This document shows positions 1-64,000 of a stretch of 64,000 nucleotides of DNA, piece by piece. The number at the start of each line of letters is the position of its first letter. Within the stretch, counting starts at the first letter, position 1. Made by a program: the position numbers and the translations under genes. The stretch covers positions 96,001 through 160,000 of the forward strand of contig CAWFAD010000007.1 in assembly GCA_963813815.1 (NCBI GenBank), given 5' to 3'. A model generated the notes under the pieces. That model was not told where the DNA came from and ran no database searches. It saw only the letters and a program-made list of their open reading frames with translations. The stretch is from an uncultured bacterium. GTDB lineage: Bacteria; Krumholzibacteriota; Krumholzibacteriia; Krumholzibacteriales; Krumholzibacteriaceae.

Positions 1-1338
1 GACGATGAACGCGGCGGCGAGGGCCGGGGCGAGGAGCATCCACAGCCGGTGGAACGGAACGAGGAAGAACGGCTGGAGCATCTCGCTCAGGATCACCCGA
101 TCTCGGGAGCTTCCCTCGGCGGCGGCGATCCGCCAGAGGTCCTTCGGCGGAAAGCCCTGCTCGTACACGACGGCGCTTCGCATCTCGAGGGCGGGGTGCG
201 CCGCGCGGTAGGCCTCGATGCCGAGGGTGCTGGCCCGCTCCAGCCAGACGCCCGATTGGGCGAAGAGCATCTTTTTGATGTACGCCTGCCCGATGTTGTA
301 ATGAACGACGGCGTTCGTCGAATCGAGCTCGACGGCGCTTCGGTATCCCGCCAGAGCCTTGTCGTAGTCCCCCTGCATGAAGTAGACGTTGCCGAGGTTG
401 ACGAACGCGGGCGCGAAGCCCGGGTCTGCCGACACGGCCTCGAGGAGGTATTCGCGCGCCTCGCCGTGGAGTCCGAGCCGGTACATCATGGTGCCCACGG
501 CGTAGTCGCGCTCGGCCCGGTACCGGTTCTCGTCGATCGCGCGGATCTCGACGAGCCGCCGGGAGCTCACGGAACGCTCGTTCACGAGCGAGAGACACCG
601 CGCCGCCGAGCCGGGATCCGCGGCGGGAGCGAAGCGGTTCGACAGAGACGACGCGAATGAGGCGGCCGAAAGGATCGCCGCGAGCGAGAAGACGAGTATC
701 CGCTCGCGCTTTCCGAGGAACGCCCAGAGCGCGACTATGAGGGCCGCGATGTATATTCCGAGCCCGAGCCTCAAAAAGGCGAGGGCGAGCACGGCGAGCG
801 GAAGAATCCACGCCGCCGGCAGCTTCCGGAACCGCAGCGAGCGGTTTTCGGCGATCGTATGGTCGATGAATCCCCAGTACCGGGCGAGAAAGGACACGAG
901 CAGCGTGAAGAGCGCGCCGGCGAGGGCGAGCGCCGCGAGGGCGCCCCAGTTGAGCGCCGCGATGCCGGCGCCGGGAAAGCCGGTAAAGGACCGCCGCAGC
1001 CCCTCGATGAAGAGCATGACGCCTTCGGGATGGCCGGAGAGGAGCTCGACTCTCGCGAGCGTGAAAAGAGGCGCGGCGTTGTCTCCCGAGAGGGCCGCCG
1101 CGAGATGGAGCTTCTCGATGGCCTCGTCCCGGCGTCCGCCGGCGAGATCCTCGAGCGCCTCGCGGTGGAGAATCTTGGAAGTGACCGGGAGCGCGGGCGC
1201 GCCCCGTTCGAACTCGTCCCGGCTGTAGTCTCTAACCTGTTCGCTTTGTATCAGTTCAATTGTTTTCGCCATGGAGTCCATGCAGAATGCGACGAGACCC
1301 CACAGGGCCAAAAAAACGATGATCACTCGACGCGTCAT
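1..1338 (-). CDS. Membrane-anchored TPR-repeat protein (partial, runs off the window start)
   Basis: Read manually; absent from the ORF track because it has no stop in the window. ATG at 1338 with AAAGG upstream. Starts MTRRVIIVFLALWGLVAF, has several TM segments, and TPR-like stretches AFVNLGNVYFMQGDYDKALAGYRSAVELD and VHYNIGQAY. Confidence 0.8.
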   Translation of the reverse strand, partial: MTRRVIIVFLALWGLVAFCMDSMAKTIELIQSEQVRDYSRDEFERGAPALPVTSKILHREALEDLAGGRRDEAIEKLHLAAALSGDNAAPLFTLARVELLSGHPEGVMLFIEGLRRSFTGFPGAGIAALNWGALAALALAGALFTLLVSFLARYWGFIDHTIAENRSLRFRKLPAAWILPLAVLALAFLRLGLGIYIAALIVALWAFLGKRERILVFSLAAILSAASFASSLSNRFAPAADPGSAARCLSLVNERSVSSRRLVEIRAIDENRYRAERDYAVGTMMYRLGLHGEAREYLLEAVSADPGFAPAFVNLGNVYFMQGDYDKALAGYRSAVELDSTNAVVHYNIGQAYIKKMLFAQSGVWLERASTLGIEAYRAAHPALEMRSAVVYEQGFPPKDLWRIAAAEGSSRDRVILSEMLQPFFLVPFHRLWMLLAPALAAAFIV

Positions 1339-1527
1339 AACCTTTTGCCCGGTTGTTAGTTTCACTATGTCAACGGGGGCGCGGGCGCCCCGCCTTTGCC
1401 TCCGCGATGTAACCGCACGCGACAAACGGCAAGAATCGTGCCGTGGACTTTTCGCTTCGCTTTTCTATATTTACACGGTCCACGCGAGGTGGTACATACT
1501 TTCGATGCGACGATGAAGGGAGGCTCC

Positions 1528-2820
1528 ATGCAGGCGACCGAGGTGCGGGCGATAGGCGAGTTCGACGGACGGGAGGCGCTGCTCTCGGGGTGGGTGTACA
1601 ATATCCGGTCGAGCGGCAAGATCCTCTTCATATTGCTTCGGGACGGCACCGGCACGATACAGTGCGTCGTCGAGAAGGCGGCCGGCGGAAATCTCTTCGA
1701 GGAGGCCTCGCGCCTCACGCAGGAATCGTCCGTCGAGATCTCGGGGACCGTGCGCTCCGACAAGCGCGCCCCGGGCGGGTGGGAGATGCGCGTCACGGGG
1801 CTCCGGGTGATTCAGATCGCCGAAGGCTATCCGATCACCCCGAAGGAGCACGGGACCGATTTTCTCATGGACAACCGGCACCTGTGGCTCCGCAGCCAGC
1901 GGCAGCACGCCATCATGACCGTGCGCGCCGGTCTCATCCGCTTCGTGCGGGATTTCTTCGACAACCGCGGCTTTCTCTGCATCGACGCCCCCGTCTTCAC
2001 TCCGAACGCCTGCGAGGGGACGACGACCCTCTTCGAGACCGACTACTTCGGCGACAAGGCGTACCTCACGCAGAGCGGCCAGCTCTACAACGAGGCGAAC
2101 GCCGCGGCGTTCCGGAAGGTGTACTGCTTCGGACCCACCTTCCGCGCCGAAAAATCGAAAACGCGCCGCCATCTCATCGAGTTCTGGATGGTGGAGCCCG
2201 AGGTCGCCTTCGCGGGGCTCGACGACATCATCGATCTCGCCGAGGACCTCATCGTCGAGGTCGTCGGCCGCTGCCTCGAGAGCTACCGGCCGCTCCTCGC
2301 CGGGGTCCTCGAGCGCGACGTCGCGAAGCTCGAGCGCGTGCAGAAACCGTTTCCCCGCATATCGTACGACGAAGCCGCCGCGATTTTGAAGCGCAAGGGG
2401 GCCGCCTTCGAGCGCGGGAGCGACTTCGGCGGCACGGACGAGACGCTCATCTCCGAAGAGTACGACCGGCCGCTCTTCGTGCACCGGTTCCCCTCGGCGA
2501 TCAAGGCGTTCTACATGGCTCCCGATCCCGTCGATCCTTCCCTCAGCCTCTCCGTCGACCTCCTCGCCTCGGAAGGGTACGGCGAGATCATCGGCGGAGG
2601 GGAGCGCATTCACGATCTCGCGCTCCTCGAAAAGAGGATCGAGGAGCACGGTCTGCCGAAAAAGGCGTTCGAGTGGTATCTCGACCTCCGGCGCTACGGC
2701 ACGTTCCGGCACGCCGGTTTCGGGCTCGGCATCGAGCGGACCCTCTCGTACGTGTGCGGGCTTCAGCACGTGCGCGAGACCATTCCCTACCCGCGGCTCC
2801 TGAACCGGCTCTCGCCGTAG
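1528..2820 (+). CDS. asnS: Asparagine--tRNA ligase
   Basis: OB-fold N-terminus ([14 protein letters not shown]) plus [42 protein letters not shown] and [18 protein letters not shown] before ATG 1528. Confidence 0.96.
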
Positions 2821-2958
2821 CGGGCGGGGGCGAAGATTTTGCTATGCAGGAATCGAAGCCCGGTAGTAAGGTCGGCTCCGGGGACGGGGATCCCGTGCGC
2901 GACGGCCGCGCCGGCGGCGAGGATCCCCGTGGATTCGTCGTATGAAGGAGGTAGCGGA

Positions 2959-3525
2959 ATGAAACGAGCGATATTGATTCTCCTCGTGCTCGCCTTCAGC
3001 GCGAGCGGGGCGTTGGCGCAGCCGGATTCGTCTTACGTCGGTGTATTCAGCGACGTCAACCACAGCATCTGGCGAGTCGACTATACGGCGGTGCCGCCGG
3101 CGCCGACCCTGTTTTACGCGTACATTTGGTGGCTCCCGAGCGTCCGCGGGATTACCGGCGCCGAGTTCGCCCTCACCTATCCGACGTCGATGTCGGATAT
3201 GATTATCGCGCTCACTACACTGAACCCGACGGATCTTTTCGTGATGGGCACCCTCGCCTCGGGGATCACGATCGCCTGGAACGGCAACTGCATGACGGAC
3301 TGGACCTACTCGCACCGCCTGACGTGTTATCTCTTCAGCGTGAATCCCAACCAGATCATGATCGTGGAGCACCCGACCGTCGTTCCATCCGAGTACCACG
3401 TATCGACCTGCGAGCTCGGCACCCCGATCGAGCCCGTGAAGCGCTACACGCACCTCTATCTCAACTGGGACGGCGGGATAGCGGTGGAGAACACGAGCTG
3501 GGGGGCGATCAAGAGCCTCTTTTAG
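2959..3525 (+). CDS. Secreted beta-rich hypothetical protein with C-terminal SWGAIKSLF tail
   Basis: AAGGAGG RBS. Sec signal MKRAILILLVLAFSASGALA|Q. Ends IAVENTSWGAIKSLF. Confidence 0.85.
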   Translation: MKRAILILLVLAFSASGALAQPDSSYVGVFSDVNHSIWRVDYTAVPPAPTLFYAYIWWLPSVRGITGAEFALTYPTSMSDMIIALTTLNPTDLFVMGTLASGITIAWNGNCMTDWTYSHRLTCYLFSVNPNQIMIVEHPTVVPSEYHVSTCELGTPIEPVKRYTHLYLNWDGGIAVENTSWGAIKSLF

Positions 3526-3556
3526 GCCTCGACCACGGGAGATCGGAACCGCTTCG

Positions 3557-3584
3557 AACGGGCCGGCGTCGAGCCGGCCCGTTT
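3557..3584 (+). terminator. Intrinsic terminator-like hairpin
   Basis: AACGGGCCGGC-gtcga-GCCGGCCCGTT, ~30 nt after the stop codon; the U-tract is short. Confidence 0.6.
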
Positions 3585-3710
3585 CCATTCGCCCCATCTC
3601 GCTAGAATCGCCAACCTATTTATAAATAATAAAATACATGGCATCATGCGGCCGCCGTCCTCGATCGTTCCCGCGGGCGTCCTTAGGTAAAAGGCACCAT
3701 AATTTTTAGC

Positions 3711-3739
3711 TTGAAAAGGGCGGCGGTTGGGAGTACAAT
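3711..3739 (+). promoter_or_regulatory. Sigma70-type promoter
   Basis: TTGAAA-N17-TACAAT in the AT-rich intergenic region upstream of 3908. Confidence 0.65.
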
Positions 3740-3907
3740 GGGAGCGCTTAATCGTACAAATGAGCAAGGGGCGATCTAGGGGGCGCGTTTCACTGGAGCC
3801 GCGTGCGCTTGTCGAAGGAGGTGGCCGGGGAAATAAAAAAAGCTATCGACTCTCTCGCAATCGTTTCCACAGCGATACCGGGCTCAGTCTTTACTGGAGG
3901 GGTAAGC

Positions 3908-4615
3908 ATGACCAAAATGAAAACCATGGCGCTCGCGGCCGCGCTCGTGACGCTTCTCGCGTCGGCGGCCTATTCCATATGCGAGATTCTGCCGACCGAC
4001 GGCACGTACTCGACCTACGCGGGCACCCTGCTTTCGGGGCGCGTATCGGAGGCATGGTGCACGCTCCAGCGCCCGGGAGTGCCCGGCAACACTGAAAACG
4101 CCGAATCATGGAACGGCGCCGCTCTCGGCACGCAGTGGCATGCGTGGGGAATGGCGATCGACGAGGTCGGCCCGGTCGAGACCGCGCGCTTCCTCGACGC
4201 GGGCGGCACCGGCTGGATCGACTACAATACGAACTACGACGGCGGGCTCTTCTGGCTCGCCGGATCGGGACCGTGGGGAGGCCCCGCGGAGGGATTCACC
4301 GGCTTCATCACCTACTACAACGTGAGCACGAGGGTGACGTACGTCAACAACGCGATAGTCGGGGCCACCTCGAACGTCTTCTTCACCGGCGGCTTCGACA
4401 TCTGCCCGACCTGCTCCATCGAGTACGCGATCGCGAACGCCATGCTCGTCTGGCAGACGGGTATGCTGAACCAGCCCGCGAACTATCCGGCGTTCCTGTG
4501 CGACGCGACCGCCGGCGAGTACTTCGACGCGTGCTGCATCCAGGCCAAGATCTACTGCATTCCGATCGGCACGGAGCCCTCGTCCTGGGGCGCGATCAAA
4601 TCGATGTACCGCTGA
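3908..4615 (+). CDS. Secreted Cys-containing hypothetical protein with C-terminal SWGAIKSMYR tail
   Basis: GGAGG RBS. Signal peptide MTKMKTMALAAALVTLLASAAYS. Contains 8 Cys. Ends IGTEPSSWGAIKSMYR. Confidence 0.85.
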   Translation: MTKMKTMALAAALVTLLASAAYSICEILPTDGTYSTYAGTLLSGRVSEAWCTLQRPGVPGNTENAESWNGAALGTQWHAWGMAIDEVGPVETARFLDAGGTGWIDYNTNYDGGLFWLAGSGPWGGPAEGFTGFITYYNVSTRVTYVNNAIVGATSNVFFTGGFDICPTCSIEYAIANAMLVWQTGMLNQPANYPAFLCDATAGEYFDACCIQAKIYCIPIGTEPSSWGAIKSMYR

Positions 4616-4643
4616 GAAGGATCATTTTTCCGTTATCGCCTTC

Positions 4644-4678
4644 GAAGGGCCGGCGCGTGCGCCGGCCCTTCTCGTTTT
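4644..4678 (+). terminator. Intrinsic terminator
   Basis: GAAGGGCCGGCGC-gt-GCGCCGGCCCTTC followed by TCGTTTT. Confidence 0.7.
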
Positions 4679-4810
4679 CCCCCCGCCGTCCGGCGCTCCG
4701 CGCGCGCCCCGGGGCCGAATCGATGTTGATTTGGCGCCGGTCATTTGCTAGCTTACAATATCTTTTTCGTGCGCATCCGCTCCCTTGCTTCAAGGAGGAT
4801 TCTTGAGGAC

Positions 4811-7800
4811 ATGCTGAAGAAGCGATTGCTGCGCGGCTGCCTCGTCGCCGCGGCGCTCGGAGGCCTCGCCCTGCCGGCCGTCGGCGCCTTCGCGGGCGAG
4901 AACGAGGATCTCAACTTCGCCAAGAAGCTCCGTAGAGACGGCATGCACGTCGCGGCCGCCGAGGAGTTCCTGCGCTTCACCGAAAAATACCCGCAGAGCG
5001 CTCTCCGGCCGGAAGCGCTTTTCAGCGCCGGGGAGTCGTATCTTCAGGCGGGCAAGGCGGCGGACGCCCTCGGCGCCTACGAAAAGTTCATCGAGCAGTA
5101 TCCGCGGGACGAGCGGGCCTGCCTCGCGAGGCTTCAGCGCGGACGCGTTTTCAAGGCGCTCAAGCGCTACCGCGAGGGAGCCGAAGAGTTTCTTCTGATC
5201 CCCGAGGAGAATCCCGCCTGCCCCTCGTACGATCAGGCCCTGCTCGAAGCGGGGGACTGTCTCATCTCGCTCGGCGACTCCGAGGGCGCCGCGAAGGTGC
5301 TCCGGCGCCTCATCGGCGAGCGCAAGGATAGCGAGCTCGCCGCGAGGGCCCGCTACACGCTGGCCGTCGCGCTGACGAACACCGGGCGCGATCTCGAGGC
5401 AGAGACCGTTCTCGGCGAGGTCGTCTCGATGTATCCCCGCTCCCCCGTTCGGGCGCTCGCCCTTCTCGAGCTCGGCCGGAGAGCGGTCGCCAGGGGCGAC
5501 TACTCGCGCGCCGAGGGGCATTACCGGACGGTCGAAAAGGAGTTCGAGGAGGCCCCGCTCCCGGAGAAGGCGACGATCGGCATCATCGACATTCACGCGA
5601 AGCGCGGAAACGTCGAGGGAGTCCTCGCCGAGTCGGAGCGTTTTCTCAAGGCGTACCGCGCCTCCGACAGCAGGCCGCGCGTCATGCGGGGGGCGGTCGA
5701 CGCGGCATGGAAGCTCAAGAAGCACGATCGGGCGCTCGTGCTTATCGATTCGCTCGGCGCCTCGGCGGCCGCGGACACCTCCGGAGAGCTGCTCCTCATC
5801 GGAAGCCGCATATTGCTCGACAAGGGCAGGACGGACGAATCGCTCGCGCGCCTCGGAGAGATGCGGCGGCGGTTCCCGGCCTCGCCGCTCGCGAAGGACG
5901 CTCTCGTGCTCGAGGGCGACATCCGCGACCGGTCGGGTTCCCCGCTCGAGGCCGCCCGGCTCTACAACCTCGCCCTCATGGGCGCCGTCGACGCCGAGGA
6001 GCGGGTGAGGCTCTGCGCTAAGCTCGCCGAGCTCTCCGCCTCGAAGCTCGGCGATACGCTTTCGGCGATTCGCTACCACGCGATCGTGGCGAATGAGGAC
6101 AAGGGGGGGAGCGCGGCCGAGGAGGCTCTCTTTCAGGGGAGCGTGCTCCGCGAGCGGACCGGCGATCTCGACCGCGCCGCTCGGGGTTACGAGGATATCC
6201 TCGCGCGGTTTCCCGGCGGAGCGCGCGAGCGGGAGGCCCGCCAGCGCCTCGAATGGGTCTCGGCGCGGCCGCGGTGCACGGAGGCGGTCTCGCGCGCCCT
6301 CGCGCGGATAGCCGCATGGGACGCCCCCGCCGTCTACCGCGCTCTCGAGACGGGCTCCGTTCTCGTCGCGGACGCCCGCGACGCCGAGGCCGCGATCCCG
6401 CTCCTCGAGCGCTCGCTCGCGGGAGCGCTTCCCGATTCGCTTCGCGCAAAGGGAAGCTACTATCTCGGCCGCGCGCGTCTCATGCGGGCTTCGCTCATGG
6501 ATGCGCGGGGCGCGGGCGGATCTCCGGAGCGCGCGAAGGGTCTCGATCTCCTGCGGGAGACGATGCGGATGCAGGCGGGCGGCCCGTGGACGGAGCGGGC
6601 GCACCGGGCCTGGATCGAGGGGGACGTCTCGGCGGCGACGGGCGCCGAAAGATTGGCGAGGCTCGACGAGTATCTCGCCGTCCACGGGAGAAGCTCCGGC
6701 AGATGGTGGGCGCTCGTGAAGAAGGCGGAGATGCTCGGCGAACGGGCCTCGGCGGGAGACACCGCCGCCGCGAACGGGGCTCTCGCCGCCTCCCTCGCCG
6801 TCAAGGCGGGGGACGCGCCGCCGGCCGAGAAGAAGCAGGCCGCCTACCTCGCGGCCACGTTCCTCGGAGCCCGGCGCGGCCGCGCCGAGGCGGTCCGCGC
6901 CTACGAGGAGTTCATATCCGCGTATCCCGATGATCCTCGCGTCACGGCGATGCTCTACGATCTCGGGGAATCGCTGCTGGCTCTCGGCGACCACGCCGGC
7001 GCCGCGGCGGCATACGATCGATGCGTCTCCCGAGCCCCCGGCCGGGCGCTCGCCGAGCGGTGCGCGATCCGAAAGGGAGACTGTCTCTTTTATCAGGGCA
7101 AGTTCGCCGAATCGGCCGAGGCGTTCTCCGCCTTCGCCGCGAGCTTCCCGGGAAGCGATCTCGCCGGCGAAGCGACCCTCCGGGCCGCGTTCGCCCTCGA
7201 GAAGCAGGGGGACGACCGGCGGGCCGAGGAGCTCGTCGCCTCGCTCGCCGCGAGGAGCGCCGCCGCCGCGCCGGCTCGGGCGAGGGCGCTCGCGTGGCTC
7301 GGGACGCGGTACGCCGGACGGCGGGACTACGCGAAGGCGCGGCCGCTTCTCGACGAGCTCGTCGCCGTGGAGCGGACCTCCGCGAACGCCGCCCTCGCCG
7401 CGGAAGCGGCGCTCGGCGTCGGCGATTACCGCGCCGCGGAGAAGGGTTTCACGGAAGCCCTCCGGCTCTCCGGCGCGGACACGTGCCGCGTCGTCGCGGG
7501 CAGGGCGAAGGCGTACCTGCGCCTCGGCGACGCCGGAGCGTACGACGCCGACGCGCGGAGGCTCGCGGCCCGATGCGGCCCGGGGGGAGAGCTCGCCGGC
7601 ATACTTCTCGAGAAGGGGCGCATGGAGGCCGAGGCGGGGCGTTGCGAGAACGCCGCCAGAACCCTCGACGAGCTTCAGAAAAACCACCAGGGTTCGAGCG
7701 AGAGCGGCGAGGCGTATTTCTATCTCGCCCTCTGCGACCTCAAACGCGGCGGCTACGGGGAGGCCGCCGACAAGCTCGCGAGGTTCATCCAGGGCTCCCC

Positions 7801-8461
7801 GCGTTCGCCCATACTGCCGGAGGCATACTTCAAGCTCGCTTCGGCGCAGTACGGGGCCGGGAACCTGAACCTCGCCGCGCAGAACTACGCGCTCGCCGGC
7901 GAAGCGACGAAGGATTCCGAGCTCGAGTTCGCGGCGCGAAAGAATCTCGGCCGGGTCTATCAGCAGCTCGAGCAGTGGAACGACGCCGCGTCGACGTGGC
8001 AGAAGCTCGTCGAGGACTATCCCGAGCGGGACGGCATCGTCGAGGTTCTGTTCGATCTCGGATTCGCGTACGGCCAGGCGGGCCGCAACGAGCTCGCCTA
8101 CGACGTTTACAGCCGGATTCCCGACGTCGCGACGGACGAGGAGCAGCAGGGGCGCGCCCATTACTGGGCGGGAATGAGCCTCAAATCCCTGCGGCGCTTC
8201 GATGAGGCGATCCGCGAGTTTCTCCGCGTGCCATACCTGCGCACGGGAGGGATGTGGGGCGTGACGGCGAAGCTCGAGGCGGCCTCGTGCTACGAGCTCG
8301 TCGGCGACCTCGCCCAGGCGAAAACGATATACGACGGCGTGCTTGCCGCGCACGGCGCGGCCTCGGACTGGGGACGCGTCGCCTCCGAAGGAATCAAACG
8401 CGTCGAGGAGAGACGGGCGGGGGGCGGAGCGCCGTCCAGCGCGCCGGACAAAAAGGATTAG
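4811..8461 (+). CDS. Large exported TPR-repeat protein (BamD/CpoB-like repeats), ~1216 aa
   Basis: Signal peptide, then many TPR units ending in F/Y-P-x-S turns (EKYPQS, EQYPRD, RRFPAS, SFPGS, EDYPER). Confidence 0.85.
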
Positions 8462-8468
8462 ACCGAAC

Positions 8469-11312
8469 ATGGCTCGCGAGAACCTGGTCGTCCGGGGTGC
8501 GCGGGAGCACAACCTCAAGAACGTCACCGTCACCATTCCGCGGAACGCCTTCGTCGTGATCACGGGGTTGAGCGGTTCCGGCAAGTCGTCGCTCGCCTTC
8601 GACACGATCTACGCCGAGGGGCAGAGGCGCTACGTGGAATCGCTCTCGAGCTACGCGCGCCAGTTTCTCGAGCAGATGGAGAAGCCGGACGTCGACAGCA
8701 TCGAGGGGCTCTCCCCGGCGATTTCCATCGACCAGAAGACCTCCTCGCGGAATCCCCGCTCCACGGTCGGCACCATCACCGAGATCTACGATTATCTCCG
8801 CGTGCTCTTCGCGCGCGCCGGCGAACCGCATTGCCCCGGCTGCGGCCGCCCCATCGCCCGCCAGACCGTGGCGCAGGTCGTGGACCGGCTCCGGGGCGCC
8901 CCCGACGGCACGCGCCTCGAGATACTCGCGCCCGTGATACGCGGGAAAAAGGGGGAGCACCGCGCGGCCCTCGCGAAGCTCGCGAGCGAGGGGTTCACGA
9001 GGGTGCGCGCCGACGGCGTCGAGCGGGAGCTCGCGCCGGGGCTCGCCCTCGAGAAAACGAAGCGGCACACCGTCGAGGTCGTCGTGGACCGGCTGCGCGT
9101 CAAGGCCGGCGTCGAGCGCCGGCTGGCTGATTCGGCCGAGACGGCCGCCGCCGCGGGCGGGGGCGTCATCATCGTCGTCCAGAACGGCGTCGAGTCGCTC
9201 TACAGCCTCGAGTACTCGTGCCCGTACTGCGGCGGAAGCCTCGGGGAGGTTTCGCCGCGCATGTTCTCCTTCAACTCGCCGTACGGGGCGTGCGCCGAGT
9301 GCCACGGCCTCGGGACGCGGAACGATTTCGCGCGGGAGCTCGTCGTCCCCGACGCTTCGCGGAGCATCGCGGAGGGCGCGCTCGCGCCGATCGATCCGGC
9401 GAAGGCGAACTGGTATCGCGCGCGGCTCGAGGCGCTCGCCGAACGGCTCGGCTTCTCGCTCGCAACGCCCTTCCGGCGCCTTTCCCGAGAGGCGCAGGAA
9501 GCCGTGCTCAACGGCGCCGAGGGGGAGATCGTCGTCCGGTACGATTTCGAGCGAGGCAAGGGCGAATACTGCACCTCCTGGGAGGGCGTCATTCCGAACC
9601 TCCGGCGGCGCTACCACCAGACGAAGTCGGAGGCGATCCGCCGCTGGATCGAGACGTTCATGACTCAGAGCCCGTGCCCGGCGTGCGGCGGAACGCGGCT
9701 TCGCCGGGAGAGCCTCGCCGTCACGCTCGCCGGACGCAACATCGCCGAGGTCTCTTCCCTCACGATCGTCCGTTCCCTCGAGTTCTTCTCGTCGCTGCCG
9801 CTCGCCGGAAACGCGAAGATCATCGGCGAGCCGCTGCTGCGGGAGATCACCGCGCGCCTCGGTTTTCTCGCGAACGTCGGGCTTTCCTATCTCGCGCTCG
9901 ACCGGTCGGCGGCGACGCTCGCCGGGGGCGAGGCGCAGCGCATCCGGCTCGCGACCCAGATCGGATCGAAGCTCGTCGGCGTGCTGTATATACTCGACGA
10001 GCCCTCGATCGGCCTCCACCACCGCGACAACGTCCGCCTCATCGACACCCTCAAGGAGCTGCGGGACGCGGGGAACACGGTGATCGTCATCGAGCACGAC
10101 CGCGAAACGATCCTCGCCGCCGACTACGTGATCGATCTCGGGCCGGGCGCCGGGGAGAGGGGCGGCTACGTCGTCTGCGAGGGCACCCCCGCGGAGATCA
10201 CCGCCTGTCCCGAGAGCCTCACCGGGCGCTATCTCGAGGAGGAGCGATGGTTCGACCTCCGGAGGGGCACCGAGCGGGGCTCGGGCCGGTCGCTCGTGGT
10301 GCGCGGTGCGCGGGCCAACAACCTCAAGAACATCGACGTCGAGATCCCCCTCGGCAAGCTCGTCGTCGTGACCGGCGTGTCGGGATCGGGCAAGAGCACG
10401 CTCGTGAACGACATTCTCTACCGCGCGCTCGGGATGCATTTTTACCGGTCCGCCGAGCTTCCGGGGGCGCACGACCGCATCGAGGGCGTCGAGCATCTCG
10501 ACAAGGTCATCGACATCGATCAGTCGCCGATCGGACGCACCCCGCGCTCGAACCCGGCGACCTACACGGGCGTGTTCGGGCCGATCCGCGACCTTTTCGC
10601 GCGGCTCCCCGACGCTCGCATGCGCGGCTATCAGCCGGGGAGATTCAGCTTCAACGTCCGCGGCGGGCGCTGCGAAAACTGTCGCGGCGAGGGGATGATC
10701 AAGGTCGAGATGCATTTTCTCCCGGACGTCTACGTGCACTGCCAGGAGTGCAAGGGCCGCCGCTACGGCCGGGAGACGCTCGAGGTGTCCTTCAAGGGCC
10801 GGAACATAGCCGAGGTGCTCGACATGACGGTCGAGGAGGCGCACGCGTTCTTCGAGAACGTCCCGCAGATCGCGCGGAAGCTCGAGGTGCTCGCGAGCGT
10901 CGGTCTCGGTTACCTCAGGCTCGGGCAGCCGGCGACGACGCTGTCGGGGGGGGAGGCGCAGCGGGTGAAGCTCGCGGCCGAGCTCTCGAGAACGGGCACC
11001 GGCAACACCCTCTACATCCTCGACGAGCCGAGCACGGGGCTCCATTTCGAGGACGTGAAGCTGCTCATGGCGGTGCTCGACGCGCTCGTCGAAAAAGGGA
11101 ACACGGTGCTCGTGATCGAGCACAATCCCGAAATCATCAGACTCGCCGACCACATCATCGATCTCGGACCGGAGGGCGGGGAAGAGGGGGGCGGCGTCGT
11201 CTTCGCGGGGGCGCCGCGCGACATCGTGGATTGCGAGGGCTCTTACACGGGCAGGATGCTCGCGAAGTTCCTCCGTCCCGGAGCGTCCCGAGGGGCGGGA
11301 AAATGCTATTGA
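8469..11312 (+). CDS. uvrA: Excinuclease ABC subunit A
   Basis: GAREHNLKN, two Walker A motifs ([18 protein letters not shown]), zinc fingers, [12 protein letters not shown] and [12 protein letters not shown]. Confidence 0.98.
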
Positions 11313-11349
11313 CCTGGCCCGGGGAAAAGGTTAATCAAAGGGGTTGAAT

Positions 11350-12462
11350 ATGGAACTATTGAAAACGCCGCTCTACGAAGCACATGTCGCCGCCGGCGGC
11401 AAGATCGTTCCCTTCGCCGGATTTCATCTGCCGGTCCAGTTCGAGGGGATCGTCGCCGAGCACGCGCGCGTCCGCTCCGCGGTCGGACTCTTCGACGTGA
11501 GCCACATGGGCGAGATCACGCTCGATGGGCCCCGCGCGGCCGCATTCGCCGACGAGGTCGTCTCGAACAGCGTCGCGAAGCTCAGCGACGGCCAGATCTG
11601 CTATACGGTGGCCTGCAACGAGCGGGGGACGGTGCTCGACGATCTCCTCGTTTACCGCTACTCGGCGGAGCGCGTCCTCCTCGTCGTCAACGCCGTCAAC
11701 GTGGACAAGATATTCCGCCATCTCGTCTCCCTCTCGCCCCGGCTCGTCGACATCCGGAACCGCACGGCGGAGATCGGGCAGATCGCCGTGCAGGGGCCCC
11801 GCTCGAGCGAGCTCATGCTGCGCACGGGATTCTTCGCGGCGGCGCGCCGCCGGATCGCGGAGCTCCCGTACTACTGGTTCTTCCCGTTCGAGATCGGCGG
11901 CGAGGAGATCGTCGTGTCGCGGACGGGATACACGGGCGAGCACGGCTACGAGATCTATCTGCCCGCCCGGCTCGCGCCGGCGGTGTGGAGCGAGCTCCTC
12001 GAGGCGGGCGACGATCTCGGCGTCGGACCGATCGGCCTCGGCGCCCGCGATACGCTCCGCTTCGAGCCGTGCTTCTGTCTCTACGGGCACGAGCTCGACG
12101 AGGAAACGAGCCCGCTGGAGGCCGGCCTTTCGTGGCTCGTCAAGCTCGGCAAGGAAAAATTCATCGGCCGGGAGGCGCTGCTCCGCGAAAAAGAGCGGGG
12201 TCCCGCGCGCAAGCTCGTCGGCCTCGAGCTTTTCGGGCGCCAGATCGCCCGGCAGGGCTTCCCCGTGCTCCAGAACGGAAAGGCGGTCGGAAAGGTGACC
12301 TCGGGCACCTTCGCGCCGACCCTGCAACGCAGCCTCGCGCTCGCGCTCGTCCGGAGCGACAGCGAGGAAGGGGCGGGGCCGTACACGGTGGACGTGCGGG
12401 GCAAGGCGGCCGAGGCGAAGATCGTGCCGGCGCCGTTCTATCCGAGCCGCGCGGCGAAGTGA
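11350..12462 (+). CDS. gcvT: Glycine cleavage system aminomethyltransferase T
   Basis: KTPLYEAH, GLFDVSHMGE, SRTGYTGEHGYE, GLGARDTLRFE, LYGHEL. Confidence 0.96.
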   Translation: MELLKTPLYEAHVAAGGKIVPFAGFHLPVQFEGIVAEHARVRSAVGLFDVSHMGEITLDGPRAAAFADEVVSNSVAKLSDGQICYTVACNERGTVLDDLLVYRYSAERVLLVVNAVNVDKIFRHLVSLSPRLVDIRNRTAEIGQIAVQGPRSSELMLRTGFFAAARRRIAELPYYWFFPFEIGGEEIVVSRTGYTGEHGYEIYLPARLAPAVWSELLEAGDDLGVGPIGLGARDTLRFEPCFCLYGHELDEETSPLEAGLSWLVKLGKEKFIGREALLREKERGPARKLVGLELFGRQIARQGFPVLQNGKAVGKVTSGTFAPTLQRSLALALVRSDSEEGAGPYTVDVRGKAAEAKIVPAPFYPSRAAK

Positions 12463-12564
12463 CCCGCGGCCCGTCCCGCGCGGCCCCCGTCCGTCCGGGG
12501 GCTCGGGAGAAAGCAAAAACATCGATCGACGGTTCATGAACGTCAGCAGGAAGGAAGGTGGCAG

Positions 12565-12984
12565 ATGAACCCGGAGGAATGCAAATTCACGAAGGAGCAC
12601 GAGTGGGTCTACATCGAGGACGGTGACACCGCGATCATCGGCATCAGCGACTACGCCGCGGGCGAGCTCGGCGACATCGTCTACATCGAGCTGCCGGTCG
12701 TCGGGCACAAGGTCACCCAGATGGATCCGATCGGCTCGATCGAGGCGGTAAAGACGGTGGCCGATCTCTACTCTCCGGTGAGCGGCGAGGTGATCGAGGT
12801 GAACGAGAAGGCCGTCGCGAAGCCCGAGATCGTGAACAAGAGCCCGTACGAGGACGGATGGTTCATCAAGATCCGCATGGACGATCCGGGAGACCTCGAA
12901 GTGCTCTTCAACTACGACGAGTATCGAGATTTCCTCGGCGACGAGGGAGCGACAAAAGAGGAAGACGATTCAGAGGACAGGTAA
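12565..12984 (+). CDS. gcvH: Glycine cleavage system H protein
   Basis: FTKEHEWV, GISDYAAGELGDIVYIELP, lipoyl-lysine motif IEAVKTVAD. Confidence 0.97.
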   Translation: MNPEECKFTKEHEWVYIEDGDTAIIGISDYAAGELGDIVYIELPVVGHKVTQMDPIGSIEAVKTVADLYSPVSGEVIEVNEKAVAKPEIVNKSPYEDGWFIKIRMDDPGDLEVLFNYDEYRDFLGDEGATKEEDDSEDR

Positions 12985-14340
12985 ATGAGCTACATTCAAA
13001 ACACCGACGCCGACCGCGCGGAGATGCTGGGAGCCATCGGGGTGCGGTCATTCGACGAGCTCCTCGAGCCGATTCCGGAGGCGCTGCGCCTCGCTCGCAC
13101 GCTCGATCTCGACGCGCCGCTCGCCGAGCCCGCGCTCGCGGCCCATCTCGCCGGGCTCGCCGCGAAGAACCTCCCCGCGTCCTCTCTCGCGAGCTTTCTC
13201 GGGGGAGGCATCTACGACCGGCACATCCCGGCCCTCGTGCGGTACGTCGCGTCGAGAAGCGAGTTCTACACCTCGTACACGCCATATCAGGCCGAGGTGA
13301 GCCAGGGCACGCTTCAGGCGATCTACGAATACCAGAGCCTCGTCTGCCGCATCACCGGCATGGACGTCGCGAACGCCTCGATGTACGACGGCGCGACCGC
13401 GCTCGCCGAGGCGATGCTCATGGCCGCCGGCATCAAGAACGCGGCGCGCATCCTCGTTCCGCGCGCCCTCTCGCCGCGCTACCGGGCGGTGCTCGCCTCC
13501 TACGCGGCGGCCCGGCGCGTGGCGATCGTCGAGATTCCCTGCACCGGCGAGGGTCTTCTCGACGCCGAGCGCCTCGAGGCGGAGCTCGCCGAGAAAACGG
13601 CGGCGATCGTCATCGCGCAGCCGAACTATTTCGGCGTCGTCGAGAACGCCCGCGAGCTCGTGGCGCTCGCTCACGCGAAGGGAGCGGCGGTCATCGCCTG
13701 CGTCGATCCCGTCTCGTGCGCCCTCATCGCGCCTCCCGGGGAGTACGACGCCGACATCTGCGTCGGCGAGGGGCAATCGCTCGGTCTTCCGCAGAGCTAC
13801 GGCGGGCCGCTTCTCGGGTTCATGGCGACGAAGGAGGAGTTCGTCCGGAAGATGCCGGGGCGCCTCATCAGCGGAACGGTCGATATCGAGGGGAAGCGGG
13901 GCTACGTCATGACGCTGCAGACCCGCGAGCAGCACATCCGGCGCGAGAAGGCGACCTCGAACATCTGTACGAACGAGGCGCTCTGCGCCCTCTCGGCGGC
14001 CGTGTATCTCGTCTCGATCGGGGAGCGGGGGTTCCGCGAGGTCGCCGAGCAGAGCTACGCGAAGAGCCACGCGCTCGCCCGCATGCTGGCGGGGGCGCGG
14101 GGCGCGCGGATCGTTTTCGGCGGCCCGTTCTTCCAGGAGTTCGTTCTCGAGCTGCCGATGCCGGCGAGGGAGTTCGCGGCGAAGGCCGCCTCGAAAGGCA
14201 TTCTTCCGGGGATCGCGCTCGGCGCGGATTTTCCCGAGCTCGGAGAGAGGGCGATGCTCGTGGCCGTCACCGAGAAACGCACGAGGAGCGAGCTCGAACG
14301 CTACCGGGATCTGCTGGCGGGAAAGGAGGCGGGGAGATGA
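12985..14340 (+). CDS. gcvPA: Glycine dehydrogenase subunit 1
   Basis: EFYTSYTPYQAEVSQGTLQ, NASMYDGATA, TREQHIRREKATSNICTN. Confidence 0.96.
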   Translation: MSYIQNTDADRAEMLGAIGVRSFDELLEPIPEALRLARTLDLDAPLAEPALAAHLAGLAAKNLPASSLASFLGGGIYDRHIPALVRYVASRSEFYTSYTPYQAEVSQGTLQAIYEYQSLVCRITGMDVANASMYDGATALAEAMLMAAGIKNAARILVPRALSPRYRAVLASYAAARRVAIVEIPCTGEGLLDAERLEAELAEKTAAIVIAQPNYFGVVENARELVALAHAKGAAVIACVDPVSCALIAPPGEYDADICVGEGQSLGLPQSYGGPLLGFMATKEEFVRKMPGRLISGTVDIEGKRGYVMTLQTREQHIRREKATSNICTNEALCALSAAVYLVSIGERGFREVAEQSYAKSHALARMLAGARGARIVFGGPFFQEFVLELPMPAREFAAKAASKGILPGIALGADFPELGERAMLVAVTEKRTRSELERYRDLLAGKEAGR

Positions 14341-15776
14341 GCGCGACCATTTTCGAAAAATCGAAACCGGGGCGCCGCGGCTTCCGCATTCCCGAGAGCG
14401 ATTGCCCCGCCGAACGAATCGATCTCCCGAACCCGCGCCGGGTCCCTCCGGGGCTTCCCGAAGTGGGGGAGCAGGACGCGGTCCGGCACTACATGGAGCT
14501 CGCCGCCAAGAACTACCACGTCGACAAGGGGATCTATCCCCTCGGCAGCTGCACGATGAAGTACAACCCCCTCGTGAACGAGGAGGCGGCCCGGCTCGAG
14601 GGATTCGCGGGGCTCCACCCGGCCCAGGACGACGGGGAGGCGCAAGGCGCGCTCGAGCTCATGTTCCGCCTCGAGCGGTCGCTCCGCGAGATCACGGGGA
14701 TGGCCGCCTTCACGCTGCAGCCCGCCGCCGGAGCGCACGGGGAGCTCACCGGCATCATGCTGGCCCGCGCGTATTTCCTCGACCGGGGAGAGAAGCGCGC
14801 GACCGTTCTCATCCCCGACTCCGCGCACGGGACGAATCCGGCGAGCGTGGCCATCTGCGGTTTCAAGCCGAAGACCGTGCCGTCGAACGAGCGCGGGCTC
14901 ATCGATCCGGCGACGCTCGAGAAGGAGATCACGGGCGAGACGGCCGTGCTCATGCTGACGCTGCCGAACACGCTCGGCCTCTTCGAACGCGACATCATGG
15001 AGGTCGTCCGCATCGTGCACGCGAAGGGAGCGCTCGTCTACATGGACGGGGCGAACCTCAACGCGCTCATGGGGATCGTGCGCCCGGGGGACATCGGCGT
15101 CGACGTCATGCACGTCAATCTGCACAAGACCTTCTCGACCCCGCACGGCGGCGGCGGCCCCGGGTCGGGCCCCGTCGGAGTCGCGGAGCGGCTCGTTCCG
15201 TACCTTCCCGGGCCGCGCGTGACGGAAGCGGCGGGGGGGTATCGCCTGAGCGCCGGCGGTCCGAAATCGATCGGCCGCGTGCATCCGTACAACGGCAACT
15301 TCAACGTGTTCGTCAAGGCCTACGCCTATATCCGCGCGATCGGCGGCGAGGGCGTGCGCGAGGTCTCCCGCAACGCGATCATCAACGCCAACTATCTCCT
15401 CGCCCGTCTTCGCGCGCACTACGACCTCAAGTATCCGGGCCCGTGCATGCACGAGTTCGTCCTCTCCGCGCGGAACCTCAAGCGCTACGACGTGCGCGCG
15501 ACGGACGTCGTGAAACGGCTCCTCGATTACGGTCTGCACGCGCCGACCGTGTATTTTCCGCTCATCGTCGAGGAGGCGCTCATGATCGAGCCCGTGGAGA
15601 CCGAGAGCAAGGAAACGCTCGACCGCCTCGCCGACGCGCTCGCCGCGATCGCCGGGGAGGCCGAGAAATGTCCGGAGAAGCTGCACGAGGCGCCGGTCAC
15701 CACGCCGGTGCGCCGGCTCGACGAGGCGAACGCGGCCCGGTGCCCGGACCTCTGCTGCCCCGGGGACCCGGATTGA
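14337..15776 (+). CDS. gcvPB: Glycine dehydrogenase subunit 2
   Basis: ATGA overlap with gcvPA. YPLGSCTMKYNP, SAHGTNPAS, PLP-lysine motif NLHKTFSTPHGGGGPG. Confidence 0.96.
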   Translation: MSATIFEKSKPGRRGFRIPESDCPAERIDLPNPRRVPPGLPEVGEQDAVRHYMELAAKNYHVDKGIYPLGSCTMKYNPLVNEEAARLEGFAGLHPAQDDGEAQGALELMFRLERSLREITGMAAFTLQPAAGAHGELTGIMLARAYFLDRGEKRATVLIPDSAHGTNPASVAICGFKPKTVPSNERGLIDPATLEKEITGETAVLMLTLPNTLGLFERDIMEVVRIVHAKGALVYMDGANLNALMGIVRPGDIGVDVMHVNLHKTFSTPHGGGGPGSGPVGVAERLVPYLPGPRVTEAAGGYRLSAGGPKSIGRVHPYNGNFNVFVKAYAYIRAIGGEGVREVSRNAIINANYLLARLRAHYDLKYPGPCMHEFVLSARNLKRYDVRATDVVKRLLDYGLHAPTVYFPLIVEEALMIEPVETESKETLDRLADALAAIAGEAEKCPEKLHEAPVTTPVRRLDEANAARCPDLCCPGDPD

Positions 15777-15777
15777 G

Positions 15778-16584
15778 ATGGATCGCTGGTTTCTGCTCGT
15801 GAGCCCCGCCGCGCCGGGGGCCGAGAACATGGCCCTCGACGAGGCGCTCCTCGAACGCGCCGAGAGCGGCTCGGCGCCGGCGCTGCGCATCTATTCGTTC
15901 GATCCGCCGGCGATAACGATCGGCGCCCACCAGGATCCCGCCCGCGCGCTCGATCTCGAAGCCGTCCGCGCCGACGGGATCGACGTCGTGCGCCGCGTGA
16001 CGGGAGGGAGGGCGCTGCTGCACGCGGGGGAGCTCACCTACTGCGTCGCGGCGGGCCTGCGCGAGGGACGGTTCGGCCGGGGGACGGCGGAGAGCTATCT
16101 AAGGATTTCGGAGGCGCTCGCGCTCGCGCTTCGCTCCCTCGGGGTCGACGCCTCGGTTTCCCGCGGCGGGCGGGAGGCGGGAGCGTTCGGCGCCGCGAAG
16201 CCCTGTCTGTCCTCGGTGACGAGATGGGAGCTCTCGGTCCGCGGCAGAAAGATCGCGGGAAGCTCCCAGCGCACGACGGCCTCCGCGTTCATCCAGCACG
16301 GTTCGATACTGCTCGCCCCCGGCAGCGAGCGCATCGAGCGGTACGTCCCCGGATCGCGGGGGGCGCTCGGGGACCGCATCACGAACGTGCGCGACGAGCT
16401 CGGCCGCGACGTCGGCGCAGCCGAGCTGCGGGAGGCCGTCGCCGGGGCCTTCCGGACCAGTTTCGGCGTCGACTGGGAACCGCTCGCGCTCGGGCCGCCC
16501 GAACGCGAGACGGTCGAGGCGAGGGCGAGGGCGAAGCGGGCGGAGCTCGACTTCGTTCTCCGCGGGGAGGTCGTTTCGCCATGA
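15778..16584 (+). CDS. Lipoate--protein ligase / octanoyltransferase (LplA/LipM family)
   Basis: NMALDEALL, VVRRVTGGRALLH, RKIAGSSQ, QHGSI; adjacent to the gcv genes. Confidence 0.9.
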   Translation: MDRWFLLVSPAAPGAENMALDEALLERAESGSAPALRIYSFDPPAITIGAHQDPARALDLEAVRADGIDVVRRVTGGRALLHAGELTYCVAAGLREGRFGRGTAESYLRISEALALALRSLGVDASVSRGGREAGAFGAAKPCLSSVTRWELSVRGRKIAGSSQRTTASAFIQHGSILLAPGSERIERYVPGSRGALGDRITNVRDELGRDVGAAELREAVAGAFRTSFGVDWEPLALGPPERETVEARARAKRAELDFVLRGEVVSP

Positions 16585-17564
16585 GCGGTTTCTTCCTCCG
16601 GCGGCTCGCGCAATCGATCGTGCTCCTCCTCATCGTGCTCACCATCACCTTCGCGCTCCTCCATCTCGCTCCCGGCGACCCGCTCGCCCGCTACTACCAT
16701 CCCGACATCAGCCCCGAGGCGGCCGAGCGGATGCGGCGCGCGCTCGGCCTCGACCGGCCGCTCCTCGAGCAGTACCTGCGCTGGATGGGAAGCTTTCTCC
16801 GCGGGGATTTCGGGGTGAGTCTGCGGTACCTGCGCCCCGTGCGAGAGCTCCTCGCCGAGGCGATCCCGAATACGCTCATTCTCACCGGGACGGCGCTCGC
16901 GCTGCACGTGGCCGCCGGCGTCCTGCTCGGCATGCTGTCTGCGGCCAAGCGCCGCACCGCGCTCGACCGCGCCAACACGATCGCCGCCGTCTTCGTCTAT
17001 TCGATACCGTCGTTCTGGCTGGCCCTCATGCTGATACTCCTCCTCTCGCTCAAGCTCGGGGTGCTCCCCTCATCGCACATGGAGTCGCTCGGGGCGACGG
17101 GTCTCTCGGGGGCGGCGCTCGCGGCCGACCGCCTGCGCCACCTCGTGCTCCCCGCGATCGTGCTCGGCCTCGCGTCGGCGGCGAGCACCGCCCGGTATCT
17201 GCGCGGAAGCATGATGGACGTACTGCGCGAGGATTACATACGGACGGCGCGCGCGAAAGGGCTTCCCGAGTCGCGCGTCCTCTGGAAGCACGCGTTCCGG
17301 AACGCCGCCGCGCCGCTCGTGACGATCACGGGTCTCAGCCTGCCGTTCCTCTTCGGCGGCGCCGTCGTCACGGAGACGATCTTCTCGTGGCCGGGGATGG
17401 GGAGGCTCGCCGTCGACGCGATCCACGCGCGAGACTACCCGGTGGTTCTCGCCGTGAATTTCGTTGTGGCGGCGATGGTTATCGCCGGAAACCTGCTCGC
17501 CGATACCGCGTACGGGCTGCTCGATCCCCGGATCACGTATACCCGGGGCGGGGAAAGGCGGTGA
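16581..17564 (+). CDS. Peptide/nickel ABC transporter permease (OppB/DppB family)
   Basis: APGDP, GLDRPLLEQY, DYIRTARAKGL, ETIFSWPGMG, LDPRI. Confidence 0.92.
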   Translation: MSGFFLRRLAQSIVLLLIVLTITFALLHLAPGDPLARYYHPDISPEAAERMRRALGLDRPLLEQYLRWMGSFLRGDFGVSLRYLRPVRELLAEAIPNTLILTGTALALHVAAGVLLGMLSAAKRRTALDRANTIAAVFVYSIPSFWLALMLILLLSLKLGVLPSSHMESLGATGLSGAALAADRLRHLVLPAIVLGLASAASTARYLRGSMMDVLREDYIRTARAKGLPESRVLWKHAFRNAAAPLVTITGLSLPFLFGGAVVTETIFSWPGMGRLAVDAIHARDYPVVLAVNFVVAAMVIAGNLLADTAYGLLDPRITYTRGGERR

Positions 17565-17586
17565 GCTCCGCGCGGCGGAGCGCGTC

Positions 17587-18474
17587 ATGACGGACATGAT
17601 CGGAGATCGCATCGCCGGCAAGGCCTCGGCCGGTCTCTGGTCTCAGGGCTGGACGCGCTTCAGGCGGAGCCGCTACGGCATGACCGGCGCGGCGATCGTC
17701 CTCGCGCTCTATCTGGCGGCTATCATCGCGCCGGTCCTTACGCCCTACGATCCCGTCGAGCAGGGGGACGTGCCGCGGATGAGGTTCGTCGCTCCCTGCA
17801 AGGAGCACCCGCTCGGCACCGACAAGTTCGGGCGCGACGTGTTTTCGAGGATCGTTTACGGCTCCCGCATATCGCTCACGATCGGGTTTCTCGCCGTCCT
17901 GATCTCGGTCGTGCTCGGCGCTCTCGTCGGCGCCGCGGCCGGATACTTCGGGGGCGCGATCGACGCCGTTCTCATGCGGATCGTCGACGCGCTCCTCGCC
18001 ATTCCGCGGCTCTTTCTCATGCTCACGTGCGTGGCGCTCTTCTCGGGCTCGACGGCGCTCATCGTCGTGCTGCTCGGCGCCACGGGATGGATGGCCGTCG
18101 CGCGGCTCGTGAGAGGACAGGTGCTCGCGATCCGCTCGCTCGATTACGTGAAGGCGGCCGAGGCGCTCGGGGCGCGGGGAGGGGCGATCATCTGGCGGCA
18201 CCTCCTGCCGAACACGCTCACGGTGATCATCGTGGCGGCGACGCTGCGCATCGGAGGAGTCATCCTGACGGAGGCGTCCCTCAGCTTCCTCGGGCTCGGC
18301 GTGAGCGCGCCGACGCCGAGCTGGGGGAACATGGTGTTCGAGGGGCGCGAGGTCCTGCTCGAAGCATGGTGGCTTTCCACCTTTCCGGGACTCGCGATTG
18401 CTGTTACAGTAATCGGGTTCAACATGTTCGGGGACGCGCTCAAGGAGGCGTTCGACCCGCGGCAGTCCGAGTGA
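17587..18474 (+). CDS. Peptide ABC transporter permease (OppC/DppC family)
   Basis: [36 protein letters not shown]. Start codon uncertain. Confidence 0.92.
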
Positions 18475-18512
18475 CGGCCTCGCGGGGCGCCCGCGCGCCG
18501 AACGGAGAGATC

Positions 18513-19517
18513 ATGGAGACGCTTCTCGCCGTGGAAAATCTCGTGACCGTCCTCGATACCGAGCGCGGCGAGGCCCGGGCTGTCGACGGGGTGAGCTTCC
18601 GGATCGCCCCCGCCGAGACCCTCGGCCTCGTCGGCGAGTCGGGCTGCGGCAAGACGATGACGGCGCTCTCGATCATGCGGCTTCTGCCCGAGCCGATCGG
18701 GAGGATCGCCTCGGGCTCGATCCTCTTCGAGGGGCGCGACCTCGTCCGCCTCCCCGACAAGGAGATGCGGGCGGTGCGCGGCAACAAGATATCGATCGTG
18801 TTTCAGGAGCCGCTCACGAGTCTCAATCCCGTCTTTACGTGCGGCGAGCAGGTGCGCGAGGCGATCGCGCTCCACCGCCGCCTCGGCCGCGCGGCCTCGA
18901 AGGAGCGCGCGATCGAGATGCTCCGCCTCGTGCGGATCCCGGAGCCCGAGAAGCGCTATCACGCCTACCCGCATCAGATGAGCGGCGGCATGCGCCAGCG
19001 CGTCATGATCGCGATGGCGCTCTCCTGCGAGCCGTCCCTCGTCATCGCGGACGAGCCGACGAGCGCGCTCGACGTCTCCGTGCAGGGACAGATCATCGAG
19101 CTCCTCCGCGAGCTTCAGGGACGGCTCCGCATGGCGGTGCTCCTCATCACACACGATCTCGCGGTCGTCGCCGAGATGGTGGATCGCGTCATCGTGATGT
19201 ACGCGGGGGCCGTCGTCGAGGAGGCGCCGGTGGGCGAGCTTTTCGCGCGCCCCTCCCATCCGTACACGGAGGGGCTCATCGGATCGCTCGCGAGAGTCGA
19301 CCGCCGCGGCGGACGCCTCGCGGCGATTCCGGGGAACGTCCCCGACCCGCTGCGTCTTCCGCGGGGCTGCCGCTTCGGCGACCGCTGCGCTCGGCGCTTC
19401 GAGCGCTGCTCGGCGGCGGAGCCCCCGCTCTTCGCCGTGGCGGATGGGCATCGAGCGCGCTGCTGGCTGCGGGAGGGCGCGGGAGGGGGTGAGAGCAGTG
19501 CCGTCCGAGGCGCGTGA
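18513..19517 (+). CDS. Peptide ABC transporter ATP-binding protein (OppD/DppD)
   Basis: [29 protein letters not shown]-terminal Cys cluster. Confidence 0.93.
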
Positions 19518-20493
19518 CGGCGCCGTCGCTCTCGCGGCGCTCGGCATACGAAAGCATTACCGTGGCTCGGGGGGATCGTTCCTGAGGTCGGGGCCCCTCG
19601 TGAGGGCCGTGGACGGGGTCGATCTCGTCCTGCCGCGCGGCTCGACCGTGGGACTCGTGGGGGAGTCGGGCTGCGGCAAGAGCACGCTCGCCCGGGTCCT
19701 CATCCGCCTCGAGGAGCCGACGGAGGGATCGATCCGGCTCGGGGCGGACGATTTTCTCGCTCTGCGCGGCGGCGATCTCCGCAGGGCCCGCCGGCGCATC
19801 CAGATGATCTTCCAGGATCCCTACTCCTCGCTCAACCCGCGGCTCACCGTCGGGAGCACGATCGGGGAGGGCATCCGCATACACCGGCTCGCCCGCGGGA
19901 GGGCGGCGAGGGATCGCGTGGCCGCGCTCCTCGAAAAGGTCGGGCTCGGGAGCGAGGCGGCCTCGAAGTATCCGCACGAGTTCTCGGGAGGGCAGCGCCA
20001 GCGCGTGGGGATCGCTCGGGCGCTCGCCGTCGAACCCGAGATCATCGTCGCCGATGAACCGGTGTCCGCGCTCGACGTGTCGATACGCGCCCAGATCATC
20101 AACCTGCTCAAGGACCTCCAGGCGGATTTCGGCCTCACCTACCTCTTCATCGCGCACGACCTCGGGATCGTCGAGCACGTGAGCGACTCGGTCGCCGTGA
20201 TGTACTGCGGAAAGATCGTCGAGCTCTCGCCGTCGGAGGCGCTCTTCCGGGAGCCGCTGCATCCGTACACGGCGGGGCTCATCGCATCCGCCCCCGTGGC
20301 GGACCCGGCCGGCCGCTCCGCCCGCGCCGCCATCCCGGGAGACGTGCCGAGCCCCGCGAACGTGCCTCCCGGTTGCGCGTTCCATCCGCGTTGTCCGCGC
20401 GTCATGGACCGGTGCCGCGTCGAGCCGCCGGCGCTCGCCTCGCGCGGGGAGGGCCGGAGCGTTCGATGCTGGCTGTACCCCGTCTCCGCGTGA
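19498..20493 (+). CDS. Peptide ABC transporter ATP-binding protein (OppF/DppF)
   Basis: GESGCGKST, YPHEFSGGQRQR, DEPVSALD, GCAFHPRCP. GTG start at 19498 or 19489. Confidence 0.93.
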   Translation: MPSEARDGAVALAALGIRKHYRGSGGSFLRSGPLVRAVDGVDLVLPRGSTVGLVGESGCGKSTLARVLIRLEEPTEGSIRLGADDFLALRGGDLRRARRRIQMIFQDPYSSLNPRLTVGSTIGEGIRIHRLARGRAARDRVAALLEKVGLGSEAASKYPHEFSGGQRQRVGIARALAVEPEIIVADEPVSALDVSIRAQIINLLKDLQADFGLTYLFIAHDLGIVEHVSDSVAVMYCGKIVELSPSEALFREPLHPYTAGLIASAPVADPAGRSARAAIPGDVPSPANVPPGCAFHPRCPRVMDRCRVEPPALASRGEGRSVRCWLYPVSA

Positions 20494-20502
20494 CGGCGCG
20501 GG

Positions 20503-20525
20503 GGGAGGGGCGGCTCTCCCTTTTT
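20503..20525 (+). terminator. Intrinsic terminator
   Basis: GGGAGGG-gcgg-CTCTCCC followed by TTTTT, just after the oppF-like stop. Confidence 0.6.
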
Positions 20526-20528
20526 CTG

Positions 20529-20558
20529 TTGTCAGACGCCTTTGCGAACCGTTATAGT
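20529..20558 (+). promoter_or_regulatory. Putative sigma70 promoter of the V-ATPase operon
   Basis: TTGTCA-N18-TATAGT. Confidence 0.5.
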
Positions 20559-20663
20559 ACGGTGTTTTCATTGCCCATCCGCGCATGGGAACGCTTCGCC
20601 ATAGCACGTGATCGCGCATAGTCGAAACGGCATACGAGCACATTTTTCTCGAGGAGTTCGTCG

Positions 20664-20981
20664 ATGATTGAGCAGCATCTCGATCGCATCCGGGCGGCGG
20701 AGGAGCGCGCGCGGGAGGCCGTCGCTGGCGCCGAGGTCCGCGCGGCGGAGATCCTCGATCGCGCGCGGCGGGAGGGGGAGGTGCGCATCGACGAGGCGCG
20801 GGCCGAGGCGGTCGAGCGGGAGCGCTCGATCCTCGCCGCGGCGCGGCGCTCCGCGGGCGAGAGCATCTCGACGCTGCGCGCGGAGAACGCGAAGCGGCTC
20901 GCGGCGCTCGCCGTCCTCGCGCGCAAGAACGAGGAGCGCGCCGTCGAGATGATCGTGAAGGAATTCGGTCCGGGCGCCTGA
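20664..20981 (+). CDS. V/A-type ATP synthase peripheral stalk subunit G (H)
   Basis: 105-aa Ala/Glu/Arg coiled coil (IRAAEERA); first gene of the operon; GAGGAG RBS. Confidence 0.8.
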   Translation: MIEQHLDRIRAAEERAREAVAGAEVRAAEILDRARREGEVRIDEARAEAVERERSILAAARRSAGESISTLRAENAKRLAALAVLARKNEERAVEMIVKEFGPGA

Positions 20982-21028
20982 GGTCCGGGCCCACCCGGCG
21001 GCCTCGCGCCGCCGGAGCGGGGGATCCC

Positions 21029-22999
21029 ATGTCCGTCAGCCGCATGCTCAAGATACGGATCCTCGCCCACGCCTCCATAGAGGACGCGTTCAAGGCGTAT
21101 CTCAGGGAAGCGGGCGTGATCGAGATCACCGACGCCGCGGTCGAGGGGTTCGCCGGCGCGCCTCCCGGGCAGGAGACGGAGCGGCTCGGGCGGCTCGTCG
21201 AGCGGGCGGAGGCGGCCGGCGCCTATCTCGAGCGGTACGTTCCCAAACCGACGCTCGCCGAAAGGCTTTCCGGAGGCCCCGTCGAGGTGACGGCGGCAGG
21301 GATCGAGCGGATGGCCGGCGAGCTCGACGTCGAGAAGATAGCGGGCCGCTGTCAGGAGCTCGAAGGGGAGCTTCGCCGCTGCCGCGACGAGCGCGCCTGG
21401 GCGGCGGATCTCGTACGGGAGCTCGCTCACTGGACGGCGATCGAGCGCCCCCTCGAATCTCTCGCGACGGAGCGGTGCGAGTGCCAGCTCTGGAGCTTTC
21501 CGGACGCGGCGCTCGCGGAGACCGCGTCCGCCGCCTTCGAGCGCCGTCCGGCGGCTCACCGCGAGATCGTGTCCCGCTCGGGCGGGAGGACGTACCTCGC
21601 CGCGATCGCGCTCCGGGAGGAAGCGGCCGAGCTCGGCGAAGAGCTCAAGCAAGCGTCCGGGGTTCGTTTCGCCCACGAGAGGCTCCGCGGAACGCCCGCC
21701 GGCATCATCGAGCGCGAGAGAGCGCGCATGGACGAGCTCGAAGCCGCGGCGGAGCGAGCGGACGCCGAGGGTCGCGAGCTCTCCGCAGTCCGAGGGCGGC
21801 TGCTCGCCCTGGCCGATCACTATCGCGAGCGCCGCTCGCTCGTCGAGGTCGAGCGCCATATTCACCACACGGAGCGGACCGTTCTCATCGAGGGGTGGAT
21901 CCGCGCCGTCGACCGCCGCCGGTTCGAAAAGGAGACGGCGCGGCGCTGGAGCGAGGTCGAAATAGTCTCGCGCGAGCCGATCGAGGGGGAGGATCCCCCG
22001 GTCGCGCTGGAGAACAGCCGGCGGATCCGGCCCTTCGAGTTCGTCCTGACGCTGTACGGACGGCCGCTCTACGGCGAGGTGGATCCGACGCCTCTCTTGG
22101 CGCCGTTCTTCGTTCTCTGCTTCTCCCTCTGCATGGGGGACGCGGGGTACGGAACGGTTCTCGTCGCCCTGAGCGCCCTGCTGCTCTTCAAGCTGCGGGT
22201 GCGAGGCGGCACGCGGAGCCTCGCGCAGCTCCTCCTCGCGGGGGGCTCCCTCACCATCGTCGTCGGCATCCTCACGGGCGGCTATTTCGGGATCCCGACG
22301 GAGGCGCTTCCCCGGTTCATGCAGCGCCTCGTCGTCATCGATCCGCTCAACGATCCGATGAAAATGCTCAACGTCTCCTTCCTCGTCGGCATCGTTCATA
22401 TCCTCTTCGGCATGGGCGTCAAGATGGTGATCGACTTCAGGGCGGGGCTCTGGATGGACGCCGTCTTCGACGATCTCGGCTGGATGCTGCTCATCATCGT
22501 GCTCGTGCCGCTCGGCTACGCGGGGATTCTCGGCGGATCGGTCCCCGCGCCCGTCATGTTCTACGCCTCTCGCGCGGCGCTCGCCATCGCGGCGGTGCTC
22601 TTCGTCACGGGCATCCGGAAGGAGCGGAACCGGTTCCTCGGGATTTTCAAGAGCATCCTCCGGTTCTACAGCATCACCGGCTACTTCGGAGACGTCCTCT
22701 CCTACGCGCGACTGCTGGCGCTCGGCCTCGCGGGGGGCGCCATCGCGATCGCCATCAACGGGATCGCGCAGATGGTGACGGGGCTCCCCGCCTTCACGGG
22801 ATATATCGCGGCGGCGCTCGTGCTCCTTCTCGGGCACGCGTTCAACCTGACCATCAACATCCTCGGCGCCTTTGTGCACTCGGCCCGGCTTCAGTACCTC
22901 GAGTTCTTCAACAAGTTTTTCGCCGGCGGGGGACGGGAGTTCCGCCCCTTCCGCAGCGAACGGCGATACACGGTCTTGCGGGAAACGAACGAATCGTGA
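21029..22999 (+). CDS. atpI: V/A-type ATP synthase subunit I
   Basis: EVDPTP, GDAGYG, GDVLSYARLLALGLA, HSARLQYLEFFNKFF. Confidence 0.95.
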   Translation: MSVSRMLKIRILAHASIEDAFKAYLREAGVIEITDAAVEGFAGAPPGQETERLGRLVERAEAAGAYLERYVPKPTLAERLSGGPVEVTAAGIERMAGELDVEKIAGRCQELEGELRRCRDERAWAADLVRELAHWTAIERPLESLATERCECQLWSFPDAALAETASAAFERRPAAHREIVSRSGGRTYLAAIALREEAAELGEELKQASGVRFAHERLRGTPAGIIERERARMDELEAAAERADAEGRELSAVRGRLLALADHYRERRSLVEVERHIHHTERTVLIEGWIRAVDRRRFEKETARRWSEVEIVSREPIEGEDPPVALENSRRIRPFEFVLTLYGRPLYGEVDPTPLLAPFFVLCFSLCMGDAGYGTVLVALSALLLFKLRVRGGTRSLAQLLLAGGSLTIVVGILTGGYFGIPTEALPRFMQRLVVIDPLNDPMKMLNVSFLVGIVHILFGMGVKMVIDFRAGLWMDAVFDDLGWMLLIIVLVPLGYAGILGGSVPAPVMFYASRAALAIAAVLFVTGIRKERNRFLGIFKSILRFYSITGYFGDVLSYARLLALGLAGGAIAIAINGIAQMVTGLPAFTGYIAAALVLLLGHAFNLTINILGAFVHSARLQYLEFFNKFFAGGGREFRPFRSERRYTVLRETNES

Positions 23000-23024
23000 A
23001 CATGTTTCAGGGAAGGAGTGTCGT

Positions 23025-23498
23025 ATGCTCGGTTTCGCGTTGCTCGTCATAGGCGCGGCGCTCGCGGCGGGGCTCGCCGGGTGCGGTTCCGCGCTCGGGT
23101 GCGGCGTCGTCGGCATGGCGGCGAGCGGGGTCGTGAGCGAGGATCCGAACAAGTTCGGCCGCCTGCTGCTGCTCCAGGCCCTCCCGGGGACGCAGGGTAT
23201 CTACGGGCTCGTCGCGCTTTTTATGATCATCAACAAGTTCGCGAGCTGGGGGATCGAGCCCTCGGCGGTGACCGTGAAGACGGGTCTCGAGATCATCGGT
23301 ACGGCGCTCCCGGTCGGTCTCACGGGGCTCGTTTCGGGGCTGTACCAGGGCAAGGTGTGCGCGGCGGCTTGCAGTCTCGTCGCGAAACGTCCGGGAGAGG
23401 TCGGCAAGGGGCTCGTGTTCGGCGTCGTCATCGAAACGTACGCCGTGCTCGGGCTGTTGGCGACCATCCTTCTTCTCCAGCGCATCACGGTCGGCTGA
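23025..23498 (+). CDS. atpK: V/A-type ATP synthase subunit K (four-helix proteolipid)
   Basis: QALPGTQGIYG, YQGKV, IETYAVLG; NtpK-like. Confidence 0.95.
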   Translation: MLGFALLVIGAALAAGLAGCGSALGCGVVGMAASGVVSEDPNKFGRLLLLQALPGTQGIYGLVALFMIINKFASWGIEPSAVTVKTGLEIIGTALPVGLTGLVSGLYQGKVCAAACSLVAKRPGEVGKGLVFGVVIETYAVLGLLATILLLQRITVG

Positions 23499-23522
23499 GC
23501 CGGCGGGCGCAAGGGAAGCGGC

Positions 23523-24110
23523 ATGTCGATAGAGAACATACTGCAACGGATAGAGGACGAGACGCGATCGCGCGTGGACGAGATCACTCGCGCCGCCGAG
23601 GAGAGTTCGGAGGCGATCCGAGGAGAGCACGAGGAGCGCTGCGCCGCGCTCCGCGGGGAGCTCGAGGAACGCATCCGCGCGAAGGCGGCGAACGAGGAGC
23701 GGCGGCTCATCGTGGCCGCGGAGCTTGACCTGCGCAAGAAGATCCTCGAGCGCAAGCGCGAGCTCCTCGCCGAGGTTTGTCGCGAGGCGCGCAGGCGGAT
23801 CGAGGCCCTTCCCGAGGACCGGTACCTCGAGATCGTCAAGGCGCTCGTTCTGCGGCACGCGCTCTCGGGGCGGGAGGAGATCGTCGTTCCATCGTCGCAG
23901 CGGGGGCTTTTCACCCCGGCCTTCGTCGAGGAGCTCAACCGGGAGCGCCCCGGAGCCTCGCTCCGCGTCGCGGACGAGGCGGGGGACTTTCCGTGGGGAG
24001 TCGTGCTCCGCGAGGGGCAGCGCCGGGTGGATCTCACGATCGGGGTCATATTCGAGCAGTTCGCCGCGCGCATCGAATCGCGGGTCGCGGCGGCGCTCTT
24101 CGCCGAATGA
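23523..24110 (+). CDS. atpE: V/A-type ATP synthase subunit E
   Basis: Starts MSIENILQRI, coiled coil, C-terminal GVVL...DLT; operon position. Confidence 0.85.
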   Translation: MSIENILQRIEDETRSRVDEITRAAEESSEAIRGEHEERCAALRGELEERIRAKAANEERRLIVAAELDLRKKILERKRELLAEVCREARRRIEALPEDRYLEIVKALVLRHALSGREEIVVPSSQRGLFTPAFVEELNRERPGASLRVADEAGDFPWGVVLREGQRRVDLTIGVIFEQFAARIESRVAAALFAE

Positions 24111-24118
24111 GAGGAAGC

Positions 24119-25089
24119 GTGGCGGAGGACTACACCTATATCGTGGCTCGCCTCCGGGCCGTCGAGGCGGCGCTTCCCGAAAAGGCCTGGTTCGAGCGGC
24201 TCGCGCGCGCCCCCGAGGAGAATATTCTCGGATCGCTCCGCGAGCACTACAGCGCCTTCGAGGGGGTCGGCTCGCTGCTGGAGTTCGAGCTGCCGCTCGC
24301 CGCTCTGCGGCTGGAGGCGCTCGAGCTCGTCACCTCGCTTCTCGCCGGGGAGCGGCCGCGGCTGCTGCTGCGGGCCGGATACGACTTTGACAACGTCCGC
24401 CACGCCTGGAAGGCGGCGAAGCTCGGGCGGACGGCGACCGGCCTCACGGCCTTCGGTCTCGTGCCGGCGGCGGCGGTGGAGGAGGTCTTCGCGGGGAAGG
24501 CTTCGCGGGGGCTCCCGCCGCATCTCGAGCGGCTCGTCGAGACGCTCGAGTCCGTCTACGAGGCCTCTCGAAGCCTCGCGGCCTCGGAACGCGCCGGCGA
24601 GTCGGCGAAATGGCGATTCCTGTTCGAAACGGCGCCGGACGCGCGCTCGATCGAATACCTCCGTTTGAAGGTCGACCTCGCGAACATCAAGACCTTCGTC
24701 CGGCTCCGGCGCGAGCCGGTGAGGATCGAGGGCTCGGCGACGGCGTGGTGCCCGGGGGGGAGATCGAGCCCGCCCGCTTCGAGAGTCTCGCCGGCGAGCC
24801 CGTCGAGGAGTTCTTCGCGTTTCTCGCGACGACCTCGTATCGCTCTCTCCAGGCGGCCGGGCTCGCGAAGGACGCTCCCCTCTGGCGGGTGGACGCCGCC
24901 GTCCGCCGCGCGACCATGGAGCTGCTCGGCGAGAGCCGGTACCGGCATTTCGACATTTCACCGGTGCTCTACCATCTCGAGCTCCGGGAGCGGAACGAAG
25001 AGATTCTTCGCCGCGTCATGGCGGGAAAGGTGAACCGCATGAGCGAGGACGCGCTTCTCGAGCGCGTCGAGGCGCTGCTCGCGGCGTAG
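24119..25089 (+). CDS. atpC: V/A-type ATP synthase subunit C (one frameshift near 24730-24760)
   Basis: First frame has YTYIVARLRAVE, YDFDNV and VDLANIKTFVR; it continues as PGGEIEP...LRRVMAGKVN in the -1 frame. One base appears missing in a G-rich run. Confidence 0.82.
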
Positions 25090-25107
25090 CGGGGGGACGG
25101 AACGGCC

Positions 25108-25452
25108 ATGGCGAAGAACATCGCGGTCATCGGAAACACGGATTCGATAGAATATTTTCGCCTGCTCGGGTGCGAGACGTACGAGACGCGCGGCGGCGTC
25201 CTCACGCAGGAGCAGTTCGACGAGGTCGTGAAGCGGCGCTTCAAGATCATTCTCGTCACCGAGGAAGTATTTCACCAGTACCGGGATCTCATCCGCCGGC
25301 GCACGCTCCGGATGTTTCCCGTCGTGAGCATCATCCCCGACGTGCGCGGGGCCGTCTGGACGAAGGAAGGGCCGCGCCCCGGGGGCGTCGCCTTCGAGGA
25401 GCTCCGGACGGCGGTCGTGAAGGCGGTCGGACAGGACATCGCGCCGAAGTGA
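25108..25452 (+). CDS. atpF: V/A-type ATP synthase subunit F
   Basis: NIAVIG...FRLLG, IILVTE, VVKAVGQDI. Confidence 0.9.
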   Translation: MAKNIAVIGNTDSIEYFRLLGCETYETRGGVLTQEQFDEVVKRRFKIILVTEEVFHQYRDLIRRRTLRMFPVVSIIPDVRGAVWTKEGPRPGGVAFEELRTAVVKAVGQDIAPK

Positions 25453-25503
25453 CCCCCGCGGGCGCCGCCGCCGCGGGGCGTGATTGGAGGAATCGGTAAC
25501 GGT

Positions 25504-27288
25504 ATGAGCACGGGCAGGATCGTCAAGGTGTCGGGACCCCTCATCGTCGCTGAGGGGATGCGGGAAGCGAAGATGTTCGAGGTCGCTCGCGTCAGCGAGA
25601 AGCGCCTCCTCGGCGAGATCATCGAGCTGCACGGCGACGAGGCGTACATCCAGGTCTACGAGGACACGGCGGGGCTCGGCCCCGGAGAGACGGTCGAGTC
25701 GACGGGGATGCCGCTGTCGATCGAGCTCGGCCCGGGCCTGCTGCAGTCGATTTACGACGGCATCCAGCGCCCCCTCGACGTCGTGTACCGCAAGGCGGGC
25801 CACTACATCGCGCGCGGCATCAACGTTCCGGGGCTCGATCACAAGCGGCGATGGGAGTTCACGCCGAACGGAAGCCTCAAGGCGGGCGAGCCGGTCGGGC
25901 CGGGGGACCTCCTCGGCGAGATCCGCGAGACCGAGCTCGTCGTGCACCGCGTGCTCGTGCCTCCGACGATCGGCGCCGGAAAGCTCGTCAAGGCGCCCGA
26001 GCGGGGAGCGTACGCGATCGACGACACGATCGCCGAGATCGAGACGGCGGAAGGGGTGCGGAAGGTCGCTCTCATGCACCGTTGGCCCGTGCGCACCCCG
26101 CGTCCCATCGTGAAGAAGCTCGTTCCGCAGAAACCGCTCGTCACGGGCCAGCGCGTGATCGACGCGCTCTTTCCGATCAGCCAGGGAGGCACGGCGTGCG
26201 TGCCGGGGCCCTTCGGGGCCGGCAAGACCGTCATCCAGCACCAGCTCGCCAAATGGTCCGACGCGCAGATCATCGTCTACATCGGCTGCGGCGAGCGCGG
26301 CAACGAGATGACCGACGTGCTCCAGGAATTTCCCGAGCTCACCGATCCCGCGTCGGGGCGCCCCCTCATGGAGCGCACCGTCCTCATCGCGAACACCTCG
26401 AACATGCCGGTCGCCGCGCGCGAGGCGTCCGTGTACACGGGGATCACGATCGCCGAGTACTTCCGCGACATGGGTTACGACGTCGCGGTCATGGCCGATT
26501 CGACCTCCCGGTGGGCCGAGGCGATGCGCGAGATGTCGGGGCGCCTCGAGGAGATGCCCGGCGAGGAGGGGTATCCGGCGTACCTTCCCTCGCGCATCGC
26601 GGAGTTTTACGAGCGCTCGGGCAGGACGATCTGCCTCGGACGCGAGGGGAGAACGGGCACCCTGTCCGTCATCGGCGCCGTATCTCCTCCCGGAGGCGAT
26701 CTCTCCGATCCGGTCGTGCAGGCGACGCTCAAGGTCGTCAAGGTGTTCTGGAGCCTCGAGGACCAGCTCGCCTTCGAGCGCCATTTCCCGGCGATCAGCT
26801 GGCTCACGAGCTACAGCCTGTACCACGACGCCCTGCGCGATCATTTCCACGCGGAGGTGGCCGACGACTGGGGGCGCATGCGCACGGAGACGATGGAGCT
26901 CCTCCAGAAGGAGTCCGAGCTCAAGGAGCTCGTCCGTCTCGTCGGCGTCGACGCGCTCTCGCCGCAGGATCGCGTCATCCTCGAGACGACGAAAATGATC
27001 CGCGAAGATTTTCTGCACCAGTCGGCGTTCGATCCCGAAGACGCCTACACGCGCCTCGAAAAGCAGTACCGGATGCTCCAGACCATTCTCGAGCTCCACC
27101 GCCGGAGCATCGAGGCGGTCGAAAAGCGGTGCCCCCTGCGCAAGCTCCTCGATCTGCCGGTCCGGGAGCGCATCTCCCGAATGCGTTACATCGCCGAGAA
27201 GGATCTCGCGCAGTTCGACGCGATCGTTCGGGAAATGGAAGAGCAGCTCGCGGGCTGCCTCAAGGAAAACCGTACCGGCGAGGAGTGA
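25504..27288 (+). CDS. atpA: V/A-type ATP synthase subunit A
   Basis: GPFGAGKT, GCGERGNEM, SRWAEAMREMSGRLEEMPGEEGYP. Confidence 0.97.
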   Translation: MSTGRIVKVSGPLIVAEGMREAKMFEVARVSEKRLLGEIIELHGDEAYIQVYEDTAGLGPGETVESTGMPLSIELGPGLLQSIYDGIQRPLDVVYRKAGHYIARGINVPGLDHKRRWEFTPNGSLKAGEPVGPGDLLGEIRETELVVHRVLVPPTIGAGKLVKAPERGAYAIDDTIAEIETAEGVRKVALMHRWPVRTPRPIVKKLVPQKPLVTGQRVIDALFPISQGGTACVPGPFGAGKTVIQHQLAKWSDAQIIVYIGCGERGNEMTDVLQEFPELTDPASGRPLMERTVLIANTSNMPVAAREASVYTGITIAEYFRDMGYDVAVMADSTSRWAEAMREMSGRLEEMPGEEGYPAYLPSRIAEFYERSGRTICLGREGRTGTLSVIGAVSPPGGDLSDPVVQATLKVVKVFWSLEDQLAFERHFPAISWLTSYSLYHDALRDHFHAEVADDWGRMRTETMELLQKESELKELVRLVGVDALSPQDRVILETTKMIREDFLHQSAFDPEDAYTRLEKQYRMLQTILELHRRSIEAVEKRCPLRKLLDLPVRERISRMRYIAEKDLAQFDAIVREMEEQLAGCLKENRTGEE

Positions 27289-27294
27289 GATGTC

Positions 27295-28722
27295 ATGGTG
27301 ACGGAATACACGACCATCGGTGAAATCGCTGGCCCGCTCGTTCTGCTCGACAGGGTCGAACACGCGACGTACGAGGAGCTCGTCGAGGTGGAGCTCGCCG
27401 ACGGCGAGCTGCGCCGGGGGAAGGTGCTCGAGGTCGACCGCGACCGCGTCCTCATCCAGCTCTTCGAGGGCACGCGGGGCGTCGATATGGCGAAAACCCG
27501 CGTTCGTTTCCTCGGGCGCGGACTCGAGCTCGCCGTCTCTCCCGATATTCTCGGGCGCATCTTCAACGGCCTCGGCGCACCGATCGACGACGGTCCGCGG
27601 CTCATCGCCGAGCGCACGCTCGACATCAACGGGAGCCCGATCAACCCGTACGCCCGCGTTTACCCGAAGGAGTTCATCCAGACCGGGATATCGGCGATCG
27701 ACGGGCTCAACACGCTCGTGCGGGGGCAGAAGCTCCCGATTTTCTCCGGCTTCGGGCTGCCGCACTCCGAGCTCGCGGCGCAGATCGCGCGCCAGGCGAC
27801 CGTGCTCGGCGCGGAGGAGAGCTTCGCCATCGTGTTCGCCGCCATGGGCATCACCTTCGAAGAGGCGAACTACTTCATCCGCGATTTTCAGGAGACGGGC
27901 GCGATGGAGCGGGTCGTTCTCTTCATCAACCTCGCGAACGACCCCACCATCGAGCGCATCGCCACGCCGCGCGCGGCGCTCACGGCGGCCGAGTACCTCG
28001 CCTTCGAGCGCGGCATGCACGTGCTCGTGATCATGACGGACATGACGAACTACTGCGAGGCGCTCCGGGAGGTTTCGGTCGCGCGCAAGGAGATTCCCGG
28101 GCGGCGCGGCTACCCCGGCTACCTCTACACCGATCTCGCGACGATCTACGAGCGCGCGGGGCTCCTCAAAGGGGCGAAAGAGGGGGAGGTGCTGAAGGGC
28201 TCCATTACCCAGATTCCGGTCCTTTCGATGCCGGACGACGACAAGACGCACCCGATCCCGGATCTCACCGGCTACATCACCGAGGGACAGATCATCCTCG
28301 ACCGCTCGCTGCATCGCAAGGGCATCTATCCGCCGATCAACGTGCTGCCGAGCCTCTCCCGCCTCCGCGACAAGGGGATCGGCGCGAAGCGCACGCGCGA
28401 GGATCACGCGCAGGTCGCCAACCAGCTCTTCTCCTCCTATGCCCGCAGCAAGGAGGTCGAGGAGCTCGCGGTCGTGCTCGGCGAGGCCGCTCTCACCGAT
28501 TCGGATAGGGCCTTCATGGTCTTCGGCGAGCAGTTCGAGCGACGGTTCGTGCGCCAGGACATTCACGAGAACCGCTCGATCGAGCAGACCCTCTCGATCG
28601 GGTGGGAGCTTCTGGCCAACATTCCGCGCAACGAGATCAAGCGCATCAAGGACGAGTTCGTCGACCGGTACCTTCCGAGGAAGGCCGAGCCGGCGGCGAA
28701 GGGGCGGGAGACGGCGCGGTGA
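27295..28722 (+). CDS. atpB: V/A-type ATP synthase subunit B
   Basis: [39 protein letters not shown]. Confidence 0.97.
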
Positions 28723-29351
28723 GAATCAAGGTCAATCCCAATCGCATGATGCTGATCCGCCTGCGGCGGCGCCTCGATCTTGCGCGCCGGGGGCACCGTC
28801 TCCTCAAAAACAAGCAGGAGAAGCTCATGCAGAATTTCTTCGCGCTCGTCCGCGAAACGACGGAGCTGCGGGAGAGAGTCGAGCGCGGCCTTCTCGAGAC
28901 GAGCGCCCACTACCTCGACGCGCGCTCCGCGACGGATCATCAAGCCCTCGAGGACGCGCTCGAGCTCACGTCGAAGGCGGGGGAGCTCTCGGTCGAGCTG
29001 AGGCACGAGATGAACGTCACGAGCCCCGAGTTCACCTTCGCCATGCCGGCCGGCGATCCCGCGTACCGGCTCGTCGGGACCTCCGCCGAGCTCGACACGG
29101 CGTTTCGGATGCTCATGGAGACCTTCCCCGGACTCCTCTCGCTCGTCGGCAGGGAGAACGCCCTTTTCCACATGGCCGAGGAGCTCGAGAAGACGCGGCG
29201 CAGGGTGAACGCCCTCGAGTACGTGCTCCTGCCCGACCTCGAGTCGGCCATTCGGAGCATCGAGGACAAGCTCGGCGAGCAGGAACGCTCCAACCAGATA
29301 CGCCTCATGAAGATAAAGGACATGGTCAAGGAGCGGGGCCAGGCCGTATGA
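28719..29351 (+). CDS. atpD: V/A-type ATP synthase subunit D
   Basis: [33 protein letters not shown] overlap with atpB. Confidence 0.94.
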
Positions 29352-29400
29352 CGGCCATCCCGCGCCCACGGGCAACCCGCTTTCCCGCAAGCCATTTATA

Positions 29401-29429
29401 TTGACTTTGCCCGGGGGGCATTTTATATT
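29401..29429 (+). promoter_or_regulatory. Sigma70-type promoter of the TonB-dependent receptor cluster
   Basis: TTGACT-N17-TATATT. Confidence 0.65.
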
Positions 29430-29565
29430 TTTCACGGAGACGGAAAATAGCTCCAAAGTGATATAGAGACCCACACCTTATCTATTTCCTCCCGGTCCGT
29501 TTCGTGATCGCAGGGGGGAGTAGTATCCAAGGCATTTTATGGACCTTTTGGCAAGGAGTGGAACG

Positions 29566-32500
29566 ATGAAGGGTCGCACTGGCGCCCGAGCGGGTGCGTT
29601 CGTGCTGACGGCGTCGCTCATGATTCTTGTTGCCTCCTCCATCGCGTTCGCCCAATCGGGACGGGTCACAGGCAAGGTGGTCGACGAGGCAACGGGCGAG
29701 CCGCTCGCCTTTGCGAACGTGATCGCCGTGGGGACGACGATGGGCGCGATGACGCTGAACGACGGCACGTTCACGATCAGCGGCGTTCCCGTCGGCACGT
29801 ACACGGTGCGGGCGATGATGATGGGGTACCAGGCTTCCGACAAGGCCGGCGTCCGGGTCGATGCAGGGGTGCCGACCGAGGTCAACTTCCGGCTCAAAGA
29901 GGCGATCGTCGGCAGGACGCAGGAGATCCTCGTGGAGGCCGAGATCCCGCAGATCGACGTGAAATCGAGCGACCAGCGCCAGCGCGTGTCGAGCGACCAG
30001 CTCAAGGAGCTCCCCGTCGACGACGTCGCCGAGGCGATCGCGCTCAAGAGCGGCATCGTCAAGACCGGCGACGAGCTTCACGTGCGCGGCGGCCGGGGCG
30101 GCGAGGTGCAGTTCCAGATCGACGGCGTTCCGGTCGACGATCCGCTCGGCACAGGACAGATCTCCGTGGGGCTTCTCGGCACCGACCAGAGCGAGGTCAT
30201 CACGGGAGGCATGGACGCCGAGTACGGAAACGCCCAGTCGGCCATCATCAACGTCAGCACCCGAGAGGGCGGCAAGAACTTCGAGGGCCAGGTCCGCTAC
30301 ATGACGGACGATTTCGGCCGCAGGGACAAGACCTATACGAACTACGACCGCCTCGGCGTCGGCTTCGGCGGTCCGACCCCCATACGGAACCTCACGTACT
30401 ACATGTCGGGCGAGGCGACTTTCTCGGACGGCGAGAACTGGACGATCGCCGACCGGGACGAGACGAAGCTTCTCGGCGGGCTCGTCAAGTACTCCGGCCG
30501 CCAGTACATCGATTACAACGTTCAGGGCAAAGTCGCCTGGCAGCTCAACCCGCGCCTGAAGGTCATCGGCGAGGCGATCTACTCGCACGGCGTGAGCGAT
30601 CGCTACATCCACAACTGGAACATCGACGGGTACGTCCAGAAGGTCTACCGCTTCCTCACGCTGCGTCCGAGCCGCGACGTGGTGGCCGACGAGGCGCGTT
30701 CCTTCGGAGCGTACACGAGCATCTACCACGGGCCGTGGATCGATCAGGAAGTCACGCGCGTCGAATACTACCCCGGCTCCGAGGACGAGCGCCGACGCGT
30801 CGTGTACCCGATCATCGTCTTCGCGAAGGTGCGCGATCCGAACGATCCGAACCGCCCCGCGTTCCTCGTGCGGTACGACAGCTTCTACGCGCGCATGCTC
30901 ACCAACGTGTTCGGCGAGGAAACCGAGGTCATCTGGGACGAGGCGATCGTCGACGGGAACGGCGTGCGCACCGGCTACTACCAGAGCAAGCAGCTCTTCG
31001 AGGGCTTCCAGAATCCGGAGAGCAAGTTCAGCTACTTCCGCGACGATTCGAGCTACGTCTATTTCAACTCGGCCGAGCGCGTCTCGACGAACGAATCGGA
31101 CGATCTCAACCTCAAGGTCGCCGTCAACCACAACATCTCGGACGACGTGCTCTACACGGTGAGCCTGTCGCGTCTCCAGTTCAAGCTGCTCACGACGGTG
31201 GACGGCAAGCTTCCGGACGAGTATAACACGGCCGGTCTTCCGGCGACCCTCCCGAGCGGCTCGTGGCGCTACAGCGGCGTGAGCGACCAGAACTTCTATA
31301 CGGATCCCGACTATCCGTACTTCGTAACCTGCTACGATTATCCGCAGTACACGAACCGTCTCAGCAAGACCTACAACCTCAAGGCGGATTTGACCTCGAA
31401 GAAGTGGCAGAATCACCAGTTCAAAACGGGAGTTCAGTTCATCTATAACGATCTCGACGAGGAGTTCCGGAACTTTCCGGGACGGATACGTCCGCTCGGC
31501 GACGGCACGTACATGCAGGGCCTCAGCCAGAACGTCTTTCACAACTTCAACCCCGAGGCCTCCTACTACGTGCAGGACAAATGGCAGTACCAGGGGATGG
31601 TCGTGAACAGCGGCGTTCGCGTCGACTTCTTCTCTCCGGGCAACAACACCGAGATCCGCATCAACAGCTCCCAGATCGACCCGAACGTCGACAAGTACAA
31701 GTTCCAGATCAGCCCGCGTCTCGGTTTCGCGTTTCCGATCACCGACCGCGACAAGTTCCACTTCCACTACGGACGGTTCACCCAGTGGCCGAACCGCAAC
31801 TTCCTGTTCCAGTCGCAGGACGTGCTGAACGGCGTCGGCGTCATCGGCAATCCCGATCTCGACGAGGAGCTCACCGTCTCCTACCAGGCGGGTGTGTCCC
31901 ATCAGTTCACCGAAACGGTCGCCACGCACTTCGTGGTGTTCACGAAGGACATCTTCGGCCTCATCTCGACGACGCGCGTGCTCGACGAGGAGCTCGGGGT
32001 GCAGTCGTACCGGTTCATCAACCGCACGTACGCGAGCTCCCGCGGCTTCGAGGTGAGCATCGAGAAGCAGCGCAGCCACTACGTCGGCGGAGAGATCTCG
32101 TATACGTTCTCCTACGCCGACGGCGTCGCCTCCGACGCGTTCTTCGGCGTCTCCGCGGAGGGGCTCACCCACTTGCCGACGCAGGAGATGCCGCTCGACT
32201 GGGATCAGCGGCACACGCTGAACGTCACGCTCAGCCTGCAGGATCAGAACAAGTGGGGAGCGACGATCGTGTACCAGTTCGGGAGCGGGCTCCCGTGGAC
32301 TCCGGTCGACCGCTTCGCGCGGCGGCAGGATCCGCTCTGGGAGAACTCGGAGCGCCTGCCGGCGACCCATACCGTGAACCTGCAGGGACGCAAGATGTTC
32401 AACATCTACGGCCAGGAGCTGACGCTGTTCTTCGAAGGGCGCAACCTCCTGAACGAGGATATCATTCTTTCGACGGCCCCGGGCGCTTTCCCCGGCATGA

Positions 32501-32670
32501 TCAACGCGACCATGGACGGCGGCTCCTATCTGAGCGAAACCGGACGGTTCGGGGGCGCCTATCTCCAGGATCTTAATGAGGACGGAATCGACGACTTCAC
32601 GCCGGTGAACGATCCCACCGTGTGGGGCGATCGCAAGGCGTGGCGCATCGGATTCGGATTCGAATTCTAA
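29566..32670 (+). CDS. TonB-dependent receptor with N-terminal carboxypeptidase-regulatory-like domain
   Basis: Signal peptide; GRVTGKVVDEATGEPLAFANV; plug motifs HVRGGR, IDGVPV and TGGMDAEYGNAQSAIIN; ISPRLGFAFPI; GNPDL; C-terminal GFGFEF. Confidence 0.92.
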   Translation: MKGRTGARAGAFVLTASLMILVASSIAFAQSGRVTGKVVDEATGEPLAFANVIAVGTTMGAMTLNDGTFTISGVPVGTYTVRAMMMGYQASDKAGVRVDAGVPTEVNFRLKEAIVGRTQEILVEAEIPQIDVKSSDQRQRVSSDQLKELPVDDVAEAIALKSGIVKTGDELHVRGGRGGEVQFQIDGVPVDDPLGTGQISVGLLGTDQSEVITGGMDAEYGNAQSAIINVSTREGGKNFEGQVRYMTDDFGRRDKTYTNYDRLGVGFGGPTPIRNLTYYMSGEATFSDGENWTIADRDETKLLGGLVKYSGRQYIDYNVQGKVAWQLNPRLKVIGEAIYSHGVSDRYIHNWNIDGYVQKVYRFLTLRPSRDVVADEARSFGAYTSIYHGPWIDQEVTRVEYYPGSEDERRRVVYPIIVFAKVRDPNDPNRPAFLVRYDSFYARMLTNVFGEETEVIWDEAIVDGNGVRTGYYQSKQLFEGFQNPESKFSYFRDDSSYVYFNSAERVSTNESDDLNLKVAVNHNISDDVLYTVSLSRLQFKLLTTVDGKLPDEYNTAGLPATLPSGSWRYSGVSDQNFYTDPDYPYFVTCYDYPQYTNRLSKTYNLKADLTSKKWQNHQFKTGVQFIYNDLDEEFRNFPGRIRPLGDGTYMQGLSQNVFHNFNPEASYYVQDKWQYQGMVVNSGVRVDFFSPGNNTEIRINSSQIDPNVDKYKFQISPRLGFAFPITDRDKFHFHYGRFTQWPNRNFLFQSQDVLNGVGVIGNPDLDEELTVSYQAGVSHQFTETVATHFVVFTKDIFGLISTTRVLDEELGVQSYRFINRTYASSRGFEVSIEKQRSHYVGGEISYTFSYADGVASDAFFGVSAEGLTHLPTQEMPLDWDQRHTLNVTLSLQDQNKWGATIVYQFGSGLPWTPVDRFARRQDPLWENSERLPATHTVNLQGRKMFNIYGQELTLFFEGRNLLNEDIILSTAPGAFPGMINATMDGGSYLSETGRFGGAYLQDLNEDGIDDFTPVNDPTVWGDRKAWRIGFGFEF

Positions 32671-32698
32671 GGGTGCGCGACAAGAGGAGGATGTGCGA

Positions 32699-35183
32699 AT
32701 GAATCGCAAGGCGTTCAAGCTGGCGGCGGCACTGGCCGTGGCGCTGCCGATCGCGACCGCCTCGTACGCGAGGGACACCAGCACGTGGATCGAGAAGGTC
32801 AAGGATCCCGCCAGCCCCGTCTGGGTCCTCGACGGCTCGTCGGTGCACAACGTCGGGAATCTGCAGATGCACGTGACGAACTGGGGCGCGATCGGTTCGT
32901 ATCCGGGGTCGACGTTTCCCACGGGGGAGGCGCCGTCCGCCCAGTGGCCCGCCAACTCCGGCGTCGAGTACCTCTACATCGCGGGGCTCTGGGTCGGCGC
33001 GAAGAAAAACGGGATCCCCGTCGTGTCGACCGCCGCGTACGACATCGAGTTCCGGCCGGATCCGATCGATCCCCTCGCGAGGATATACCGCTCGTTCGAG
33101 GGCGCCGCTGGCGGCGCCCGCTATCCGAGCCCGCCCGACGACGACAAGGACGGCCAGATCAACGAGGACTGGCTGAACGGATCCGACGACGACGGCGACG
33201 GCAAGATCGACGAGGACTTCGCGGCGATCGGCAAGCAGATGTTCGCGTGCTGGTTCACCGACTTCGATCCGTCCTCCATCCAGGCGAACCCCGAGCATAC
33301 GCCGCTCAATCTCTTGGTCCGCCAGGAGAGCTACCAGTGGGAGGAGGAAAAGTTCTACAACTTCGTCGGTCTCGAGTACAAGATCAAGAACGTCGGAACG
33401 GAGAGCATCGAAGACCTCTATATCGGATTCTTCGCCGACGGCGACGCGGGCCCGCGCACCCGAGGAGCGTACCGGCTCGACGACTGCACGGGATACTGGC
33501 GAGGGTATCGTTTGCGCCGAGCGCGGCGACAACATCGTGCCGATCCGCGTGAGCTGCGCCTATTTCTGGACAAGGACGGCGACGAGGGGGCCACCGGGGC
33601 TATCTCGGCGTCCTCTTCCTCGGCCACAGCACCGACCCGCTCGGGAAAACGCTCCGAAGACGCGTCGCCATCACCTCATACCAGAACTTCGCGCGGGATC
33701 AGCCGTACGAGGAACGGCGGCGACCCGAACAACGACTTTCAGCATATGAGCTGCTGAGCAAGACAACGCGGGATCGCACGCAGGAAGTGCCCCTCGATTA
33801 CCGGATGCTGCTCGCGTACGGGACCTTCGGCGAGCTCGCGCCGGACAGCCAGCTCGATGCCTGCAGGTCGCGTTCTGCTGCGGCTGACGGTCGAGGAAGG
33901 CATGAAGACGGCCGCGGCGAGCGCCGCGCTCACGTTCTCGGGCAACTGGTTCGACATCGACGGAAACGCCCTCACGGGAAAGGACGCCGTGAGACGCCGG
34001 TCTACGGCCCCGCATCGAGCGTCGAGCCCGATTCCTGCGACGGAGAACACCGAGACGCTGTCGGCCGCGAGAGACGAGGTCATCTGGATCAACGCCGATT
34101 GCCGCCGGGAAATCGAGCTCTTTATCGATCGGAGCTGCCCCCAGGGAAACACGTCGTTCGCGGAGTTCCAGACGGGCGTGAACGGCAGGGAAAGGCAGGT
34201 CAATCTGGCTCGTCGGATCCGCGCCGCCGCCCGCCCGTCATGCGCTCATCCCCGAGGATCGAAGGTCACCCTTCTCTGGGACAACCGCAGCGAGGTCACT
34301 CCCGACGCGAGCACGCTCGAGTACGATTTCGAGGGGTACCGGATCTGGCGGGCGGACGGCTGGGACGCGTCCGTTCGGCACCTCGATTCTCACCGGGCCC
34401 TTCGCGCGACCTCTGGCAGCTCCTCGAGGAGAGGGATCTCGTGAACGGGCGTGTGCCGGATCTCGAGTTCAAGAAACCGTTTTCGTAACAACGGATGGGA
34501 ATACGAGCCGCTCCTCGCCCTCGGCGATCGGACAGGAACGATATCGTCGAGTACTTCGAGCAGAGCATCTACTAGTATCCGTGGACGACGTTCCCTGCCC
34601 GCCGGGACTGAGCGAGCTCGAGTGCGACACGATCGAGGCTCTCGCCCGTTACAATCTCGGTTTCGAGGGCGGGCTCCAGTACTACCAGTACGTCGACGGT
34701 CGGTTCACAACGGCATGCATTACTTCTACGCGTGACTCGTTCGACCACGTCATCACGGACGGCCTGCCGGTCGCGTCGGTTACTTCGGCGACCCGCGTCG
34801 AACTTCCAGTACATCGACACCGCTCTCGACGGCGCGGAGCAATCCGCCGCCTATCACGTGGAAGAGGTGTACGTCGTTCCGAATCCGGCGACGCGCGAGT
34901 CGCTCTCTCCGTGGCAGCTCTTTCCGAACAACGCCGATCCGACCGGCCTCAAGGTCGAGTTCCGGAACCTGCCGAATTGCCGAGCACGATACGCATCTAC
35001 ACGCTCGCCGGGGATCTCGTCGAGGTGCTCTATCACGACGGCGCCGGCGGAAACGGGAGCCACCGTGGGATCTCGTGTCGCGGAACGGACAGGACGTGAC
35101 GAGCGGCATGTATCTCTTCGTCGTGGAGAGCGTAGGACGACTCGTTCGACCGGACGATCGGCAAGTTCGTCGTGATCAGATGA
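32699..35183 (+). pseudogene. Large exported protein with FN3-like module and T9SS-like C-terminal domain; broken by many frameshifts (probably consensus errors)
   Basis: GAGGAGG RBS and signal peptide. HNVGNLQMHVTNWG, EYLYIAGLWVGA, Dx[DN]xDG repeats. Fragments in shifting frames: KVTLLWDN..DFEGYRIWR, VYVVPNP, TIRIYTLAGDLV, WDLVSRNGQDVTSGMYLFVVE, IGKFVVIR*. Confidence 0.75.
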
Positions 35184-35233
35184 CGAAACGAACGATACAC
35201 AATGACTGGATTCAATCCGAGGAGGTTGCAGAG

Positions 35234-36176
35234 ATGAAACGCAGGATTCTTCTGGCGGCGCTGGCGATCGTGATGATCCCGGGCGATCGTCGCGGCGGCG
35301 ACGAAGCCGTTCGAGAAGGTTGGGACCTATGCGGCCCAATTCCTCAAGATCGGCCCGTCGGCCCGCGCGGTGGGCATGGGAGGCGCTTTCACGGCGGTCG
35401 CGAACGACGCCACGTCGATCTACTGGAACCCCGCCGGCATCGTCGAGCAGACGCGGACGCAGGTGACGCTCAACAACGTCATCTATCCGGCCGACATCGA
35501 CATCTACTTCGCCGCGGCCGTTTTCAGCACGCCGTACCTGCCCGGCACCTTCGGCGTCAGCGCGCGCGCACTCACGATGGATCCGCAGGAGGAGCGCACC
35601 ATTTACATGCCGGAGGGCACGCGGCGGTACTTCGACGCGGGCGATATGTCCTTCGGGCTCACCTACGCCACGTATTTCACCGACCGCTTTTCCGCCGGTT
35701 TCACGGCCCATTTCCTCCACATGGGTCTCGCCGACAAGAGCGTCGAATCGCTCGCCTTCGATTTCGGCCTCCTGTACCGGATCGGCATTCAGGGCATGCG
35801 TCTCGGTATGATCGTGCAGAGCCTCGGCGGCGAGGTCGATTTCGACGACCGTTCGTCGAAGCTCCCGACTCTCTTCAAGGTGGGGCTCAGCGTCGACGCT
35901 TACCGCAGCGGCGCGCACGCCCTGCTGGCGACCGGAGAGTTCCAGCACCCGGTCGACAACAAAGAGCGCATGAACGTCGGCATGGAGTACGCGTTCAACC
36001 AGTTCTTCATGCTGCGCGGCGGGTACAACATCGGATACGATACCCAGGGCCTCGCGGGGGGCGCAGGATTCCGCCTCGACACGAGCCAAACCTCCGATAT
36101 CGGGCTCGATTACGCGTGGGAGGATCTCGGAAGTCTCGGAACGACCCACCGGTTCAGCCTGAATTTCAGCTACTGA
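35234..36176 (+). CDS. PorV/PorQ-family (FadL-like) outer-membrane beta-barrel (one frameshift near 35280)
   Basis: GGAGG RBS and MKRRILLAALAIVMIP. After a one-base shift: KVGTYAAQFLKIGPSARAVGMGGAFTAVANDATSIYWNPAG...LRGGY...DYAW...THRFSLNFSY. Confidence 0.85.
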
Positions 36177-36192
36177 CGTGAGGTCGCCGCAT

Positions 36193-37704
36193 ATGCGCGA
36201 CTGGCACCGCAAGGGATCGCGAATCAACCTCCTCGGAGCCATCCTCCCGGTGCTCGTCGCGCTCGCGGCCGGAGGTGGCGCGCTCGCCGCCTCGCTCGTC
36301 GGTCAGGGCGATTTTGATTTCTACGTCGACGTCGCCTCTCTCCCCACGGGAACCGGAGACGCGATACAGCTTCTGCAGGTCGCCGTGCCGACCAGGGAGC
36401 TGCGGTACGCGGAACAAGACGGCCTCTTCCGGGCCGAGATCCGCGTCACCTACGATATTCGCGCCGGGGACGAGAGCGTTTTCCGAAAAGCCGTGGAGCT
36501 CCGCGACTCGCGCTCCAACCCCCCGGCGGTGAAAGACCTCTCCTCGTTTCTCTGCCATATCGATTCGTGCTCGGTAGCGCCCGGGAACTATACCCTCACC
36601 GTGAAGGTGGAGGATCTCCAGCGCCGCAAGCAAACGCTGCTCGGATGGATGCGCAAGTCATATGCCGTCTCGATCGTCGATGAAGTCCCCGTCGAGGTGA
36701 CCGCTTCGCCGGCGGGGGCCCTCGTCGTCGGCGATCCCATCCTCGTGTGGTCGATCGACTCGCGCGGCGGCGTCATGCCCAACCCCATGCAGATTTACGG
36801 GTTGCGCAAGGACACGCTGACCGTGCTCGCGAACGTCGCCCTGCCGCCTCCGGCCTACGCCGACTCGCTCCGGATCCGGCTCTCGCTCACGAAGGGCGAA
36901 GGGGAGGCCATCGACGAGAAGCGCATCGCTGTGCCGCTGCGCGACGGGAGGAGCGTTTTCGTCGAGTCCTTCGACCTCGCCACCTATTCCGCCGGAGACT
37001 ATCGCGTTCTCATCGAGGCGGAGGCGGGGGACGGGCGTTTCGCTTCCGCGGGGAAGGATTTCACCGTCGCCTGGGAGCTTCTCAACTGGCAGCGGCCGGC
37101 GCGCGACATACTCATCGAGGCGGGTTTCATGTTCAACGAAGAGGAGTACGGGCGGTTCAGGCGCATGACGCTCGGGGAACAGGAAGCGCGCCTCAAGAGC
37201 GTGTGGAAGGCGATCGATCCGACGCCGCACACCGCGGTGAACGAGGCGTACGCGACCTTCCTCGCGCGGGTTCGATACGCCGACTCCCACTTCGGCGTGT
37301 TTCAGAGGGGCGTCAACTCCGACCGGGGCAGGGTGTACGTACGGCTGGGCCAGCCCGACGAAATCATCGTCCGGCCGGTTCCCAAGGACCGGGCGGATCT
37401 GCTCTCGGGCATGAACAAGGTCGGGGACGATTACGAGATCGTTCTCGAGGGCTCCCAGAGCGAGCGGGAGGCCCTGATGAGGGACATTCAACCGAGAGTC
37501 GTCTCTCCCGAGCGGCAGAGGGCCACGCGGGGAGACGTCGGGGGAGACGCGGGATCGTTCGAGATCTGGGCGTACAATATGAAGGGCGCGCCCCTGTTCT
37601 CCGGCGATTCGGGGATGACCATCAAATCGGGGCTCCGTTTCCTGTTTCTCGATAGCGACGGATACGGAGATTACCGTCTCGTCGGCACGTCGGAGGATAT
37701 GTAG
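36193..37704 (+). CDS. GWxTD-domain exported protein
   Basis: N-terminal hydrophobic segment and beta-sandwich-like domains, then WKAIDPTPHTAVNE...RVRYADSHF...GVNSDRGRVYVRLGQPD...FEIWAY...FLFLDSDGYGDYRL. Confidence 0.85.
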   Translation: MRDWHRKGSRINLLGAILPVLVALAAGGGALAASLVGQGDFDFYVDVASLPTGTGDAIQLLQVAVPTRELRYAEQDGLFRAEIRVTYDIRAGDESVFRKAVELRDSRSNPPAVKDLSSFLCHIDSCSVAPGNYTLTVKVEDLQRRKQTLLGWMRKSYAVSIVDEVPVEVTASPAGALVVGDPILVWSIDSRGGVMPNPMQIYGLRKDTLTVLANVALPPPAYADSLRIRLSLTKGEGEAIDEKRIAVPLRDGRSVFVESFDLATYSAGDYRVLIEAEAGDGRFASAGKDFTVAWELLNWQRPARDILIEAGFMFNEEEYGRFRRMTLGEQEARLKSVWKAIDPTPHTAVNEAYATFLARVRYADSHFGVFQRGVNSDRGRVYVRLGQPDEIIVRPVPKDRADLLSGMNKVGDDYEIVLEGSQSEREALMRDIQPRVVSPERQRATRGDVGGDAGSFEIWAYNMKGAPLFSGDSGMTIKSGLRFLFLDSDGYGDYRLVGTSEDM

Positions 37705-37768
37705 ACGGCATCCCGCGAGGCTCGCCCGGCCGGGCCGGTGCGCCGCTCGTGGCGGGAGGAATTTTCCA

Positions 37769-37797
37769 TTGACAAGGGGGGGGCCATCGATTATTTT
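37769..37797 (+). promoter_or_regulatory. Sigma70-type promoter upstream of exbB
   Basis: TTGACA-N17-TATTTT. Confidence 0.6.
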
Positions 37798-37955
37798 GCA
37801 CACATTAAAGACTTGGCTGAACGTGGGTTGGGAGCACCGAGGGTCATTCCCGCTCTGTATTGAGCCGTTGTTTTTCGTCGCTCGCGGGTGATCCCTTCAA
37901 TGAGGAATCAATTACCAAGCCGCCACACACAGGAGAAGCAGGAGGAGCGCGTGGT

Positions 37956-38819
37956 ATGGTAGCAAAGAACCTTTCGAAGCTCGCAGTGCTCGCTGCGGTG
38001 GCCCTCATCGCGATCGGCGGGATCTATCTGTCGGCCGCGTACGCCCAGGAAACGGGAGCGGCGCCGGCGACGACCGAAGCGGCGGCGCAGGGTGGGCAGG
38101 ACGAGCTCGCGATGTCCAAGGCGGACTCGCTCACAATCGTGAAGAAGATCGAGAACATGGCCGAGCATAAGCGTCTCGGATGGTTCTACAACATCCGCTA
38201 CAGCGGGCTCGGCGATTTCTTCGTGCGCGGCGGCGTTTTCATGTGGCCGCTGCTCGCGTGCTCGATCATCGCGCTCGTGTTCATTCTCGAGCGCCTCTTT
38301 ACTCTGTCGCGCGCGCGCGTCGACGTGAAATCCCTCATGACCCGCGTGACCCAGGCGCTCCGCGCCGAAGGGGTCGACGCGGCGCTCAAGGTCTGCGAGT
38401 CGACTCGCGGCCCCATCGCCGCCGTTATTCACTCGGGCCTCCTCCGGTCGGGACAGGGTCCCGAGGCGGTGAAGGAAGCGATCGAGACGGCCGGTTCGAT
38501 CGAAACCTCCTTCCTCGAGCGCGGTCTCGTGGTCCTCGCGACCGTTTCGACCGTCGCGCCGATGCTCGGGTTCCTCGGAACGGTGTCGGGTATGATGAGC
38601 GCCTTCGCCGCCATCGCTGCGGCGGAGCAGGTGAGCGCGAAGATCGTCGCCTCTGGTATCGAGGAGGCGCTTATTACGACGATCGCGGGCCTCACGATCG
38701 CCATTCCGGCGAGCGTCGGGCACGCCTATTTCGTTTCCCAGATCGAGCGGTTCGTGCTCGAGATGGAAGAGGCCTCCGCCAATCTCGTGAACGAGCTCGT
38801 CGAACTCGGCAAGAAGTAG
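37956..38819 (+). CDS. exbB: MotA/TolQ/ExbB proton channel protein with N-terminal extension
   Basis: GGVFMWPLLACS, APMLGFLGTVSGM, GIEEALITTIAGLTIAIPA. Confidence 0.9.
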   Translation: MVAKNLSKLAVLAAVALIAIGGIYLSAAYAQETGAAPATTEAAAQGGQDELAMSKADSLTIVKKIENMAEHKRLGWFYNIRYSGLGDFFVRGGVFMWPLLACSIIALVFILERLFTLSRARVDVKSLMTRVTQALRAEGVDAALKVCESTRGPIAAVIHSGLLRSGQGPEAVKEAIETAGSIETSFLERGLVVLATVSTVAPMLGFLGTVSGMMSAFAAIAAAEQVSAKIVASGIEEALITTIAGLTIAIPASVGHAYFVSQIERFVLEMEEASANLVNELVELGKK

Positions 38820-38839
38820 CCGCGAACGAGAGGATTGCC

Positions 38840-39250
38840 ATGGCAATCAAGAAAACAAAGTTGGAGCCGACGATTCCTGCGGCATCGCTGTCGGACATTA
38901 TCTTCCTGCTTCTCATTTTCTTCCTCGTCACGACGACGATGTCGGTCGAGAAGGGGCTGCCGATGTCGCTCCCCGGCAAGCAGTCGAAGACCGTGAAGCT
39001 CAAGCAGGAGTCGGTGTTCAACATCAAGATCACCTCCGACGGGCAGATCATCATAAAGGACATCGGCCCGATCGGGATCGGGCGCGTAAAACCGCTCATC
39101 GAGGACAAGCTCGGTCTCAACGACAAGCTCGTCATCGTCATTGAGACGCACCCCGACGCCAATTACGGCGTGATGATAGACGTCCTCGACGAGCTGCGGC
39201 TCGCAAAGGCCACGCGCATCTCGCTGCGGACGACGCAGCCGGGAACGTAG
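38840..39250 (+). CDS. exbD: ExbD/TolR family protein 1
   Basis: IPAASLSDIIFLLLIFFLVTT, YGVMIDVLDEL. Confidence 0.9.
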   Translation: MAIKKTKLEPTIPAASLSDIIFLLLIFFLVTTTMSVEKGLPMSLPGKQSKTVKLKQESVFNIKITSDGQIIIKDIGPIGIGRVKPLIEDKLGLNDKLVIVIETHPDANYGVMIDVLDELRLAKATRISLRTTQPGT

Positions 39251-39264
39251 AGGAGGCCTCCTCG

Positions 39265-39671
39265 GTGAAGATAAAGAGACGCATACGGGTCAAGAACGAG
39301 ATACCGACCGCCTCGATGGCCGATATCATCTTCAACCTGCTCCTCTTTTCATGGTAACGAGCATCTTCAAGATGGAGGAAGGGCTGCCCATCCAGCTCCC
39401 GCGCGCGAAATCGGGCGCCGACACGCAGCGGCAGCAGATCGTCCACATCTGGGCCGATCGCTTCAGCCGGATCAGCATCAACGACAAGCTCGTGCGCATC
39501 GAGCACATTCAGGGGATCATGGCGAGCCGTCTCGAGGAGGATCGCAGCATCATCGTCGCCTTCAACGTCGACGGCCGCACGAAGTACAAGCTCGTTTCCG
39601 ATATCATGGAGCAGCTCAAAGAAGCGAACGCCATCAACGTGACCTTTACGTCACTGTACGAGTCGGATTAA
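39265..39671 (+). CDS. exbD: ExbD/TolR family protein 2 (one-base deletion in the T-run at 39346-39349)
   Basis: GTG start after AGGAGG. EIPTASMADIIFNLLLF[F]MVTSIF is restored by adding one T. Also LPIQLPRA and YKLVSDIMEQLK. Confidence 0.85.
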
Positions 39672-39689
39672 GCGCAAAGGGGTACGAGC

Positions 39690-40322
39690 GTGGCCCTCGT
39701 TCTCGCAGAAAACCAGAAATTCAAGCTCGGATACAACCGCTATATTCGCAACGCGCTCTACGTGACTCTCGCGATTCACGTCATTCTCTTCTACATGACG
39801 CCCACTTTCAAGTTCAAGCCGTACGTGCTGCGCGAGGAGTATTTCGAGGCGATCGAGCTTCCCGAGCAGTTCGAGCTCCCGCCGCCGCCGAAGGAGATCA
39901 CCGCGCCCGCCGTGCCGATCGAAGCGGCCGAGGGCGAGGAGGTCGACGAAGAGGCGGACATCGCCCCGACGAGTTTCGAGCGCATCGAGGACGTTCCGCC
40001 TCCTCCGCCTCCTCCCTCCGAGCAGGCGTCGGAGTTCTACGCGTTCGACGAACCCCCGGTCCTCATCAAGTTCGTGAACCCCAAGTACCCCGATCTTGCC
40101 CGTCAGGCGGGGATCGAGGGGACGGTTCTCCTGAACGTGCTCGTGAGCGACAACGGCAAGGTGGTCGCCGTCGCCGTGCTCCAATCGGACGTCACCCCGG
40201 CGATGGACAAGGCGGCGATCGAGGCGGCGAGGCAGTTCATCTTCAAGCCGGCGAAGCAGCGAACCGTGCCCGTCAAGGCTCGCATGGCGATCCCGATCCG
40301 GTTCAAGCTGCACGGCGGCTGA
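39690..40322 (+). CDS. tonB: Energy transducer TonB
   Basis: TM helix with ALYVTLAIH, Pro-rich linker, YPDLARQAGIEGTVLL...FKPA...IPIRF. Confidence 0.9.
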   Translation: MALVLAENQKFKLGYNRYIRNALYVTLAIHVILFYMTPTFKFKPYVLREEYFEAIELPEQFELPPPPKEITAPAVPIEAAEGEEVDEEADIAPTSFERIEDVPPPPPPPSEQASEFYAFDEPPVLIKFVNPKYPDLARQAGIEGTVLLNVLVSDNGKVVAVAVLQSDVTPAMDKAAIEAARQFIFKPAKQRTVPVKARMAIPIRFKLHGG

Positions 40323-40350
40323 TCCGCGGCATCGAGCTAGATTCGTGCGA

Positions 40351-40379
40351 AACATGCCCGGCCCGAAGCCGGGCATGTT
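40351..40379 (+). terminator. Hairpin after tonB
   Basis: AACATGCCCGGC-ccgaa-GCCGGGCATGTT, a perfect 12-bp stem followed by CTGTTGT. Confidence 0.65.
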
Positions 40380-40454
40380 CTGTTGTACCGCCCCGCATTT
40401 TACCGCTGGAGCGCGGGGGCGAATCGTGCCACAATCGGCGGCGACGAGCCCCGG

Positions 40455-40511
40455 CGTCGATTTCGGCGGAACGGTCGTCGATTTCGGCGCAACCCGGCGC
40501 CGATTCCGGCG
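40455..40511. repeat. Three 14-bp direct repeats with 21/22-bp period
   Basis: CGTCGATTTCGGCG at 40455 and 40476; CGCCGATTCCGGCG at 40498. Confidence 0.8.
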
Positions 40512-40569
40512 TAGAAATGAATATATATTCGCTTCAAGCGGTAATGGTTTGCGAGAGGAGCCACCGGTC

Positions 40570-41922
40570 ATGAACAGAACGAGTCATCGCGCCGTCTGCG
40601 GCGCCGCCGTCCTCGTGCTCGTCGCCGGCGCGGCGATCGCGCCGGCGTGGTCGTTCGCCGCGGAGACGCGGGCGCTCAGCCTCGAGGAGTGCATCGCGCT
40701 CGCCAAACAAAACAACCCCGACATCGCGGTCGCGGGCGAAACCTTCAAGAAGGCGGAGAGCGGCCTGCTCGCGAGCTACGGCGGTCTGCTGCCGGGATTC
40801 TCGCTCGGCTTCTACACGGGCCACCGCTACTACGGCCCCTCGTCGGTTCAGTTCGACGCCTCAGGCCGCCCCGTCGTTCAGGACGGATTCGATTACGAGG
40901 ATTTCACCTTCCGCATGTCGTCCGATATCCAGCTCTTCGACGGCGGCGGGACCCTGAACGGCATTCGGGCGGCGCGCGCGGGCCGCGACGCGGCGCGCGA
41001 GGATCTCAAGTACCGCCGCGCGTACATCGAGGCGATGGTCATCCGGGCCTACTACAACGTCGTCCGCTACCGGATGCTGCGGACCGTCGCCGGCGAGAGC
41101 GCCGATCTCGCGAAGCGGAACCTCGAGCGCACGGAGGCGCTGCTCGAGGTCGGCTCCGCGACGAAGGCGGACGTCCTCAAGGCGCGCGTCAGGCACTCCA
41201 ACACGCGGCTCAGCGTCATCGAGTCGACGAACGCCCTCGAGCTGTCGCGCGAGGAGCTCGGCGCGTTGCTCAGGCTCGAGGACGTCCAGTCGATCGAGGT
41301 CGATACCGCGCTGGCGTTCGAGTTCAAATCGCCGGACGCCTCGGCGGAGATAGCGTACGCCAGGGTTCACCGCCCCGACCTCAGGGGCCTCGCCCACGGC
41401 ATCGAATCCGCCGGAGCGGGGATCGCGGCCGCGCGGAGCGGCTGGCTTCCCTCCCTCGGGGCCTCGTTCTACTACAACTGGAACGACCGCACGATGGCCG
41501 AGAACCTCAATTTCTTCGAGAGCGAGTACGCGTGGAGCGTGACGGCCTACGTCACGCTCGACGTCTTCGACCGGTTTCTCACGACCTCGAACGTGAGAAC
41601 GGCCAAGGCGAATCATCGCATCGCGCAGCATACGTACGACAAGGCGAAGCTCGAGGCGGAAAAGCAGATCAGGCAGCTCGTGCTGACGATGGTTCAGGGG
41701 AAGGAGCGATTCGCGGTCGCGAGCGAGACGGTCGAGCAGGCCCGCGAGGATCTCCGGCTCGCCGAGGAGCGCTACCGCGTCGGCGCGGGAACGATGCTCG
41801 AGACCATCGATGCGCAGGTCGCGCTCGTGCAGGCCAAGGCCGACGTCATTCAGGCTGAGTGCGATTACCTCATTGCGGAGGCGGACCTCGCCGTCGCGAC
41901 GGGGCGCAGCGCCGGCGAGTAA
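40570..41922 (+). CDS. TolC-family outer-membrane efflux protein
   Basis: Signal peptide; [36 protein letters not shown]. Confidence 0.92.
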
Positions 41923-41944
41923 CGGCGTTCGGGAAGGAGCGGGT

Positions 41945-42640
41945 GTGCTCATACGTGCCCAGGGCGTGCGGAAGGTGTACGAGGTCGGCGTCAACCGGAT
42001 CGAGGCCGTGGCCGGCGTGGACCTCTCGATCGAGCCGAACGAGTACGTCGCGATCATGGGACCCTCCGGGTCGGGAAAATCGACCTTCATGAACATACTC
42101 GGGTGCCTCGACACGCCGACGGAAGGCGAGTATTACCTGAACGGCCAGCTCGTGAGCAACCTCGACGACGACGAGCTCGCGCGCATCCGCAATCGCGAGA
42201 TCGGATTCGTGTTTCAGACCTTCAACCTCCTGCCGCGCGCCACGGCGCTCCAGAACGTCGAGCTTCCCCTCATCTACGGCGGCGTGCCTTCGCGCCAGCG
42301 GCGCCAGCGGGCGATGGAGGCGCTGCGCGAGGTGGGGCTCATCGATCGGGCCGCGCACCGGCCGAACGAGCTCTCCGGCGGCCAGCGGCAGCGCGTGGCG
42401 ATCGCGCGCGCCCTCGTGAACCGTCCATCCATCATTCTCGCCGATGAACCGACGGGAAATCTCGACAGCCACACCGGCGAGGAGATCATGAGCATTTTTC
42501 GGGGGATCCACGAGGCGGGAAACACGATCATCATCGTGACGCACGAAGAATACATAGCGAATCATACACAGCGCATCGTCCGGCTCCTCGATGGCCGCAT
42601 CGCCACGGACGTCCGAAACCACTCGAAGCAGTTTTCGTGA
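41945..42640 (+). CDS. MacB/LolD-type ABC transporter ATP-binding protein
   Basis: [41 protein letters not shown]. Confidence 0.94.
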
Positions 42641-42700
42641 ACGGCCGCGCGCCGCCGGGAGGCGGCGCGCCGTTCGCGTTCCGGTTCGCAGGGGGGTGCC

Positions 42701-43984
42701 ATGAAGAAAAAGCATTTCGTGTTCATCGGGATCGCCGTGCTCGTCGCCGTCCTCGTCGTCGTGAATCTCCGGGCGAGGCGAGAACGGGCCTTTCCCGTGC
42801 AGGCCGAGGCCGTCGCCGCGCGGGATCTCACCATGGTGATCTCGGCCTCGGGCAGCATACGGCCGAAACGGCAGGTCGACATCAGCGCGAGCACCATCGG
42901 CAAGGTGACGCGGGTCGCCGTGCGGGAGGGGGAAACGGTCGAAGAGGGCCAGTTCCTCATCCAGATTGATCCCGTCGAGCTCGAGTCGACCGTCGCGCGG
43001 CTCGCGGCGATGCTCGAGGCCTCCCGCGCGAACGAGAAGCAGGCCGCCGCGCAGGAGGCGCAGGCGAAGATCGAGCACGAGCGCACGAAAACCCTCCTCG
43101 CCGGCGGGTACCGGACGAAGGAGGAGGCGGACGCCGCCCGGACGAACTACAACGTGGCCGTTTCGAGGCTCGAGTCGCTGAAACACGAGATCGCGCAGGT
43201 GCGCGCAAACCTCGAGGCGGCGCGGCACAGCCTCAAAGAGGTCACGATCACCTCTCCCATGTCCGGCATCGTCACGCGGCGGAACGTCGAGGAGGGGGAA
43301 ATCGCGATCATGGGCACCCTCAACAATCCGGGCACGGTGCTGCTCACCATCGCCGATCTCTCGACGATCGAGGCCGAAGTCGAGGTCGACGAGACGGAGG
43401 TAACGAACATATCGCTCGGCGACCGCGGAAAGATAACGCTCGACGCCTTTCCCGACACCTCGTTCTCCGCGACGGTCACCGAGATCGGCAACAGCCCCAT
43501 CATCTCCGGCGCGAGCGCCGCGCAGCAGGGCGTCGATTTCAAGGTCATTCTCACGATCGAGAGCTCCGTTCCGAGCGTGCGTCCCGGGCTCTCGGCGGAC
43601 GCCGAGATCTCCGTCGCCGAGGCGAAGGGCGTCCCCGCGATACCCATCCAGAGCCTCACCGCGCGCCGCTCGCGCGACCTCGAGACGCGGAGCGAGCCGG
43701 CCGACACCGCGAAGGCGGATACCGCCGCGGCCGAGGCCGAGGGCGGTGGGGGAACGGCGGCGGACGATCCGGACACCGAGATCGAGGGCGTGTTCGTCGT
43801 GAAGGACGGCCGCGCGGAGTTTCGCCCCGTCACGGTCGGCATCTCGAGCCAGAAGCATTTCGAAGTGACCGCCGGTCTCGAGCCCGGCGAGATGGTCGTC
43901 ACCGGCAACTTCAAGGCCATTCGCGAGCTCCGGGACGGACAGCGCGTCAAGATCACGGGCAAGACCGAGAAGGACTCGAAGTAG
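42701..43984 (+). CDS. Efflux periplasmic adaptor subunit (MacA-like)
   Basis: N-terminal TM, ASGSIRP, hairpin coiled coil, ITSPMSGIV, VEVDETEV, RPGLSA. Confidence 0.92.
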   Translation: MKKKHFVFIGIAVLVAVLVVVNLRARRERAFPVQAEAVAARDLTMVISASGSIRPKRQVDISASTIGKVTRVAVREGETVEEGQFLIQIDPVELESTVARLAAMLEASRANEKQAAAQEAQAKIEHERTKTLLAGGYRTKEEADAARTNYNVAVSRLESLKHEIAQVRANLEAARHSLKEVTITSPMSGIVTRRNVEEGEIAIMGTLNNPGTVLLTIADLSTIEAEVEVDETEVTNISLGDRGKITLDAFPDTSFSATVTEIGNSPIISGASAAQQGVDFKVILTIESSVPSVRPGLSADAEISVAEAKGVPAIPIQSLTARRSRDLETRSEPADTAKADTAAAEAEGGGGTAADDPDTEIEGVFVVKDGRAEFRPVTVGISSQKHFEVTAGLEPGEMVVTGNFKAIRELRDGQRVKITGKTEKDSK

Positions 43985-44035
43985 TCCGCCGCGGGGGGAG
44001 AGCGCGGCCGCGCGCCCGCGGCGGCCGCCGTCGCC

Positions 44036-45265
44036 ATGCTCATACTCGAGGGAATCCGCATAGCGCTTCGCGCGCTCTGGGACAACAAGCTCCGCACGGT
44101 TTTGACGCTCCTCGGCAACATCGTCGGAACGATGTCGGTCATCGCCGTCGTTTCGCTCATCAGCGGCGTCGACCATTACGTGAGCGAGGAGGTCGCCGAG
44201 CAGGGGAGCAACGTGTTCGACATCGAGCGGATCAATTACTTCGAGGCGATCACCGATCTCGACGCTTTTCTCGAGGCCGTGGCGAGAAACAAGGAGATCA
44301 CGCTCGAGGACGTCGCCTACCTCAAGTCCGCGATTCCCTCGGCCTCCTTCATCGGCGCCGCCGTGAACGCGAACGACCGTGTCGTCTTCGGCAACGAATG
44401 GCTCGAGGGCGTGTCGATCCGCGGCCGGTCCGCGGACTATCCGGCGATCGAGAACGCCGAGCTCGCCCTGGGGGCGCACCTCTCGCACCTCGAGGTCGAG
44501 CGCAGCCGCGCCGTCGCGGTGCTCGGGTGGGAGGTGTACGAGCGCGTTTTCAAGGGGCGCGACCCGATCGGCCGCAAGGTCAAGATCGGGAAACGGCATT
44601 ACACGGTGGTCGGGGTCGTCAAGGATCTCGGCACCGTCCTCGGGCAGTCGCGGAACCAGTTCGTGTTCGTTCCCGTGACGACCTTCCTCAAGGAGTACGG
44701 TTCGCACCGCTCGATCAGCGTCAAGGTGCGGGCCGCCGACATCCGCCTCATGGAGCAGGCGATCGACGAGGCGACGATGGCGATGCGGATCCGGCACCGG
44801 CTCCGGCCGCTCGAAAACAACGATTTCAGCATCTCGACGTCGCAGCAGCTCATCTCGCTCTGGGAGAAGATTTCGCAGGCGATCTTCAACGCGCTCATCT
44901 TCGTCGTGTCGATCTCGCTCGTCGTCGGCGGCATCGTTCTCATGAACGTCATGCTCGTTTCGGTCACCGAGCGGACGCGCGAGATCGGCGTTCGAAAGGC
45001 CCTCGGCGCCCGCCGGGCGAACATCGTGTGGCAGTTCATCGTCGAGTCGGTCACGCTTTCGATCGTCGGCGGCGTGATCGGAATCGTCCTCGGTTTCACG
45101 CTCGCGGCGATCATATCGCTCGTATCGCCGCTTCCGTACCTCGTCGCGCCGTGGTCGATCTTCGCCGGACTCGCGGTGACCTTCGTCATCGGGGTCGTGT
45201 TCGGCACGTATCCGGCGAACAAGGCGGCGAGGCTCGATCCGGTCGTGGCGCTTCATTACGAATAG
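44036..45265 (+). CDS. MacB/FtsX-type ABC permease 1
   Basis: NKLRTVLTLLG, GGIVLMNVMLVSVTERTREIGVRKALGA, YPANKAARLDP. Confidence 0.93.
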   Translation: MLILEGIRIALRALWDNKLRTVLTLLGNIVGTMSVIAVVSLISGVDHYVSEEVAEQGSNVFDIERINYFEAITDLDAFLEAVARNKEITLEDVAYLKSAIPSASFIGAAVNANDRVVFGNEWLEGVSIRGRSADYPAIENAELALGAHLSHLEVERSRAVAVLGWEVYERVFKGRDPIGRKVKIGKRHYTVVGVVKDLGTVLGQSRNQFVFVPVTTFLKEYGSHRSISVKVRAADIRLMEQAIDEATMAMRIRHRLRPLENNDFSISTSQQLISLWEKISQAIFNALIFVVSISLVVGGIVLMNVMLVSVTERTREIGVRKALGARRANIVWQFIVESVTLSIVGGVIGIVLGFTLAAIISLVSPLPYLVAPWSIFAGLAVTFVIGVVFGTYPANKAARLDPVVALHYE

Positions 45266-45274
45266 GCGGGCTCG

Positions 45275-46543
45275 ATGGACGGCGGCGGCATGAAAAACGA
45301 ACGGCACGCAGCGGAGGTCTGGCGGGAGAACTTCGCGCAGGCCCTTCTCGTCATCCGGACGCACCGGATGCGATCGGGGCTCCTCATACTCGGCGTCGCC
45401 ATCGGGGTCATGACGGTGCTCGGCATGGTGACGGTGCTCTCGGGGCTCGGCAAGCGGATCCAGGAGGATATCATGTCCTCGAACCGGCCGTTTCTCCACA
45501 TCGCGCGAAACGATCCCATGGCCGGCAACGAGAATTACCTCGACCGCTTTCGCCGCGAGAAGCTCACTCCCCGCGACGCCGCCGCGATCGCGGAGGAAAC
45601 GCACAGCGCGGAGAGAGTCGATTTCGAGGTGACGCCGGGCGAGGGCATGCGGGTGCTCCGGTACCAGGGAGAACGCACGAATCTCGTCCAGATCGTCGGC
45701 GTGTCGGAGAACTTTCCCTATCTCCTCAGCATTCTGATCGATGAGGGCAGGTTTTTCACCGAGTACGACATCAAGCGAAACCGGCGGGTCGTGGTGCTCG
45801 GCAGCGGTCCCGCGAAGGATCTCTTCCCGAACCGGGATCCGATCGGCAAGTGGATCCGCATCGGGAGCGTCGAATACGAGGTTATCGGCACGCTCCAGTC
45901 GCGGCGCCACTTCATCGGCAGCATCAGCGACAACTTCGGCGTCGTGCCCTACACGAGCTTCGAGAAGGATCTCTCGAGCGAGCACGACGACTACGAAATC
46001 GTCCTCTCCGTCAAACCCGAATACACCCTCGAGGAGGCGAAGGAGGAGATCACGGCGCTGCTCCGCGCCCGCAGGAAGGTCGCTCCCGGCGCCGAGAACG
46101 ATTTTCACGTTACGACCTCCGAGTCGTTCCGCGACATGGTCGCCCGCATCACGGGGTATATCGGCCTCGTGCTCATCGTCATTTCGTCGATCGGTCTCAT
46201 GGTCGGCGGGATCGGCGTGATGAACATCATGCTCATCTCCGTGACGGAGCGCACCCGGGAGATCGGCGTCCGCATGGCGCTCGGGGCGCGGCGTTCCGAC
46301 GTGCTCCAGCAGTTTCTCATCGAGGCGGCGACGCTGACCGGCACGGGCGGGATTATCGGCATCGTGCTTGGGCTCGCCATCGCGCGCGGCGTCACGCGGC
46401 TCATCCGCTTCCCCTACAGCGTTCCCGTGCTCTGGATCGTCGTGGCGTTCGTTTTCTCGGCCGGGGTCGGCATCGTATTCGGCATGTATCCGGCGAACCG
46501 CGCCGCGAAGATGGATCCGATCGAGGCGCTGCGCCGCGAGTGA
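45275..46543 (+). CDS. MacB/FtsX-type ABC permease 2
   Basis: GGIGVMNIMLISVTERTREIGVRMALGA, YPANRAAKMDPIEALR. Start at 45275 or 45290. Confidence 0.93.
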   Translation: MDGGGMKNERHAAEVWRENFAQALLVIRTHRMRSGLLILGVAIGVMTVLGMVTVLSGLGKRIQEDIMSSNRPFLHIARNDPMAGNENYLDRFRREKLTPRDAAAIAEETHSAERVDFEVTPGEGMRVLRYQGERTNLVQIVGVSENFPYLLSILIDEGRFFTEYDIKRNRRVVVLGSGPAKDLFPNRDPIGKWIRIGSVEYEVIGTLQSRRHFIGSISDNFGVVPYTSFEKDLSSEHDDYEIVLSVKPEYTLEEAKEEITALLRARRKVAPGAENDFHVTTSESFRDMVARITGYIGLVLIVISSIGLMVGGIGVMNIMLISVTERTREIGVRMALGARRSDVLQQFLIEAATLTGTGGIIGIVLGLAIARGVTRLIRFPYSVPVLWIVVAFVFSAGVGIVFGMYPANRAAKMDPIEALRRE

Positions 46544-46658
46544 TCCTATCGGCGTCGATCGGGGCGGAAGTGCTTGCCACCGTCCGCCTCCCCCCGATAT
46601 ACTCCCCCGCAAGGAGGCCCCCGTCGCGGAGCGTTTCCGCGCCGTGGGCGCATACGGT

Positions 46659-47981
46659 ATGCGCATGACCGGCAGAGCCGCGGCGGCGACGGCGTCGCTC
46701 GTCGCCTGGTGCATCGTCGCGAGCGCCGGGGTTTCCCTCGCCCAGCCGGGTCCTGAGCGGACCCGCGAGGGGGGCTTCGAGCTTTTTCTCAACCAGGATT
46801 ACGGAGAGGGCGCGGAAAGCGTTCTCGTGGCCGGGGTGGCGATCCCGTATCGCCGTCTCGTCTTTTTCCTGCGGGAAGGGCGGTACGAGGCCCGCTACCG
46901 CGTGTACCTCGAGCTCAAGGACGAAAGCGGAAAGCTGCTGCGGGGCGAGGTGTGGGAAGAAACGGTGTCGGCGGGGAGCTTTTCGGAAACCACCTCCAGC
47001 GCCTCGCTGGCCCGCTCCTCGCGCCGGTTCCCCGCCGCCCCGGGGAAATACCGCGCCAAGGCGACGGTCGAGATCGTCGACACCTCGAGGCGGTTCACGC
47101 GGGAAGAGACGGCGCGGATCGTGGGGGGAACGGGGGGGCGTCTCGAGCTCTCGAATCCGTCGTTCTACGCGGGCGCTCCGGATTCCCTCGCGGCCGGACC
47201 GACCGCGGACGCGATCGGGTTCTCGCTCTGCGGGAGGGACAGCGCCGCGATCGCGGGCGCCTCGCAGGCCTCGGTTTTCGAGCAGCCGGGCGTCTCCGCC
47301 CGCGTCAGATACGATCTCTTCGTGCCGGAGGGGGAGGCGGGGCGGCGGATCGTGTTTTCGACGCGCATCCGCGGCGCCTCCGGCGCGGTCGTCCGCTACC
47401 ACCGCGCCGTCCTCTCGGATCGCCGGCCGGGCGCCGAGGCGCTCTGTCTCGACCTCCGCATCGACGACTGGCGGATCGGATACTACACGATCGAGAACGT
47501 CGTCGAATCGCCCGCCGCGGGCCAGCGGCAGGAGGCGGGAGGCCGGTTTCTCATCCTCTTCAACGGAGGGCTCCTCGGGAAGCATATCGCGGATTGCGCG
47601 ACGCTCCTTTCCATGGTCGCGGATAAGGACGAGGCGGCGGGGGTGACGGATGCCCCCCCAGGCGAGCGCCTGCGCGCCTGGGGGGAGTTCTGGCGCAAAC
47701 GCGACCCCACGCCCCAGACGAGGGCGAACGAGGCGTTCGGGGAGTTTCTCGAGCGGCTGCGGCACGTTCTCGAGAGCTACTCCCGCAGGGAGCCCGGCTT
47801 TCGGACCGATCGCGGCAGGATCTATATCGAAAACGGCCCGCCCGACCGGATCGAGAGCCGCTCCGAGGCGGGCGCCCAGACCTACGAGCTCTGGTTCTAC
47901 ACGAGGAAAGGCGTTGTGTACATCTTCGAGGACGCGATCGGAAGCGACGATTTCCGGTTGGTCGCGACGAGGCTGATATGA
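46659..47981 (+). CDS. GWxTD-domain exported protein 2
   Basis: Signal peptide; FWRKRDPTPQTRANE...GFRTDRGRIYIENGPPD...YELWFY...YIFED..GSDDFRL. Confidence 0.85.
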   Translation: MRMTGRAAAATASLVAWCIVASAGVSLAQPGPERTREGGFELFLNQDYGEGAESVLVAGVAIPYRRLVFFLREGRYEARYRVYLELKDESGKLLRGEVWEETVSAGSFSETTSSASLARSSRRFPAAPGKYRAKATVEIVDTSRRFTREETARIVGGTGGRLELSNPSFYAGAPDSLAAGPTADAIGFSLCGRDSAAIAGASQASVFEQPGVSARVRYDLFVPEGEAGRRIVFSTRIRGASGAVVRYHRAVLSDRRPGAEALCLDLRIDDWRIGYYTIENVVESPAAGQRQEAGGRFLILFNGGLLGKHIADCATLLSMVADKDEAAGVTDAPPGERLRAWGEFWRKRDPTPQTRANEAFGEFLERLRHVLESYSRREPGFRTDRGRIYIENGPPDRIESRSEAGAQTYELWFYTRKGVVYIFEDAIGSDDFRLVATRLI

Positions 47982-49546
47982 CCGTTCCGAGGGCGCGACG
48001 GCGTCTTGTCGGCATCCCGGCGCTCGTCCTCGCCGCGGCGGTCGCCGCCTCCTGCGCGCGACAGGGCGGGGAGGACACGCTGCGCCTCTCGCTCCAGACC
48101 GAGCCGAGCACCCTCGATCCGGCTTTCTGCGTCGACGTGTCGTCCGGCGCCGTATCCTCCCTCGTTCACGCGACGCTCGTGTCGTTCGATAACGACGCCC
48201 GTGTCGTTCCCGGTCTCGCGCGGCGGTGGGAGATCGGGGATGAGGGGCGCGAGTACACCTTTCATCTCGGCACGGATCGTTTCTCGAATGGCCGGCGCAT
48301 CGCCGCCGCCGACGTCGTGTATTCCTTCCGCCGCTTGCTCGATCCGTCGACGGCCTCCCCGCGCTGGTGGCTGCTGCGGCCGGCGAAGGGGGCGGCGGCG
48401 TTTCACGGGGGCGGCTCGTGGAGCGACGAGACGGCGAGGGTCGCCGACGATTCGACCGTCGTCATCCGTCTCGAGGCGCCGGCGCCTCATTTCCTCGGGC
48501 TGCTGGCCATGCCGTCGGCCGGCGTCGTGTGCCGCGAGGAGGTCGAGCGTCTCGGACCCCTCTACGGGCGCCGGCCCGCCGGGAGCGGGCCGTGGAGCCT
48601 CGCCTCCTGGCGCGAGGGGGACGAGATCGCCCTCGTGCCGAATCCCGGCTGGGACGGCAAGCGCCCCGGGATCGCCGCCATTTCCTTCCGCATCATTCCC
48701 GAGCAGATGACCCAGATCGCGGAGTTCGAGGTGGGCTCGCTCGATCTCATCGAAGTGCCCCGCGCCGAGCTCGAGCACTGGAGGGCGGCCGGCATGGAGC
48801 TGCGCTCCCGCGACGAGCTGCGCGTCGTGTACATCGGGCTCAACACGAGGCGTCCGCCGCTCGACGATCCGCGCGTGAGACGGGCTCTGAACCACGCCGT
48901 CGACGTCGAGAAGATCATCGCGCAGGTTCTTTTCGGAGCGGGGCGTCGCTCGCGCGGCGTCGTTCCACCGGGGTTGCGGCGGTGGGAGGAGCCGGCCGAG
49001 CGCTACCCGTACGATCCGGCCGAGGCGCGGCGCCTTCTCGTCGAAGCCGGTCTCGCGGAAGGATTCCAGCTGGAGATCTGGCAGCGCGAGAACCCCGAGG
49101 CGGGGCGCATCCTCGAGGCGGTGCAGGCGTATCTCGCCCGAGTCGGGGTCGAGGCGAGGCTCGTGACGCGGGAGTGGAGCGCCCTCAAGGAAGCGATCGA
49201 TCTCGGAACGCCCGACGCGTTCTACCTCGACTGGATCGCCGATTATCCCGACGCGGAGAATTTTCTCGCGCCTCTCTTTCATTCCGCGAACGCCGGCGGG
49301 GGCGGAAACCGCACGGGGTATCGGGACGCGCGGGTCGATTCGCTGCTCGACGCCGCGGCGACGCTCATGGACGAGGAGCGGCGGGCGGCGTGCCAGCGCT
49401 CGGTCGAGGAGATCGTGTACCGAGACGCGCCGTGGCTCTTCCTGTGGTTTCCCGAGCGGTTCGAGATGACGTCCCCCCGCGTTTCGGGGTACGAGATCCC
49501 GCTCATCTTCAACGCCCAGCGGTATCTCGACGTGCGGCTTCGGTAG
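47978..49546 (+). CDS. Peptide ABC transporter substrate-binding lipoprotein (family 5)
   Basis: Lipobox VAASC; TLDPA, PGLARRWE, YTFHL, GSGPW, DPRVRRALNHAVD, WIADYPD. Confidence 0.92.
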   Translation: MTVPRARRRLVGIPALVLAAAVAASCARQGGEDTLRLSLQTEPSTLDPAFCVDVSSGAVSSLVHATLVSFDNDARVVPGLARRWEIGDEGREYTFHLGTDRFSNGRRIAAADVVYSFRRLLDPSTASPRWWLLRPAKGAAAFHGGGSWSDETARVADDSTVVIRLEAPAPHFLGLLAMPSAGVVCREEVERLGPLYGRRPAGSGPWSLASWREGDEIALVPNPGWDGKRPGIAAISFRIIPEQMTQIAEFEVGSLDLIEVPRAELEHWRAAGMELRSRDELRVVYIGLNTRRPPLDDPRVRRALNHAVDVEKIIAQVLFGAGRRSRGVVPPGLRRWEEPAERYPYDPAEARRLLVEAGLAEGFQLEIWQRENPEAGRILEAVQAYLARVGVEARLVTREWSALKEAIDLGTPDAFYLDWIADYPDAENFLAPLFHSANAGGGGNRTGYRDARVDSLLDAAATLMDEERRAACQRSVEEIVYRDAPWLFLWFPERFEMTSPRVSGYEIPLIFNAQRYLDVRLR

Positions 49547-49557
49547 GAGGTGGGGCG

Positions 49558-50496
49558 GTGTACCGGTATGCGTTGCGTCGGCTCGCTCTTCTCGTTCCGA
49601 TACTGCTCGGCGTGGCGACGCTCACCTTTATCCTCATGTACGTCGTTCCCGGCGACCCCGTCCGGGCGATCGCGGGAGAGCGGTACGACGAAGCGACGAT
49701 AGAAATAATGCGGCACGAGCTCGGGCTCGACCGTCCGCTCCTCGTGCGGTACGTCGACTTCCTCGGGCGCACCGCGCGGTTCGACCTCGGCCGCTCGTTC
49801 GTCACCAGGCGCCCGGTGGCTGACGCCATCCGCGAGCGATTTCCGCGCACCGCGCTGCTCGCCGGAAGCGCCATGCTCATCGCGGTCGCGGGCGGCGTCG
49901 CGATCGGCGCCCTCGCCGCGTGGGGAAAAGCGCCGCTTCTCGCGAAAACGCTCATGGGAGTCTCCCTGGTCGGCGTCTCGATGCCGGTGTTCTGGCTCGG
50001 CCTCCTGCTCATCTACCTTTTCGCCATCGAGCTGCGAATCCTTCCCCCTTCGGGATACGGCGGCGGATCTCCCGCGCACCTCGTGCTGCCCGCCATCACG
50101 CTTTCCTTCGCGTCGATGGCGACGATCGCCCGCGTGACCCGTTCGGGATTCCTCGACGCGCTCGGCGAGGATTACGTCCGGACGGCGCGCGCGAAGGGGC
50201 TCGGAGAGCGCGCCGTGCTCGCGAAACACGTCCTCCGCAACGCGCTCGTTCCCGTCGTGACGATCGTCGGAACCGATTTCGGGAGCTACCTCAGCGGCTC
50301 GGTGCTCACCGAATCCGTGTTCGGCTGGCCCGGGCTCGGCCGCCTCGTCGTGCAGGCGATCCTGAAACGCGATTTTCCGGTCATTCAGGGGACCATTCTT
50401 TTCATGGCCGTTCTCTTCGTGCTCGTGAACCTCGCGGTGGATCTCAGCTACGGCCTCATCGACCCGCGAATACGCTCGGGGGGTGGCGAGCGATGA
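49558..50496 (+). CDS. Peptide ABC transporter permease (OppB family)
   Basis: VPGDP, GLDRP, DYVRTARAKGL, ESVFGWPGLG, IDPRI. Confidence 0.92.
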   Translation: MYRYALRRLALLVPILLGVATLTFILMYVVPGDPVRAIAGERYDEATIEIMRHELGLDRPLLVRYVDFLGRTARFDLGRSFVTRRPVADAIRERFPRTALLAGSAMLIAVAGGVAIGALAAWGKAPLLAKTLMGVSLVGVSMPVFWLGLLLIYLFAIELRILPPSGYGGGSPAHLVLPAITLSFASMATIARVTRSGFLDALGEDYVRTARAKGLGERAVLAKHVLRNALVPVVTIVGTDFGSYLSGSVLTESVFGWPGLGRLVVQAILKRDFPVIQGTILFMAVLFVLVNLAVDLSYGLIDPRIRSGGGER

Positions 50497-51347
50497 TCGG
50501 CGCCGCCGGGCTCGTTCGCCGGCTCCTCCGCATGCCCGCCGCCGCGGCGGGGCTCGCGATCCTCGTCGTCGTCGTGGGGGGGGCGCTTTTCGCCGGCGTC
50601 ATAGCCCCCGTTTCCCACGATCTCATCGACCTCGACGCGTCGCTCCGCCCCCCTTCGGCGGCGCATCCGTTCGGCACGGATCCGTTCGGCCGGGACGTGC
50701 TGGCCCGCGTTCTCCACGGCGCGAGGATCTCGCTCGGTGTCGGATTCCTCGCGCGCACGATATCGCTCGCTCTCGGGCTCTTTCTGGGCGCGCTCGCGGG
50801 GTACTTCGGCGGCAAGCTCGACTCGGCGATCATGCGGCTCGCCGACATCACCTTCGCGTACCCGGCGCTGCTCCTGCTCATCGCGATCATCGCCGTCGTG
50901 TCGCCGGGGATCGTATCGCTTTTCGTGACGCTCGGGGTGGTGGGGTGGGCCTCCGTCGCGCGCCTCGTCCGGGCGCAGGTGCTTTCGGTGAAGGAGCGGG
51001 AGTACGTGCAGGCGGCCCGGGCTGCGGGCGCCGGGCACGCGGCGCTGCTCATCCGGCATATCCTGCCCGCGTGTCTCGCGCCCGTTCTCATCGTCTACAC
51101 GATGGGGCTCGGCATGACGATCATGGCCGAGGCGTCCCTCAGCTTTCTCGGTCTCGGGGTGCAGCCGCCGGCCCCGAGCTGGGGCGGAATGATCTCCGGC
51201 GGCATCGTTTTCATGCGAACGGCGCCGTGGCTCACGATGTTTCCCGGTCTCGTGCTGACGCTCACCGTGTGCGCGCTGAACCTCGTCGGGGACGGACTGC
51301 GCGACGCGCTGAGCCCGCGTCTCGCCTCCGTCGACGGGAGCCGATGA
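50493..51347 (+). CDS. Peptide ABC transporter permease (OppC family)
   Basis: [25 protein letters not shown]. Confidence 0.92.
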   Translation: MIGAAGLVRRLLRMPAAAAGLAILVVVVGGALFAGVIAPVSHDLIDLDASLRPPSAAHPFGTDPFGRDVLARVLHGARISLGVGFLARTISLALGLFLGALAGYFGGKLDSAIMRLADITFAYPALLLLIAIIAVVSPGIVSLFVTLGVVGWASVARLVRAQVLSVKEREYVQAARAAGAGHAALLIRHILPACLAPVLIVYTMGLGMTIMAEASLSFLGLGVQPPAPSWGGMISGGIVFMRTAPWLTMFPGLVLTLTVCALNLVGDGLRDALSPRLASVDGSR

Positions 51348-52415
51348 ATGGAAGAAGCCCTGAAAAGCATCGCCGGGCTCGTCGCCGCGGAGGAGCAGCG
51401 GCTCGGGCTGGACTCGAGATCGAGCTACTCGAGGGTCGCGCCCTCGTCCTTCGGCTCCGTGGAGATCGAGCTGAGCCGCGAGGAAGTGCTGCGCTCGGTC
51501 GCCGAAAGCCTCGGCGGCCGCGCCGCGCTCGAATCCTCCGGAGGGAGGGAGGCCGCGCTCGACGTCTCGGGGCTCTCGGTTCGGCTGCGGCTTCTCGGCG
51601 CGGAGCGGGGGCGGTTCCTCTGGGCGACCTCGAGCGTCGCGGACGTCCGGCGCGAGGCCGCGCATTCGGCCGAGCTCCTCACGCAGCTCATCATGGGAGA
51701 GACGGCGCGAGCGCTCAAGACGCAGGGCGATTGGCACCTCGTCCGCCTCGCCGACGATTACCACGGCTGGATCCGCTCCTGGTACGTCCGCGATACGGAA
51801 GGATCGGCGGTCGACGCATACGGCTCCTCGGCGAACGCCGTCGTCGCCGCCAACGTCGGCTACGCGTACTCCGAGCCCGACGAGCGGAGCGTTCCCGTGG
51901 CGGACGTCGTCGCGGGAGTGCGGCTCGAGGCGGGAGGATCGGTGCGCGGGTTCCGCCGGGTTTCGCTGCCCGGCGGGCGGAGCGGCTTCATGCGCGAGGG
52001 GGATCTCGCGCCGCCCCCGGCCGGGCCTCCCGATAGAGCGCGTCTCGTGGAGCGCGCCCGGCGCTTTCTCGGCATACCGTATCTCTGGGGAGGAACGAGC
52101 GCGAAGGGGTTCGACTGCTCGGGGCTCGTGAAGCGGGTGTACGCGATGGAGGGAGTGCCTCTGCCGCGCGACAGCGACCAGCAGGCGCTCGTCGGCTCGC
52201 TCATTCCCCGCGGCGAGGCGGACCGCGCGGCGCCGGGGGATCTGCTCTTTTTCGGCGAGGGAGGCGCCGTTTCCCACGTGGCGATTCACGTCGGAGCGGG
52301 GACGTTCATCCATGCGCACGGCGAGGTGAGGCTCACGAGCCTCGCGCCGGGCGACGAGCGCTACGAGGAAAAATTCGCCGGTATTTTTCTCTTCGGCCGG
52401 TCGATTATCTCGTGA
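51348..52415 (+). CDS. SH3b + NlpC/P60 (C40) peptidase, YkfC/dipeptidyl-peptidase VI-like
   Basis: TQLIMGE and DDYHGWI (SH3b); GIPYLWGG, GFDCSG, LPRDSDQQ, PGDLLFF, HVAI, FIHA. No signal peptide. Confidence 0.88.
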   Translation: MEEALKSIAGLVAAEEQRLGLDSRSSYSRVAPSSFGSVEIELSREEVLRSVAESLGGRAALESSGGREAALDVSGLSVRLRLLGAERGRFLWATSSVADVRREAAHSAELLTQLIMGETARALKTQGDWHLVRLADDYHGWIRSWYVRDTEGSAVDAYGSSANAVVAANVGYAYSEPDERSVPVADVVAGVRLEAGGSVRGFRRVSLPGGRSGFMREGDLAPPPAGPPDRARLVERARRFLGIPYLWGGTSAKGFDCSGLVKRVYAMEGVPLPRDSDQQALVGSLIPRGEADRAAPGDLLFFGEGGAVSHVAIHVGAGTFIHAHGEVRLTSLAPGDERYEEKFAGIFLFGRSIIS

Positions 52416-52459
52416 CGAACTTCCGCCGACCGCGGAGGGAGAGGAGGTCGATTTTCACG

Positions 52460-52515
52460 AAATTGAAAAAATTGTTAAAAAATTGTTGACAATTATTTTT
52501 CATGTGCCGTAAGGT
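52460..52515 (+). promoter_or_regulatory. AT-rich promoter with phased A-tracts and an overlapping dyad
   Basis: TTGACA (52486)-N18-TAAGGT; dyad AATTGT-tg-ACAATT at 52481-52494; upstream AAATTG units. Confidence 0.6.
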
Positions 52516-52817
52516 ATGCCCCAAAAAATAAGAGGGGGTTTTGAGGTTCAGTGAGAGGGGGTCATTCAGGAAAGATTTCAGTAACGCGCGTAGCGGACTG
52601 TTCTTGACGAGCGGGCTTGCAGCGATAGCCGCAGGCTCCAAAGGTTGTGAGTCTCCGTCGGGAAAGGGGGGACGAGCACAAGACGCACAAGGCGCTTCGT
52701 AAGGCGCACGATGCACAAGAAACCAGGAAGTTCATCCGCTTTTGGTTTGCGGTTATATAGAAGCAGGAATCCTGTAAGGGTCGTTCCCGAGAGGGATACT
52801 TTAACAGGGGGGTTAGA

Positions 52818-54017
52818 ATGAGTAAGTTCTTCACGGTCCTTCTTGCCGGTCTCTTCGTGTTTGCCGCGGCCGCTCCGGCGTCGGCTACCGATGCCCGCGT
52901 CGCTTCCCTCGCGTTCGCCGGCAACTATCTCGAAGACGACTACAACATCTTCACGTGGTATGGGACGCTGCCGTCCTACAGCAACATGGTCTGGATCGGC
53001 ATGCAGGATCTCGAATGGGACGAGGGCGACGAGATGTTCTATTACATGGGCGCCTCGTACGGCCTCGGCGAAGAGGGCAAGTACGGAACCCTCGCCATGT
53101 TCTACTATGACTACGCCATGGGTCTCAACCCGTTCGGCTGGGGCACGTTCAGCGACGGGCTGCCGAGCAAGTTCAGCGTGATGTACGGCTACTCGATGGA
53201 GAAGCTCTCGTTCGGTCTCTACTTCGATCGCGCCGACTACATGTACAAGTATGAGCAGGAAGTCGACCCGGAGTACCTCTACGAGAGCAACTATGCCTAC
53301 TCGACCTTCGGTGTTGGCCTTCGCTTCGACCTCGGCGAGAAGGCGTACATGGACGTCGCGGCGGATATGAGCCTCGCTTCCTACAAGTACGAGGAAACCG
53401 GCTACGACGACATCAGCGAGGACGCCAACAAGATGTACGGCTTCCGGGCTCGTATGTTCTACGAATGGAACGAGACGATCACCTGGGTGCCCTACTTCAA
53501 CTTCCGCACCTTCGATTTCTGTCTGCAGTCGGATGCGTATGACTACACCGGCGACAAGGGCATGATGCTCGACTTCGGCCTCGGCGCCAACGTCAAGGTC
53601 AACGAGGACAACCTGCTGCTCTTCGCCATCGAGCCGTACTCCTACGCCAAGTGGGAGCCGTCCAATCCGGCGTCCGGCGAGTCATACGAGTACACCATGA
53701 CGGTGATGCCGCGCTTCTATCTCGGTCTCGAGAGCGACGTCAAGGATTGGCTCACGTTCCGCGCGGGCGTCGCGAAGGAGCTCGTAAAGTATTCGGAAAC
53801 CGACGAAGTTGAAGGCGCGAGCAAGCAAACGTGGGAATCGACGGACGCCCCGTTCGACTTCTACATGGGCCTCGGCTTCCACGTGGGCGATTTCGACATC
53901 GACGCTCTGCTCAACAACGAAATGCCGATGCATCTCGGCTACTGGCTGACGGGCTATCAGCCTGAGGATTACGAAGAGCTGCCGATGTTCATGCTGACCG
54001 CGACGTACGGCTTCTAA
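52818..54017 (+). CDS. Putative major outer-membrane beta-barrel protein (porin-like)
   Basis: Signal peptide ending ASA; alternating aromatic beta-strands; rich in Tyr/Asp/Glu; C-terminal ATYGF; monocistronic with a strong terminator. Confidence 0.75.
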   Translation: MSKFFTVLLAGLFVFAAAAPASATDARVASLAFAGNYLEDDYNIFTWYGTLPSYSNMVWIGMQDLEWDEGDEMFYYMGASYGLGEEGKYGTLAMFYYDYAMGLNPFGWGTFSDGLPSKFSVMYGYSMEKLSFGLYFDRADYMYKYEQEVDPEYLYESNYAYSTFGVGLRFDLGEKAYMDVAADMSLASYKYEETGYDDISEDANKMYGFRARMFYEWNETITWVPYFNFRTFDFCLQSDAYDYTGDKGMMLDFGLGANVKVNEDNLLLFAIEPYSYAKWEPSNPASGESYEYTMTVMPRFYLGLESDVKDWLTFRAGVAKELVKYSETDEVEGASKQTWESTDAPFDFYMGLGFHVGDFDIDALLNNEMPMHLGYWLTGYQPEDYEELPMFMLTATYGF

Positions 54018-54038
54018 GCCGGCTCGCTCAAGGCAGAG

Positions 54039-54069
54039 AAAAGGGGGCTTTCCAAAGCCCCCTTTTTTT
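54039..54069 (+). terminator. Strong intrinsic terminator
   Basis: AAAAGGGGGCTTT-cc-AAAGCCCCCTTTTTTT. Confidence 0.9.
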
Positions 54070-54124
54070 ATGTCCGGCCCGTTCCTTGCAAGCTCCCCCT
54101 TGATTCACTGATCGAGGGGGAGCG

Positions 54125-55366
54125 GTGTATTTCTTCTACTATGTTCCGGTCGGGCTCGACGCGCCCGTGAAACGGCGGCCTTTCGTTACCTGGTTCCTGT
54201 TCGCCGTATGTGTAACTCTATTCATTTTATATAGATACAGACCGATCGGCGCCTGGTGGGACTTTACGCTCCTCATCTTCCAGCCCGGCTATCCGACGCT
54301 CGGTACCGCTTTCACGCACGCCTTTCTCCATGGCGGCTGGTTGCATCTTGCCGGGAACATGGTTTACCTCGTGCTCTTCGGGCGCGCGCTCGAGTCGAGG
54401 ATCGGACCCCTGCGGTTCTACGCCGTTTTCATGATCGCCGCCGCCGTCGGGGCGTTTCTCCATACCGTTCTCACGGCGATCGCCTCGCCGAGGTACCTCG
54501 AGTACGGGGTCATCGGGGCCTCAGGGGCGACCTCGGGCATCCTCGGCGCCTACTTCGTCCGGCTCTACTGGAGCAGGGTCCGCGTGGCGTATTGGGTCTT
54601 TATGCCGCTCCAGGGCGTGAACAAGACGGGGAGAACCTTCGTTCCGGTCGTGTTCGCCGTGCTTTTCTGGTTCGGTCTTCAGGCCGTCCGCGCCCTCGTT
54701 CAGTTCGGGATGGGGGGGGCGCACATCGCCTACGGCGAGCACATCGGCGGTTTCGCCGCGGGTGTCATCCTCGCGTTCGCCATGCGATCGTCGCGGGAGG
54801 CGCGGGCCGAGAGCTCGCTCGTCAAGGCGCGCCGCCATTTCGAGAAAGCGGAATGGTTCGGCGCCCAGGCGGAGTACGTCGAGTACCTCGCCTCTCATCC
54901 CGGGGACTCGGAGGCCCGCGCGGAGCTCGCCCGGGCCCAAATCTGCGCCGGGGACAGGATTCTGGCGAGCTCGAGCTACGCCGAGGCCGTCAAGGCGAGC
55001 ATGGAGAGAGGCGAGCGTGACCGGGCCGAGCGGCTCTTCGACGAGGCGTCGCGGCATCTGCCGCTCTTCGCCCTGAGCGAGAAGCTGCATCTCGACATCG
55101 CGTGCGGCATGGAGCGCACCCTCAAGTACCGGTCGGCGCTCGCCGCCTACGAGCACTATCTCTGGGAATACCCCGTCTCGGGCAACGCGGCGTTCGTGCT
55201 GCTCCGGATGGCGGGAATTCACGACCGGTGTCTCGACGAGCCGGAGGAGGCGATCTCGTGCTACCGGCGGCTCGCGACCGAGTACGCCTCGGACGCCTGG
55301 GCGGACTTCGCCCGCGCGGAGCTCGCCCGCAAGGTCCGGACCGGGGCTTCGGATCGCAAGAAATGA
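54125..55366 (+). CDS. Rhomboid intramembrane serine protease with C-terminal TPR-like domain
   Basis: FLHGGWLHLAGNM, catalytic GASG, EHIGGF; helical TPR-like C-terminal ~190 aa. Confidence 0.88.
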   Translation: MYFFYYVPVGLDAPVKRRPFVTWFLFAVCVTLFILYRYRPIGAWWDFTLLIFQPGYPTLGTAFTHAFLHGGWLHLAGNMVYLVLFGRALESRIGPLRFYAVFMIAAAVGAFLHTVLTAIASPRYLEYGVIGASGATSGILGAYFVRLYWSRVRVAYWVFMPLQGVNKTGRTFVPVVFAVLFWFGLQAVRALVQFGMGGAHIAYGEHIGGFAAGVILAFAMRSSREARAESSLVKARRHFEKAEWFGAQAEYVEYLASHPGDSEARAELARAQICAGDRILASSSYAEAVKASMERGERDRAERLFDEASRHLPLFALSEKLHLDIACGMERTLKYRSALAAYEHYLWEYPVSGNAAFVLLRMAGIHDRCLDEPEEAISCYRRLATEYASDAWADFARAELARKVRTGASDRKK

Positions 55367-55454
55367 TGTACAACGCCGCAGCGGATATGCCAAAATGCTT
55401 GCGGCGCGGATGGGCTTCTGTTAGGTTTCAGCGTCGGTGCGGGGCGGTGAGGAT

Positions 55455-56132
55455 GTGGGTTCCGGGAGGTCGTCACTCGAGCTGCTGAGATCGCGGGGAT
55501 TCTTGCGCGGTCTCGATGCTGCGAGCGACAGTGAGCTGCTCGCGCTCGTCATCGGCGAGTCGCGTGGACGCGGCGGCGAAACGATCGCCCGGGAGCTCAT
55601 CGATCACTTCGGTGATCTGCCGGGGGTGGGAAGCGCCGCCGCCGAGGAGTATATGTTCTTCGATGGCGTGGGACGCGCGGCGTCCCTTCGGATCAAAGCC
55701 GCCTTCGAGCTCGGGCGGCGCACCGTGACGGTCTTTCGCGAGCGGGCCGTTCGAACCGCGCGCTCGCCTGGGGACGTCGCCGCGCTCATGATTCCCGAGA
55801 TGAGCGATCTCGATCGCGAGCATTTCAAGGCCATTCTCCTCAACACGAAGAACGGAATTCTCCGAATCGTGACGGTCGCCGTCGGCTCGCTCAACGCAGC
55901 ACTCGTCCACCCGCGGGAGCTTTTCAAGGCCGCCGTCGCAGCGAGCGCCGCGGGGGTCATTCTCGTCCACAACCATCCGACGGGCAATCCGGAGCCGAGC
56001 GCCGAGGATACGGAGCTCACGACGCGCTTCGCGCGGTGCGGAGAGCTGCTCGGCATCGAGCTCGTCGACCACATCGTCATCGGCGGCTCGCGCTGGGTGA
56101 GCATGCGCGAGAGAGGCGTCCTCGGGGGCTGA
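55455..56132 (+). CDS. radC: RadC family JAB-domain protein
   Basis: SDSELLAL, AAFELGRR, VHPRELFK, HNHPTG..S.ED, DHIVIG. Start approximate. Confidence 0.92.
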   Translation: MGSGRSSLELLRSRGFLRGLDAASDSELLALVIGESRGRGGETIARELIDHFGDLPGVGSAAAEEYMFFDGVGRAASLRIKAAFELGRRTVTVFRERAVRTARSPGDVAALMIPEMSDLDREHFKAILLNTKNGILRIVTVAVGSLNAALVHPRELFKAAVAASAAGVILVHNHPTGNPEPSAEDTELTTRFARCGELLGIELVDHIVIGGSRWVSMRERGVLGG

Positions 56133-56147
56133 AAGGAAGGGCACGAG

Positions 56148-57182
56148 GTGTTGGACCGGCTGGCGAACTATTTCTCGAACGATATCGCGATCGATCTCGG
56201 AACGGCGAACACGCTCGTTTACATCAAGGGAAACGGGATCGTTCTCAACGAACCTTCCGTGGTCGCGATCGACCAGAAGACGAGGAAGGTCTACGCGGTC
56301 GGCGCCGAGGCGAAGGCGATGCTCGGCAAGACCCCCGACCACATCGTCGCCATCCGGCCGCTCAAGGACGGGGTCATCGCCGATTTCGAGATCACGGAAG
56401 TAATGCTTCGCGAGTTCATCCGCAAGGCGCAGAAGAAGCGCTTCTTCATCCGTCCCCGGATCGTCATCGCCGTGCCTTCGGGGATAACCGAGGTGGAGCG
56501 CCGCGCGGTGACCGACTCGGCGCAGAACGCCGGCGCCCGCGAGGTCTACCTCATCGCGGAGCCCGTCGCCTCGGCGATCGGGGTGGGGCTTCCCGTCGAC
56601 AAGCCTTCGGGAAACATGGTGATCGACATCGGAGGCGGCACGACCGAGATCGCCGTCATCGCCCTGAACGGGATCGTCACCGATATGTCGATCAGGGTTG
56701 CCGGCGACGAGATGGACGAGGCGATCGTCGTCCACATCAAGAAGGCGTACAACCTCCTCATCGGCGATCAAACCGCCGAGCACGTGAAGATGGTGATCGG
56801 CTCGGCCACGAAGCTCAAGAAAGAGGAGGAGATGGAAGTCAAGGGGCGGGATCTCGTCTCGGGGATTCCGAAAACCCTCAGGATTTCGAGCGCCGAGGTT
56901 CGCGAGGCGCTCGCGGAGCCGCTGGCCCAGATGGTCGCGGCCGTCAAGCAGGCGCTCGAGCAGACGCCGCCCGAGCTCGCCGCGGATATCGTCGACCGGG
57001 GAATCGTGATGACGGGGGGCGGATCGCTGCTCCGGGGGCTCGACGTGCTCCTCAAGGAGGAGACGAATCTCCCGATCAACGTCGTCGAGGATCCCCTGAC
57101 CTGCGTCGTTCTCGGATGCGGCAAGGTTCTGTCGAACCTGCACCAGTACGAACGGATCATTCTCAAGAGCTCCCGGTTTTAG
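56148..57182 (+). CDS. mreB: Rod shape-determining protein MreB
   Basis: [29 protein letters not shown]. Confidence 0.97.
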
Positions 57183-57184
57183 GA

Positions 57185-58039
57185 ATGCACATCTTTTCCT
57201 TTCTGTTCGACCGGCACCTCGACAAAACGGTCCTCGTGATCGCCGTCGCCGCGGGTGTCGTGCTCCTGTCGCTCGGCGAGGAGACGCAGATCAGGGAGGC
57301 GCGGCGGGTGACCGCGGTGCTGCTCTACCCGGTGCACCGCGCCGCTTCGTATTTCGCCTCCGTCGAATCGCTCGAATCCGAGAACGAGAAGCTCCGGGCG
57401 ATGGTCGCCACCCTCTACCAGGAACGGGAGCGTCTGCTGCAGTTCCGCGACGAGCGGGAGCGTCTGCGGGCTCTCATGGATCTGCGCGAGGATCCCTTCC
57501 ACACGTTCGTGGCGTGCGAGGTGACGAGCCGCTCTCCGAGCCCCTTCATCCAGTCGGTGACGATCGACCGCGGCGAGGCGGACAGCGTGCGGGTCGGCAT
57601 GGCGGTCGTCGGTTACCGCGGGCTCGTCGGGCGCGTTTCGCAGGTGTTTCCCCGCGCGGCCGAGGTGCTCCTTATCAGCAACAAATCGATATCGGTGAGC
57701 TGCGTCAATCGGCGCAGCCGCGTCGTCGGCATACTCGAATGGGACCGTTCCAACCTCTTCCGGCTCGAATACGTGGGCAAGGAAGAGGACGTGACGGCGG
57801 GGGATACGCTGCTGACGAGCGGCTACGGCGGGCTCTTTCCGCGCGGCTTTCTCGTCGGGACGGTGTTCCAGGTCGCCGATGAGCGGAGCGGCATCGCGAA
57901 GCGCGTGCGCGTGGCGAGTCTCGCGAACCTGAACGCGCTCGAGGAGCTCTTCATCGTGACGGGCACGCGCGGATGGCGCGACGACCGGCTCTACGACGAG
58001 CTCGAAAAGCTCGAGGCCCGCGGAGGGCGGAGGCGATAG
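57185..58039 (+). CDS. mreC: Rod shape-determining protein MreC
   Basis: TM, coiled coil ENEKLR, IDRG..DSV, GLVGRV, GDTLLTSGYGGLFPRG. Confidence 0.92.
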   Translation: MHIFSFLFDRHLDKTVLVIAVAAGVVLLSLGEETQIREARRVTAVLLYPVHRAASYFASVESLESENEKLRAMVATLYQERERLLQFRDERERLRALMDLREDPFHTFVACEVTSRSPSPFIQSVTIDRGEADSVRVGMAVVGYRGLVGRVSQVFPRAAEVLLISNKSISVSCVNRRSRVVGILEWDRSNLFRLEYVGKEEDVTAGDTLLTSGYGGLFPRGFLVGTVFQVADERSGIAKRVRVASLANLNALEELFIVTGTRGWRDDRLYDELEKLEARGGRRR

Positions 58040-58040
58040 C

Positions 58041-58535
58041 ATGAAACCGGCCCGGATGATACTCGTCGCGGCGATCGTCTTCGTGCTCCAGCTCACGATC
58101 GCCCAGCGGATGCGGGTCGCCGGAGCCGCTCCGGATCTCCTCGTCATCCTGCTCGCGGCGATCGCGCTCGGGCGCGGCCCCGTTTTCGCCGTCGTCGCCG
58201 GCGCGCTCATCGGCTTCCTGAGCGATCTCGGAAACGCGTCGTTCCTCGGGCTCGGCGTCATCGCGAAGTCGATCCTCGCGTACGGGATGACCCGGCTCGG
58301 CGGCGTTCTGCCCGAGCACATCCTCTACCGGGGGATCGTCATTCTCGCCGCGTGTCTCGTGAACGATCTCATAACGCTCGCCGTGACCTCGTCCTTCTCG
58401 CCGGGCGACATCATCGTGTCGTTTTTCCGGCACTCGATCCTGTCCGCCCTGTACTCAGCGCTTCTCGGCGTCGCCATCTTCGCGTTTCTCGAGCTCTTCG
58501 GGAGGAGGGTGGTGCGTTCCAATGGGAGCGCTTGA
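58041..58535 (+). CDS. mreD: Rod shape-determining protein MreD
   Basis: Hydrophobic, APDLL, GFLSDL; operon position. Confidence 0.88.
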   Translation: MKPARMILVAAIVFVLQLTIAQRMRVAGAAPDLLVILLAAIALGRGPVFAVVAGALIGFLSDLGNASFLGLGVIAKSILAYGMTRLGGVLPEHILYRGIVILAACLVNDLITLAVTSSFSPGDIIVSFFRHSILSALYSALLGVAIFAFLELFGRRVVRSNGSA

Positions 58536-60381
58536 CGCGAGAGACGTGTCGGTGCTCGACCCGAGGCGCCGAACCCTGTCGACGATCCTCATGTGCGTCA
58601 TGGCGATCCTCGCCATCCGCCTCTTCTGGCTGCAGGTCGTGCGCCACGAGCATTTCGCGAAGCTCTCCTATTCGAATCAGCTCCAGCGGGAGAGGATTCC
58701 CGCCCCGCGCGGGATCATCCGCGCGCGCTACGGCGAAAAGCTCGTTGTCAACATGCCCGTGTACCAGATCAGCATCCTGCCGAACCGGGCCGCCCGCAAG
58801 CGCGAGCTTCTCGCCCTCGCCTGCGAGTGGCTCGGGATCGATCCGAAGGCGGTCGAGAGCGATCTCGACGCGTGGATGAAGCGCTACTCCGACGGACGGG
58901 AGATGGTGGTCGTTCAGGCGGCGAACAAGGAGCAGATCTCGGTGCTGCGGGAAAACCGGGTCCTCCTTTCGTTCTTCAAGCTCGCGATGCGGCCGCGGCG
59001 CTACTTTCCCGAGGGGAAGCTCGCCGCGCACCTGTTCGGCTACGTCGGCGAGGTGACGGACGAGGAGATCGTGGGTCCCGGCGATCTCGAGCGAGGGGAC
59101 ATCATCGGGCGCACGGGGCTCGAGTCGTCGTACGAGCGCTACCTCAGGGGAACGGACGGCATCCGCATCATCGGTATCAGCGTCGAGGGCACGCAGGTGG
59201 GGGAGATCAGCGGGCTCATGGGCGGCGACGAGATCGAGCGGCTCGGCGGGGCTCGCCCGAGCGTCCCCGGCTGCGACGTCATTCTCACGATCGATCTCGC
59301 GGCGCAGCGCGCGGCGGAGGCCGCGTTTCAGTGGGAACGGGGCGCGCTCGTCGCCATGGACCCGCGCACCGGCGATATCCTCGCCATGGTGAGCCGCCCC
59401 ACCTACGATCCGAACATGTTCATCGAGGGCGTGAGCGGGGAGCGCTGGCGTGAGCTTTTCGACGACGTGGCGCGGCCGATGTTCAACCGCACGGTGCAGG
59501 CCGCCTATCCGCCGGGCTCCGTGTTCAAGTCCGTCACCGCCTACTCGGCGCTCGTGAACGGCCGGATCGGCGAGCATACGCTGCAGCATCCGTGCTTCGG
59601 CGGCTTTCGGTTCGGCAACCGGTACTTCCGGTGCTGGCAGGCGAAAGGCCACGGTTCTCTCGCTCTCGAGGGTGCGATCATCCAGTCATGCGATACGTAC
59701 TTCTACCAGCTCGGCGAGAAGCTCGAGGTCGACGAGCTCTCGACTTCCGCCCGTCTCTTCGGCCTCGGCCGGAAGACCGGCGTCGACCTGCCGAGCGAGG
59801 TGTCGGGCGTGGTTCCGGATCGGGCGTATCTCGACCGGCGGTTCGGCAAGCGCGGATGGACGAAGGGCCTCATGCTCAATTTCTCGATCGGGCAGGGAGA
59901 GATTCTGACGACTCCCGTCCAGCTCTGCGCGCTCACGTCGCGTATCGCGAACGGCGGCAAGCCGATCCAGCCGCACGTCGTGAAGGAGATCGTCGACCCC
60001 GACGGAAAGGTCGTGTACCGGTTCCATCGGCAGGGCGGGTCTGAACCGGCCGTCGACCGGCGGGCGCTCGACATCATCCGCGAGGCGCTGCGCGGCGTCG
60101 TGGCGAACGAGCGGGGAACGGGGCGCGCCGCGGCCGTTCCCGGCATCAGCGTCGCCGGCAAGACGGGAACGGCGCAGAATCCTCACGGCGAGGATCACGC
60201 GCTCTTCGTCGCCTATGCGCCCGCGGAGGATCCGACGATCTGCATCGCGATCGTCATGGAGAACGCCGGGCACGGAGGCTCGATGGCGGCCCCGGTCGCC
60301 CGGCAGGTGCTCGCTGCTTATTTCGCGCCTCCGGAGGGACCGCCGGCTCCGGCGAACGTCGCGCTCGGCGGGGGAGGATGA
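58522..60381 (+). CDS. mrdA: Penicillin-binding protein 2
   Basis: PAPRGII, YPPGSVFK (SxxK), SCD, KTGTAQ. Confidence 0.95.
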   Translation: MGALDARDVSVLDPRRRTLSTILMCVMAILAIRLFWLQVVRHEHFAKLSYSNQLQRERIPAPRGIIRARYGEKLVVNMPVYQISILPNRAARKRELLALACEWLGIDPKAVESDLDAWMKRYSDGREMVVVQAANKEQISVLRENRVLLSFFKLAMRPRRYFPEGKLAAHLFGYVGEVTDEEIVGPGDLERGDIIGRTGLESSYERYLRGTDGIRIIGISVEGTQVGEISGLMGGDEIERLGGARPSVPGCDVILTIDLAAQRAAEAAFQWERGALVAMDPRTGDILAMVSRPTYDPNMFIEGVSGERWRELFDDVARPMFNRTVQAAYPPGSVFKSVTAYSALVNGRIGEHTLQHPCFGGFRFGNRYFRCWQAKGHGSLALEGAIIQSCDTYFYQLGEKLEVDELSTSARLFGLGRKTGVDLPSEVSGVVPDRAYLDRRFGKRGWTKGLMLNFSIGQGEILTTPVQLCALTSRIANGGKPIQPHVVKEIVDPDGKVVYRFHRQGGSEPAVDRRALDIIREALRGVVANERGTGRAAAVPGISVAGKTGTAQNPHGEDHALFVAYAPAEDPTICIAIVMENAGHGGSMAAPVARQVLAAYFAPPEGPPAPANVALGGGG

Positions 60382-60387
60382 CGTCGC

Positions 60388-61653
60388 ATGGGCGACCGGT
60401 ACTTTCATGACTTCGACTGGCTCGTGCTCCTCTCGGCGGTACTCATCATGGGCCTCGGGCTCCTCACGCTCTATTCGATCGAGCACGTCCCGAGCGAGTT
60501 TCGCGACACGGTCCAGCCGGAACAGACGGGCGCGTTCGGCCGCCAGCTCCTCTGGATCGCCGCCGGCCTCGGCGCGATGGCCGTCGCCTGCTTCATTCCC
60601 TACCGGTACTTCGAGGGGATGGCCGTCGTCATCTACGGCGTCGGCATCCTGCTCCTCATCGCCGTCCTTTTCATGCCCGCCATCAAGGGCTCGCATCGCT
60701 GGATCAATCTCGGGGCCTTCAACCTCCAGCCGAGCGAGTTCATGAAGGTGGCGATCATCTTTCTCCTCGCGCGGTTTCTCGCCGAGAAGCGCAACCGCGC
60801 CGCCGACGTTCGCGTGCTGGCCATATCGGGAATCATAACGCTCGTTCCGTTTCTGCTCGTCATCAAGGAGCCCGATCTCGGATCGGCGCTCGTCTACCTC
60901 GCCCTGCTGTTTCCCATTCTCTACTGGCGCGGGCTCAACGAGAGCCTGCTCATCATGTTCATGACGCCGCTCGTGAGCGCCTTCCTCACCATCTACAGCG
61001 CCACCGCGATGGAGCAGGGAGGGTATCCGCTCCTCCTGCTCCTCTTCTTCATCGTGCTCCTCGTCTACGCGTACCGGCGGCGGGACCTCGCGCGGAGCGT
61101 CACCCTCATCGCGACGAACCTCGGCGTCATGCTCCTCGTGCCGATTGCCTGGAGCCGGTTGCAGCCCTACCAGCAGCAGCGCATTCTCACGTTCCTGCGG
61201 CCCGAGTCGGATATTCTCGGATCGGGATGGCAGGTGTACCAATCGAAGCTCGCGATCGGCTCGGGCGGGTTCATGGGGAAGAAGTTCCTCCACGGCACGC
61301 ACAAGCTGCTCGCCTTTCTGCCCGAGCGCCACAGCGATTTCATCTACTCGGTCATCTCAGAAGAGCTCGGCTTTCTCGGCGGCCTCACCGTGCTGGCCCT
61401 TTTTACCGTCATCATCGTGCGGAGCCTCTACCTCGCCACCAAGGTAAAGAACCGGTTCGCCTCGATCACGGCGATCGGCATTTGCGCGTATTTCGCCTTT
61501 CACGTGATCATCAACATCGGGATGACGACCGGTCTCACGCCCGTGACGGGGCTGCCGCTTCCCTTCATGAGCTACGGAGGGTCCTCGATGGTCGTGAGCT
61601 GTTTTCTCCTCGGCGTGCTGCTCAATTTCAGCATGCGGTTCTACGAATACTGA
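60388..61653 (+). CDS. rodA: Rod shape-determining protein RodA (SEDS family)
   Basis: QPSEFMK, EPDLGSA, AIGSGG, LPERHSDFI, LPFMSYGGSS. Confidence 0.95.
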   Translation: MGDRYFHDFDWLVLLSAVLIMGLGLLTLYSIEHVPSEFRDTVQPEQTGAFGRQLLWIAAGLGAMAVACFIPYRYFEGMAVVIYGVGILLLIAVLFMPAIKGSHRWINLGAFNLQPSEFMKVAIIFLLARFLAEKRNRAADVRVLAISGIITLVPFLLVIKEPDLGSALVYLALLFPILYWRGLNESLLIMFMTPLVSAFLTIYSATAMEQGGYPLLLLLFFIVLLVYAYRRRDLARSVTLIATNLGVMLLVPIAWSRLQPYQQQRILTFLRPESDILGSGWQVYQSKLAIGSGGFMGKKFLHGTHKLLAFLPERHSDFIYSVISEELGFLGGLTVLALFTVIIVRSLYLATKVKNRFASITAIGICAYFAFHVIINIGMTTGLTPVTGLPLPFMSYGGSSMVVSCFLLGVLLNFSMRFYEY

Positions 61654-61666
61654 CGGGAGGCGACCG

Positions 61667-62440
61667 ATGCATCCTGTGCTCGTCGAAATCGGACGGTTGC
61701 GGATCTACTCGTACGGATTCATGCTGGCCCTGAGCTTCTGGGTCGGCATCGTGCTCGCCGCGCGGCGAGCACGCCGCCGGGGCGTCGATCCCGATCGCAT
61801 CTACGATCTCAGCATCGTTCTCATCCTCGCTTCCGTCGTCGGTTCGCGTCTTTTCTACATCCTCACGCACCGGGACGATTACCACAGCTTCCTCGACGTC
61901 GTCGCGCTCTGGCAGGGCGGGGCGACCTTCTACGGCGGATTCTTTCTCGCGCTCGCGCTCGCCGTCGTCTATCTCCGGCGCGCGAAGCTCCCCTTTCTCC
62001 TCGTCGCGGACATTTGCGCCCCATCCATAGCGCTCGGAGATTTCTTCACGCGGATCGGCTGCTTTCTGAGCGGCTGCTGTTTCGGCGTGCCGACCGGCTC
62101 CCCGCTCGGCGTCGTCTTTCCGCCGGGATGCCCGGCGGGATACCACTCTCCGGGCGTCGCCCTGCACCCCGCGCAGCTCTACTCGGCGGCGTTCGGGCTC
62201 GCCCTCGCCGCAACCCTCGTCGCGCTCGAGCGGCGTCGGGCGTACACCGGATTCACCTTCGCGCTCCTGTGCGTTCTCTACGGGGCCGGGAGATTCGCGA
62301 TCGATCTTCTGCGGTATTACGAACCGTCCTCGCGTTTCGGAAGCGTTCTCTCGGTGAGCCAGGCGTCGAGTCTCGCTCTCGTCGCGGCGGGAGCCCTGCT
62401 GCTCGTGATTCTGCCGAGGAGGCGCGGCCCGCGCGAATGA
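61667..62440 (+). CDS. lgt: Prolipoprotein diacylglyceryl transferase
   Basis: IYSYG, WQGG..FYGG, RIGCFLSGCCFG, HPAQLY. Confidence 0.92.
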   Translation: MHPVLVEIGRLRIYSYGFMLALSFWVGIVLAARRARRRGVDPDRIYDLSIVLILASVVGSRLFYILTHRDDYHSFLDVVALWQGGATFYGGFFLALALAVVYLRRAKLPFLLVADICAPSIALGDFFTRIGCFLSGCCFGVPTGSPLGVVFPPGCPAGYHSPGVALHPAQLYSAAFGLALAATLVALERRRAYTGFTFALLCVLYGAGRFAIDLLRYYEPSSRFGSVLSVSQASSLALVAAGALLLVILPRRRGPRE

Positions 62441-62464
62441 CGGAGACCGGGGCGGTGTGGTGCG

Positions 62465-63391
62465 GTGCGGGGTTTTCTCTCATTTCTCGTCGATTCGCTT
62501 CTCCCCGTTTCCTGCCTCGTCTGCGGGCGCGACATCAGCGCGGCCGAGGAGCCCCGTCCGGCTGAGGGATGGATCGGGCCGGGGGGCGTCTATGATCCGG
62601 GCCGCATCACCTTCGAGCCCGTCGCCGGCATCCGGATGCCGGCGCGGGTGCTCTGCCGCGAGTGCTGGGGGCTCCTCGAGCGCCCGCCGGGGCGCTCGAC
62701 CCTCGGCGTCTCCGCCGCGTCCGTTCCGCTCGTTTCGCCCTTCTATACGAACGACGCGCTCCTCTCGCTCGTGCGCTTTCTCAAGTTCGGGGGAGGGAGG
62801 TCCGCCGCGCCCCCGCTCGCGTGGTGGATGGCCGCGTCGTTGCTCGAGCTTCTCGAGCGGGAGCGCGGGGGCGAGCGCGGGAGGACCCTCCTCGTGCCCG
62901 TTCCCCTGCACCCGCGGCGGCTTCGGGAGAGGGGGTACAACCAGGCCCTCCTTCTCGCCGAGGGGGTCGGTCGATGGCTCGGTCTTCGCGTGGAGCCCGA
63001 TACGATCGTTCGCTCGAAGAATACGGCGAGCCAGTCGAAACTCGAGGAAGGCGCCCGGGCCGCGAACGTGCGCGGGGCCTTCCGGCTCGAGGGGCGCGAA
63101 CTCGTTGCCGGGCGTCATATTATACTGGTGGATGATCTCGTCACCACGGGCGAGACTGCCCGGGCGTGTCTCGAGACCATCCTCGCCGCGTCCCCCGCGT
63201 CGTCCGCCGTTCTCGCCGCCGGCAGGGTCCGGGACTCGTGCTTGACAGGGGAGAAGCGATATGCCAGCATTGCCCCTGCGCGATTCGAATCAACGCCAAG
63301 CAAGGGAGGAAACCGTGCTCTCGACGAACAGGGATCTGCTCAAGGCCGCCCGCGACGGAACCTATGGGGTCGGCGCGTTCAACATAAATAA
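62465..63391 (+). CDS. comF: ComF family phosphoribosyltransferase-like protein (true 3' end may be near 63245)
   Basis: CLVC...CREC zinc finger, VPVPLHPRRLRERGYNQ, NVRGAF, LVDDLVTTGET. Confidence 0.85.
   Translation: MRGFLSFLVDSLLPVSCLVCGRDISAAEEPRPAEGWIGPGGVYDPGRITFEPVAGIRMPARVLCRECWGLLERPPGRSTLGVSAASVPLVSPFYTNDALLSLVRFLKFGGGRSAAPPLAWWMAASLLELLERERGGERGRTLLVPVPLHPRRLRERGYNQALLLAEGVGRWLGLRVEPDTIVRSKNTASQSKLEEGARAANVRGAFRLEGRELVAGRHIILVDDLVTTGETARACLETILAASPASSAVLAAGRVRDSCLTGEKRYASIAPARFESTPSKGGNRALDEQGSAQGRPRRNLWGRRVQHK
63242..63270 (+). promoter_or_regulatory. Possible promoter for fba
   Basis: TTGACA-N17-CAGCAT with TG extension, 45 nt before the fba start. Confidence 0.4.
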
Positions 63392-64000
63392 CATGGAGTT
63401 CCTTCAGGCGATAACGGGAGCGGCCGAGGAGCTCTCGAGCCCGGTCATCATCGCGATATCCGAAGGGGCCATCAAGTACGCCGGCTTCAAGAACGTCGTG
63501 AGCATGGTGCACCTGGCCGCGAAGGAGCGCGCTGTCCCGATCTCGCTCCATCTCGATCACGGCAAGGACCTCGAGACGATCGCGAAGTGCGTCGAGGGAG
63601 GCTTCACCTCCGTGATGATCGACGGCTCGGCGCTCCCGTTCGAGGAGAACGTCGCCGTGACGAAAAAGGTCGTCGAGATGGCGAGGCCGAAGGGCGTATC
63701 GGTCGAGGGAGAGCTCGGCAAGCTCGCCGGCATCGAGGATAACGTCTCCGTCGCGGAGCGGGACGCGGCTCTGACCGATCCGGCGCAGGCGGAGGAGTTC
63801 GTTCGGAGAACCGGCGTCGACGCGCTCGCGATCGCGGTCGGCACCTCGCACGGCGCGTACAAGTTCAAGGGGGAGTCGAACCTCGCGCTCGAGCGCATCA
63901 GCGAGATCGCGGCGCGCGTGTCGTGCCTCCTCGTGCTCCACGGGGCCTCGGGCGTGAAGCAGGAGAACGTCGAGATCGCGAACCGGTTCGGCGCTGCTCT
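63315..64000 (+). CDS. fba: Class II fructose-bisphosphate aldolase (partial, runs off the window end)
   Basis: Read manually. GGAGG RBS and GTG start; YGVGAFNINNME, LHLDHG, GFTSVMIDGS, VEGELG, AVGTSHGAYK, LVLHGASG. Confidence 0.93.
   Translation, partial: MLSTNRDLLKAARDGTYGVGAFNINNMEFLQAITGAAEELSSPVIIAISEGAIKYAGFKNVVSMVHLAAKERAVPISLHLDHGKDLETIAKCVEGGFTSVMIDGSALPFEENVAVTKKVVEMARPKGVSVEGELGKLAGIEDNVSVAERDAALTDPAQAEEFVRRTGVDALAIAVGTSHGAYKFKGESNLALERISEIAARVSCLLVLHGASGVKQENVEIANRFGAA

Follow-up and report, generated by a model that had tools for sequence, protein, structure and literature searches.

A short C-terminal tail shared by unrelated predicted-secreted proteins of Krumholzibacteriota and related phyla, and its possible relation to type IX secretion

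Genes A and B and the tail that they share

The window (the whole 64,000-nucleotide stretch of DNA that was analysed) carries two neighbouring genes, A and B, with asnS on one side of the pair and a gene for a 1215-aa TPR protein on the other (Table 1). A Shine-Dalgarno site precedes each gene, and the promoter-like match before B, together with the hairpins after A and B, suggests that the two are probably separate transcription units; the hairpin after A was found by eye and was not picked up by the promoter/terminator scan. The TPR protein, encoded directly after gene B at 4814-8461, is itself predicted to be secreted; no tie between the tail and this gene, or GWxTD, was noticed.

Table 1. 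Features of the A-B locus in the window, with the secretion genes of the same genome (G000) and the loci of the single-copy carrier found in Ignavibacteria and relatives.
Feature	Position	Strand	Remarks
Gene A	2959-3525	+	188 aa, predicted secreted; signal peptide and cohesin-like beta-sandwich, then linker and tail
Predicted Sec signal peptide of A	2959-3018	+	~20 aa; from sequence, crude hydrophobicity rule
Cohesin-like body of A	3019-3465	+	AlphaFold2, Foldseek
Tail of A	3478-3525	+	predicted helix, detached from body
Core SWGAIKSLF in tail of A	3496-3522	+	
GC-rich hairpin of 11 bp, possible terminator 3′ of gene A	3557-3583	+	by eye only
Sigma-70-like promoter match 5′ of gene B	3711-3739	+	10/12, consensus match only
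Gene B	3908-4615	+	235 aa, predicted secreted, cysteine-containing, no known family
Predicted Sec signal peptide of B	3908-3976	+	~23 aa; from sequence, crude rule
Tail of B	4565-4615	+	
Core SWGAIKSMYR in tail of B	4583-4612	+	
Terminator-like hairpin 3′ of gene B	4644-4671	+	
SprA/PorU/PorV genes of G000	C7:73348-79809, C13:6-4810		
Single-copy carrier loci	L118-L123, L125, L160-L182, L232		e.g. L125:3168-3563, minus

A first-pass annotation had proposed that these adjacent genes, each with a signal peptide, encode proteins with dissimilar bodies and a common C-terminal end, and the positions that it gave for the two tails were confirmed. BLASTP of A against B aligned the tail only (9/15 identical), whilst a profile-profile comparison of the two families reported only the signal-peptide region, over 33 columns. 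By these comparisons protein B is unrelated to protein A, and the two are not full-length homologues. The tails of A and B have 8 identical residues, of which four in the core (Ser, Gly, Lys and Ser) differ in codon, as does the leading Ile; conservation is thus at the protein level, as had been claimed.

Six frames of the genome that holds the window (G000; 2.53 Mb, 90.8% complete) were searched with the strict pattern [ST]W[GS]x[IVLM]K. This gave 27 matches, 24 of them 3-8 residues before a stop; the other three comprised one at the stop of a short frame and two internal matches. The motif [ST]WGx[IVL]Kx[LM][FY][RK]-stop closes 24 reading frames of G000 and is not confined to the two proteins. 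Shuffled frames of the same genome gave 4.8 strict matches overall and 0.75 terminal ones (maximum 3 in 20 shuffles). A tail HMM, for which the 24 served as seeds, scored them at 21.5 bits versus 11.3 for all else in G000, and its search of this genome returned no member beyond them. Intact genes with signal-peptide-like starts account for 23 of the 24 frames. All 23 passed a signal-peptide rule that 315 of 859 background frames (37%) also passed, the rule being a crude hydrophobicity rule and the starts of the tail proteins having been picked by eye. None of the three outcomes that the first-pass annotation had named as fatal to its proposal (a motif limited to A and B, a motif found internally or on cytoplasmic proteins, full-length homology of A and B) was what G000 gave. 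The 24th frame closes a copy on contig C9 that is broken by a frameshift. Apparent frameshifts, perhaps assembly errors, lie at C9:18776-19205, at C6:80596-81648 and in the window at 32693-35300; one frameshift in G000 splits a tail-bearing paralogue of gene A.

The tail proteins are small (median 197 aa, range 135-327). Their bodies fall into 11 BLAST clusters, or 10 after merging of one that is a frameshifted fragment of another, and the Pfam names among them are beta-helix, lamin-tail and temptin-like. The largest tail-bearing family has the cohesin-like body of A, with 9 copies in G000 (one frameshifted), and the family of gene B has 3 copies, all with the tail. One tail protein (L010:2336-2740, minus; C5:92333-92797 in G000) combines a temptin-like domain with CxxCH and is possibly a small secreted cytochrome. 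AlphaFold2 with 67 sequences modelled A at pLDDT 91.6 as a confident cohesin-like sandwich with a loose linker, and placed over the tail a detached helix (mature residues 162-167) of low confidence (pLDDT ~58-68); a single-sequence fold of A (pLDDT 46) was too poor for use. By Foldseek the body of A has the cohesin fold, cohesins being its best hits at E 2.6e-6. It shares the beta-sandwich of cohesin modules (PDB 4dh2, 1g1k and others) at TM 0.53-0.60 and differs from them in its 7-13% identity, in having no match to the Pfam cohesin model and in being a single free module.

The tail itself is predicted to be a short free amphipathic helix, one face of which carries W, I, L and F/Y, in keeping with the short helix tag first proposed. 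Its helical hydrophobic moment has a mean of 0.47 versus 0.39 at the strand angle; the helix spans ~9 residues, with a mean hydrophobicity of 0.12. An invariant Lys, which was part of the search pattern, stands 3-8 residues from the C-terminus in a helical context, and a lead-in pattern stands before the core in 20/24 tails. The best 19-residue hydropathy around the tails has a median of 0.94 and a maximum of 1.92, giving no transmembrane segment in the tails of G000, again as had been stated. Of the 24 tails, none matched Pfam; moreover, no NCBIfam entry covers the tail, no CTD model of that collection was matched by the 24, and PDB sequence searches found nothing significant for it. A description of the tail was not found in the accessible full-text literature, which was searched for the motif strings as well and which leaves subscription papers and supplements out of its scope; the accessible portion of PMC11495043 contains nothing on C-terminal signals.

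Spread of the tail over genomes and proteins

The first-pass annotation had mentioned similar ends in related candidate phyla, and the tail does extend over related uncultured phyla. The Atlas clusters nearest to G000 belong mostly to Krumholzibacteriota. The tail model matched 121/121 genomes of the phylum of G000 (Krumholzibacteriota by inference), with from at least 1 to 57 matches each, and a tighter model matched 53/61 genomes of the phylum of an Eisenbacteria record. In a library of 1.84 billion proteins, 457 pass E 0.001 with the tail model. Among the best 150 of these 457, the motif lies ≤8 residues from the end in 148 by regex and the remaining 2 end in visible variants of it. The library carriers form 33 clusters among 160 bodies, proteins of G000 included. 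Taken together, these data support the description of the tail as a portable, near-strictly C-terminal motif on unrelated predicted-secreted proteins, and it is real, widespread and apparently undescribed in print.

Extra copies of the tail occur in 7 of the best 150 library matches, all of one family, and all but one of these proteins also match at the end by regex, that one ending in a visible variant. P0021 has four tandem copies and P0088 and P0090 two each, P0047, P0068 and P0117 have mid-protein copies, and in P0103 a copy directly follows the signal peptide. Seven tail carriers are lipoprotein-like. P0021, P0039, P0047, P0068, P0088, P0090, P0103 and P0117 make up one mostly lipoprotein-like family with two to four tail copies, set in tandem, after each repeated domain or directly after the signal peptide.

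In a named comparison set, consisting of the records of an asnS contig scan that sampled 2/64 parts, 14/47 outside genomes had a clear tail match: 8/10 labelled Ignavibacteria, along with Kryptoniota, Bacteroidota, two Chitinophagaceae-labelled, one Deferribacteres-labelled and one Eisenbacteria. The non-FCB records of this set, including those of Acidobacteriota, Nitrospira, Bacillota, Proteobacteria, Planctomycetota and Myxococcales, had no clear match. Weak matches in G143, G148 and G165 and a second match in G270 are unconfirmed as terminal and were left uncounted.

Outside Krumholzibacteriota and Eisenbacteria, the lone matches were to one protein of ~135 aa in which a signal peptide is followed by a fibronectin-like domain and then by the tail, and for which neither Pfam nor NCBIfam gave a name over cut-off. 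Its tail bears on the consensus that was first proposed: the core holds throughout, whereas the acidic lead-in does not belong to the universal core, the Ignavibacteria-type protein having basic lead-in residues there. A profile of this carrier matches 2,981 library proteins, the lower ranks being unread; each of the best 120 of the 2,981 closes with the motif, and in 115 the last 12 residues are identical. Members of the family are 26-65% identical to the first row of their alignment.

The carrier was followed in 151 genomes sampled from the phylum to which an Ignavibacteriaceae record belongs. One full-length copy is present in 53/151 genomes (the sequence of 21 of them was read), and a wider model adds 3 carrier genomes, giving 56. 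All 56 are SprA-positive and GldM-negative. The carrier is thus found in 56/83 SprA-positive, GldM-negative genomes, leaving 27 of that kind that lack it, and in 0/37 GldM-positive and 0/31 SprA-negative genomes. Among the negatives, the wider models were applied to 8 and 5 of the GldM-positive and to 8 and 4 of the SprA-negative genomes, and each negative group probably represents one or a few clades that are not independent; therefore, the split of the carrier by SprA and GldM is a pattern and not a test.

A stand-alone carrier was not found in G000 or in 7 relatives. The carrier body also stands directly before a CTD-like end of 72-100 aa in 21 of the 27 longer-protein loci read. At 27 loci of the carrier itself, no receptor gene is conserved next to it and the neighbours are housekeeping genes only (maf, spoIID, pyrB/pyrR-like and fur-like, some of these names being given by eye); in 6/27 a TPR gene lies 5′ of the carrier, and five of these six loci share one neighbourhood. 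By eye, the carrier at L118, L121, L219 and L222 comes just after a conserved tRNA-gene-like stretch. Co-folding of the canonical PorV of an Ignavibacteria genome with the carrier of that genome, SprA being absent from the model, gave scores of 0.11 and 0.01 against a mark of 0.32, which speaks neither for nor against a contact between the two.

Type IX secretion components and CTD proteins in tail-bearing genomes

PorV-like machinery had been named as a candidate partner of the tail, and G000 has it: six PorV-family proteins score over cut-off, as does PorU, whose gene lies directly before porV, and SprA is encoded as well. No match was obtained in G000 to GldM or to the PorP family (the PorP search had no positive control), nor did the PorE model give one over cut-off. 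By this measure the system of G000 differs from the canonical T9SS, which has the GldL/GldM motor. GldM was found in 0/41 genomes of the phylum of G000, whereas the same model scored over cut-off in 37/151 elsewhere; absence of the motor is judged here by the GldM model, which does not cover GldK, L or N and could miss a divergent motor.

SprA is present in 121/121 genomes of the phylum of G000. Every tail-bearing genome checked has it, namely these 121, the 56/56 carrier genomes and 8 further ones (G123, G124, G162 and five Eisenbacteria). SprA is also present in 5/5 tail-less Eisenbacteria and in a complete tail-less Latescibacterota record. With SprA nearly ubiquitous across these phyla, its co-occurrence with the tail says little.

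Two stretches of G000 carry further envelope genes. On C13 (L128:8114-15776), porU, porV and an M6 protease gene are followed on their 3′ side by candidate envelope partners: an unnamed gene of 561 aa, one with NHL repeats, one of 1132 aa that matches SprA faintly, and a member of the Omp85 family. In the window, one row at 29539-40322 holds a TonB-dependent receptor gene, its partner gene in pieces, a PorV-family gene (~35328-36176), a GWxTD gene and exbB/exbD/tonB-like genes.

G000 also has 43 FlgD-type matches, of which 33 end like type A CTDs; the end filter removed 9 of the 43 along with a CTD gene that is broken by a frameshift and lies beside the C6 pair. The CTD proteins are large (median 839, stop to stop), and the small size of the tail proteins beside them fits a light tag for single domains. 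Three body types were found in both settings, with the tail on some proteins and a T9SS CTD on others; one of them is the fibronectin-like body of the carrier. The cohesin-like body of A begins C8:100664-102148, a protein that passes TIGR04183, and the beta-helix body of tail proteins also occurs in the CTD protein at C16:426143. The shared bodies sit in multi-domain CTD proteins, so that in two of the three cases tail and CTD do not replace each other one-for-one.

By eye, the lead-in of 20/24 tails resembles a PT/GI-like linker. A shared PorU cleavage linker was not supported, the lead-in pattern occurring in only 4/38 CTD linkers versus a background of 12%; the Ignavibacteria-type tails lack the pattern. 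Clustering of tail genes near CTD genes was not significant (5/17 loci within 5 kb versus 2.9, p 0.16).

Candidate roles of the tail

The nearest known relative in architecture is the T9SS type A CTD (TIGR04183 and PF18962, with the FlgD_ig form PF13860 in G000). It too combines a Sec signal, a variable passenger and a conserved C-terminus; it shares passenger domains with the tail, and both occur in genomes with SprA, PorV and PorU. The type A CTD has a near-invariant Lys close to its end (motif E), to which the Lys of the tail, selected by the search pattern and set in a helix, may or may not correspond. On sequence and modelled structure, the tail is nevertheless not a type A CTD. As far as the accessible text of PMC11969387 describes them, type A CTDs are 40-82 residues of beta-sheet, folded as a 7-stranded sandwich or a 3-stranded sheet, whereas the tail is ~10 residues and predicted helical; the nearest type A form that we considered is the short 3-stranded CTD of Prevotella intermedia, from the same portion of that paper. 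In alignment the tail lacks the type A motifs B and D (conserved Gly, GxY) and, unlike the type A CTD, it sits on small proteins and was not found in GldM-bearing genomes. The accessible part of PMC12398890 lists CTD types A, B and C only. Type B CTDs, read by PorP/SprF shuttles, are an existing case of another class of signal that uses the same translocon through a separate reader (PMC12618676, in part); by that account a type B CTD is a folded domain, which the tail is not, and no shuttle gene stands beside the tail genes.

Tripartite sorting signals consist of a motif, then a transmembrane helix, then a basic cluster. LPXTG, PEP-CTERM, GlyGly-CTERM and MYXO-CTERM resemble the tail in being short C-terminal signatures on many unrelated exported proteins, and the tail differs from such sortase-type signals in having 3-8 residues after the motif and neither transmembrane helix nor basic cluster.

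We put at about even the chance that the tail is an address label read by part of a motor-less T9SS (SprA, the PorV family and PorU). The tail proteins would be exported by Sec to the periplasm, as their signal peptides predict, and the tail would stand out there as a free helix. A conserved envelope protein may then recognise it, a protein reader being suggested by the W, G and K that hardly vary across phyla. The T9SS would be the route from there, since on related bodies a type A CTD occupies the position of the tail, and the tail proteins would finally be displayed at the surface. The near-invariant tail of the Ignavibacteria-type carrier, in a family so divergent elsewhere, counts for reading as a label. 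Part of the literature points the same way: different CTD classes are served by shuttles of their own (accessible text of PMC12618676) and short 3-stranded CTDs exist (PMC11969387, likewise in part). Against a T9SS label stand the lack of CTD motifs B and D and of beta-sheet, the failed linker test and the lack of clustering with CTD genes. Moreover, the known CTD site, as described in the accessible part of PMC10994853, is formed jointly by SprA and PorV as a composite pocket in which ~1,850 square angstroms of a folded domain are buried, and a 10-residue helix cannot bind there as a folded CTD does. The tandem, internal and N-terminal copies, and the lipoprotein-like carriers, are likewise unusual for a cleaved export signal.

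Those same copies would suit a docking peptide no less than a cleaved signal. The tail might be an uncleaved, non-covalent docking peptide that does not drive export and that clips small modules onto a periplasmic or surface receptor in the manner of dockerin and cohesin, a role that we consider unlikely. It would account for tandem repeats of up to four, for copies after each repeated domain and for the copy at a mature N-terminus; some carriers already look lipid-anchored, W, G and K are invariant, a shared cleavage linker was not supported, and the commonest tail body is itself cohesin-like. However, the extra copies amount to 7/150 among the best library matches, in a single family, and the seven proteins also end in the motif or, in one case, in a visible variant. 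Neither is a receptor gene conserved beside the carrier in its 27 loci, and docking leaves the alternation of bodies between tail and CTD unexplained.

MinD and FtsA have short C-terminal amphipathic membrane-targeting helices with a hydrophobic-K-x-L-F pattern, and the tail is, in prediction, also a short C-terminal amphipathic helix. A comparable lipid-binding helix might keep soluble exported proteins at one face of a membrane without being read by any protein, which we regard as quite improbable. The predicted helix and its moment, and the basic K and R that flank the hydrophobic face, would suit lipid binding, and tandem copies would add avidity. The MinD and FtsA helices are cytoplasmic, variable and limited to one protein family each, whereas the tail is near-invariant on many exported families. 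Lipid binding usually needs less conservation than a W-G-x-I-K that is near-invariant across phyla with a fixed Gly. Against it stand also the shortness and low mean hydrophobicity of the helix and the finding of the tail only in SprA-bearing FCB-type genomes.

It is improbable, slightly more so than the lipid helix, that the tail signals to a non-T9SS export or processing machine which happens to share these lineages, for instance a protease acting on C-termini or an unnamed barrel of the outer membrane. The tail resembles no CTD class in structure, the presence of SprA beside it carries no information in these phyla, and the unannotated envelope genes of the porU-porV operon (561 aa, 1132 aa, Omp85-family) would offer material for such a machine. 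No candidate for it was identified, however, tail proteins and CTD cargo have bodies in common, and the tail was never met without SprA in the genomes checked. Lastly, that so short a shared end is chance or a functionless duplication remnant is virtually out of the question, refuted as it is by 24 terminal copies against 0.75 expected, by synonymous codon differences, by unrelated folds and by presence throughout the phylum in 121/121 genomes.

To return to the address label, a wider history may be sketched, tentatively and as a rather unlikely whole. In an ancestral motor-less T9SS, a 10-residue helix signal would have been read by a component of the SprA system. Ignavibacteria and relatives would keep one dedicated carrier, itself a missing core part, Krumholzibacteriota and Eisenbacteria would have expanded the tag into a general export label, and lineages with the GldLM motor would be without it.

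If the label reading is true, type IX secretion would gain a class of signal the size of a peptide, and in phyla known only from metagenomes each genome would have tens of its surface proteins named. The Ignavibacteria-type carrier provides a simple handle on the question, being one gene with an almost fixed tail, and the Ignavibacteria-type group has cultured members. Moreover, an export or display tag of 10 residues would be a useful tool.
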